From Lenisia limosa (taxonomy: Eukaryota; Protista; Breviatea), in assembly GCA_001655205.1 (NCBI GenBank), contig LPNZ01010590.1, forward strand, positions 1 through 59,301: a stretch of DNA of 59,301 bases. Direction: 5' to 3'. This document shows, in pieces, positions 1 through 59,301 of this stretch (the stretch's first letter is position 1; each line of letters opens with the position of its first letter). The translations under genes were made by a program, and so were the position numbers. The notes below the pieces were generated by a model. The model was not told the DNA's origin and ran no database searches. It worked only from the letters and a program-made list of their open reading frames with translations.

Positions 1-2605
1 GGGAGGGGGGTTAAAATGCTGTTTTTGAATCAAGGCAAAAGGGAAAGAGTCTAAGTGATACAACCCAGTCCGGCTATAGAGAAGGGGAAGAGATATCACC
101 ACAAGTAACCACAGGAACAGCTTGACATACCTCAGTGATGAGTCCCTTCATCTTGGTAGGGTTGGGGCCCTTCATGATGGATCCGAAAGCAAGGGCTGCG
201 GCCTCCCGGAGCTTCCATTCTCTGACCCGTTAGAATTTTGGTTGATTTGAAACCCAAACACATGATTGCTTCAATAAAGGGTCCTAACAGTTGGACAATT
301 GGTATTAAGCAGTCAAAAAAAAACAGGGAGGGGGGGTACTTGACCAGTTGCATACGAGTGTTGGATGTTGGCCACAACGAAAGGGGTAACAAGATCCACT
401 ATGTCATCGCCAAGGCAGCCGGCAAGGAGTGTCAGGCAAACTTGTCCGGCCATACCTGAGGCGGTCATCTCTCATTCTTTTGACATCAAAAAAGAACAGT
501 CAATATCAATATTTGCAGCGAAACAATATTCAACTTACATGAGTAAAGGAGTTCTGATAGAATCTCAGAAAAAAAACATAGCAACCATGCTCACCAGTGC
601 ACCAGCTGTCAGCGTCACAGTCCTCGTCTTGCTTGGTAAGTGTCTGGAGAATGACCGGGATGATGTGGGGTGCGCTGGCGTGGCAGAAGCGATGGTTGGT
701 CTGAGAAGGGTCTTGGGCAAGGTAGAGCTCCGCCTCGGCAAGGGTGCACCAAAATTCAATTGCCTAAATAGTGACTCCAGTAACCATTAATGAATGGTAT
801 GGATACTGTATCAGGCTTTACCTTCGATTCCAGTAGAAACTACTATTTCACCAGATACATTTTATATTCCCCTATTAATAAACATCAGTATCCTCAAGAA
901 CAGCCCGACAGCCAACCTGGTTGGCAATAACGTCATCAACATTGGCGCGCTCGATGACAGGAACTGTCAACTGGAGAGATTAGAAGAAGTAAACAATGAA
1001 GTATTCGAAAAAGCTCAGTGCGTGGTTCCTCCGTCTTAACTTTCCATTGAAAGGTTATGAAAAAGGTGTATATGTATTTGGAAAACTACCCTGCGAAATT
1101 ATCCCCAAAGGTCATTTAGATTACTCATGCAATTTTTTCAATTATTTTGAAAAATCAAAAAAAAAAGGGGGGGGGGAGAGAGAGACTGAACCACCTTAAT
1201 AATAAGATAACACTACTCCCAGCTCACGTCATAGATGGTTTTGATGTAGGGAGGAAGGATTTCATAATTGTCATCAGCAATCCGTGAGAGAATCTCGAAA
1301 GCAGTGCTAGCAATGATCTCGTCACTTGCCTAAGGAGTAAGGAGAAGCTATCATGTAATCAATTCAACCATCAGATCAGAATAGTAGACACCAACCTGAG
1401 TGGACTTGAAGATAGTAATCATAATGGCGTTGCACTCAGCCTCGACCTTGAGGTTGGAGTCAATGAAAGACAAGACTTCACGAAGGGCAGAAGTAGCCGC
1501 ACGACGCAGGGGAATGGGGTGCACTTCATCCATGGCTGTGGGAGTTACACAACGGCTCTATTCCAAAGAAGATGTCAAAAAAAGAACAGGCAGTCTCTAA
1601 TCAATTAGAGATTATTCTATGAAAACACAAAGAAATCTAGCAAACCGTAAACGAGAGCGCTGAGGACCTTGTCTGAAGTGGTCTTCTCCACAAACTGAGA
1701 GTCCAAATCCTGGCACACCATGTCTGCGATGTTACAGCTATTTTGATACTAACTTAGGTATGTTGTGACGTGAAAGTAAATAGCAGTGCTGCACCCCCAC
1801 ATCCATTCCCTCACATCCCCCACTGAGAACTTCAACAAGAGGAGGCTTGGATTCTACAGCCAGGTCTGATTGAATGCCTTGACAAAGGTTGGGGATGCAT
1901 TCGGGCCTGGGGAATAAGTGGGTGCATTCGTTGAAAAACGGTTGGAGGACTGCTGACAAGTAAAACTGCGTAATTCATTTTCTCATCCTCCTGATCACTT
2001 CTTATCCCTTGCCAAACCCAAAATAACATCCATACCCCAAATAAAAAAAGGACCACACGACCCCACTAACCATTGTCCAAATGAGATCTCAGCAACAGCA
2101 ATGGAGGCAGTGACCGCAGCAGCATAAGGACGCTCAATAGAAGCACTTAGTAGCTTGAAAAGCTTAAGATATGAGAAGGAAGATGAAAAGCAAGCGAACC
2201 TGTGTGTGAATTTGTTGACGGAGAGCAGGGTCAAGTCCCACCCATCTCTTCATCTGTGCTTGTTGCTTGTAAGCATTCTAAAAAGTCAACTGGTTTCCAT
2301 AAAGCGTTAACAAACTCTTGAAGCAATACTGTTTCTGAGGACAAGGGCTGCAGTGGCTCTGCAAGTCTCAACAGCAGTCTCGCTAAAGAGTTCCTGGGCA
2401 AGGAAGCCGACAAAGGTTGTCTTAACAGTTACTTCTACCAAACTCAAGACTAGTTCTTACGTAGTTTGACTTTTCAGCTTCAATAAGCTGTTCGGAGGCC
2501 TTGTTCCTAGTAGGCATATCTAAGGAAGAGTTAGGTCCATCATATGAATTAAATGAATAACCCACCAGGGCTTGTCGCATTTTTAAGGATCTGAGAAATG
2601 TCCAT
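1..2605 (-). CDS. KPNB1: Importin subunit beta-1 (karyopherin beta-1), multi-exon, 3' part cut off by the left window edge
   Basis: Spliced translation begins MDISQILKNATSP/DMPTRNKASEQL (ATG at 2605). Later exons: PLRRAATSALREVLSFIDSNLKVEAECNAIM, MAGQVCLTLLAGCLGDDIVDLVTPFV and EWKLREAAALAFGSIMKGP, matching importin-beta HEAT repeats. Confidence 0.93.
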
Positions 2606-2750
2606 CTTGAGATGTTCAAGAGGAGAACGGCTCTAAAAACTGCTCCAAAAAATCAATGATTTTCTCGTTAATGGCAAAGAGTTATCAACGCAGCGTTAAC
2701 ACACAGGTGTATAATAATATGTAACTTGTATGCTTGTTCACTGGCGGCCA

Positions 2751-2876
2751 AGGGGCCCACAGACCTGGGGATTTTGAAGATCCCCAGATCTCTGACAGAT
2801 CTCTAACAGATCTACAAAAATAATATCTAGATCTCCCAAAAAAATATTGGCAAAATCCCCAGATCTGTGGCCCCCT
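2751..2876. mobile_element. Short inverted-repeat element (MITE-like), rich in AGATCT
   Basis: 25-bp terminal inverted repeats with 2 mismatches (2751-2775 vs 2852-2876). The internal segment 2772-2798 recurs inverted at 47444-47470 (25/27 identical). No TSD recognised. Confidence 0.55.
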
Positions 2877-3861
2877 GACCTAGATATTTCAAGAACATGA
2901 ACTTTCAAGAATCAAAATGGCATGAAGATGGTGCTCTCTTTATTTGGTGAAACTCTATGATTTATATCCCAAGCCAATCTGATTGATGGAAGATGCGACC
3001 GCCACTACCGTTTGTCTCCGACTATATATTTATCTTAAAACATATTTAGATTTATGAAATACGAATATAAGCCACACTGCCAGTTGTATAATTTAGTAAA
3101 CGATTGGACCCAAAAAGCCCGTGCAGGTCACAGCGTCAATAAGATTGTCTTTTGACCCGCGCAATCAAGTTTTTTTCTCAATCGAGAAGCGGGAGCTTGT
3201 GGCTGGAACCTGCAAATATACTCAACAGGTCGATCCCCAAATATATTTTACTACCCCATGGCATATCCACCGGCTTGCCACTTGTGCCACCGGCCAAGCC
3301 CCACCGGCAAATATCTATTTACGGGGTTGGATATTCATAAGTTATCCAAAATTAAGGGATCATACTTTGCAAGGGTCCCAGTCCTCTCAACTAAATTTAA
3401 TAGTGAGTATTTTATTAAATAAATAATAGCAGCACACTAGAGAGGCTGAGAAAGACTTCTTGACAGGTGTCGAGGTCCCTAGATATTACTATTCTACTAC
3501 CCCATGGATAGGCCAACTTGCAAAAAAGTTATTACATGGGCCTGACATTTGTTTCCTGGGTTGTATACACCCCCCAGATTTTTGATGCATTTAAGTTCAA
3601 TCAAGTTCAAATTCCCGGGGCGCCCAGGGTCTGTTGTAAGGAAGGGACTAATTTTGAGAATATACCCGCCGGCGTCCAGGGAAAGTTCCCTCTCCATCTC
3701 CCTCTCTCTCCCTCCACCCCTCTATCTCTCGCTTGGACTATGCTTATATTATTATAGTGGGATCCCTAGCGATCCTTAACTCAGTAAAAAATCTCGCTTG
3801 CTTCTCGACACACACAGTGCTCCACCACACCAACTCCACACACTTGCATTCCTGCCCTCAA

Positions 3862-6552
3862 ATGCCCAGGGAACTAATCACTGTACAAGTTGGACAATGC
3901 GGAAACCAGGTTGGCTTTTTGACAAATAGTATGTTATTAAGGTATTCTATTGGCAAGTTGAATAACGCTCAACAGATTGGGCAACGGTTTTGGGATATGG
4001 CCCTGCAAGAGCACTCCACGCAGACCAAAAATGCTGAATTTAACGAGTCTCTTTCAACGTTTTTTCGGAATGTTGATAGCAGGTTGGGATCTTTGAGGAA
4101 GGGACTTTTAACCCTTCAATTCTGTCACCATATCTAGAACTGGAGCCACCATCCCACTTGACAACGGGAAAAGCAGAATTCGCGACCTGGAAGCAAGGGT
4201 GGGTATTCCTGTTCAAACTAACTACTTTCTTGAAGTGTAATACTCTTAGGCAGTGCTTGTAGACATGGAGGAAGGCGTGGTGCGACAGGTGTCCAACAGC
4301 AAACTTGGCTCGCTCTTCAACAACAAGTGTTTTGTGACTGGTGTTTCTGGATCTGGTAATAACTGGTTGGCTTTGGGTGGTCAATATCGTAAGTTAGGCT
4401 TGTTCACCTATGACATGTCTTGAAAAACAGTCTTTCTCTTTGGTACAATTCAAAAAAGACGGAAAGTAACATCGTAGGGCTCAAGGATACGAGGAATACG
4501 GCAATGAGTACATGGAGGAAATCTTGGACAGTGTATCCAGAGGTGAGTTGTTCTTATCCATCCACCATCAACTTTAATGCTAGTCAACCTTCTGACTATA
4601 TAGTTGCAGAAACATGTGACAGCCCTCAATCGTTTTTCGTTTTGCACTCTCTTGGTGGCGGGACCGGTTCCGGCCTTGGTGGGGTGGTGCTTCACTTTCA
4701 GTATTTATTTCAAATGTAACACTTTCAGGCTCAAAGGTTATTGAGATGCTATCTGACCAAGTTCCCGAGTTGTACCGATTTGTGGTCCCTGTGTTTCCCT
4801 CTGAAGATGATGATGTCATAACTTCGCCGTATAATTCGTATGCTGCTGTGCCTTTCACATGCTTCATCTCTGCATTTCTATCTAGAGTTGATGTTAACTT
4901 TTCAGTTTAACAGAGTTCACTGTTTAGAGTTTTATCATTGAGTCACATTCTAAGAGCAGCAGACTGTATCGTACCTCTTGACAACACCGTAGGGGGAGAG
5001 CATTTCTTCAATAGAGAATCCTGCCATCATGCCTTAGAGTTTGGCGTCTGTTGCATTGCGCGCGAGAGCAGCAGCAGCGGCCGGAGGGTTGACAAAAAAG
5101 TGCACTTCTAAGGTGACTGTGTTGAGCAATCCTCTTTTGTGTGATGAATATGTTGTACATAATATTTTTATTCTCTTCTTTTTGCTGATAACCCAGCCTT
5201 TTTCTGATATGAATGCTGTTGCAGCACAGATGCTTCTCAACCTCACCAGGTCTGTGTAAGTATTGTTTGATAAGAAGTAGGACTTTTTAAAAGCACTTCT
5301 TCAGAAATATGAAGTTTTTCTTTTTAAGACTCCTTTTTTTCTTCTATTGCAGTTTCTTACTTTTCAGTTCCATTAGATTTGAAGGTTCTCTAAATGTGGA
5401 TCTGAATGAAATTTCGTTTGTCATTGCTGAAAGACGATAACATTGATTTTAGGATGAATATGGTGCCTTTCCCTAACCTGAACCTTTTGATTCCTTCTCT
5501 AAGCCCACTTATGCTCTCCAAAGCCAAGCACCCGCAAGTTAACTCGTATGCCGCTACTTACATTAACTTCACCTTTCAGCCTCCCACAGCTTTTCAATGA
5601 CGCATTTTTACCAAATAACCAGCTCATTTCGGCTGACCCTAAGAGAGGAACGTTTGCGGAGAGTCTAGAGCTGGATTGTATCAGACGTAATTATATATTG
5701 TACTCTCATGGATTTCATTAAATTGTTTTGGAAAAGGTCACCCTTGGTCAGCTATCTGTCATGCGCGCTTCTTGTTCGAGGGCAAGGTTTTGAACTTTCA
5801 GATGTTCGTCGGAATATCGAAAAGTGGGGGGGGGATTGGCTTCTGTTCTCAACTCTTGACAGCATGCCCCTGAACTTGATTTGAGGTGACCATATAGGCT
5901 GAGACCATCGTTAACTTTCCCGGCCTGGACTGATGGATGGAAAATTGGCATGTGTAGGGTACCCCCAGTCCATTCGGTGAGAGGTGGCTCACTATCCTTT
6001 TAGAACATCTTACTTTTGTCAAACCTAAACTCTCATCTATTGACACAGTAGTCTCACAGTTTGCTCTGCCTGGCAAACAACACTTGCTTGGCAAGTACTT
6101 TGGAAACACTGCTCCAGAGGTTCAATAAACTCTATTTAAGAAAGGTCGGCCAGTCTCCCAATTTAGACGCTTTATCACAAATAACCCGTTTAGGCCCATA
6201 TTCATCACTACACTAACTTCATGAGCCCTGATGATTTTCCAGTCGCCAGAGAGGTATGCAAATATCGAATATTAAATTTTTGTATTTGTCCAGGCCGTAG
6301 CCCTGACTCCTCCCCCAGATAGTGAGGAACACGATATGCGAATACAATGACGTGGCAGCCGGCCGACCTGTGGAGGTGGGTAGAACTGCCTTCAAGTGGG
6401 ATGATGATGACCACAATAGAGCGCAACACCCAACTTCCACATCGACCCCATTTAGATGGGTACAATTCTCCATCAGCTACCTCAGCCATCTTGGCTTAAT
6501 GCAATACCTTGTTAACAGCTCTTTTAGTATCTTGGATAATAAACATGTATAA
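3862..6552 (+). CDS. TUBE1: Epsilon-tubulin, multi-exon
   Basis: MPRELITVQVGQCGNQ/IGQRFWDMALQEH...FFRNVDS; DMEEGVV; VSGSGNNW; HSLGGGTGSGLG; YRFVVPVFPSEDDDVITSPYN. These are diagnostic epsilon-tubulin segments. The stop position is approximate. Confidence 0.95.
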
Positions 6553-6593
6553 AACCCAACAAACACATAACTGCAATCATAATACACACAGCC

Positions 6594-9500
6594 TTATCTC
6601 CGTCCTCTGGTCCCCTTTTTGCTATTTTGTCGAGATTCTTGATTCTAAATCGAATTGTAAAAGAGAACTAATGTAGAGAGGAGAATGAAGGCTAACCAGA
6701 GAGGCTTTCTTAAACGATGGCTTCTCGTCTTGAAGCAGCTGGATTATAACTTCAACGCGCTAAAGGGTCAAAAGACCGTTCCTGTTTATTGAGCGCCTAC
6801 TTTGTAATCCGATTCTCTGGCAACCATTTCAGGATTTTGGCACCTGAGTCGTTAGTGCAGCTTGTTCCCAATACTACAGAAAACCTCACTACCATCGTTT
6901 GAGCATCTCAGTGATATCTTTTCTTAGGGCCATAAGAAGCTTGATTTCCTGGGGGTGAGTAAAATTAGAAAATTTTGAAAGAATAAATTGCCCAAAATCA
7001 ACTCTGAGAAGCAGTTGGACTTTGTTTAGTTCATCTCACCTGTGACGGGGCTTTGAAGCTCAGTTTTCCAAGGGACACTACGTCTGATCGGACTGAACAA
7101 TGGGGTGCAAAAAGTAGGAGAGCTCGAGGACTGCATTCGGAGCCATCCCTTGAATGTCAGAACAAGTAATTGGACTTCTTTTTGAAAGAAGCGTGAGTGG
7201 GCAAACCTGATAAAGATTTTCGATGTTTTCATGACTTGGAAGTAAGCAATATAGCGATGCCTGAAGGAAGACACTGTGCTGATGCTGGAGGAGGGGTGCA
7301 ATTCAGCCTGTATGGTAAGGGGTGGTTGGGTTTTGGACCATATTTTGATAAATGCAAAATTGTGACTATTTGGATAATGGCTAATACCTTGTCCTTCTTC
7401 TTGAAAGGGAGGGTGAACTTGTTGGGCACTGGAGGAGGGTCGTCCATGACTGCAATTCGAGGGTACAAGCCTGACACTTATGAAGGAAAAAAGAAAAGCA
7501 CTCACCGGCAGCGATTGCGGCTTTAATAATATTTGGAGAGTCTGAAGTAGTTAACCGCTGTTACCTAGAAGACGTTGATGTGTAACATACCTGAGTGTAC
7601 ATTGAGTTCATTGAAAGACTCAGCATAATCCTGAGTTCTCCGATTCCCTAATACGTCAAATACACTGAATTAACGCTTATTCAAAGGAGCACGGAATACC
7701 ACCTCGTACCCTTTGGTTTTGGGACAAATTTCGCAGCGGCCAACAGCCCATAGAAGTCGTTTTTCAGGTCCAGAATATTTTGAAGTGCGGCATCTAAGCT
7801 GTGAACATGTCAGGCGGTTCACGTACGAGAAAGGAAATGATCAAATGTGAAACTCCGCTGGTCCCTGAAAGACTGTTTTCTCCACTCCTGAGTTGTCAGA
7901 CTGTGTGACTGCCTACTTTGAATGCATTGTAGATGGTAATAAACTCGCTGTTCTCTCTCATGAAGCCCTTCTTGGCCTACAAAATGATGTGAACGCCAAA
8001 ATGATGTGAACGCCAAAAAATGACACCACCTCCTACAAGATCAGCCTCATCTCTCTTTCCAAGGGGGGACACAAAAGGACTAAACAATTAATTGGCACTT
8101 TAAATATAGGGTGTAACAAGGATCCGAACCTTTTGAACGAAAGGGAAGCGGCTATAGTGAGAACTGGGTCAAGACAGCGGAATAACACCCCGTACAACAT
8201 CATTTTGCCTGCAAGAGGGGAGGGTGATAAAACATCAGGTCCACAGATCTCAATAAGCCAACATACCAAGGGTGGGGTCAACAGGGAGATGGGAAAGATG
8301 GATACTGGAGTGGTTAGAAAAGCTCGAAGTCTGCCGCCAGCATACCCCAAATAGGTCAAATGTTCGGATCCGCTGAGAGCCCCTATAGTGCCTAGCATCT
8401 CAATACACTGGTCAACCGCCTTCTTAGAGGGTGGTTCTATAGCCTCACTGATGAACTGTGTCGTGAGGAGTATTACCATTTAAGAACAAGATAAGGTGCA
8501 TGTGGACAAGCTTCTCTCAGTCTGCAAAGCTGAACATTCGATATTTTCAATTTTGTTTTTTCTTTCGAATCGACCTCCACCACCCCTCATCGCACCGTCT
8601 GGGCCTTGGCAATACCTAGCGCTTTAATCTGTAGTACTAGTTCTGTCAAAGGAACTCGATGCATTTCAGGTTCTTGTGCAGCTGACATCAAATCCGCCTA
8701 CAAGTTAGAATGGACTCATAGCGGTACCTGTGGTTTGCAGTAGAGATGGAAGGCCATGCCGGGCTTGACGCGACCCGCGCGACCGGCCCGTTGTTTTGCG
8801 TTCGCCGCTGCTGTTGCCGTCTCAACCAAAGACGCCATGTCGGAACTTGGGTCATACTGGGGGGGGGGGGTAAAAATCCAAGAATATATGTAATATCATG
8901 TAAAAAGGGATATTTTTGGCAAACCATCAAGTTCACAATCCACTTACCCTGTTCTCTTTGGTTCTTCCCGCATCAATTACGTAGACAATGTCATCAATTG
9001 TCACCGAGGTTTCAGCAATGTTCGTTGCGATAACAATCTTAAAAAGTCAGTACGATCTTGATTCGTATGTTGTCATGGTGTACCTTTCTTTTGTTGGGCG
9101 GGGGACGAGCGAAGATTTTTTGTTGCTCTTGGGACCTAAAACATGAGTGTTTCGATGTCGATGTTCGATGTATTAATTTTCGGCTTACGGTAAGCTGGAG
9201 TGGGCAACGCTTATGACCACGTTCTTTTCATTCGACAAAACAGTCTAGAAGTCGTCAAAATAACATCAAGGGTATGGTTGTGAACATATCAAACGTTATA
9301 TAACATCGGAAACATACCTGCAGTTTTTGTATTTCGGCCCATCCAGGTAGAAAGACCAAAATGGCTCCCTCTGGACATTTGCTGCAGATGTGGTGCACAA
9401 GCCTTCCAATCTGCCACGTTAACACTTCAACAAGCGGCAACAAATACCCACCAAGTCGAAGTTAATCTGTTCGAGGTCCATTGTTGCAAGGGCCTCACGT

Positions 9501-11605
9501 ACTCCAAATGGCATTTTGTTCTCCCTGACAGTTAGAAACGGAGTGGTTCTGAGATTGCATTTTTGTTATGTTAAAACCTCATACAGCTGTCTTTAGGATG
9601 ATAAGCCAAACGAATTGATGTCTTGAAATATACCCTCCCACTAACTCCAGGTTCTTGATATGCGTAGAAAGAATGGAATCGGAGATGGGCTCCCCAGTTC
9701 GCAGCTTGTTATCTGGAACAGCTTTGCTGATTATCCCAGGGCGACCGGGGGGACCTGTGCATAATCAATGGGTTGAAATTGAAGATAACAGGGTTGAGAT
9801 GAGTCGTACCAGTTGTCTTCGATCCTCTTCCTCTGCCTCCAGCGGGAAGATCAGTGATCACTCTCGAAATCGCCAGTGGCCTCTACAGAGAAGAAATAAA
9901 ATACAATTTCAAAAACTAATACTTGGGGAAGTACACAAAGTTATTTTTTTAAAATAAAACTACAAAAGACCAATAGAGTAGGAGGGGGGGGGGNNNNNNN
10001 NNNNNNNNNNNNNNNNNNNNNNNNNNNNNNNNNNNNNNNNNNNNNNNNNNNNNNNNNNNNNNNNNNNNNNNNNNNATTTCTTCTAGCTTCATATAATAAA
10101 TAGCTTCAGGAATGTCTTGCTTTCGTTTTCGAGCCATCTTAACTATTTTTATTGAAAAATGCGTCGTTTTGTCACTACAGATCCCAAGTTTATGTTTTTC
10201 AACTTATTTTCCAAAAAATGAACTGAGCTGAACTGAACTTTCTAAATTAGGAAATTTTAGTATTTTTCAAAAAATATATTTCAAAAAGTTATTTTCCATT
10301 CTTTTTTTTGTTAAACGATTCCCCATAAACAAATAAAGTGTTTTTGAGACTTTTCTAGTGTTAATAGTGTTCTCTTGGAACATGCTGAATTAATGACTTA
10401 ATTTAGGACCTTGAGCATATTATGGTTAATATTTGGTATACTACATATAATTACATACTATATTATCATATGTTTTTACTATCCAAAAACCGTCAAAAAA
10501 GGCCCGGGCCTACTTTTCTCGCAAATTCCGATGAATGAAGGCATTTGAACTGAGTTATCATAAGAACTTCTTCCAAGTACAACCCTGAGAGTTAGGAGAG
10601 TAGAATGGTAGAAAGTAGGAAGCTCACGTGTTACAGGGAAGGTCCTGCCTGGAATTGAGATTCCAGCGCAGTCATTGAAATACGCTCTGAACAGATTGGA
10701 GTTGATTGTTGCACTCATCAGAACAATCTAAACAATAAACAGGAGTTTTACATACCCTGATGTCAGGTCTGACCGCAATCAGGCGTTTTAGAATGATGAG
10801 AAGGAAGTCACTATTCAAATCACGTTCATGAACCCTGTATCATCAGAAAGGGGTGCTTGGGGTTCATGATTAATTCCCCAAATACTCATCGACAATGATA
10901 TGGGAAATGGAGTCTACAGAAGTACCCATCTACAAGATTAACAACCAGAAAATGGAAAGATTTTAGTAGCTAAGAGAAATTCAGTTTCGCACGGTTAACT
11001 GTCTCAAAAGAATGCCGGTAGTACAGTAAAGAAGCCTTGTGCTTGGACCACGCGATGACTGAAGAATGAAACAAAAACAAAGAAATCACTGGGAAGTACT
11101 TAGTTAAAAATCGCCCATCACACTTGCAGCCGAACTTGGTACCCGACTGTATCTCCAATTCTCTCTCCACGCTCATCAGCCACGCGCTGCGCAACCGAAA
11201 TCGCACTAAATGGTTATGGAAGAAGGTTTGAATACCTTATTCTTCTTGGCTGTGTACAGATAATCGACGTGTCTCCACCATTGTTCTCTTCAATGGCTTT
11301 CTCTAAAATGAGCTGAGGTACCTGAAAAGTGTAAAGTGGACTGAAACTCAATAACTTAATTAAAACAATAATGAAATCATGATAGAAAATTGAAGAGGAG
11401 GTTTCCAAACCTGTGTTGTTTTACCACAACCAGTATCTCCACTGAGAACGACCACTTAACAATTAATACAGTTCAGGGATCCAAGCACATCCTCTTGAAT
11501 AATAATATCACAAAAAAAAGCCCATTTACCCTGGTTCCTCTCAATTGTCGTTAGAATTTCTTTCTGCATTTGGAAGGCTGGAAGTGTTTCTCGTACTTCA
11601 AGCAT
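6594..11605 (-). CDS. DEAH-box RNA helicase of the DHX36/DHX57/DHX29 type, multi-exon; the N-terminus may extend further upstream
   Basis: [11 protein letters not shown]..., [15 protein letters not shown] (motif I), [69 protein letters not shown] (HA2). Confidence 0.9.
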
Positions 11606-11776
11606 GTTCTATAGATGTTAAACAAAAAATATAACAAAAAAAAAATCATTTCCCAATGTTTTAACGGTTAAATGACAATTCTAATGTCTCCAGAAACACC
11701 CAGAGAACCCTAATATTCATTACTACATAAATACAATAACACTGTGAACCTATTTACCGTGAGTAGCGAGCTATCA

Positions 11777-11781
<5 letters not shown>

Positions 11782-11814
<33 letters not shown>
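11782..11814. repeat. (TC)n microsatellite
   Basis: Uninterrupted TC run seen directly. Confidence 0.95.
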
Positions 11815-11818
<4 letters not shown>

Positions 11819-12852
11819 TATCACATAAACTATTAATTCATGATTACACACCGAATTTCAAAGTGTATATCACTACCCCAACTTCTTGGTGGATTTCGTT
11901 TTAAGTGTTTTCAATAATATATGGAAATCAAATAGATATCAGATCACCTGGCTTCCAGCCTTGAAAGAAAACACAAAAGAGTGTACCAAATAATTCAGAA
12001 TTTGGCAAAAAAAGGGGGTTCCACAGTTACGTTCCACTTTCTCCCACGTATACAAGTCCTACGACTATTATGTGTCGTGTAAATTTGTAAATTCGTACCA
12101 TTTTTTCAATATTTTAAATTTATTGCCTTTGAAAGCGAGATGTGCACCATTTGGAGATAATGTTACTAGCATCTCTACCCCCGTAAAAAACTGTTCAATT
12201 GTATAAAACTTGTATTCCCGGGAAGGAAGTCAAGAGAGTGCGAAGACCCCCTGTTTCAAAGAAAGCCAGGATTGGATGTATCGGGATACTTTCTTCCTAT
12301 GTGAGGCAATGCATCTCTTTCTCTTTTCTCTTTTCAAATGATTGTATCTTTCAATAACAATCATTCAGAGAGCAAAGGATAGACCAATTGTTAAAAAACA
12401 CCCAAAAAAGAAAAATTAAGAGATCACTTTTTCTTTTATTTTTGAAAAAAAAATAAGACTTGTGCAAGACTCGTAAAAATGGCTCCAATGAAGTCTTTTA
12501 GTGACAAAGTTGTTGGATGGGGAACATTTCGTTATCAATGTTTCGCTTTCCACCAGTTTTCCACCAAGATTATCATTCTTTTTTTTTTCATCATATCATA
12601 TCATATAGTCTAATACGGCTTCGGCTAATGTGGTAATTTGAGACAATAAAAGCAACAAAAACAAAAGAAGCTTATCAAACTGTAAAAGTGTAAAAGTAAA
12701 CAAAAAAAAGAGTAAATAGGAAGTTCTCAGAGAGATTGGGACGTAAAAACCATGATTCGATGCTGGGTTTCTTCAGAATCAAAATCCTCATTAAAAAAAA
12801 ATATTGCATAATTCTTACAAAAGGAAAAAAGAGGAAATAACAAAAAAAAGAT

Positions 12853-12935
12853 TGACAACTGTGAGATTCGAACTCACGCCTCCGGAGAGATCACGACCTT
12901 AACGTGACGCCTTAGACCAACTCGGCCAAATTGTC
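12853..12935 (-). tRNA. tRNA-Leu (anticodon AAG)
   Basis: Reverse complement GACAATTTGGCCGAGTTGGTCTAAGGCG-TCACG-TTAAGGT-CGTGA-TCTCTCCGGAGGCGTGAGTTCGAATCTCACAGTTGTCA. It has a 7-bp acceptor stem, A box, 5-bp anticodon stem, long variable arm and T-loop TTCGAAT, with an oligo-T run downstream. Confidence 0.95.
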
Positions 12936-12999
12936 TTACAGAAAAATGAATCAGATTCTATGCGGATCATAGTTTTTTTTTTGAAAACTCACTTTTGTC

Positions 13000-13442
13000 T
13001 CACCCCCCCTCCAGTCCGTTCTCCTATGTATATTATCTTTTGTTGACTGAATGTTTTACTCGATAGATACATTTCTTGTCCTTTCAAAATTTGTCTTCCA
13101 GCCTCACCCATAACCACCTTACCAACTTTACCTTTTCTTTCCTTCATACCTCCACCTATTCGATTTACATCAATTCCCTCTTACATTATTATGTGATAAG
13201 TGAAACCCATAAAACGGTTTGCACTCCAAGTGCTAGATCCCCCGCAGCATCACCACAGAAGTAATCACCATCACACCGCCTCGCTCTAGTCTGTTTACCC
13301 GCTACCCAGACCGCCCACCGCCCCGCTCCAGAAGAGATCACCCTCCCTCCAGTCCGTCCCCGTCCACTCCGCCGCCGCTCTCCTTTATCTTTGTTTTACT
13401 GAATGTTTTTACGATAAATACATTTTTTGTCCTTTCAAAAAA
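13000..13442 (+). mobile_element. Two tandem 5'-truncated 3' tails of a non-LTR retroelement (13000-13089 and 13090-13442)
   Basis: Both end in ...ACTGAATGTTTT..GATA.ATACATT..TTGTCCTTTCAAAA, as does the longer copy ending at 15586. Segment 13090-13222 is a close copy of about 15370-15513. Confidence 0.7.
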
Positions 13443-14249
13443 CAACGTTTGCCAAGAAGGCGACATCGGGCTAGTCGCCTAATTGTTGATTTGATTGTTT
13501 CTTGTCCTTTTTATATTTCCTTTGTACTGAGTCTTTATAAATACATTTATTGTTCTTTCAAAACCACACTACTCTTCATAACTCAGGAACTAAACTGCAT
13601 GTTCGAGAGCCTGTCAAAGGGCAAGCAGCGAGTTTGCTACTTGCACATGCACCCACCACATTGTGGGATTTCGTCTTTGTCTGCACTAGCCATGTTCCTT
13701 TTCGGATTCACATTTATGTGTTTTCCTTTTACCCAATGGTGCTTGTTAGCGCCCCCCCCCCCCCNNNNNNNNNNNNNNNNNNNNNNNNNNNNNNNNNNNN
13801 NNNNNNNNNNNNNNNNNNNNNNNNNTTTTTTTTTACAAATATCTTTCGTTTCCTTTTCTTCTATAAAAATAAACGTTTCTCCACTTGCAAAAAAATAAAA
13901 TACTGGGGTCTTCGAGCATCTGGAGCAGCATATCAAGGGAGTTGGCGTTCTTCTCGACACATGGTATTCAAGTAGTTAGCTAACCAATTTATCTAAGAGT
14001 ATTCATGAAGTCCTCCTGTTTCTGTCGTTTTCTGTGGATGTTACTTGGTGTAGTCAATCGCTGGAGCTCTATGATCCTAGTTTCAATTGAGACTTTACTG
14101 CAAAAAAAAAAAAAAAATCTCCGAGCACCTAGTGTGACGGGGAGGGGCGCCAAGGAGTGTGGTCGCGGAGGCATGGTAATTTGTGAATAGTATCCCTATG
14201 TATTTATTTGTTTCCCCTAGATTTCTAATGTATATGATATATTATTTCT

Positions 14250-15586
14250 CTTGTTCAAAAAAAATCATACCACACCCCGTGAAGCATACGCCATAGCCCT
14301 CGCCATCCAACTTACGAAAGGTAACAACACCGATACTAAATGGATCAAGGCCTATCAATCGCATCGCACATCGAAAGTCCAGAAGCCATTGCGAACAAAC
14401 TGGCGAAGGAAGGAGCTTCCAAGCCGCCATCCCAGTTTCTCCACATCTAGCCCCCATAATTGCCCGTTACCAAGGATGCTACTTCACCTGCGAAACTATC
14501 AGTGACCCCCTCTCAGCCTCCCCAAACAACAGCCCGGACACCCAAACACTCCTTGGCAATGTCCACAAAAGCCCTGAGTCCCGGCTTGCGAACCTCGTGA
14601 TGCGCTCCGCACTACAGATCCCCACATACGCAATCTACACTGGCACAAACGAATTTATACCAGGCTCCGGCTGCAACAGTAAAAAACATCTTCCGTGGAC
14701 CCTAAAAAAGTTCAGACTCCAGATCATCTCAGATACCCTCCCTACTAAGAATGCTCTCACCCAGGACTCGTCACACTCTAAACAAAACTCATGGTCGAAC
14801 GACGAAGAATCCTGGCAGCGGAGATAGTCCGAACGAACGGTCTGCCCGGCCTATCACAAAACTCCGTTAATTACACCCCTTACATCTACTCAAACTTTAT
14901 ATTCACAGATCTTAACGCAATATTCCTTACCCCCACAGTTCACCCTCTCACAATTGGTATTGTCCCTACCATAACTAACATCCGACATCCCCAATCTGAG
15001 AGCTTCCAGCGAAGCCCTAAAACTCCTCCCCAGACTTTTCCTCCAACACGCCAAGGAAATATGGATTTTCAGATCAGAGCACAACCCAGACCCTTCCATC
15101 CCTCCGGAACCAGACTCCCATTCTTCTTCCCCTCCTCTTAACCCCTAACCCCTTCTCTTCTCCCCTCTTTTTTCCTCTTGCATAACCACCAATTCCTAGA
15201 TCTCTACCGCGCCGCCTCCGACCCGGACAACTTCGACATCGACATCGCCAGGGGGATCATTTCGGGTAACCTCACCACCCACCCGACTATGACCTTCCAT
15301 GGCCCCACGTGTCCGTTGTTCAGGGCATACCTGGCGAACCTCACCTGCCACCACCTCACTAACTTCACCTTTGTCTTCGAGCCTCACCCTTAGCCACCTT
15401 ACCAACTTTACCTTTTCTTTCCCTCATACCTCCACCTATTCGATTTACAACAATTGAATATCATCCCTATTCCATTATTATGTGATAGGTGAAACCCGTA
15501 AAACGGTTTGCACCTATGTATCCTTTTATATCTTTGTCTCATTTACTGAATGTTTTTCGATAAATACATTTTTTGTCCTTTCAAAA
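14250..15586 (+). mobile_element. Degenerate non-LTR retrotransposon 3' portion (RNase H, zf-RVT-like remnant, 3' UTR)
   Basis: Frameshifted RNase H motifs REAYAIALAI, WIKAYQSH and ANKLAKEGA; TLKKFRLQIISDTLPT resembles the post-RT zinc-binding-domain lead-in; shares the conserved 3' tail ending TTTCAAAA. Confidence 0.65.
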
Positions 15587-15822
15587 TATCCGCACAAATT
15601 GTACAGACACATTCAATCGAAAAGGAGGATACTTCACATTTTTTGTGGACAATAAATCAGCTGTGCAATCCGGTTATAACATGCCCAGAAATTAGCAGGA
15701 ACTAAGGGACATGCTTTAATTCGATTAAACTCCCTACTGTGTAATCCATACAGACCCCCCCAACACATCAATTTTGAACATATCAAGGCCTATCAAGATT
15801 CTCACACCCGAAATCCGAATTA
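15587..15822 (+). pseudogene. Second RNase H fragment from a related retroelement
   Basis: FTFFVDNKSAVQS (RNase H third-acidic-residue motif) and FEHIKAYQDSHT. The DNA ATCAAGGCCTATCAA is shared with 14344-14358. Confidence 0.55.
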
Positions 15823-16099
15823 AGGAATTTAGTAGGGATCTTTGTCCCATCCCCTCAGCCCCCTTCCCAATTAAATTTAGTAGTTGAAAGTATAATTACT
15901 GTCCATAATGTATCATATCATATCGATAGCATACTATAATTCGTTAAATACTGCGCATTTTTCAATTGCTAATTAATTGAAATTAATTCACTCAGAATAA
16001 AAAAAGGCTAGTAAGTCCCATTTTCCCTCTTATTAAAACAAGCATGAAAACTCTTCAGATTAATAAAAACGAAAGAAGAAAGAGAGAGAGAGGAATGGA

Positions 16100-17200
16100 A
16101 ATAATGCACCAGGACATACCCGATATTTTGAAGTAGCTTTCTGGATTTTCATCTGGGTTTTCAGCACTTTAGAGTTCTCAACCTTCAATTCATCAGGCCC
16201 AAATTGATTGTTTCAAAAAAACTCAATGTATACTCTGTATCTTAGAGAATGATATAGACATATTATACCACAAACAATAATTTTTTCTTCTTTAGCAGAA
16301 CGCTGTGGTCTTGGCTTTGCAATGTGACACAGGGGAACTTCAGGCAAATCCTGGGGGGGGGGNNNNNNNNNNNNNNNNNNNNNNNNNNNNNNNNNNNNNN
16401 NNNNNNNNNNNNNNNNNNNNNNNNNNNNNNNNNNNNNNNNNNNNAGCAGGTTTAATAGTGGTATGAAAGGAATTGCGACAATCAGGGAGCTCTGACTGAT
16501 TATCATAAGTGTCGAAGCAAACATTGAGAAATTCTTGCGGGGTGGATGATGGTGGAACACCCTACATAGGAATTAACTTCAAGAGAATCGAAGGCTGTTT
16601 CAGATTTGATCCAAAAAATGCTGACGAGAATTGAAAGACATGTAGGGTTTTATGCCAAAGAGCCCATACCATTCCAGGACTGTCTATTCGAATTGATCCT
16701 TGGTTGATGGGAGAAGAGTTCTGCTTCTTGGACTCAATAATGACCGGTTGAGGTGTAATCTGGATGATTTAGTGGATATTTCTGTTTCCCTGTTAATGCA
16801 TTTCCAAATGTCTGAAAATCTGTTTTGTATTTAGCACACCATTCCGCCCACATCTGGCATCCAGGATTGTGAGATTAGCAGCTCCGAGCCTTCTGATTGG
16901 GTCCATTGGAAGAGAGAAAACACCATGCTGTCTCCAAGAAGTTCAAAACAGCAACACAAAAGACCTATAAAGTAAGTGAGTCATGTACTATGTACTCAAT
17001 AGAATAGTACTTCATTAATAGCAAGGGGATAAAGCAAGATATTGCTTACCTCTTCGAAGGGCAGAAACAAAAGATGGGTGGAGAGTTTTTCCTGACACCG
17101 TAAAACCAATTGCAAGGTGCTTTAACTTACCTAACACGTGTATAAGTGGAGGAGTAAAAGGATAATCCGAATTTGGGGTAGTAATCACTTCCAATGTGGC
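16100..17200 (+). other. Possible spliced protein-coding gene of unknown function, interrupted by an N-gap
   Basis: Plausible GT-AG introns flank short open segments (e.g. ELTSRESKAVSDLIQKMLTRIERH). No family recognised and the strand is not certain. Confidence 0.2.
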
Positions 17201-17447
17201 AAACTAAACAGTTAAGTCTGGCTAAAAGATTCAAAAAAAAATAATAAAAAAAATCCTCACATGTGTTTTGTTTGTTCCCTCAATTTCACAAGGAATACGA
17301 ATATAACTGCCTATATTGTTAGAGCTAAAGTCCCATAAAGTAACAAAATTCTCCTCCAACCAAATTCAGTTGTACTCATAGAAAGATCTGTGTCAAAGAT
17401 ACTCTCAAGTACTTCTTGCTACACAGTCAAAGATAGAAAGGATATCC

Positions 17448-17520
17448 ATCCGTCACCATCTCACCTCCTCAAGCCGCAAATATATATATCCGTCAACATC
17501 TCACCTCCTCAAGCCGCAAA
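17448..17520 (+). repeat. 33-bp direct repeat, two copies with 40-bp period
   Basis: ATCCGTCA(C/A)CATCTCACCTCCTCAAGCCGCAAA at 17448-17480 and 17488-17520, 1 mismatch. Confidence 0.85.
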
Positions 17521-18442
17521 GAGATCGCTTCGTCAGGGGCAACAAAGCAAGGGTCTACTTGGAGTGCCATTTCCTCCTTTATTCGTTCTGCCTCGTCTGG
17601 GGGGGGGGAGTAAAACGAAGGAAATTTCNNNNNNNNNNNNNNNNNNNNNNNNNNNNNNNNNNNNNNNNNNNNNNNNNNNNNNNNNNNNNNNNNNNNNNNN
17701 NNNNNNNNNNNNNNNNNNNNNNNNNNNNNNNNNNNNNNNNNNNNNNNNNNNNNNNNNNNNNNNNNNNNNNNNNNNNNNNNNNNNNNNNNNNNNNNNNNNN
17801 NNNNNNNNNNNNNNNNNNNNNNNNNNNNNNNNNNNNNNNNNNNNNNNNNNNNNNNNNNNNNNNTTCAACTTTTTTTTTTCAATATGATGTCATTTTAACA
17901 CTTTCTATGACTTTTGCAGTAGCACCCTCCGCCACCCCCTGATTCTATCTAATATTTCTGTTCTTTTTTTCATGTGAGAGAGTGTATTGAATGTCCTCGT
18001 CGAAACTTGGTGCATATGCTCATGACCATTTCATTTCAAAGCAAGATGGTATCACACAATTAGAGGAATTTTCTAGGTTTTACCAAAGCCGTTCACAAAT
18101 TAACGGTCACAACCCAATCATAACGCTTAGAGCCGTCCCAAGCATACGACCCCCGAGGATCAAAGCTGGATGGACAGAGCGCGAACCAGACCAAACTGCA
18201 GAAAAGAATCTCTACAGGTACGAACAATATGGTTTCAAGCAAACTGTGACTATTCTCAACCATACTGATGCTGAGCAAAAAAGTAGTAACGGTACAAAAA
18301 AAAAAGGGTTGGCTGGGCAAACACAAAGCACAAAACCAAACAAACAGGGCAAAAGTCAAAGGTTACTTTTTTTTAAAAAAATAAGCTGAGGGGAATAATA
18401 GCACTTGGGCTTTGAAAAAGCTCCCCTAGTTAATCTTTGAAC

Positions 18443-18740
18443 TTAGACATTATGATAGACTTGGCGCATAAGGCGGCCGCGTCTGGGGTTAAGGAAGGGA
18501 AATCTGCAGACAGAAATGAAGGTTTTAGCAATCGAAAGGACACGCTGACGCCTGTGTCCATTTGCAATTAACTTTTTTAAGAGTAATACAGCATTATCCC
18601 TGAAGACGGTAATTGACGAGCAGAGCCAAGCATATCGAGTCAGTTGGCCAATAATAATTCCTTTCAAGATGTGTAGGGAAAATTCAACAATTTAGACAAT
18701 CTATCTGACTCCAGAGTAAAGAAAGAAAGCCAGAACCTGA
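18443..18740 (-). mobile_element. Penelope-like retroelement RT C-terminal (thumb/HTH) remnant
   Basis: KLLNFP [frameshift] LKGIIIGQLTRYAWLCSSITVFRDNAVLLLKKLIANGH matches the NFP...G(V/I)xxxQLxRYxxxCS...F...L...L...GY pattern I recall from Penelope-like RTs. No intact RT core was seen. Confidence 0.55.
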
Positions 18741-18991
18741 ATAAAATACACAACTAAAGAACCAACAGTCTCTGGAACCGAAAAAATATTCATGGAGAAA
18801 ATGATAGTAGATGATCATTAAAAAAAGTAGAGATCCCTGGATGGATGGTGGTTAGCCAAAAACAATATTCTGTGACGATCTGCCGCCCTCTTAAATACAA
18901 TAAAGAAGCAGTTCGTGATTTTTCCTGACGCTTACAGTTGTTTCCAACCGAAAATACCCTTGCCTCCAGGTTCGGGTCCTTTTTCTGCTAC

Positions 18992-19153
18992 GCTAACTCG
19001 AGCTTTTCCGGCGAACATTACAAGTGTACGTAACGTTAGCGGAGTACACGAGGAATGTTCAAATGGGAAAAGCTCGAGTTAGCACCGCGATATAAAAATC
19101 CTCCCCAAATCAACTCTATTGGCTGATTATTATATCGCGGTGCTAACTCGAGC
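18992..19153. repeat. Overlapping inverted-repeat (double hairpin) structure
   Basis: Perfect 18-bp IR (18992-19009 / 19066-19083) enclosing further 7-bp and 6-bp stems, plus a perfect 24-bp IR (19072-19095 / 19130-19153). Confidence 0.9.
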
Positions 19154-19155
19154 AA

Positions 19156-19235
19156 CACGAGGGTTGATAACAACAAAACAAACAACGCCCAGGCCAGTCA
19201 CCTCTGCAGCACCGCATCCCATCACTCCAACGTAC
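19156..19235 (+). repeat. 80-bp dispersed direct repeat, copy 1 (copy 2 at 20597-20676)
   Basis: About 10 mismatches over 80 nt between the copies. Copy 2 directly follows an N-gap. Confidence 0.85.
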
Positions 19236-22200
19236 CTGCAGAGGTTGTTAGCGAAAATCTATCTGGGCACAATAACCGAAGCAGGTGTACTTCAATCACC
19301 ATTTTGTACCACAGTAAAAAAAAACTGTTATCGTAATGATCTACGGAGCAGCAAAATTAACCGGCGGGGTAATATTTAGTGAACAATAAGTGCGAAATGC
19401 TATTGGTATCATTTGTTAATAAGTGTAAAAAAAAATGTGGCGAGGTGAACAGAATCCACAAACAACTAGATTCAGGAAACAAAAAATGAAAAAGTGAAAG
19501 TGTCAACAGAACGAGATATTGACATCGTTAAACTAGACTATTCCTGAAGCCAAAAAGGCCCCCAGTCTTCAACACCAGAAATCAAAAAGAAATACGCGGC
19601 ATTCGGTAAATGGACAGTATGGAACAACAATAGGGGAGGGGGGGCTGAGAATATCCAAGAACACTCAAGGTGGCCGGTTTTCGAAAACAGGCAGAATATT
19701 ATGTGGTTTATACTCGAGTAAACTCCCACCAGTTAGCAGTTTTAGCTTTGCTTCTTCGACATTCATTATATTGAGAAGACGTTCGATATCACTTCGGTTG
19801 AAACCGTGAGCCATGAGTCTGCGGTGTGACTTATTGAAAAATGTTTTTTTTTTATGTAAATAGAAGCCAATTCATCGCAATACAAGCCTTCTTTAGCCCA
19901 AAGTAGGGCTTTGTAAAAAGGGGAATGCTCCTTGTACTGTATACACTCCTCTTACGCCGCAACAGATGGGCTAACTTCATCCCTTGATAGCTCTTCAGTA
20001 CCAGTATTGGTATAGACCGGGTACCGTGACGGTACTGGGTTGTAGAACTTTATTGACTTAGACTCCTCAATCTACAGAGTCAACTGAGGATTGCCTTACA
20101 AAAAATTTTTCGCAACCTTCCAATACCTTAGCATCAAGGACTCGTTTTTGGTAAACAGGGTGGTCGAAGTATCTTAGCGGAACCTCGGTCATGTCAATTT
20201 GCTCCAATCTATGGAATTACAACACACTAGGGGGGAAAAAGTGTCATAAGGATGATTTCACATACAAATAGTCTTCAGCCTCCTCTAAACCAAGTCCTCG
20301 CGAAACACACAACGATGCTGCTTCTAATGACAAATACTGTGGGAACCTGCGTAGGTGAATGGTAAATGTAGTACTTCCATTGGGTGCTAAAAGACAGGTG
20401 AATTTAATTATTGGTGATTTATTAAATATCTCTGCTCATAATGAATCCACTCTGTTGGGGGGGGGGGGGGGGNNNNNNNNNNNNNNNNNNNNNNNNNNNN
20501 NNNNNNNNNNNNNNNNNNNNNNNNNNNNNNNNNNNNNNNNNNNNNNNNNNNNNNNNNNNNNNNNNNNNNNNNNNNNNNNNNNNNNNNNNNNNNNCACACA
20601 AGGGTTTATAACAACAAAACAGACAAAGCCCAGGCCAGTCGCTTCTTCATCACCGCATCCCATCACCCCAGCGTACGATATATCAATAAATAAGTTAATA
20701 ATCGGATAACCGCTCACCCTAACTGGATGAGACGTTTGACAAAGGGGTGGTCAAATGAAGGAGCATCATCTGTTGTTTGTGTCTGGGGCCGTACGTAAAG
20801 TCGGTGACTTAAAGACAAAAGCATCATAAATCATATTTTTAGCTTTCATTTTCACATGTTTAAACTATCATTTTCAATGGTATTTAGAAGCGAGCTATAA
20901 AACAAGGTAGTATCTGGTCGCCTCATATCAACTCGTATGATACGTCTCAATGGTACTCTGGTGCGACCCTTGTACTACATCTCTTCACCATTTTGACTCG
21001 AAAGTCTGTTATCTGATCATAGAATGATATTACTGCCAAAACTGAATCACCAGTAAACATACCTGAAGAACCAAAGGCGTTTCTAGAACCTCACGGATGA
21101 GCTTCTTCTCATTCTTAGTTATTCCAATATCTGACACTGGTGCTCTCTGACTCTAAAAAAAGTAACTAGATAAAGAGTACATCTGGACACGGCTTCCACA
21201 GAAGACTGACTAATATGACAAAGAGCTTACCTTTGGAAGCTTCTTCCCAACTGATTGAAAAATAGAGTCAACTTCGCCGTCTAAAATATCCAAACAAATC
21301 TTGCTCAAAATAATTGTACAAACTAATTAAAGCCAAACCAGTATGAGCAATCCTATTCTAATAAATCCTCCTACCTTCAGAGTCATCAACTTCAACCCGA
21401 GGTCTATGTGCTTCTTGAGAGTGAGTAAAGAGAACAACACAAAGAATTCAAAACCCACTTTTAGGGATTGGGTTTTTCGAACCACGGTAGATGGAGTGTT
21501 TTCTTCCACCACGTCGATTATTGCCACCCATTTTGAAACAATAAAAGCAGATAAAAAAAGTCACAAAGATATGTTCATCATCATATGTTTGCACTAATGC
21601 TGGCAGCTATTCATGGTGATGATTTCTCAGATTTGGCATAGGTTTGGTGAGTTTTAGCAGTCAAGCAGTCAGGTGTTTAAGTCAGTCGTTACAGTAAGTT
21701 CAGTTTAACCCGGTACGGTGTATATCTAATGATCGCTGAAAAATCCCGGTCTTGTCCCGGTGTCCCGGTCTTTTACCAAAACCAAATCCTTTTTCGCTTT
21801 TTCAGTTTCGTTATCGGAACTCCTTATTGTTCCCACCCCCATTTTAATATTTTAATAACTCGAAAAATCGTGATATAGTGAGATTCGGGTTTGTTTGCCT
21901 GCCTTGATTTTACCGTTGCCTAAGGTCATGTCTAAGACGTTTTCGGTAGTTTATCATGATAATATTAATTTAAATCTCATTTGCGCAGGCACGGGAGCTG
22001 CAGTGGGTGTCTTATGGGATCTTATCTTTGTCCACCGTTGCTGCCATCCAGGCTGGAATCTCAAGCATCTTTTGTAAGAGTTACCATTAAAGCCCTTTTT
22101 CACGTGTCAGCACACGAAGTTGCAGTTTATATTGAGAACAAGTCAAAGCCAAACTTCAGTTGGAGGGGGGGGGGGAGGACCTCTTGTTCCTTTTGAAACC

Positions 22201-22479
22201 ACAAAAATGAACATGTGCTTATTTTGTTGGCTTGCTTGGGCTTGTTTTTTTGAAATATCATCTTTAAAATTGCTTCAAAATGAATTTGATATAATACGAA
22301 AAACGTCGTGCGTAAAAAATTTCATTTTATTATTTTAATGACAGTTGCCAGTATCAGTTTTGTTTTTTTGTATCTTTTTAATTTAGCGTGTAGCTTAAAT
22401 TGTGTTTCCAATCTAACCCCTCTTGCTCACTCTTTTGTATTTATACAAGAGTTTTTGGTCTTCTTTTTACTCCACCAGA

Positions 22480-24330
22480 CCAACAGGACCAGGCAGCCTC
22501 ATGTGGAGCCACCAAAGCAAACGGGGACCGGACCTTACCCTTAAGTTTCAGTGTCATTGGTCTGTTGACGGCAGCGGGATGCCCAGAGTTCTCCCCTCAA
22601 GTGTCTCGGTTGAGAAGAGGTCCGTTTGCCATGAGCTTTGCTGGTGACTTGTCGACACAATTGACTTCACAGTATTTGAGAGCTGGACCCCGAACAACAT
22701 GAACAAAGATGGACTCCAAGCTGCTGCGAGTGATCTGAGGGCTGCTGTTCAAGCACAATTGCCGCCAGTATGACAGCCTGTTTCCCTCACAGTAACCCTG
22801 TAGAACACAACGGAAAACCAATGGGAAAGCGCAAGAACATCCTACCTCCAATCATGTAAAACGGGCAGGGTCTAAATGAATAACATTATTCTGTTGTTTT
22901 TGGTATCACGCTTTAGTTATGGATGCCTGTTCTGGTCCACCAACAGAGGCCTATGACATTTGGTGAGTGTTGCAAATCAACAGTGGATCGTCTCATTTGT
23001 TTAGGTGTCCATGGACGTCTTCTTCTGAAATTCTTGCTCAACAATTTACGACTTATCTTTCAACCAAAGGAGGAAGCACGTATCTGTTTGCTGGTACTTT
23101 TATTGCAGAGAGGGGTGCGAATGGGTTTTATGGAAATGTATTGTTTCATCTCCTGTTTAGCAACGCGAAAGAGTATAGTGACCTCAGCATGTATTCAACA
23201 TGCTTTTTAATTGCATTTGCCACTGCCATTGGTTGGTTTGTTTATTGTCAAATTTGCTATTGACACTTCTGATTTCGCAGGATCCCACTCCAAAAAGAAT
23301 TCAATTGAATTAGCGCATGAAATTGCTCAGTGCTCCTTTGCAAAATGGCCAGAAGACACTCAGATTGAAATGAAGGATCTTCACGTTCCATCTTTGGAGG
23401 ATCTGACTATTGTCTTGGTTGTATCCGGGAAGGCGACTTTACAAAATGCTCCAGGACTGACGGATCTTCTCAGTGTTGCTGGAAGACAGGCAAAAGGTTT
23501 GTGAACCGAAAAAGGCTATTACATTGTCTTGAGTGAAGTAATTTTGTAGATATCCTTCGCCCAACTCGTCGAAGAGAAAAGGAGCGTATGTTCTTTGTAC
23601 TTATTATCCGCCTTATCCACCAATTACTTCGAACCCAAACTAGCAACGTCAACATTGTTCCTCCGAATAAAACCCCTCTTACTCCCTTCACCCGAACCCC
23701 AACGGTAAGTGATTTAATGCTCCTTTTGTTATTATTGTATTACCATATTCTTTTTTACTAGCATGATATTTTCTTGCATATTAACTTAATAGCTTATGAA
23801 ATTTACCCAACAATCCACTGCTGACCGATTGGCCGTATCGTATACCTGTCCAGAAGTGTCAAGGAGTACTATTGTAGGTTTACGATTGAAAAAGATTGAT
23901 GTTTTAGACCAAAGAAGTGTTTGCCAAGCCCCCAGCCGCGTATATCTCTAAAGCGGACAAAATCGTGTAGGCCTCTTTCATGATTCCAATTGTGCTTAAA
24001 TCTTAATTATCTATCCTCATGAGTAGTAAGAGTGTGACTAGTTTCCAGGCCACCTGAACTAACTGACACGCTACCCTTGGCCGAATACATCCAGCCTAGA
24101 TGGTCGGCACCCGTTGTACCAGTTCCAATTGGGGCCACCATCGAACAGTACCACCCTGCGTTGACCTACGCTCTTGAAGTGAGACCATTCTGATATCATA
24201 GTAGCCATCGCTTCCTGTTTGATTTTCAGGAAATCGGTCTTCTCAAGGAGGTAGTGATTGAAATGAGGCGGTCGAATGAAGACCTCAGAAATGGAGTGGG
24301 ATTGGATGTGCTCTCTTATCTATGGTGACA
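22480..24330 (+). CDS. Uncharacterised multi-exon protein
   Basis: A series of GT-AG-bounded open segments (VFESWTPNNMNKDGLQAAASDLRAAVQAQLPP; DFAGSHSKKNSIELAHEIAQ...VAGRQAK; EIGLLKEVVIEMRRSNEDLRNGVGLDVLSYLW*). No family recognised; ends approximate. Confidence 0.45.
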
Positions 24331-24874
24331 TTATTGATTTAATCAGACATTATAAATGCATATCATAAACTATATGATATATATTATACTGTACTATATG
24401 TACTACATATCATATATTTCCATATTTAATGTGGTGTTAGCTAAGTCGTGATATCACTGAACTTCTTGACAAAGTCCGCCAGGAGACCTCCCTCAAGGTT
24501 TGTACCCTGTGCACTTGCTGATTACTTATTGGTGTAGAGAGAGAGAGAAGATTCATGATTTACTCTTGACGGCACCTATATTTTCAGATCACATATGATC
24601 TATCCTGGTTGACTTAGTGGATGGAGATTTCCGAGTCAAAAGAGTGTATCATTTGTGTATCATCTGTATGGAGATTAAATAAGATCAGATGAGGGTTCAG
24701 TAGTTTACATCAATCTTTTCACTCACTTCTCAGTTTTCATTATTGATTTTATTATTCTTTGAAATTTGAAATTATTCATCACCCAGCTAGAACAAGTCCA
24801 TGATCTACTCCAAATACCTTTATACAAGGTAATAATACTATATATGATATACAAAACTGAGATAATACGTGTAC

Positions 24875-25953
24875 CTAGACAAGACGGTTAATGCGATCAC
24901 CAAATGAAATGATATCTTCCTGGGCAAGAACAGCTTGAATGAACTCATCTTTAGTCAACACCTTGTTATTGTCCTATGATACATTAAAAAGTCATATACA
25001 TATGATATAACACATATATACCTATATATGTATATACACTCCCAAATAGTATGAAAATTGCATCTAACCTTGTCAAACTTCTTGAAGACCTCCGCCACCC
25101 AAGCTTCAATATCGTTCCGAGCTTCGGGGGTGAGGGCGTTGAACACGTCGTTGTTAGCCACCTACGAATATGAAAAAACAATAAGTATGTACCCAAGTAC
25201 ACACAAAGCCATCCCCTGTCACCTGAAGAGGACGAGCAAGAGAAGTTAGAACAAGAGTCATTTCCTGGATTGTGAGATTCAAAGGGCAATTGAGTAAAAG
25301 TTGAGTTGCAACGCACTTGAGGGGAGATAACACCATTGTCATCGAGATCATAGATGTGGAAAGCCATCACAAGGCGCTCATGGAGGGTCCCTCTCATGAA
25401 GACACTGAAAATGAGAAATCAGTAAGAAAAAATGCAAAAAAAAAAGTTAAATAGATGGTTTACCCTTTTCAAGCAAACAGTACTCCAAGAGAGGGCCTAC
25501 CTGAGTCCAGTGATGTACTCACGGAAGTTTATCCACCCTGATTGGTCGTGATCAAACTCATCAAAGAGGTGGTTCATGAAGGCTTGACTGGTTTGTTAAA
25601 AGGTGATGTTTATTTAAGAAATATACATACATATATAATTTCCACAAAAAGCGACGAGGGCGGAACACTATTGGTCATACCGCTCAGATTCGTCGATTTT
25701 GACACTAGCATTGGCGAGAGCCTGCTCGAATTGTGCTCTGTTGATACGGAATTTGTCCTCCTATTTAATAAAGTGCCAATCCAGCTTCTTTCTTTCCTAC
25801 ATTAGACTGGCGCGCAAGTGCCAGGAAAGACCTGTGAAGGGTCCTCAACTCCTCAACAGAAAAATGGGTCTTTTTGTGGAATTCTTCAAAATATCTCCAT
25901 TGAGGAGCTCCATAGATTCGACCTAAGTTGTTATTATAAGGATTGGCACCCAC
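24875..25953 (-). CDS. EF-hand calcium sensor (NCS-1/frequenin or calcineurin-B-like) with N-terminal Met-Gly
   Basis: MGANPY...KTHFSVEELRTLHRSF; EF loops DHDQSGWINFRE, DLDDNGVISPQE and DKDNNKVLTKDE; LVMAFHIYD. Confidence 0.88.
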
Positions 25954-26324
25954 TAATGTCGTTTCCCATTTTTTTTATTCCAGATCCTTGTTTTTCTGTA
26001 TGTATAAAATGCTGTCGTATACTAACAAATATGGTGTTTCGGTGTTCCAGTTTTCCTGCGTTTCCAGTTTTTACCACTAGAATGAATTTTTTTTAATGCA
26101 TCCAATAATCTGGGGGAATATTTACCCTAGAAACAGACAGTTAATTTGTGAGATCTGGCGATCCTTAACCAATCTGAAAACTGGCTTTACAGGCTTCGTG
26201 GCTGCGCGTCCACACCAATTCCACACTCCCTCTACCTGCACAACAACAGCACTCCCCACGCACTCCCACAATCAAAAATAGTAGTGCTCATATAGTGTGA
26301 CACTATAGTGATCGTAGTGATATT

Positions 26325-29295
26325 ATGACTTCTACTCAGGCATTTGTGAAATGTCCCAATCTTCCAGCTTCTCAAATTCCTTTGACCCAATCCGAGGAGC
26401 GCCTTGAAACGGGGGTTATTCTCACGCTTTCCCCAAACCACATTGTAAGATTTGAACATCTGATAAGGTCAACAGATGGAGTAACAGAAGTCTGGGTGTG
26501 TGGGATACTTTTGTTCAGTTTAGAACCTATTGCTGTTATTCCATTTACCCTTACAGCTTGAGGAACTTTCAAATAAGTCCTTTAATCTTTTTGCAAGATG
26601 TTCAGATCCCTATTCTGTTATCAAAATGATTTTTGGGATAAAATCAGCTGTCAGGTGGGCAGTGTGGGACTGTAATATAACCTTTTACTAGGAGCACGAT
26701 GGACTGTTTTATGTTCTCTGGGGTTGCAGAGAGTATTGACGATCTTGTTCACGAAACAAACTTTGCTAACAAGTCCATTCGTATAACCGCCCATCCAAGA
26801 GTGAGTTTTTGTGTAATTAAATCAAAACAAGGCTAACCATCCAGATGTTGACATCAAGGCTTACTGCGTGCCTTCCAGAACATGTCAATCTTCAGCCTGT
26901 CAACTTCAGTCATGTATTTTCTGTAGTTCACTCCGAGGCACAAGTTTGAGGGTTTACATCGTCAGTTTGTATTGTTTTCCCTTGATTTGTTCTTCTATAA
27001 TATCGTTCACCTCTCAGGATCTATACTATTACACAGTTCACCCAGCCGAACAGTTTCATCGAGTTAATGAAGAATCGAGTAATTTAGATGCCCCATGCAG
27101 GTAGTGGCTACATTTAAAGAGCATTTATAAGGCTAAGGATAGAATTCAACTTCTCTAGTACTTCATACCAACATAAATCTATCTAATTACACAGACATCA
27201 TTATATTTTTACTATATATCTAAATTTTTTTAGTATATTACTATAAAGTATTATATCATATGATATGATATGTATTTTATATATTATCATACTCTATTTT
27301 GGCAAAAAGATGTTTTTGATAACTTTTAGCAATTTTACTCGTTTAAAGTCGAAATATAACCATTTTCGTTTTAGATTTTTGATTATTAACCTTTATTCAA
27401 AAAATAGTCATACTTGTTGAGTTGTGGCAAGAAAAAAAAACCTGTATTGAAAAACTACCTGAAAATACATTAATATTTGTTGAACTTCCGTTTGCGCCAA
27501 TAATTGTCTGGTACCTTCTTCCAATTGAGGAAATGAGGTTCTGAAAAAGAGTGAATATCGTAAAAAAAAAAGAGAGAAATAAAAAAAAGCACAATTGCTT
27601 GGCGAAAAAACCAGAATTTTGAANNNNNNNNNNATGGTCAGAATACTGTATGATTCTCCAAATTTGGGTAGCCGGCTCGGCACAAACTGCGGATTTCAGC
27701 TTTAGCGATATGATGACTAACCGACGAATGTTTCGCCATAGCTATATAAAAATTTGAAATATGATCCAAAATCAAATATATTAACTGTTGAAAGATGATA
27801 ACGATTCTCTAGTTAATACATATTATGTATAATATACTATAGCATCTACACAAATGAGGAATTTAGACTGAGCTCATAAAACCATAATACCAAAAAAACC
27901 ATAACTCCAATCCATTCCGTATTCATCACAAAACACAAACCTGTGTACATATCTTCATAAGTCGGTATTATGCGAAGTTTACACCTGAAAATGATCAAAG
28001 ACTGACACATCGTATTGATCATATGTAATATATAATATATACAGTATGTACTAGTTATAGCTGTATATTTCTGTAAATCGAAACGTGCAGTTAGAATTGA
28101 AGGAACAATAAACAGCCAGATTTGAAACGCTCCAAAATGTCACCCAGTTCTTTTTGAATTAAAAAAAAAAAAAAAAAATCTAAAAAAAAATNNNNNNNNN
28201 NNNNNNNNNNNNNNNNNNNNNNNNNNNNNNNNNNNNNNNNNNNNNNNNNNNNNNNNNNNNNNNNNNNNNNNNTTGTTTCCAAATGGTTATATTTTGACTT
28301 AAAATGAGTAAAATATTTTTGTCAATTATTATATTACGCCCTGTATAATACGATGTAAAGTATGTAGAGATGAGAAATAAAAGTATCTGATCGAAGCCGT
28401 CCACATCATCACTCTTAGAGGAGTCTAAATATAGTTGTGACGAAATGCAATTATTTTTCTTCTTGTGAAATAATTTGATTGTTTTAGAGCCTATTATAAG
28501 GCTCTTGAATCCTGGGACTTTTTGACTGAGGGGAGAGATACAAAGTCTTGGGCAGGTTTGTAGTGCAGTAATTGTTTTAGTTCGTGGTATTATTGTATTC
28601 CAAATAAACAGAAGCTACCTCTTTTTTTTAATATGCAATCAATGTGTTTTCTCAAAGCGTTTTAGCTCTTGACGTTGGAGCGTCACCTGGCGGATGGACG
28701 GCTGTCTTCGCCAAACACTGCAGGAAAGTTGTAGCTGTAGGCTGGTTCATTATAGTTTCTAGGAACACTAACGATCCTCCTTTACGAACATTGGGGTAAA
28801 ATTACCGAGACCTATTCTTCATATGACGACGAGTCCAACCAAGCTAACTCATTTTTTTAGGTGGACCCTGGGGCACTTGTACCTGAAGTTGCCAATTTAG
28901 AGCATGTTACTCATTTACAAGCACTGAGCTTTAACGTAGAGAGTGAGATCAAGGAAATGGTGAGACTAATGTCGGAGTAACATTCAGGGTCCCTACAACA
29001 TTATAGCATCCGATATGAATTGTTGTGTTGAAGTAGCATGTGGTATTATGCTTGGTCTGTCAAAACACTTGGTTTCTGGTGGTTGTCTCCTTTTGACACT
29101 GAAACTCAAATTGAGTGGCCACATTAAACTGGCTGAGGAGATACAACTTGCTTTCGATGTAAGTGTGGTATGAAGATTGTTTTTCATTCGTACGTGATAT
29201 TTTAGCGTCTTTCGGAAGCTTACCATGCACCCACAGTGAAATGGCTCTTTGCCAATAGTATCAATGAAAGAACTCTGATTGCTATCAAAAAGTAA
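26325..29295 (+). CDS. FtsJ/RlmM-like SAM-dependent RNA 2'-O-methyltransferase, multi-exon, with a 1.39 kb intron (27101-28487)
   Basis: DAPC/RAYYKALE across the long intron; DVGASPGGWT (SAM-binding); VAV/DPG; ASDMN; LTLK; C-terminal KWLFANSINERTLIAIKK*. Confidence 0.82.
27332..28314. mobile_element. Non-autonomous TIR element inside the methyltransferase intron
   Basis: 34-bp inverted repeats (27332-27365 vs 28281-28314, 31/34 identical) bracket an AT-rich interior containing two N-gaps. Confidence 0.55.
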
Positions 29296-29476
29296 AACAG
29301 GTTACTGTTTGGTATTTTCTGATTCTTTTCCAATTCTTGTATGGTGAATAAATTATTATATTATTAACATTAGGAAACATGAGTAAAAAATCAGTAGTTA
29401 AAACAGTCAAGAAACAAAAACAAACAAAAAAGAAAGTCATTCTTCTTTGTTGAAGTTGGGGTTACGAGGGGATCGC

Positions 29477-31239
29477 TTAATTGCAACCTAAGTGGTAAAG
29501 AAAAGGAAAGATGACTTGAATGGTTTTGCAAACTTTAGTGAAGTTTTGCCTTCTTCTAGGTTGTGGCGGGCTGATAGGATGGGGGCTTCCTGCAACAATG
29601 TTGGTTCGCCGTATTTCGCCTCCAACTTGATAAGTTCGAAGAGACAGCAGAGATCTCACATCCTATAATGTGAAAGCACCATAGAAAAGACGGTCAAGAG
29701 AATCCAACTCACATCAACGTCTTTCAAAGCAGACATGAAGGGTATAAGGTCAAGGAGAGCAGTGTCCTGCTCCTGGTCAAGTTCCGCCACATATGACTTG
29801 ATTGGGATGGCATTGCTCGGATTAAACGCATAGGCATCAGGAGAATTGTCAAGAATGATCACCTAAAGAGTGAGGGTTAGAATAGCTATTACCACCCTCA
29901 TACCTTCGAGAGATTCTTACGGACTGACGAAAGATCCTTAACAAAGTGAGGTTGCTGAGCCCCATCTGGCCGTGAGGAATGCGCCAAGGTGCAGTGTCGT
30001 CTGTACATCCTGGAGAAAATGGGGTTAGTGGGCTTCCTACATTCAAAAAGATAAATTCTGTCTTTTAATATATACTACATACTATATACATATCGATATA
30101 TGATATGATATATAATTAATTCACAGAAGAATGCACTATGATGTAATATGAAGTACTGTAGCTAAATGTAAAATCCCATACAACAACTTTTTGCACGAAC
30201 CTTGCTTTAAACTGATTTTTAGGGTCAAGAGCATTGATGATGTGATCGGCATAGTTTGGCAATGAGGCTGTGAAAAGGACAACATCATACCATCGTAGCA
30301 TCTAATTAATCAACAACAAGAAAATACAAAAGCACTACGATGCTACTTCAATTATACTGAAATGAGAACATCATGGATTGGAATGAAAAGTACACTAATA
30401 TTCCAGGCATCTTCCCACAATGCCCAATTAGCAACTTTCAATCAAAATACTACCAGTTCCCTACATACCACCTCCAGAAACTGATGTACATGAGGCCGAA
30501 AGTAAACATTAAAGGTACCATCTGGTAACTAAAAAAAGATAAAAAAAAAAAAAAAAAANNNNNNNNNNNNNNNNNNNNNNNNNNNNNNNNNNNNNNNNNN
30601 NNNNNNNNNNNNNNNNNNNNGAAGGCTTGCTCAAAGTCAAGCGAAAATAAGTACCAAAAAAGCGATAATCATTTCACACCTCAACCAGCATATCAGGTTT
30701 CCTATGAGACATGGGGTACAATGTACTCTTAATCAGCGTTTCATCAAGATCGAGCACCAAAGTCTTTCGTGGGCCCTACAAGGTAAGGCTAAAAAAGGCT
30801 GGTATATAGCAAGGCTTTTTTAAACCCTCGCAAACCTGAACAATTGGTGGTAAATAGTCCCAAAACAACAACGAGAGCACCTCAAACAGTTGCAACGGTA
30901 AGGATTCTGCAAACATAAACAATGCCCAAGTAACCTGCACAATCACCAGAACTCCCTCATACTCGTTGAGGAACGAAACTGACATCGTGCGTGGAGTTCC
31001 AGAATAAATGTTTGAAAGGCCGTCGTGATTGATCGAAGAGAGTGCACTGGATGGAGAAGGCTCCATATCACGATGCCTATGAAACAAAAAATGGTTTCGA
31101 GGCCCAGAAAGGCGAGGCGGTGGAGGTAGGCTACAAACTGGACAGCTCTTTGTGGAATCAAGACGACAAAGACAGCAAAAGCGTTGATAGCAGCCAGGAA
31201 AGCCAATATTCGATCAATTAGATACTCTGCTATTCTCAT
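29477..31239 (-). CDS. NEM1/CTDNEP1 (Dullard)-like HAD phosphatase with hydrophobic N-terminus
   Basis: RKTLVLDLDETLI (DxDx(T/V) motif), YFRPHV, WYDVVLFTASLPNYAD, FVKDLS, IILDNSPDAY, ALLDLIPFMSAL, DVRSLLSLR. The N-terminus is transmembrane-like, as in NEM1/Dullard. Confidence 0.87.
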
Positions 31240-31540
31240 TTGGCGAATAAATCGCCACAGTCAAAATATCATACAAAGTCAGTCTTCAAAGAATCTAGAT
31301 AAGTTTCAGTCAACTAACAGAGGATATATTCACACCTGTCTCTCTGCATTACTCGCTCTTTCACCTATTTAAAAAATATCACATTCTGAGTACTAGATAA
31401 AAGATCATAAAGATCTTTGATATGACAAAATAATTAATTACCATTTCAGGCACAATGTAGTTCAGGTTATCCTATGTTAGCGGCTAGCTGTAAAAATGCC
31501 AAAAATGGGCAGGGGACGAGGGATTATATCAAAGAAAAGT

Positions 31541-32523
31541 CTACTCCTTCTGGATGATAACCTTGGTACCGCGAATACGTCCAGTACGGCGGGCAGCGAT
31601 AAGACCGACCTTGGCACCGTGAGGGGCATCACGACGAACGGTAGAAGCGTGACCGATATGTTGATGGTTACCACCACCGTGGGGATGCTCGACGGGGTTC
31701 ATAGCAACACCACGAACGACGGGCCAGCAGTTACGCTTGACCTTGTACTTGTGGTAGGCGTTACCAGCCTTGAGGAGAGGCTTGTCGAGACGTCCACCAC
31801 CAGCAACGATACCAACCTTAAAAAAGTAAAGAACATCCACAAAATACATGAATAGAGTGTGATTCAACCAAAAATGAAAGTCTGGAAAACGCTTACGGTA
31901 GCACGGCAGGCAGAAGAAAGGGTCTTCTTGGAGCCAGAGGGGAGCTTAACGCGAGTAACGTTCTCATCGGGGTTGTGAGAGATGATGGTAGCGTAGTCAC
32001 CGGAGCAGCGAGCGAGCTTTCCGCGGTCACCAGCCTTGGCCTCAACATTCATGACGATGGCACCCTCAGGCATCTCACCAACGGGGAGAGTGTTGCCGAT
32101 AGCAAGAGTAGCTTTAATGGTCATCAAAGAATCAAAGACCATTAATTCCCTTTCAACAATACAATTCGGCAAAGGTAAATCCACTGCTTACCCTTCTTTC
32201 CAGAGTAAAGGTACTGGCCAGTGTGAACACCTTCGGGGGCGATGGTGATCTCGTTATCGCGTTGGAAGCGGTAAGCGTTGCGGTATTGGAGCTTCATGAG
32301 AGGAGCACCACGTCCGGACTCGTGAACGATGTCCTTGACAACACCCTAAGGGATTAGATATCCCCATATACCACAAAAGAGTTGCTAGAAAGCTTACGCG
32401 AGTGTAGCCAGTGCGCTCAGCATAGTCGAGAGCACGGTGCTTGGCAGCCCCTTGGCGAAGGCGAGTGTGTGACTTGAAGATGCCACCGTGACCCTTACGT
32501 TGTGCGCGAATAACACGTCCCAT
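31541..32523 (-). CDS. RPL8: 60S ribosomal protein L8 (uL2); probable 5'-UTR intron ending immediately before the ATG
   Basis: [11 protein letters not shown]...; [20 protein letters not shown]; [11 protein letters not shown]. Confidence 0.98.
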
Positions 32524-32647
32524 CTAAGAACATTAGGACTGCTTCTATCTGAAAAACCCATCATATTCAAAAAATCAATAAATAAACCACATACTTGTCC
32601 GCTAAAAAGGTTTAGGAAAACACAAAATGAAAAATAAAAAGGAAAAG

Positions 32648-32672
32648 GTTCAGTTCACTGAATGAACTGAAC
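32648..32672. promoter_or_regulatory. Palindromic GTTCAGTTCA-N5-TGAACTGAAC motif in the RPL8 / transporter divergent promoter
   Basis: Perfect 10-bp IR. The 12-mer GTTCAGTTCACT recurs at 45339-45350 upstream of RPL24. The function is inferred only. Confidence 0.4.
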
Positions 32673-32959
32673 TCCGTGAATTTATTGTGTCAGGTTTCAT
32701 TTGTGGTAGGTTTTCCAGAACCCTTTCCTTCATTCAACAACCTCGGCTCATGTTAATTGCTTAAAACCCCAAATTAGAAACACCGCGGACTGAAGAAGAA
32801 CACAATACTTCGCAGGATCTGGTCTCACCTAGGGGTATATCGAAACAAGTTTATTCCCCAGCTCTAACAGCAAGAGATATCCTCTCGATATCCTTTGTGA
32901 GCTGACTTTCTGACTTTCTTGCTTTCTCGTCAGAAATCAAATCCTTATCGCTTCACAAA

Positions 32960-35503
32960 ATGGCTTCTCCAGAGGAAGTGAGAGTTGAGGTTCAAGGTAT
33001 GATTTGAGTTTGTTTCCCTTCTGGCGTTTAAAACTTATGATTTTAGGAGGGCGTGCAGATATTTATTCACCAGATGGGGACCTTTCCAATCCCAGTTGGT
33101 GAACTTTCATAAATACTACTTCCATTTTGTTGTTCAACTGTTTGATAACTTCGAGTCCAATACTTTAAACCAGAGCCAAAGCTAACTATTCAGAGGCAGC
33201 GATATCCGTTGGTTTGCCACCAACAACAGCACAGAGTTTGGAACGTAGTTCGCTGTTGGCTGGACCGGGTATGCATGATAATCTCCCGCCCATTTGGGGG
33301 TGTTCAGCAGCAATGGGTATTTTTAAAGTATTGAATAAAGTCAGGAGTCATTGTACTAGGGAAACGATTGAAGCCTTCTCAGCCCTCTGCTGCTGCCTTG
33401 ACTTCCCCAACTATGACTTTCTTCAATCTTTGCAAGGTTTTGAGGAATTCAATCGTCACCTTTGAATTCAGCTTATCCGTGACCTGTCTAGACTCTTGTT
33501 GGGTCAGGCATTCTGGGACTGCCTTTCGGGTTCAGCCTAGTTGGCTACGGTCTTGGAGCAGCAAGTGGGCTGGGATGAATGGACCTGAAGTGACCCATTT
33601 TGGCTTCATTTTTCACTTCACTTAATTCCAGCTTTGGTATTCCTTGGTTTCCTTTCGCTGTACTGCATGCATCTCTTACTGAAGGCTCGAGAAAACACAT
33701 CACCTGAGGCGTTCACTTATGTTGGAGTAGCTTCACGAGCTTTCGGCAAAGCCGGGTCCAGGGTCACGACTTTTAGTCTTCTAGTTACCCAAATGGGCTT
33801 CTGTGTAGCCTACACCATATTCATTGGTAGGCTGAGTCTTTTGCAACTCAATTTTTTTCAAAATATATATCATATGATATATAAAAAAAAAGTAAGTAAT
33901 GCCAATTAGGTGAGAACCTCCATCAATTAACCGGTCTCATGTCATCTGTCCGGTGGATGGTAATGACATGGCCAGTATTAGGTCAGTCCTTGGGTCAGCG
34001 TTACGCCGAACTTCCCATATTCATTTTTCAGTTCTTCTCTCCCTTCTCCGCTCATTGAAACGTCTTGCACCAGCAGCAGTTTTTGGCTTCGGCATTATGA
34101 TTTGTATGTTTTGTGTCAAGTGACCTTACTTCTTTAGTTGCCTGTACTGTTATTATGTTCTATGCTACACTTGAAATCAAAGATGTCAGTTGAGTTTTCC
34201 TTGAAATTGTCTAAAGTACCAGTTCCCTGTGTTTTTTTTTTGTTTAGAAAACTCATTATTATTGTTGTAGGCTGACCCATCAACCGAGACAGTAAATTTT
34301 AGAGGGCTTCCCATTTTCATTGGAATGGCAGCCTATTCGTTTGAGTGCATTGGCTTGGTGCTTCCGTGTTCAATATCTATCAGGTGAGCTAATGAGATGT
34401 TCTCTTGTGCTGTCTACCGCCAGTATGATATGTGTTACTGACCCATTCCAAGATTTGACATGTTTTAGTAAACCCGAAAAGTTCGGAAAGATCCTGAATA
34501 TGAGTGTTCTTCTCTCTTTGGTAAGGTACAGTTGTGTAATCAGTAATATCCATTGGTGTTTTTGATTGTAAAACCATTCTTTATGATTTGATGTCAGTAC
34601 ATATGCCATGCCATTAATGCCAATTAGGGTATTTTTGTTTCCTTTGCCGCAGTCTGCTACCATGGCTTTGGAAGTGAAACTGACGACATTATTACCAAAA
34701 ATCTCCCGGAGAATGCGGTTGCAAGTAGGCTAAGTTTCTCCAGCTCTGTAATCATTGAGTTTTCAAAGCTAATCAGTTTCTGTTATCACAATTTACATCT
34801 CTCTAGTATTATACAAGTAATTCAGGATATATGATATGCATGTGATATAATATAGTAATTAATTTCTCTTCAGCTAAAATGGCGGAACTTGGCCTTGTTT
34901 TAGCCCTAGTTGCAACGTTTCCAATTCAGCTGTTTCCTGTTATTGGGGTAAGAGGGAGGAGATTGGTGAATGGATTTTTTTTTTAAAAAAATCATTATGT
35001 GATAAATATCATACAACCAAGTTCATGAAAATCTCATTATTAAGCTTGCTGAACGAGGTGTCTTTGGAGATCCCAATAAAGCGCCTTCCTACAAGCGTAA
35101 TATAGTGAGGTGAGTTAGTGTTGCTTTTCCCATCACAAATGTGATAGTGTTGGTGGTTTCTATATCGTGTACTATATTGTCCTGTCTTTCTAATAAATGC
35201 AACAGGTTCTGTGTTGCAAGTGTATGTGTCGCAATGGCAGTTTTCATTCCGGCGTTTGGCCTGGTGATGGGCTTTGTTGGCTCCTTTGGTTGTTCAACAC
35301 TCTGCTTCACCCTTCCTTCTGCATTGAATCTCCAGGTGGGTAATTCACATCGTGCTTCTGTCTAGCTTCATATATTAACTGTTCAGCTCTGTACTAATGG
35401 TAAATTTATGAAGATAGTTAAGTTGCTAATCTTCGGATTTGGGCTTTTGGTTACAGTACTTGGGACTATTGATTCAACAATAGAAATTATCAAAATCATG
35501 TAA
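32960..35503 (+). CDS. Aa_trans-family amino-acid transporter (SLC36/AVT3-like), multi-exon
   Basis: TFFNLCK, GILGLPFGF, YCMHLL...TYVGVASRAFGKAG...TQMGFCVAYTIFI, FIGMAAYSFECIGLVLP, YGFGSETDDIITKNLP, GFVGSFGCSTLCFTLP. Confidence 0.9.
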
Positions 35504-35919
35504 TTGTATTTTTTTTTTTTTTTTGTTTGTTTTGTTTTCCATGGTATGAATTATTTAAAAATGTACGACTTGTGTTTGATTGTTGTGCGAAACTAGCATC
35601 AAAGATGCCATGGCCATTCTCTAGGGTCACTGAAGCCATTTATGTTTCCCGTTCTTTCTTATACTTCTTATAATATATGATATCTTCACAAATTCACAAA
35701 TATTTTTCAAAGCGAGATGTGCATCGAACTTTTTGGGCTCGAGTCAAGTTCGAGTCCACTACAAGTCTTGCACCAGTTTGGTTTACGTTATACATTGTCT
35801 TTTTTGGCGGCTGTTTGGCGGTGTGGTGAATTTTGTGATGAAGGTGAATGAAAGGAGAATGAGAAGGGGAGAAGAGGTTGGATCCCTGGCATTTCAACTA
35901 GACCCAGATCGTAGATCGT

Positions 35920-36560
35920 TTTGAAAAAGCGCCCAATCTGCACCAATTGGCCACCATCGCACCATCAACATCAAACCCACAAAAGACTTTAGAAAGAAAA
36001 CTAACATAGAAACAGATACAAGAAACAAAAACGAAACAAAGGGCTTGCTGCTCTGCTCCATAGATATTATCGTCCGCTTAAAGAACTCCTTCTTGCCCAG
36101 GCGCGACTCCCTTTCTTCCTTCTCTTTCGTTTTCTCTTCTTCTTCCATCTGTTTTGGGTTCCTTCCTCGACTCACAACTCTTATACCATTGCCTTATCGT
36201 TTTGAACACATCATCCGCTTCTTTATTTTCTTCTCTTTCTCCTTTCTTCGACTTTTTTTCTTCAACTCCTTCTTTTGTGTTCTTCATTACTTCTTCTCTT
36301 TCTCCTTTCTTCGACTTTTTTTCTTCAACTCCTTCTTTTGTGTTCTTCATTACTTCTTCTCTTTCTCGATCCATACTTCTACATTCCTCCAGTATATGTC
36401 CTGTGCTTCTTACTCCTTCCACTCCACATACCTGGCACCTTCTCTTATCTTCTGAACTCTTCCTTCTTCCTTCTTCGTTTAGTCTCATCTTTCTTTTAGT
36501 TCTTCATCTTCCTCCTTCTCAAATCTTTCTCCAAAAAGTTTCGGGTACTCATCTTCATGA
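35920..36560 (-). mobile_element. 3' fragment of a LINE-like element (C-terminal CCHC zinc knuckle) with an internal 63-bp tandem duplication
   Basis: RLNEEGR...RRCQVCGVEGVRSTGHILEECRSMDRER fits the C-x2-C...H-x4-C motif at the end of LINE ORF2. A 21-aa unit is repeated (36228-36367). The downstream end reads TTTTCAAAA. Confidence 0.6.
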
Positions 36561-36799
36561 ATAATGAATGGTTTGGTAATTGGTATTAAGAACCCACAAA
36601 GTAACTTACATTAGTTACATAATGTAAATAAATAATCAGGTTTTTTGTGCACCCTGAGAGTCCGCCCAGTTCGCCAAAGGTGTGTAGGTTGATAGTTTTG
36701 GTGTGGTTATACACCGGTGGTGGTTCACTTGTAGCCTGCTGCCTCCTAAGTTCATCCAGTGATCAGCCATCAGCCATCATACCATCATACCTCTTGCCC

Positions 36800-38885
36800 A
36801 TGTCCAGCTCTTCCAAGTTTAAGGGTAAGGTTCAGGTTGACAAATCCCAAAGGGAAGAGATAGAAACTACACGAAACACCCTACAAGATGCCTTGAGACA
36901 GGTAAACTCTTTTTTGATTGGCAGGTATATTTATATACCAGGTCACTGAAGTTCGTTGTCATGCCCGAAATATTTTTCATCTGCTTTCAAAGGCTCAAGA
37001 AAAGTCTCCCAAAGACGGGAAGCAAGTTAATTACTTAACTCCACAATGTTTGGGTGGATTTATTGTCTCAATGGTTGGCAACTTACCACATAGCTGTTCC
37101 CGAAAAGATTGTGACTGAAGTGAGTCAGGCCTTTGGAGTCATCGATAATATTGTAAAAAAAGTTGATGAAACCAAGATTAAATGTTTGAAAATTCAATAT
37201 TGATCTTTTAAGCCTACTTTCATCAACTTAAAGATGAAGATAATGCTTCGTAAGTTACTTCTTTACCTTATTGCATGCAGCACTCCTCTTAGTACATTGG
37301 CAAATGAAAGCGGAAATACCAAACAGTCTTTTCAGTTTTTTTCTATTCTATTTAATGCTGGTATATTCTCAGTTTACGAGGCCAGCTGGAAAGTTTTCAA
37401 ATAAAATTATCTCTTCTGACTCATAGCTGTCAATGTATAAATCCGGACCCAGAGAAATCAGGACAGGTATATGGACAGCACCGACCTCAATCCTTTAGTT
37501 ACTGTCTGAGAGCCTTCCTCATATTCCACCTTCTCCTGCCATTTTGAATATGCCAGAGCCAGGATCACCCTTTGAAGTATTAATAGGTTTTTGTCTTTCA
37601 AAAAGTTGTCTCATTCTTAGGTGGTTTTCATATCTCCTCTTCTTTACTTCAAGTTACTGTCAAAATCAAGTTAGTTTTCTTTATATTCATTGTAAAGGCC
37701 TTTAAAAGATATGTTGTCACTTGTTCAAGTGGAATCACTTAATGTTCATGGATTGGATGAAAAGGTTCGTGTTTTGTTCTTATTGTTGATATCTTTTGGA
37801 AAACCTTCGAAATATGCAGTCATGCGGTGTCTCACAGAACAATATACACAAGCTGTTTTGCGCAATTCTTGTGATCTTGTCACACTAATGGTGGGTCTTG
37901 GTGGAAAGTGATTTTGTTCTAGTATAAATGAAAACGATTGTGATGATAAAACGCATAAGTTACTTTTGATAATGCTATAGTAGCCCTGAGCTGCTGTTAG
38001 CTTACTTAACCAGTTGCATTTTTTTTTTATGTGTATATAAGTTTAACTGGTGTTTTGCGGTTTTCTGGTGGTATCACGATCTTCAGAGCGAATAAAACAC
38101 AGTTTGTTGACAAGGCGTCATTTTTTTTTTGCTCGTTGGACTGTTCTTGAACTGTTCTTGAACTTTGACTTCAGTGGATTATGACAGGAACTCATGCTAT
38201 ACTTTTTTCTTTGTTTTTATCTCCACAGTGACTTCATCTTTTGCCTGTTACCCGCTATTATTCTATTTGCTTTTAATGCGAACAAAAATTTGTGAGTAGA
38301 CGTCTTTTTCCCGCTTGGCCCAAATGATGAAAATCCCTGGGGAAAACTGACAAACCAAAATTCCCCATATTCCCTCAAAACACCCTCGGGAATTGCCAGG
38401 AGTGGGCTCGTTTGATTGTATTGCAGGTGATCCTCGGGATGAACTCAGCTCAAGCCCTGATTCATCCCTCTGAACACCCTTAACACAATCAAACTCTTCG
38501 CACCCTCCCCCCATGTTTTATCGGTACTGGCATCCAATACAAATTGAAAATATCCTTTCAACATCAAAAGGTGTTGAAATCTTCTCCAGAGATGACCATT
38601 TCCCCTTTTTTTTACGGAATAATGTAGCGTGTCGACTTTTTTTTTAATCTCATATCATCCCCTAGTTAAGTCGCTGTCTCATATTTCTTATTAACACAAC
38701 CAGAGACTAATAATGGGGAAGCCAATTTTCCAAATTTGCTGTTCTTGTCGTCAAATGTTTGCCTATGACGGACGGCTGAAGACAATGATCCCGGCCATTG
38801 TAAGCTTGTTGCCTTACTGTATTCTTGACATTTTCAGATTCAACATGACAAGAAGCACTACCATCCTTCTTGCTTTCAACAGTAG
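36800..38885 (+). CDS. MED27: Probable Mediator subunit 27, multi-exon
   Basis: ALRQ/VTEVRCHARNIFHLL, QVESLNVHGLDEK, PSKYAVMRCLTEQYTQA, PELLLAYLTS and C-terminal FQICCSCRQMF...HYHPSC (C2HC zinc module) are colinear with MED27. Middle exons are unresolved. Confidence 0.65.
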
Positions 38886-38930
38886 ACTGTCAAAAAAGAA
38901 AAGAAATGTATTCGAGAAATTGAGTATAAC

Positions 38931-41900
38931 TTAAAGAGAAAGATTGGATTGAAGAGCAGCCATGAGGGCTTGGACTTCGGGGTCATTTTCACGACCTACT
39001 TGGTTAGGCCATTGTTGTAACTCTGAAAACCTACCCAGAGCAAGTCGCTGAATTGTTGAGACTAGTGCATCAACAGACTGCGTAATGTTTGTAGAGGCCG
39101 ACGACAACCTGGTTGTTGATAATGAAAAGGACATTGAGGCCCCTACGTATCGGAGATACTCGAAGCAGGTGTCTGTTGGACAGCTGGTTGATGACTGGCG
39201 GAAGCTGTGAGGGCAGAAGTGGCCTGATGACTGGCAGTGAATGCAGGGAAGGATGGAGTGACCTTCGATGCGGGACTCTGAGGAACAGTTACCCAAGATT
39301 GCGGGTGGCCTTGTCCGCCTTCCCGGAAGAAAACTAAGTAACGAATCTTGACCTGCTCCGTGCCATAAACCACATATTCATTTTCAGTAAAGACCTGATG
39401 GTAAAACTCAGAATCTCAGAAACCAACGGAAATTCCTTCTGGTGATCCATGAGAAGACTGATACCCGGGTCCAGCAGAGGTTAAATTGTATTGCTGAGAT
39501 TTATGTACCTTTGATTGGCCAAGCTAGAGAGGTGAGATGCAAAAAGCAATACCTTGACATCACAAATAGCAGCGACTCGTACTCCATTTCCAGCAGGATG
39601 AGCATACTACAGCATAAGGTCGTCACCGACACCCTGTTACCTTTAACGCAGTTTTGGCTTCGTTGCCGAAATAGAGTCCATGACCAAGCCATCCCATGTC
39701 TTCTGTTTTTTTGATTTTCATTTTTTTGACTGCATCAGCAGGCAGCAACAGGCCTCGAGAAAGGATACCCATCCAATTAGCCGACCCAGAGGCATGGATA
39801 AGAGGTTGGGTGTTGCCTGTGGCGCATGAGTTGAAGGGGGCAGTTTCAGTAAACCGATCAACACTGACAATGGTTTCAACCTCAATAGGTCGGTCACGGA
39901 AGAGGTCAACGAGCTAATCAAAGTCAAAAGATTAGGTTTGACCAACTGATTGGAACTCAGGGGAAGAAGGAGAAAGTGTAGTCAGGGTGCAGCAAAGGGC
40001 ATTGTATTTTGCAACAACATCATCTCCCATAAGAACAGAAGCACCACCACCAGTAGAAGACACCTAGGAATATGATGATAGACTATAAAACAAACATTCA
40101 GCATATCCGTCATCAAGTCAAGAAGGTCCATTTTCGAGTTCACATCTTCCATTGTGCGCAGCATTACGGACTACAGAAAAAAAACAATCACTTGAGAAGG
40201 AACAAATACCTTGATATTGAAGTTGCGACCAATACGATGGGGAATCGCGCTGTAAAACAGGTTGGACAGATCAATTAGCTTTGTTTCTGAGTTATTGCCG
40301 TTGATTTCCGCAATTGTTTGAATTAAGATGTCGCGACCTTCTGCCACCTGACTGAGTGAAAGAACTCCCAAAGGGGTCTCAATTCTAGAATGTTACTTTT
40401 GAACTTTCAAATTACCCTCGGGCAGTTATAGTTACATCCAAGGAAGTGGTCAACCGCTTGACTGCTTCATCAAACAAGAAGGTCACAATCTGAACGCGAT
40501 GAGAATAAAAAAAGAAAACAAACCGCAGCCTCCTTTGCAGTGATACCAGCTTCTTCCATCGTCATTATTTTAACTGGAGATGCCATGGCCTTTTCGTGTT
40601 CTGCAAAGAGCAATCTATAATCATGATTCATTATTTTCTGACAAACCTTGCGACTTCAGAACCCAGAGAACCCGAATGAAGCTCAACAACTCGGTAACCA
40701 CGACCAGTCTTCTGTCTATATAGACCCGCGTATTTGGCCTAGAGGTCAATAAATCAAACAAATGGAAAAAAAAAACCTCAGCAGCGTCACGTGATGAAAC
40801 GTATCTATTGCAACGTTGTCCAGCATCAGGGTTCTTCACCAGGTCATCTGTTCGTCCGTAATGGCAGAACACTCTGTAGTAGTCTCTTCCAAGCTCACGA
40901 CCATGATGAAGTTCACTACAGATTAGAACCATGACTTGCAACTTAAAGGGCTTACAGTACATAGTACTTGTTGTTGTTTGCATCCAGCCTTGTTTTCTGA
41001 ACGGTTAGACATAAACAAAATTAGAATTCATCAATCTTCCTCTGACCTGAAGGGTATCAGCTCTGAGAATGACGTAATGCTTTGGGAAATAAGGCTGGGA
41101 TCGATCACCCCAATTCCATGCTTTGGTGTCTCTGTCCAGTGATTTAATGGGGTTGCTAACTGGCCCGTGCAGAATGTTACGAAGAAGCTCTTTGGGATAA
41201 AAAAAAAACACATCGAATGAATGATCCTACCTCCGGAATCAACCTGTTTTTCTGAAGGGGATTTGAGAGAAGACATTGTTTTTGGAGACGGAAGAGGCTT
41301 GGATTCAACCACAGACACGGCAGGCTTCATGGAAACAACGTTTGGCAAGGAAGAAGGAAGAGGTGAGTTTGTTTTGACCGGCTCGGCAATCGTAACCTTG
41401 TCGAAAAGACGGGTAACGGTCGATTGGGGTTCGGTCGTAGGATAAGGCCGAGGGGCAGCAGGCATATTGCTGACACTTCCAGTGAAAGAAGTATCTGAAA
41501 AATGAAAAAAGAAGGGTTCATAGTTGGCTACCAGTAATGACAGCAAAGTCATGGTGCTGATGAGGGAATCCGTTAAAGCAAGCCAAACACAAATCATAGT
41601 CCTAAAAAGGGTTATTAGTAAGGAAAACCCTACTGAGCAAGTTTTGCAACGGAACCTGAGTCCCTTTATAGACATTGACCGGCACCCGTCACACATGGCA
41701 AGGCTGTGTTCACCTACCATATAAGAAAACATGACGTTATCTTACAGTCCGCGTAGTCTTCAGCTTTAGGAAATTCAGTGCATTGGGGCTCGTTGCTTTC
41801 ATTTGATACGTTAGCAGATGGTTCATTGGTTTCTGGAACAAGAGCAAACTGTTGAATAAAAGACTCCAAAGTTCGGACAAGAGAGAACGTTTCTAAAATG

Positions 41901-42826
41901 GTAAACAGCAAATGCTCAACAAGGCTAAAAAACAAAATCATTTCACGCCCCCTCAAACTGAAAGAGATATTTGCAGAAGGATCAACCGCAAAATGATTAT
42001 CGCGAGAAATGGAACCATATGACAAAGACTCGAGAAGGAAGGCAGGGTGTACCGTCTGAAAAGGTAATCGAAGTTAACTTTTCAAACATTGTGGTAGCCA
42101 AATTTAGATGCTTCGCTCTTCGTAGTAATCACATAGTCTGCCTGTATAGTTAGAAAACGTTAAAAATCCACTACTCACTTCATCCGGTCTCAAGACAACA
42201 CTGGCATTGCATCTTGAAAGGAGTTGGGGAATAACTTCGGGACCATCCAAAGGTAAATTACGGTCAACAAAGAAACTGACACCTTGCACTTCGGTTTGTT
42301 CATAAATAGTAGAAGGTATAACTAAATAATCAGTCGCAAAAATGTCACATACCATCAAGAAGCTTTGAAAGGCTCTCAAAGACGGAAGTGTCTTCTTGAG
42401 AGGACGCAGGGCTTTGGACTCTTTCAGCAGCGAATGGTTTCACTGGCTCAACAACTGCTTTACTCGTGCCAAATGTGAATGAATAAGGATTTGAAGGCTC
42501 TTCCAAAGACAAACTGACTTTTCCAAAAGAGACACTATCCATCTATAGTAGTTAGTTCAAACACCCCCTTTGGCCCATCGTACAGGGTTGAAGGAAGCAG
42601 GCACTCTTGTCTCAGCAGGGGGTTGGTAGGGCTCAGCAATGGGTCTTAACGGGTCGACAGCAGACTTGACAGCAAGTTTGCTTTTTTGAGGTAGAGGTTT
42701 GGCAGAAGAAATGTGTGTGTTTTGGAAGTTGAATAATCCAGTTGGTGTCACAGTCTTCTTTGACTTTGAAGCGGGCTTGCTCCGAGTCTTATTCTGACGT
42801 AGCGACATAAACAGGGGGTGGTTCAT
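38931..42826 (-). CDS. ZZ-finger, WGR-like, PARP-regulatory and PARP4-like catalytic domain protein (probably the C-terminal part of a fusion with the upstream NTase)
   Basis: ZZ: CDGCRSMSIKGLRFRCKTCS/DYDLCLACFNGFPHQHH. WGR-like: NNNKYYVL/ELH...YRVFCHYGRT. Regulatory: LSNLFYSAIPH, SKMDLLDLMTD. Catalytic: LIHASGSANWMGILSRGLLLP, WLGHGLYFG, PGYQSSHG, ENEYVVYGTEQVKIRYLV. Confidence 0.9.
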
Positions 42827-45107
42827 GGTGGTGGTCGGGAGCTTTCCTTCCTTTATAAGAATGTGAAAATACTGTACAAACCTGAAGTCATGTACACTCC
42901 TTCGTCAAATTCTTGCTGAACATTACAATGCCAAGCACCACTCATCAGCGTTCTGTAGAGCATAAATTTGACTCCCTGACTGCCCACCTAATTCTACCAT
43001 TATCCAAATCCTGGAGACAAGGAGGACTGAAATCCCAGGCAAGAGGCCCATACACAAATTTTGAAGCCTCATTGTCATCAGCAGGCTCTAGGTATGTGAC
43101 CATAAACACATGATAACTCACTTTCAAGAGGATGCATTTGGCTTTTGTTACAGTGCATACACCAAACAGGTCCTCCAGAGACTCCATTAATCACACCCTC
43201 AATTCCTTTGGGGTTAATAACTTATCACGTAGCCCTACCAGAAACGAAAAGATGGCGATGCCCAAAATCATCAGAAGAAAAGAACGCTGCTTTATCCTAC
43301 ATCCAGATGAACACAAATCTTTTCAACACTACCTGTTGACTCAACATCTTCATAATGGCGTTGCTGTACCAGTTGGGTCCGTATGGAATTGCAACATCGC
43401 TAATCAAATAAAAACTGTCTTAAATTCTCATCTCGATTAGGAGTAAAATTAATAAGCTGGGTATCAACTAATTTCTCATTTCTACGTTCATATTTTATCA
43501 TATGCATATCGGTCTTAATTTAGGAAAAAAAGTTACAAAAGCACAACAATTCTACAAACCAGTAATCGCTGGTGTGATGCATGAGAGAAACCTCCAACGC
43601 AGTTTCAGCAGGCCTACAGAAATATAAGTCGTCCTATATGTCAAGACACTAACATTCCAACGGAGAAACCAGGCCGATGACATGTGGCTTCACGTCGTCG
43701 AAGGGCAAAGTACTCAAAGAGCAAAAGCCGCTTCAAACCCTTGACAAACGAAACATTCGGACGATGGAAGATATCAGGATTGACGCGTTTTTTGTCAAGA
43801 CTTGGATAGTTGACTTGGAATCCTAAATACATAAGCATGGGAGCCTGTCGGACCTCTTGTTGCGTATTTTCTAAGACGAGATTCGTAAGTAGTTGATCGT
43901 CTCGAAGGGTCAATCAAAATATATCTGAAAGGTGAATGCCTTCACAAGATCAAACCCTTTTGTAACAGCTCTCTTGAATCGCTCCATTGCCCAAACTGTG
44001 GTTCCATCAAAGCCCACGGAACAGGCTCCATTATCGAATCCAAGAAGAACCTGAAAGTAAAGTTTAAAGGAGTAGCAGCTACCTCTGCAGGAGATTTGTA
44101 CGCTCTCAGAATGATCTGAAGATGGCGTGCTGGGTATGGTGCAATAATAGTCACTGCACGAGAAGTCCTAATAACATCCAAAGTCTAAAAAGTTATCACT
44201 ATTATTTGGAGGGGGGGGGGGGGGTTAAAAAAAANNNNNNNNNNNNNNNNNNNNNNNNNNNNNNNNNNNNNNNNNNNNNNNNNNNNNNNNNNNNNNNNNN
44301 NNNNTTCCAGACGCTTTACAAAATGAATCATAAATTTCTTGGACTTTTTGATTGAGATCGGCAACTGAGTCCAAGCCATAGAGGAAGATGTCAAGATCAC
44401 CAGGAGTTGAACCTTGTTGGACGTTTTGAACACAGTCTAATGGTCAACAAAATCCTTACACATACAATGAATCGCTCCACCAGCCAAGAAGACGTTGGAC
44501 CAATCAAGCTGTTCAAGGAATTTTTGGGTCATGGAATCAAAGCTAGATTGTGAAAAAAACTGAATAAAGAACTCCAACAGACTTTGCCTACCGCTCATCA
44601 AACTGCTGTTTGGTCACAATTGCTGGACCATTTCGAAACTTCCTCCTGTGATATTGGAACAGGGCAGGTTGTGCAGCCTAGGGGTAAGCAAAAAAACAAA
44701 AACTAAGAGCAAACTTCATCGTCATCCATTTCTTCCAGTTGCCATTGTTGCTCAGAAAATACATCTGTGAGGAGAACATGGGGATCCTATCATTATTAAT
44801 GGCTATCAAATAATTCACTATGAAGCTCTCCAAATAAAACAGGCTAAACTTCTTTTATGTAACTTAAATGCGACCTAGTATACGGTCCTGATCTACCGAC
44901 AAACTGATGTTTTATACGAAGTATTCTGGGACGCAAATTCTTCTCTGAGATCTTTTTCTTCATTTAAGAGTCTCAGCTGCTCTTGCCTACAATATTAGCA
45001 ATTTCATCTTGATAGAAGACACTGATAAATGGTGATGGAACTTACGTATAATCCGTCGATTCTGGAAACTCTTGTTCAGTTTTGCAGGTATCAATCATTT
45101 CTCTCAT
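42789..45107 (-). CDS. Pol-beta-superfamily nucleotidyltransferase-domain protein (the family often labelled 'ankyrin repeat protein' in fungi and giant viruses, by recollection)
   Basis: LDWSNVFLAGGAI, GDLDIFLYGL, RTSRAVTI...RHLQIILRAYKSPAE/VLLGFD, DPSRRSTTYESRLRKYATR/GFQV, GLKRLLLFE, IPYGPNW. The hGG...DhD signature is present. The start codon is tentative. Confidence 0.8.
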
Positions 45108-45405
45108 TTTTTAGGTAAGTCGTAAAGAAAAGAGCAAGTTGACAGCACTATCGCAATGCGCCGCGGAAATTACTTTTTTTTAAGCTCTTAACGATACACA
45201 AAAACTCAAAAAATCAAAAAACAGGGGTTCAAGGATGTAGTAGGCTTAAACGCTTTAAACGCGCGTTTTTTTTTGCAGGTTTTGTGGTGTAAGAATTATG
45301 TAATCAGTGTAAAATCGTAAATTAATTGGATGACTGCAGTTCAGTTCACTCCTTTTTGCAGTGTCTTTTTTTTTTTATATCTTCCTCTACGACGAAAAGT
45401 CCGAA

Positions 45406-46231
45406 ATGAAGTTAGTCCCATTGAAGCTAATTAGACGTTTTCTTACATATTAGGGTTGAAACTTGCTCATTCTCTGGTCTCAAGATCCACCCCGGTCGCG
45501 GAAAGCAATTCGCTCGCTTTGATGGACGTGTATGTTGTCTATTTTAAATATTACTGCGTGTTTGAGCGATCCTAATTTGTTATAGACCTTCGTTCTCCTG
45601 AACCGCAAGGTCCAGGCTCTCTTCACCCAGCGTCGCAACCCCCGCAAGACTGACTGGACTGTCGTATGTTGGGCGAAATTATGTCTCATTTTTGACGATG
45701 ATGAGATTTTTTAATCATTTCAAACCATTGATTAACCCGTGATTGTTATACCTACATTATCGAAGTTACTTTTTTTTTGCTTTTCTCAGAAAGTCCATAA
45801 TTTCTCTAATTTTCAGGTCTACCGTCGCATGCACCGCAAGGGTATTCAAGAAGCTGCCTCTAAGAGACGTACTCGGTTTGTTGGGGACTTCTTACACCTT
45901 TCTTCTTAGGATGAATGTAAACACAAACAGTTATCCCTATCTTAGCTTTCAACGAGCTGACACAAACCGTTCATGACTAAACACTTTGATGTGTCAGGAA
46001 TCAAGTATTTCTCTACTGATACTGTTCAGCAAGTCTGCCAAGGCCACCCGTGGTATTGGTGGAATGACTCGCGAGGAGCTCCTCCAGAAGAAGAACGAGA
46101 AGCCCGAGGTTCGTGCTGCCAACCGGGATGCTGCCATTCGTGCCATCAAGGAGAAGAAGCGTGCTGAGGCTGCTGCTGCCGCTGCTGCTAAGCCCGCCAA
46201 GAAGGCTACCAAGGGCAAGGGCAAGAAGTAA
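45406..46231 (+). CDS. RPL24: 60S ribosomal protein L24 (eL24)
   Basis: [19 protein letters not shown]; [16 protein letters not shown]; [37 protein letters not shown]. Confidence 0.97.
45908..45976 (+). ncRNA. Box C/D snoRNA, snR38/SNORD1-like, intronic in RPL24
   Basis: C-like box AGGATGA; guide CAGTTATCCCT (45928-45938) complementary to conserved LSU rRNA AGGGAUAACUG; D'-like CTTA; terminal CTGA/ATGA boxes. Confidence 0.7.
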
Positions 46232-46392
46232 ACTTCGGTTTTCTGAATGCAACCAACCTTTTGTTTCCATGAGAGTGTTTTGTTTTCTTCAATATTTCAA
46301 ACAGGTACATTTAGGGCATCCTCCTCCCTGCCTCAAAACCAAACCTTTCTTTCAAGAAAGTAGGTGGGCATGTAGAATATCTTGTCCAGCAA

Positions 46393-46460
46393 AGGATGAA
46401 TGTATACGAAAACAGTTATCCCTATCTTAGCTTTTCACGAGCTGACATAACCGTTCATGA
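46393..46460 (+). ncRNA. Second snR38/SNORD1-like snoRNA copy downstream of the RPL24 stop codon
   Basis: Near-identical to the intronic copy, with boxes and guide (46413-46423) intact. Confidence 0.65.
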
Positions 46461-46594
46461 CTTTTGATTGTGGATCATTTTTCTCCATTTTTGTGACAAC
46501 CACTCACACTTCCAGCTGTTGGTGAATTGTTTCAAATATTGGTGTATCCGTTTTCAATAATCAAGGTTTGGATTGTTTTGTTTGATTTTCTCCA

Positions 46595-46633
46595 CAAAAA
46601 CAGTTATCCCAATCTTAGCTTTCAACACGAGCT
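46595..46633 (+). ncRNA. Third, degenerate snoRNA copy
   Basis: AAAACAGTTATCCCAATCTTAGCTTTCAAC matches the guide and D' region, but the C box and 3' end are not conserved. Confidence 0.4.
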
Positions 46634-46993
46634 CTACTCCCATTTACAATCTTTCTTGCGTGTCTGACTTGTCAGATGGAATGTCAAGATGGAGGAGGAT
46701 GAATAGACACAGCAATGATAGTTATGGTATGGAGTGGATTCTAGGGGGTTTTATATATAAACAAGTTTTGTGGAAGACAAAAAAAAAGAGAGTTCCTTGA
46801 GTGCCGTTTTTGACAGGGAAAGGGGCCGGGCGGCACGAGTTAAAGTAAGGTGAAAACAGTGTAAAAATTAAATGTGACCATAAAAAATAAACTGTGGACT
46901 CTTGCAGCGTAACGTTGGTGACATCGATTGCAGTTAAAAGTTAGTATGCAAGAGAAAAGCCTCCAACCCGAGGTAAAAATCTGTGCTAAGTGT

Positions 46994-47436
46994 CATGGGG
47001 AGTATATTCCAAGCCTGGTGAAAAACAATTCATGATGTTCTCAAGGGAGAGTCTCTAAAAGCGGGTGTGTCTTGCCTAACAGTGGTGATACCGGCGACAC
47101 AGGCAAGTGTGAAGCGTGTTGAAAGAACCTTGATCTTGTAAGGAACAAAACCTACTTGGTAGTAGTTTTTAATATCTCAATGGTAATGGAAACGTTATTA
47201 TAAGATTGAATAGAATCAGACTTCCATAACAGGAGTTACACTTTTTATCTCGAGGTAGTGTTGATTCTAACCATAAGTTAGTATCTTAATATGTTCCATT
47301 GTCTTATTGAGAACTATTCGGATAATCTACAGTTGAACAAAAACGAAGAAAGAAAAAAACTACCACAGAGAGACTCGAACCCCCCACTGGCATGACAAAA
47401 AATGTTTCCCCAGGCTTAGAATATATACTCCCCGTG
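46994..47436. repeat. Imperfect inverted-repeat pair of about 25-40 bp, about 440 bp end to end
   Basis: CATGGGGAGTATATTCCAAGCCTGG (46994-47018) vs the reverse complement of CCAGGCTTAGAATATATACTCCCCGTG (47410-47436). Confidence 0.6.
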
Positions 47437-47479
47437 CTGGGGTCTGCCAGAGATCTGGGGATCTTTAAAATCAGTCTCT

Positions 47480-48400
47480 TGAAATTTTAAAAATTTTAGA
47501 TGAATTGGTCAAAGTCACTGAAGGAATCCTCTTGAACCCCTCTGGTCTTGCTCTGGCTGGTCTACCCAATAGCTTCATTCTTTCTCTCTCAATGAGTGAT
47601 GTATGCGCGCGCAATAATCGTCTCCTGCTTTTTCATTGCCCTATTTTTTCCCCCCTTTACCTTTGTTCTAGGATTTGAGCAACAGTTTTCGCAATGAGAA
47701 AGAAAAACTGGGCGGCAACCTTGATGAGTGAGTAAACTTGTCTTTCTATGTGAACATTATGCTTTTTTTCTTTGTTGAATAATTCTTTTTTTTCCTATTA
47801 TTAATTTTAATTTGGTTTATTGCGCATCCTCAAGCCAATATTTTTACGATCAAGAGTGACAAGCGGGCAACAATACAGTCGACCAATCTCTCCACCAACA
47901 TCAGAGTGGGTATTTCTCTCCATATAGTAAATCTCCCCTGACTCTTCAGTTCAAGTGTGATAAAGTTCATGATTGAAGCCACAAATTCTACGCCAGTATG
48001 GAGCATGATGACTTCACTGAACATTCTTCTTGGGGTTTTTATGCGTAATTCATTTCTCCAGTACTATATATATCTCATGGTTGAGTTTTGAAATTATAAT
48101 CACTGACCAGTTGGGCTCTAAACCTGACGACGTGTCTGAAGTAAACACTGACAACGATAACGGAACGTTTGCATCTTCAATCAACGACTCAAATGTTTGG
48201 GGGAATCATATCCTCAAAAGCTAAAACACCTGAGTACCAAAATACAGGCATGCACTCTAACTTTACAGATGTCGTCTTTGGTGAAAGCCTTGAACTCAGG
48301 CGAGATTCCAATTTCAGAAGTCTTAGATCTTGCTGGTGAATCTCTGAGTATGTGTGGATGGATTCAATAATAACAAATGTCTAAAGAGGTGCTTTCTATC
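47480..48400 (-). other. Possible spliced protein-coding gene of unknown function
   Basis: Open segments bounded by GT/AG (PQTFESLIEDANVPLSLSVFTSD; MFSEVIMLHTGVEFVASIMNF...LVDCIVARLS). No family recognised. Confidence 0.3.
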
Positions 48401-48609
48401 TTTACCAAAACCATCTCATGAATGGCCATTTTAATAGTAACAACTCATCTAGCCTTTGTATTTTCAAAGGTTTTCCTTTTCTATACTGCGCACCAGAAAT
48501 ACCACTTTACAAATCCTCCTACTTGTTGGGCTAAATAAACGATGCAGGTGCTTCCAACGAGCCCAATAACTCAAGCCTCTTTCCCCCTCTTGCCTCTCCT
48601 CCTTTCAGG

Positions 48610-51600
48610 TTGGAGAATAGAAAAACTGTTCACTTCTTTTTTTTTTCGATCATCTTACTGATTAGTCCCCAAAATAATGGGAGTACTGAAGATCCATTTT
48701 TATCGATTCGGTCCAGTCAAGATGGCCTCTATCCTCTTGAGTCCACGCCTGGTTTTACAGACGACTTGCTGACAAGGTATCCTGACGACGATTTTTTAGG
48801 ATACCAGGACAACTCACAGAATTACTCAGTAACTTCCACCCCCAACCCTTCGGATGTTTTACTGAACCCCAACACTCCGAAACACGTTACCCCTGGACCT
48901 GCCCCTGGCGCACCATCCTCTTCCTTCACCAAGCCAAAGCCCGAACCGAGCAATCAACAAAGAGAACGCGCTGTGAGCTTCGCATTAGATGTTGATACAG
49001 CAGATCAAAAGGCTGCTCCAGGTGTGAAAGAAGCCAAGAAAGAGCTTGGAGGTGAAGAGCCAAAAGACATTAGAACAGTTCCAACTGCAAATCCTGAGGT
49101 GAAGCCACAGTCTTTTGAACCACAGATATCTTACACTATCAATGAAAGGGAAACTCCCGCCCAACCTCCTGAGAGCGTTGAACCTGCCCACCCCCAGATT
49201 GATGAAGAATCTTCCCTTGTTCAAGCTTCCACCCCTCCTGAGAGCGTTGAACCGATTGATGCAGAATCTTCCCTTGTTCAAGCTTCCACCCCTCCTGAGA
49301 GCATTGAACCTGCCTTTAATGTTGGAGTGCCCTCTACTGAAGTGTTTCCCCATTCTCAATCCAGGATTGAAGTTGTGATGGGTCCGCTTCCCCCCTATGA
49401 AGTTGACATCGAACCTCCTCCCCGGCCATTTTCCCCCGACCCCCCAGCAACTTCCAAATCTACACTTTTTATTGAGCCTTATAAACCACCAAAGCAAATG
49501 TATGTCAAGTCTCCAGTTCCACCAGTGCAAACCCCGGTGAAGGCCTCACATCTGAGAGAGCTCGGCCCAGTACCGAAGGAAACTGTCACAAGTGGACCTC
49601 TTGCGTCGTCAGTATCGCCGCTCGACCGAATCCGCTTCAAGCCAGGCCGATCCTTTGACATCCCCATCGATTACTCCCAAACTCCGGAAGAGCCTTTGGA
49701 AGTCTTTCAGCCGCTGGTAAAGGAAAAGGAAGAAATAGGTAAAGAAAAGAAGAAAGAGAATGCAAAGAAGGAGAAAGCAAAGAAGAAAGCAAGGAAAGAA
49801 GAGCAAGTAATTGAGAAGGAACAACTGAAGCAGCCATATGAGAGATTCTCTGAATTCGACCGTAATACGTCGCCTGAACCCCTGGATGTCAACCCCTCGC
49901 CAGGGCCTAAGAATTTGCATGTAATTCATGCTGAGTTTGTCATTGATACTAGTCCTGACCTGGTTGATCTCGATGCGTCATACCATGAGTACGAGGCGCA
50001 AGACACCTCATTTGTCACATTTACTGACCTCCCGAAGTTTGCCGACGCTTCTGACCCCACCATCGTGGAATCGGAGGCGATGAGCAAACCGGACATTGTC
50101 CCCATCCCATCCTGTGCTGTCGGTAATGATTCTGGCAGGTCTGCCAGCCTGGAGTCAGAAGACCTGGAAATGGCCGAGATGGAGGCTGAAATTGCCCGTG
50201 AAATGGAAGAGTTGCTAAAAGAACAAAAGGAACTTGAGGAGATTGACCAAATGATGGTTGAATTGGAAGAAGCAGAGGAGCTGGTCCGACAGCTGGAGAA
50301 GGAGGAAAAAGCTTTGGCACAAGAGGTTGGTTGAAGGGAGTGGGGTAATCAAATAGTGTCTTTGTTGCATTTTACTTCAAATTAGATGAGACCTATTAAC
50401 CCTTTTAGGAACAGTTGGAAGAGTTAATAGAATTGACTGAGGACCAATCAGCTGAACTGCCAAATCGCACCCGAAGCACATCGCCCTCAAGCCCTCTCCC
50501 CAAGACCCCAATCCCAATCCCCCCTCCATTATCCCTCAAACGTCCCGCCCACAAAGTCATATCCCCTCGAAAACCTGGCAAAACGTCTAAAAAGTCTCAA
50601 CAAGCCACCCCTAAAAAGCCTAAAAACTCTGCCACCCCGAAAAAGCCTGTTGATTCAAAGAAGCCTTTATCTGAGCAGTCAACTCCTGCTGAAAAACCTT
50701 CTCTTAAAGGAAGAGCGCAAACTCCTGCCAAAAAAGGGAAAGAAAAGAAAGAAGTTAAGACTCCTGGCAAGGTCAAAAAAGATGGCAAAAAAGAAGACAA
50801 GGCACGTAAAGCCTGTCAGCCAAAAAGCCGAAGACTCTTCATGACCCCCCCTGGTAAGCTTTTACTCCTCTCTTCTTCATCTTCCATAGTATGATATTTC
50901 ATCCAACAACTAAAAATGTAGGGAAAACACCGACCCCACAACCTGAGGAGTTCTCCCTCCCTGTTATCTTTGCCGACCTCATAGCCGACGGTACTGAGTT
51001 GACAGTTCCCGTTGTCATTCCTGGACCGGTTCTTTCACCCCCTCCACAACCCCAAAAGAAGCCTGACAAAGAAGCATCATCATCAATTCCAAAAGAGGTC
51101 AGGCAGCCTGAACGCCTGTCCCCCAAACGACTGCAATCTGAGAAGACCCCGTCGAAGCCAATGCCGGGCCTTGCTCGTCTCTCGGTGCGTTCCAAGAAAA
51201 AGCCGGAGCGAAGCCCTTTCAGCCCCCTCACGCAACGCGATCAGAGCAGCGTGTCCCCTTTCGCGCCCTATGCCAAGCATAAGGGACTCAAGAACCATGG
51301 AACAGGTATGGTGCTTGTTCGTTATTAATATAATATGAAGCAATGATTGTACATAATGCATAATGCAGACGAGTGTTTAGTAAGATGTAAATGCTCTTGA
51401 GTGTTGACCATTTTAGCTGGTCCTCCAATGCCCTACATGAGTGACACAGAACTTGCTGAAATGGAAGAAGATAAGGTAAAGCAGAAGGAAGAAGAGGATG
51501 CTGAACTTAAAAGAATCGTGAGAGGGAGACAGGGATATTTCCTTTCAGTTATTCATCGATATACGGCCATCTCATGATTTAGTCTGAGGAGGAAATTGAG

Positions 51601-54120
51601 ATTCGCGAGAAGGAAAAAGAGCTGGTTGCTGCTGCTGCGAAGTTAAGACAACAACGAAGTGACAAACTCAAAGAAGTAGGGTGGGGGGTAACATTACCAG
51701 GGCTTAGCAGTGAATCGGTGATACTTGTCATATATTATACAAAAAAATACAACATGTGCATCATAATTTATATTAATGATATGTAAATTGAAAGGATAAA
51801 ATGAAAGTAGTATATACTGACATACTAGATCGATCATATAGTTTTAATGCATTTTTTTAAGGTTCTTTGCATATAATATTGTTGTTTATTACGATTAGGC
51901 TGCCCGCATTAGGAAGGCACGAAAAGAGCAAAAAGACTCGGAAAAGAAGGAAAGAGCGGAGGCTAAGATTAAAGCCAGACAGAAGGTATCTTTTTATTCT
52001 ACCTTGCGATAGGAGATGCCAAACTGACCCATCAGGCTGACGACAGGGCAAGTTCAGTTGATGTATCAAAGGTCGTGATACCGAAAAAACAGGTTTGGTT
52101 CATTTCTGAACTGCTGATGTGAAATTCAACCCCACATGACTTTCTAGACTGTTGATAAGATTCCTGCCATTTCAGTCAATTTGACCATTCCCAAAAAGGT
52201 GAGGATCTTGTACTGCGGGGGGGGGGGGGNNNNNNNNNNNNNNNNNNNNNNNNNNNNNNNNNNNNNNNNNNNNNNNNNNNNNNNNNNNNNNNNNNNNNNN
52301 NNNNNNNNNNNNNNNNNNCCCTTTGTTCACACTCAACCTCCTGTTACTGACTCGGTAAGCAAATATTATTTTTCGGCCTCTTTCGCGACCATTATTTGGT
52401 TAACTAAATGCAGGCGAAACCATGGCCGAAGAACTCTGAAGCCATAAGGCCGGTCTGGTCTAAACCACAGAGAAAACACAAAACAAGATCCTCGCTTGTA
52501 GCCAAGCCAGGTATATTTACGGCCCACCCTTCTTTGATCTGCTTTTACTCCTTTAGTTGACCCTCTTGACGGACTTATGCAGGCTACAGGCTCTACACCA
52601 GTACCGCCATCTCCCCCCCGGTCGCCCGACTCCCAGCAAGTTGTGGGCTACAGGCCGAAGCCAAGATCGGATGTCGAACCTGCGCCTATAGAGCCGAAGC
52701 ACGATGGTCCCGATGAAATGGTACGTTATCACCCTATTTTGTGTTTTACCTTCAAGGTCTTCTCTTCTCCGTACGACAACCCCACGACTTCCGATGCCCA
52801 GGAGCCCAACTACGAGTCGGCATACCCCGCCCAGAAATACAGTAATCAGTTCAACCAGTCGAACCCTCCATGCTTCCCCCAGCCCATTAATACTGGCTAT
52901 GCCAGTGAAGGACCATACCAAGACATGGGCCAAGCCAACTACCCAGACATCGCCAACCCGCCGTATCAAGATACCAGACCTGCTTTCGACAGCTTTACAC
53001 AACCCTACGACACACACGACTCTTCAGCATTGTTCATGACTTACCCTGATGGTGTTGCACCCGGTAATTATACCTCCTACTCGAAGGAATCAACCCAGTA
53101 TTCCAATTACCAGGACGTATGTGTGGTGTTTATGAAATAAGTCTCTCTCTTTATTTTGACCGCTTGATTTGATTCCTCAGAGCCGCGAGAGACGGACTCA
53201 AGGCGCCCGACACGGAACAGAACAGACAAAGAGGCGAATTGGCCGTGACCTGCGCTCCCCCCGTGAGCGTCGTTCGAGGAGAGGCATCCCGCGTAGCCGA
53301 AATAGTCAGAGCGCGAGACCGCGCGAGCCTGAGTTGGAAAAGCCGTCCCGAATGCAGAACATTGACCACTTGCCCCCTTTGATGCAGAAAACCACCGCCA
53401 CCATCACTCCTCTTGGAGGACAACAGTACAGCCAGCAGTATTTTCCGGTTTCTCCCCAAGAATATGTAAGATGGATAACTGTCCTTTTTTCATTTTCATA
53501 TGTGCGTACATTTGTTATTGACAGTTAAATACGGATAGCATCTTTTCATACCACACATTTAGAGATAAGGTTTTGAAATCTCCGTTATTATTTGAAAGCA
53601 AACTAAAATCACTCACCCCCCCCCCCCAAGGCGAATGGANNNNNNNNNNNNNNNNNNNNNNNNNNNNNNNNNNNNNNNNNNNNNNNNNNNNNNNNNNNNN
53701 NNNNNNNNGGGCCCGCCAGGCCTGGGCGGGTGGCCGGATAGCAACTGGGGCTGACCTGCAGTTTGAGGGATCCATCATCATGACTTTCGTTAATCTCTTG
53801 CAATGCTCATTACTGTAGTTTTTAACAAGCAAGCGGGTGTGACTGTTTTAATGTATTTGTACTATGGTTCAGTTAATTTTTGGTTAATTAATGCCAAATA
53901 AACAAAGAGAGCAACACACAAGAGCTATAGGGTAGCATAGAGAAACCTTAATTTTTGTGACGATTATTCGACGAAAAGCGGAACAGCAGCTTTCGAGCTT
54001 CTGAACTACGCTTTATCATGGGGTATTGTCGGTTGCGGAACAAAAATGGTCTTGTTATTTGCCCCAAGCCCCTTTACAGGCTTGTTAGGATTGTTGTGTC
54101 CTCTTCTGGTCTAGGAGAGG
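48610..54120 (+). CDS. Large low-complexity (Pro/Glu/Lys/Ser-rich, largely disordered) uncharacterised protein, multi-exon
   Basis: Long open exons (48610-50334, 50415-50894, 50891-51328, 52577-53140, 53169-53528) that I read as joined by GT-AG introns (one junction traced in frame: ...AKP/VDPLDGLMQ...). Includes internal PPESVEP/ESSLVQAST repeats and Glu/Lys coiled-coil stretches. Ends are uncertain and N-gaps interrupt the model. Confidence 0.6.
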
Positions 54121-54202
54121 TCTGTGGAAGTCGGGGTGGGGAGAGGCAGCGTCAGCAGCCACGTTGACAGATCAGCATCAGGCTCTATTTCCGTGTACAT
54201 AC

Positions 54203-54272
54203 TGATCCGGATCCGACTCATCAAATAAAAGCGAGGATCCGGATCCGGTTTTAGAATCCGGGTAGGATCCGA
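54203..54272. repeat. Cluster of palindromic GATCCG/GGATCC units
   Basis: GATCCGGATCCG occurs twice, plus further ATCCG/GGATCC units, within about 70 bp. Confidence 0.6.
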
Positions 54273-54399
54273 CAAAAGCTCTGGTAATATCTGCCAGACA
54301 GTTCTAGTGGAGTACAATATTCTGGGAACTTGACCCTCTTATGAAAATTGGTGTTCCCCAATCGACTGAATATCTGATGAAAGTGAGTATTACCAAATC

Positions 54400-57300
54400 C
54401 AAAGTAAACTACTGAAGAGCTGGGCAGTCCAAAGATGTTAATTGCTTGATGCGTCTCAGGCTAATAACCAAAGATAGAAGCCATAAATAAACAAAACCTA
54501 GCCCAGGAGGGCAGACTCTACTGAGCTGTCAGCTTGCTGGACGACAGAAACCACGGACGCTTCGTCATCATCCCTCACTCGTCTCTTGACGGCAACCATT
54601 CCTGCCACATCATAATGGCAATTAAAAGGTTTTAACAAAAACATCATGAGTTGTCACAAACCAAGAGTATTCTGTGGATTAGGGATGAGCACAGCGTCAG
54701 TGCTTGAGGCGGTTTCTGATGAAGTGGACGGAATGGGAGTAGGTACTGGTTCAGGGGCTGGGGCTTGTCAGTAAGGTAAAAGCAAAACAGGGTTGACGCA
54801 TACTATTTAATTTTGCAGCTGCGGCGGCGGGATTATTGAGGGCCTCAGCGAGAGCTCTTCTCTCAATCCGAGCCATGAGATCCGAGGTCGAAATACCTCT
54901 GGAAAGGGTCAAAACAAGACATTTTCAAAACTACCAACCCTGTTCTGGGGGTGACACGAGTCATGCCAAGTTTCCGGGGGACAGCATAATATCTAGAGGA
55001 TATAAGCGGGAAAGGAGACCAACTTGTCATCTGGCTTCTCATACTCCTCTGAATGGGCGACTATGTGAATGTTGTGCTCCCTAAAGGCATAAAGTGGGGG
55101 TTCCCCTTTGTTTCGAAATAACCTCTTTCCATGCTCACTTCAAGAACTCCTCAGTAAGGCCAAAAGTGGGAGCATCAGGAATTACCTTATGCACAAATTT
55201 GCTGAAAGGTTACAATATAATACCACGTACTCACCATGCGGCCACAGTGGCGTATCTCTCGTTTTCTGACATTACTGGTTTACGCTGGAGTTGTTATTGG
55301 AGAAATTCTTTTAAATGAAAAACCATGACATTTACCCACCTTGTAAACCATCGCATCCTTATCTCCAGTAACTCCAACGAAAAGTCTATTACCGAAAGAT
55401 GCAGCAGCAGCAAGGGCTCTCATATGTCCCAAATGGCACATGTCATAAATTCCTGTTTGAGATAAGATGGAATGCGAACTGAACCCATACAAACCGTCAC
55501 AATAGACGTTTTTAAAAACTGTGAAAAGAGGAAGGCGAAGATGGTATGTAACATCAAGTAATACAGAAACCTGAAAGGATAAGACTAGTTGACATCGGAA
55601 TGGAGGGTTATTACAAGGGCTCCGTGCAATGAATTGCCAATTAATTGAAAAATGTAATGAGTTGTGTAAAAAAGATAAATAAAACTTCCGTATTTTTGGC
55701 TGGGCACAAGTATATTCAGTGAAATAAATTCGAAATGAATACTGTTAAAACCTTGTCTATTTTTGAAAGTTTCCAGCAGCCACTCAATAGTTAGATTTAT
55801 TTCAAAATAATGTTGTAGATATGATTGTCTACAAAAGATTGAAACTTATTCCGCAATTATTTTCAATAATTGGCAATTAATTGTAAGGTGCCCTAGTTAC
55901 TACACAGCCACATACATGATAAAAGAGAAGGATCGCAATTGAAGCGAAATTATCACAAAGGCCAATCATAGAGAAAACAATGAGCCACTGATGGGCCTCT
56001 CTTTGTGCAATACGTGACAAAATAACGTCACTAAAGCGTCATTTTTTGAATACAAAAATATTTTTGTTGGAATTCATAGTATTAGCAGCCTTATTCTCTG
56101 CTGCACCCAGAAAATTAAAATTTCTTCAATGTTAATTCCGAACTCAAGTTAAAAAAAACTGAACTACAAGACTTGCAAAATCAAATCCATGCTTACGAGA
56201 TTATCACAGACAAAACAAGGCCATCGCAAACAACTGACTCCATGCTAATGTTGAATCCGTAGAAGGCTGCTCCAAGACCGGGAAGTGCTCTGTAAAACTA
56301 AGGTGTTAGAGAACAAAAGTAAAATATGGCTTTGCTTGTGTCAATATAACTGGAGAATATGACTCTGACTTACGAGGGCTACTAGCAGAACAAATCTAGA
56401 AATAGACTTCTTGGTTAAGCGAAACACCTAGAATGAGTTTCAGTACCCAGGATGCGAACAAACCTTCACATAAGCAGCAATGAGGCAAGAGATATAAATG
56501 ACAGTTGCGAAACTGTTAACACCAGGAAACAAATACTAGAAAAATCAGAAAGAAGCCCACATATCTTACAGGGATCAGGTGATTCTGTAAGTCATCAACC
56601 ATTATAAAGAGAGGTTCGAAGTAGCTAAACTATAAATCAACGAATGCTGCCTTACTTGGCATTAATGAAGGAGGTGACATATATATAGACCAACTGGATT
56701 GCAATAAAGATCAAGAGAAACTCTCCAGTACTAAAGCAGTGAGAGTGCCGGAAATGATAAGTAAGCCTTACCCCATAAGAATAAAACTTTTTGTTCCATA
56801 GTACTTCAGTGCGTTAACATGGATTATGAGAAGGAGGAGAAGAACACTCTGTGAGATAAAGACTTTGATTGAACCCTCAACCAACCTCAACCAACATCCA
56901 TTGGGTAACTGTATCGCGAATTCCGAAAATGATACAAAGAGTCAAAGTCAAGAAAACAGAACCGATAACTTCACACGCACGAGAAAACTAGAAAGTTAAA
57001 CATGAACAGAGAGCATAAATATACTATTTCTCCAAGAGGTGAAACATTTCGGGTGATCTCCGCATGAATTCCGTCAATTTGATCAAGAACAAAGAAACAG
57101 GCGACGAGGAAAGCCACTCCCATTGTAACTGGAGATAAGGAACATACACCAAATTTCTACCCACCAAGTGAAGGATGTGTGTCATAGTAAAGGACACATA
57201 CATACCATCCATGTAAAAGGCAAACCAAACTAATCTAAAAAAGGTTAAAGGACGGAACTTGAACAAGAATACAGATATTGCAAAGAATTTAGTAGAAAAA

Positions 57301-57521
57301 AAAAAAAGGTAGCATACCAAAGAGAGCACATTCGGGGCAACATTATCTGGAATACAGCTAAGAAGCTTCTCATAAACAGGATGGAGAAGCTGTAGAGATT
57401 AGTCTGGTAAGAAAAATATGTTTCTCACCTTTCCCGAAAGTGAACAGTCTGTCCTGTCAGTTCCATACTTTTCAAAATGGATGCGGTCATTTTCAGTGAG
57501 AAAAATGTCCGGAACTTTCAT
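54400..57521 (-). CDS. Fusion of a degenerate CDP-alcohol phosphotransferase (CEPT-like) membrane domain and a choline/ethanolamine-phosphate cytidylyltransferase domain; 3' end approximate
   Basis: N-terminal: LHPVYEKLLSCIPDNVAPNVLSL, LDQIDGIHAEITRNVSPLGEI/FSRACE, then several TM exons. In-frame junction ILLFYH/VSVLLDVTYHLRLPLFTVFKNVYCD/GIYDMCHLGHMRAL (HxGH). Later KVIPDAP, HIVAHSEEY, YYAVPRKLG, GISTSDLMARI. Confidence 0.87.
55614..55896. mobile_element. Tourist/PIF-Harbinger-like MITE, 283 bp, with TTA TSD, in the fusion-junction intron
   Basis: About 40-bp imperfect TIRs (CAAGGGCTCCGTGCAATGAATTGCCAATT... vs reverse complement CTAGGGCACCTTACAATTAATTGCCAATT...), flanked by TTA at 55611-55613 and 55897-55899. 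Confidence 0.8.
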
Positions 57522-57724
57522 ATTAGGTTGGTTTGACTGCAAAAAACAAAACAAAAACAGAGGGGAATTGAACGCAAATTGCGCAGGCGCCTTTTATTAT
57601 GTGCCAGGAGTCTCGGTGTTAGCCTATCCTTTATTTTTAGAACATAGAGGTGCGATAGAGGTGACCGACCTGACCACCCCAACATTTTATCTTCACCTGC
57701 ATCCACCCTGCATCACACAACACA

Positions 57725-59301
57725 ATGTTCACAACAGCCCAAATATCAATTGTGCTCTTTTACATCGCACTTCTGACATGCAACTTTGTGTTGATTCAAT
57801 TAACGAAGAGTGGTGCATCATACACCTACAGCCCTGCTGCAGTCACCTGCATCATTGAAATTGCGAAGATTGGTATTTCTGCGGTACTCCTCCACAGAGA
57901 TCGGCAAAGCAGTGACATTCGATGTGAAGTGACAAAGAAAACGCTCCTCTTTAGGTTAGCCACAAGGAACTGTTACCTCTTTTCTATTCCTCTATATATT
58001 TCTTCAAATAATTTGACAGTGTTCCTGCTCTCCTTTATGCGCTACAAAACAACCTTGTTTTCTACACTCTCCTTGTTCTTGCAGCCCCGACTTTCTCAGG
58101 TATGTATCATTTTTAACTCGTATGGTGTGATGTTGTCAATATTTCTACATCATGCTTTAAGCCTACAAAACACTTTTTTAAAAAAAAATTGACCACTAGT
58201 GATGCTGAATTTTCGAGTCATTGTCGTTGCTATTGTCTACAAATACGCCTTAAAGCGCACGGTGACAGCCAAACAATGGCTTTCCATGGCCATCATTATC
58301 ATTGGTTGGTGGCTCATTTGTTTGAATCTTATGAACATTTTTGTCATGGTTCTTTAGGAGTCGCTTTCACACAAATCACCCCGGAGTTTAGTTTCAAAAT
58401 GAGCATAGAGGGATTCATAATGGTACTTGTAGTGGTATGTTGGGAAGTGAGCTACATAACTGATGCCAAATTTTTTTTTTTGTCTCATTTTTCACAAAAT
58501 ATGTCTAATTTTCAAAAATAATGATGTATCTTTTTATTGGGATTAAATACTATTCTTTTTTTGCACAGAATTTTTTAAACAATATTTGATGTCTTTTTCA
58601 CGAAATAAACACGTGAAACATCGGTGATCTGTGCTTATTTTGGCCCACCCCCCTTGGTGGCGATGACAGCTTGAAAACATGATGGTATTGTGTCAATTCT
58701 TATCTTTTTTGAGGTGATTTCAAAACAAGCAGATTGCTGCTTTTCCATCATATTTGATTCAGAGGTGGGTTTAACAAGAAGCACGGTGTTTGTCATCAAG
58801 TAGTATGGCATGTTCAATTAGGTTAAACCACAAAATGGCTCAAAGTACACCATTTTTTAAAAGAACCCAACTTCCCATATTTTATGGTTGGATTTGGTGA
58901 ATGACAAAAATCAAAATGTATGCCAAAAAAGAATTTTGGTGCAATTCACACTTAAAAAGACATATATTGCGAAAAGTTATAAAAAAACAACTTTTTGCCT
59001 TTACTTATGTCGCTCACTGTTTGTATTTTTTGTGGTGTGTGTTGTCCGTGACATTTTAGTGTTGTCTATCCGCGTTTAATGGCGTTTATTCTGAGCTTCT
59101 TTTAAAGCAAATCGATCAAAACTTGCATTGGCAGAATATTCAACTCTATATCTTCGGATCAATCGTCAACTTCTCTGCCTATATCTTCCAAGTGGGTGAA
59201 TTCTCAGGGGGGTGGAGGGGTAATTATTTGATGTGATATGAAAGAATTCATACCATATGATTAGGGTGGTCGTCAAATATATATGCTAGGCAACCTAAAC
59301 T
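57725..59301 (+). CDS. SLC35A-type nucleotide-sugar transporter, cut off by the right window edge
   Basis: YTYSPAAVTCIIEIAKIGIS, SNNLTVFLL, KQWLSMAIIIIG and, after a 625-bp intron, CCLSAFNGVYSELLLKQ...WQNIQLYIFG. Confidence 0.85.
58446..59018. mobile_element. Non-autonomous TIR element in the SLC35A intron
   Basis: Imperfect TIRs: AGTGAGCTACATAACTGATGCCAAA... vs reverse complement AGTGAGCGACATAAGTAAAGGCAAA..., with similarity continuing to ...ATATGTCT. No clear TSD. Confidence 0.65.

Follow-up and report, generated by a model that had tools for sequence, protein, structure and literature searches.

The locus and its transcript

The window analysed here is a 59,301-nt stretch of the genome of the breviate Lenisia limosa (contig LPNZ01010590.1), and the locus in question lies on its minus strand. 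It is one expressed gene of a protist with small introns. A single polyA-RNA contig (4,362 nt, minus strand, depth 34) extends from upstream of position 45115 to position 39231, with about 37 tiny GT-AG introns spliced out and a single frame leading from the ATG at 45107 into a PARP catalytic domain. All anchors between the RNA record and the genome fall in the same frame, and the depth of the RNA contig is even over the nucleotidyltransferase (NTase) half and the PARP half. The initial annotation had read the locus as a single gene with a single message, and this is what the RNA contig carries, in one frame from the NTase part through the catalytic (ART) domain.

In the minimal model, which combines the GT..AG joints of the RNA contig with a rebuilt exon structure, the coding region (39143..45107) consists of 38 exons and 37 introns of 29-160 nt. 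Its 1,437 codons begin at the ATG at 45107-45105, two codons downstream of an in-frame TAA (45113-45111), and end with the stop at 39145-39143. This stop-free 38-exon model reproduces the exact length of the RNA contig (record = coding sequence + 136); 20 of the 35 joints were reconstructed by dynamic programming, with the exact length and the depth bins as constraints, and the exon borders that are inferred are a few in 42847-43340, plus 42178/42174. The 3' end admits two forms: either translation stops at 39145-39143, or a 38-nt terminal intron (39146-39109, GTAGGG..CCAG), whose donor overlaps the TAG, carries the frame to 38931. The additional stretch (38931..39146) is predicted from the genome, the RNA contig ending earlier, at 39231; past the candidate intron the frame is open and not low-complexity up to a stop at 38933-38931. 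The protein thus comprises at least 1,437 aa, and its size is about 1,440-1,500 aa.

Two points of the model bear directly on the continuity of the message. The first is an assembly gap (N run 44235-44304). Since the joint in the RNA contig runs from 44305 to 44184, the interval 44185-44304 is intron except for two exon bases concealed in the gap, AA on the coding strand (TT on the plus strand), and the transcript stays in frame across the gap. A DNA contig from the same study bridges the gap and puts its true length 23 nt below the written length. The second is a 35-nt intron (42847..42881) with tandem acceptors, the two AGs ending at 42851 and 42847. The RNA contig follows the distal acceptor, which is in frame; use of the proximal one (intron 42881-42851) would shift the frame and lead to a stop after 20 codons, and none was seen in the RNA contig.

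Domain organization

The encoded protein follows the order proposed in the initial annotation (NTase, linker, ZZ finger, WGR, regulatory domain, PARP catalytic domain), and every landmark lies where it had been placed. All features are on the minus strand. The N-terminal Gad2-family domain (aa 21-470; 42821..45047) was delimited by tblastn/blastp of the spliced protein and on the model of a homologue, and it contains an NTase core at about aa 98-300 (43704-44602). Within this core, strand 1 ends in the hG[GS] motif A121-G122-G123 (44476..44484, GG codons 44481-44476), which is invariant in the family alignment, and D140-L-D142 forms the DxD metal-binding motif (44390..44398), both Asp of which are shared by all 192 homologues; the SRRSTTYESRLRKY motif follows at 43905-43864. 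The translation continues into a Lys/Ser/Pro-rich low-complexity linker (aa 471-612; 42354..42820), both exons of which are seen in RNA pieces (42584-42845 and 42353-42542). Beyond it, a region at aa 618-705 (41975..42307) resembles BRCT by eye only; neither Pfam, run on its exons, nor a pair of local BRCT HMMs derived from homologues gave a match. Most relatives do have a BRCT.

A ZZ-type zinc finger (PF00569; aa 762-806; 41542..41708, CDGC from 41693) is split by a 32-nt intron, and its exons match complementary halves of the profile, positions 2-26 (19.4 bits) and 27-41 (18.8 bits), for a total of 38 bits against a cut-off of 21.4 bits. The WGR domain (aa 935-1026; 40676..41079) gave no Pfam match on single exons but was recovered at E 8e-35 with a local HMM built from the Pfam-verified WGR regions of five homologues, against which 999 shuffled copies all scored E > 1; its motif is YGR, as in its clade, and forms part of the HYGR (about 40863-40852) by which a WGR-like domain had been recognized before. 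The PARP helical regulatory domain (HD, or PARP_reg; 39986..40480) matches PF02877, exon 40210-40383 reaching E 4.5e-10 (40.2 bits, cut-off 26.8 bits). The ART domain (39302..39913) matches PF00644 on two exons and retains the H-Y-E triad ascribed to it, with H1253 at 39796-39794, Y1294 at 39673-39671 and E1360 at 39379-39377.

Among solved structures, PARP4 is the sole match of exon 39641-39913 (E 5e-11), and the closest co-linear homologue (P0083, see below) also matches PARP4 (1e-46) ahead of PARP1 (5e-28). Judged by sequence, WGR, HD and ART together make the C-terminal half a PARP4-type (clade 5) module, placed after the ZZ finger. The likeness to PARP4 is confined to the catalytic core, and little sequence follows the ART domain. 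The gene shares the WGR-HD-ART order and the H-Y-E triad with human PARP4 (vault PARP), its nearest solved structure by sequence, the N-terminal part of which is organized as BRCT-WGR-HD-ART (PMC10450202). Human PARP4 alone has the VIT/vWA (ITIH-like) region and the MVP-interacting domain, both absent from the window gene, whereas the ZZ finger and the 470-aa NTase domain are found only in the latter, where BRCT was not detected.

P0083 is a 1,393-aa protein whose complete ORF lies on an independent transcript contig (SRR22100205). It is co-linear with the window protein through the NTase, the linker and WGR-HD-ART (43% and 41% identity) and is its sister in the PARP tree (92), but differs from it in lacking a ZZ finger and in carrying two BRCT domains confirmed by Pfam.

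Family and fold of the N-terminal domain

The N-terminal domain of the window protein matches giant-virus loci at E 3e-43 (local tblastn) and P0083 at E 4e-113 (blastp), which places it, by sequence, in a large uncharacterised family of giant viruses, fungi and many protists. The N-domains of its relatives, P0083 among them (E <= 1e-5), are labelled PF26128 (Gad2) in precomputed Pfam annotations; the window protein is assigned to PF26128 through P0083 and other relatives and not by a profile match of its own, the local Pfam copy giving no PF26128 match even for relatives. A match to PHROG 1614 'nucleotidyltransferase' (E 1e-4) and a lead from ESM features to Gad2/PolyA_pol point in the same direction. 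No match was obtained with Pfam PolyA_pol, with E. coli PAP I in hhalign profile-to-sequence comparison, or to the N-domain in phage genomes by tblastn. Phage Gad2 (Gabija anti-defence 2, PF26128) has a predicted NTase fold, as have the N-domains of the relatives, but in the phage it stands alone, with a length of about 400 aa, as opposed to the fused domain seen here; it is an NTase by prediction only, with no mechanism known in the papers searched, and our literature search found no biochemical data on nucleotidyl transfer by any protein of the Gad2-like family. So-called 'ankyrin repeat proteins' of giant viruses and fungi (e.g. the Fadolivirus protein, L022 ORF 1274-5908) have the same N-domain (E 6e-40 to the window protein; Foldseek match to the Fadolivirus protein, E 2e-34), but in the NTase tree they make up the other main branch, and they are joined to ankyrin repeats, without a PARP.

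The fold was examined on residues 11-474 of P0083, a 43%-identical stand-in for the window protein. The AlphaFold model (pLDDT 83, pTM 0.86) is matched by Foldseek to CCA-adding enzymes and PAP I with probability 1.0, and VIA-align gives Z scores of 10.3-8 for class II tRNA nucleotidyltransferases and PAP I (CC/A-adding 10.3, PAP I 8.9), 7.9 for TENT5, 3.5 for DncV and 3.3 for Pol beta. The class II tRNA nucleotidyltransferases (CCA-, CC- and A-adding) and bacterial PAP I are hence the best structural matches, in head and neck, with an rmsd of 3-4 A over 160-185 residues and with GG and DxD in matching places (strand-to-helix junction 105-110 and strand 127-132 of the model); sequence identity is 10-14%, and the C-terminal 170 aa are unrelated. 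The NTase fold postulated for the N-terminal domain is therefore upheld by structure search of this homologue (Z 8-10), and the model indicates that the Gad2-like family has a divergent, class-II-type fold of template-independent nucleotidyltransferases. The closest fold matches of the model are not the cGAS/DncV-type synthases (DncV Z 3.5; CdnE TM 0.14-0.17).

The window copy keeps GG, DxD and about 19 further residues that are invariant in the family; of 21 columns checked, it retains 19. In D211-N-G213 (44027..44035, codons within one exon; D-V-D in the family), Gly213 replaces an Asp found in 190 of 192 homologues (N in the other 2), and Ile239 (43918..43920) replaces an Asn that is likewise present in 190 of 192. 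P0083 retains both the Asp and the Asn, and no copy other than that of the window combines the two substitutions. The RNA contig agrees with the genome over the D211-N-G213 codons. The initial annotation had missed the loss of these two near-invariant residues.

Recurrence of the fusion

The combination of this NTase family with a PARP had been thought undescribed. At least 33 non-redundant public proteins carry the same NTase family together with the same PARP clade, and precomputed Pfam annotations already list PF26128 and PF00644 together on fusion proteins, even if our literature search found no paper on the combination. The carriers are mostly Amoebozoa and include dictyostelids, Physarum, Pelomyxa, Arcella and Vermamoeba, as well as a cercozoan, a haptophyte and a ciliate; the domain order is reversed in nearly all of them. 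Heterostelium PPL_05938 (P0155), Tieghemostelium DLAC_09816 (P0137), Arcella A0A6B2KWG6 (P0133) and a Vermamoeba protein (P0076) each unite the PARP clade and the NTase family in one protein. Amoebozoan fusions run BRCT-WGR-HD-ART and then NTase, usually followed by ankyrin repeats, whereas the window gene has the NTase first and a ZZ finger, lacks ankyrin repeats and has lost the two near-invariant NTase residues. It is an order-swapped breviate member of a widespread family of fusions between a PARP4-like PARP and a Gad2-like NTase.

The PARP clade (100% support) contains 40 modules, 33 of them joined to a Gad2-like NTase and the others to DNA ligase, RNA ligase or WWE, or to BRCT only. Two NTase fusions also carry PNKP-type domains (PNK3P and kinase in P0080, kinase only in P0150), and elsewhere the NTase family is found with BRCT, PBZ, WWE, HMG, histone-fold and Alba domains. 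In giant viruses the family has undergone a large expansion, with ankyrin, BTB and F-box partners, which fits a role in conflict equally well as a role in repair.

Discussion

The most likely reading of the PARP4-like/Gad2-like NTase fusion, to which we assign a probability of roughly 0.6, is that of a break-sensing PARP coupled to a 3'-end nucleotidyltransferase. We infer that the WGR/HD module would sense a nucleic-acid end or break and that, by analogy with PARP1-3, sensing would relieve the autoinhibition of the ART domain, with the ensuing ADP-ribosylation serving as a label on the site or on the protein. The NTase, being tethered, would then share that substrate and most likely add nucleotides to a 3'-OH end of RNA or DNA, a scheme that presumes catalysis by the window copy. 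The presence of an order-swapped fusion in another eukaryotic lineage makes the case for functional coupling stronger.

The NTase of the window copy may be impaired or changed, a possibility raised by Gly213 and Ile239 together with the long branches of the gene, 1.16 in the NTase tree and 1.63 in the PARP tree. Taken further, these same features, with no other homologue among 192 lacking both residues, would suit a pseudoenzyme acting as a nucleotide- or nucleic-acid-binding (targeting) module for the PARP. We regard this as possible but rather doubtful, for GG, both Asp of DxD, D211, the RRS motif, YE and the R/K residues of the next helix are all retained, a pattern that is unusual for a decaying active site. 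Such a reading could hold for the window copy even with active relatives.

An immune role, in which the NTase would make a second messenger (cGAS/OAS/CD-NTase-like) or tail foreign nucleic acids and the PARP would act as antiviral effector, appears unlikely. The family counts a phage anti-defence protein among its relatives and has expanded greatly in giant viruses, rapid evolution of PARP4 is reported in primates (PMC10450202), which is suggestive of host-virus conflict, and CD-NTases do appear among the weaker fold matches. Yet they do so with a Z of 3.5, where CCA-adding enzymes and PAP I reach 8-10, the partners of the PARP clade are not typical immune effectors but ADP-ribose readers and enzymes of end repair (DNA ligase, RNA ligase, PNKP), and the protein contains no messenger receptor. 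The sensor/second-messenger function put forward in the initial annotation is thus the weaker proposal, the fold being far nearer to class II tRNA nucleotidyltransferases and PAP I than to CD-NTases. That the main product should be the NTase on its own, through the proximal acceptor, or a separate PARP from an internal start, with the fusion as a minor form, is highly improbable: tandem AGs 4 nt apart do exist and assembled contigs lose rare variants, but the sole RNA contig has the frame-keeping acceptor and even depth in both halves, P0083 is one complete ORF, and there are thirty-three other fusions.

Alongside the coupling of a break-sensing PARP to a 3'-end nucleotidyltransferase, a more speculative and quite improbable idea is that the substrate of the Gad2-like NTase is poly(ADP-ribose) itself or a nucleic-acid end that carries ADP-ribose, which it might, for instance, cap or extend with a nucleotide. 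This would explain why the family is fused to PARP4-like modules in both orders and joined to the poly(ADP-ribose) readers WWE and PBZ. If true, writer and modifier would sit on one chain, and the family would be a missing part of ADP-ribose signalling. It would also offer a possible account of the disarming of Gabija by phage Gad2, to our knowledge an anti-defence protein with no known mechanism, and an ancestral function for the enigmatic PARP4 clade.

The window gene has counterparts in other protists, and its NTase is possibly altered. More generally, among the PARPs of the DNA-break type PARP4 is, as far as we know, the one least understood, and the PARP4-like clade described here is almost defined by its fusion to a Gad2-like NTase. 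The fusion hence provides a testable link between ADP-ribosylation and the processing of nucleic-acid ends, with dictyostelids and Physarum as tractable carriers in which to test it.

Transcript evidence and gene structure

The initial annotation had proposed that nucleotidyltransferase (NTase) and PARP halves belong to a single gene, and the transcript data bear this out. Contigs of the sole RNA run that contains the locus, a polyA metatranscriptomic run from 2016, were aligned to 39120-45115 of the window, which is eukaryotic and intron-rich. A single 4,362-nt RNA contig (depth 34) extends on the minus strand from beyond 45115 to 39231. It differs from the genome by 35 joints and two 29-nt deletions, and on the coding strand every joint that was printed has GT..AG borders. 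Over 39120-45115, the 15 printed joints, together with three further introns visible as ends of contig pieces or as short deletions, all follow GT..AG and span 29-50 nt. Genome segments 44305-44542, 42584-42845, 42353-42542, 41231-41494, 40210-40384, 39641-39913 and 39231-39392 correspond to record positions 439-647, 1522-1783, 1784-1973, 2565-2828, 3409-3583, 3776-4048 and 4201-4362, respectively. In every one of these anchors, the record positions of codon starts leave a remainder of 2 on division by 3 and, hence, the NTase, linker and PARP segments share the frame of one assembled message. The contig is continuous across 42600-43100, the interval that the initial annotation had left to RNA evidence, and the frame is kept through the linker. 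The reading in which the assembler merged two genes is therefore rejected, as the RNA contig covers both halves.

The 20 unprinted joints were rebuilt with a dynamic program in which introns had to be GT..AG, the frame had to stay free of stops, the mRNA length between anchors had to be exact and the exonic content per 200-nt depth bin had to be respected. The resulting model comprises 38 exons with a CDS of 4,311 nt, and record position equals CDS position plus 136 throughout, last anchor included. The inferred exons at 43613-42882 are independently supported, because they encode family-conserved residues and align uninterruptedly to P0083, a co-linear homologue of 1,393 aa from a transcript contig of run SRR22100205. 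Small uncertainties attach to the exon borders at 42178/42174 and within 42847-43340. Two tandem acceptors, both with their AG present, lie 4 nt apart (42851 and 42847); in the RNA contig, splicing is at the distal one, keeping the frame, and use of the proximal one would end the frame after 20 codons. A minor form arising from the proximal acceptor would be compatible with the contig data.

A break of the frame at the assembly gap is likewise dismissed, since in the RNA contig 44305 is followed, after two extra letters, by 44184 in an unbroken reading frame; the run of N is thus intronic except for two exon bases. According to a gap-crossing DNA contig of the same study, the gap is 23 nt shorter than written. 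A run of eight T and about 13 C at 44205-44234 directly adjoins the gap and probably caused it; the same-study DNA contig deviates from the window at 44224 and 44226.

At the 5' end, an in-frame TAA (45113-45111) precedes the ATG at 45107, and the RNA contig carries a 136-nt leader. At the 3' end the frame closes at TAG 39145-39143, which overlaps a good donor (AC/GTAGGG...CCAG, 38 nt); splicing of this 38-nt candidate intron, located past the end of the RNA contig at 39231, would carry the frame to the stop at 38933-38931, where the initial annotation had ended the gene. On the opposite strand, the ORF at 45986-46231 has a Lys/Ala/Arg-rich tail resembling the C-terminus of ribosomal protein L24e and would stand upstream of the PARP gene as its divergent neighbour.

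The N-terminal domain

The window protein was assessed through exon pieces, local scripts and homologues, and its fold through residues 11-474 of P0083. For the N-terminal domain, no match was obtained with exon pieces against Pfam, with local Pfam, NCBIfam and PDB sequence searches, with tblastn against phage genomes or with hhalign against E. coli poly(A) polymerase I, and an exhaustive HMMER search with the 55-aa NTase exon returned just two repeat-junk proteins. Language-model features placed the 43-aa DLD piece near Gad2 and PolyA_pol clusters, a similarity that we treat as a lead only. A degenerate DNA pattern for the motif YE.RL.KY..RGF identified 26 viral loci, nearly all in giant viruses, which the spliced protein matched with E-values down to 3e-43. 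Database searches with P0083 and with L022, an intron-less viral ORF of 1,544 aa combining the N-terminal domain with ankyrin repeats, recovered more than 200 proteins from fungi, Amoebozoa, Anaeramoeba, Blastocystis, Naegleria, algae and giant viruses. Most go by the name 'ankyrin repeat protein' and nearly all carry a precomputed Pfam PF26128 (Gad2) assignment; that on P0083 is precomputed and unmarked. Phage Gad2 is a predicted NTase that defeats Gabija, and PHROG 1614 ('nucleotidyltransferase') was weakly matched.

An AlphaFold model of P0083:11-474, based on 55 aligned homologues, reached a pLDDT of 83 and a pTM of 0.86. The folds closest to it are those of class II CCA-, CC- and A-adding enzymes and E. 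coli poly(A) polymerase I (Foldseek probability 1.0; VIA-align Z 10.3-8; rmsd 3-4 A over 160-185 residues), followed by TENT5 (Z 7.9), DncV (Z 3.5) and Pol beta (Z 3.3). On this model of the homologue, the structure matches support the NTase fold that had been claimed and place it closest to template-independent 3'-end polymerases rather than to cyclic-nucleotide synthases, so that the proposed second-messenger function loses ground. In BFVD, genomes of Pandoravirus, Pithovirus-like viruses and Klosneuvirinae each contain many copies of the NTase fold, with BTB, VWFA, F-box and RING domains as fusion partners there.

The window copy keeps A121-G122-G123, D140, D142, D211, R245-R246-S247, Y250-E251, R253 and K256-Y257. 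It deviates at Gly213, where 190 of 192 homologues have Asp and two have Asn, and at Ile239, where Asn is found in 190 of the 192; it alone, compared with these homologues, has both residues changed together. Both codons lie inside exons, and RNA and genome agree there. Judging from secondary-structure order, these residues would presumably sit near class II motif B and the nucleotide-binding region, and the NTase of the window copy may be altered or dead.

The PARP half

The domains that had been described for the C-terminal half were all recovered. Exons match Pfam PARP and, above cut-off, PARP_reg (E 4.5e-10), and two exons match the ZZ profile in halves that complement each other. With a local HMM derived from the Pfam-verified WGR regions in five homologues, WGR is detected at aa 935-1026 (E 8e-35; 999 shuffled copies all gave E > 1), with YGR in place of WGR, as in the consensus of that HMM. 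The catalytic residues H1253, Y1294 and E1360 are all present. PARP4 is the sole solved-structure match of the 91-aa catalytic exon (5e-11), and the WGR-HD-ART region of P0083 scores 1e-46 against PARP4 versus 5e-28 against PARP1. The N-terminal part of PARP4 is BRCT-WGR-HD-ART (PMC10450202); a BRCT domain, sought in three ways, was not detected in the window gene.

A family of NTase-PARP fusions

Local searches found both domains in 33 non-redundant proteins, whose sources include Heterostelium, Acytostelium, Tieghemostelium, Physarum, Pelomyxa, Arcella, Pyxidicula, Vermamoeba, the cercozoan Apiculatamorpha, a haptophyte and a ciliate transcriptome. PARP precedes NTase, usually followed by ankyrin repeats, in all of them except P0083, which places the NTase first, as the window gene does. 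A tree of PARP modules places 40 of them in a single clade (support 100%), separate from PARP1/2-type proteins. Within it, 33 are fused to the NTase, and the other seven are joined to an ATP-dependent DNA ligase (four), an RNA ligase (one), WWE (one) or BRCT only (one). The window gene and P0083 are sisters (92) in this tree, and the NTase tree groups them in one clade (98%) with 13 proteins that stand alone and measure about 800 aa, separate from the NTases of PARP-first fusions. Starred branches of the NTase tree require at least three changes of fusion state, from which we claim no number of fusion events because the trees are quick and the window gene lies on long branches.

Two NTase fusions bear PNKP-type domains: PNK3P plus kinase in P0080 and a kinase domain only in P0150. 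P0080 (Apiculatamorpha, about 2,000 aa) carries BRCT-WGR-HD-ART and the NTase domain together with a complete polynucleotide kinase/3'-phosphatase, and thus three end-processing activities predicted from domains on one chain; P0150 (ENA) combines PARP, the NTase domain and kinase PF13671, with no phosphatase domain listed. Four proteins of about 930 aa (P0218-P0221) fuse an ATP-dependent DNA ligase to a WGR-HD-ART that belongs to the PARP clade described above; one of them is assigned to an Acidobacteria metagenome bin, perhaps through wrong binning of a eukaryotic or viral contig. The chytrid proteins P0151 and P0154 (about 795 aa) contain only a kinase and a Gad2-like domain, and their NCBI name, 'Protein mono-ADP-ribosyltransferase parp4', was probably passed on via the NTase domain of amoebozoan PARP4-like proteins.

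Discussion

PARP4-like proteins lacking VIT and vWA have been reported, with a clade 5 expanded in Amoebozoa, in a study that does not name the NTase domain (Perina et al., PMC4245714). Literature searches for PF26128, PARP4 plus nucleotidyltransferase and related terms returned no paper describing the combination. The view that it is undescribed thus stands with respect to the publications searched and fails with respect to databases, which contain at least 33 such proteins; within an existing, undescribed fusion family, the gene is a variant with swapped order and a ZZ finger.

While the observation behind the initial annotation holds, its interpretation is supported in part. The NTase family also partners with BRCT, PBZ, WWE, HMG, histone-fold, Alba and PARP domains, and these associations, together with the ligase, PNKP and NTase partners of the PARP clade, point to nucleic-acid-end work and ADP-ribose signalling. 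An immune or conflict role is possible, given the expansion of the NTase family in giant viruses. The most likely reading is a PARP4-type enzyme that would be activated by breaks and that would carry, in cis, a 3'-end nucleotidyltransferase.
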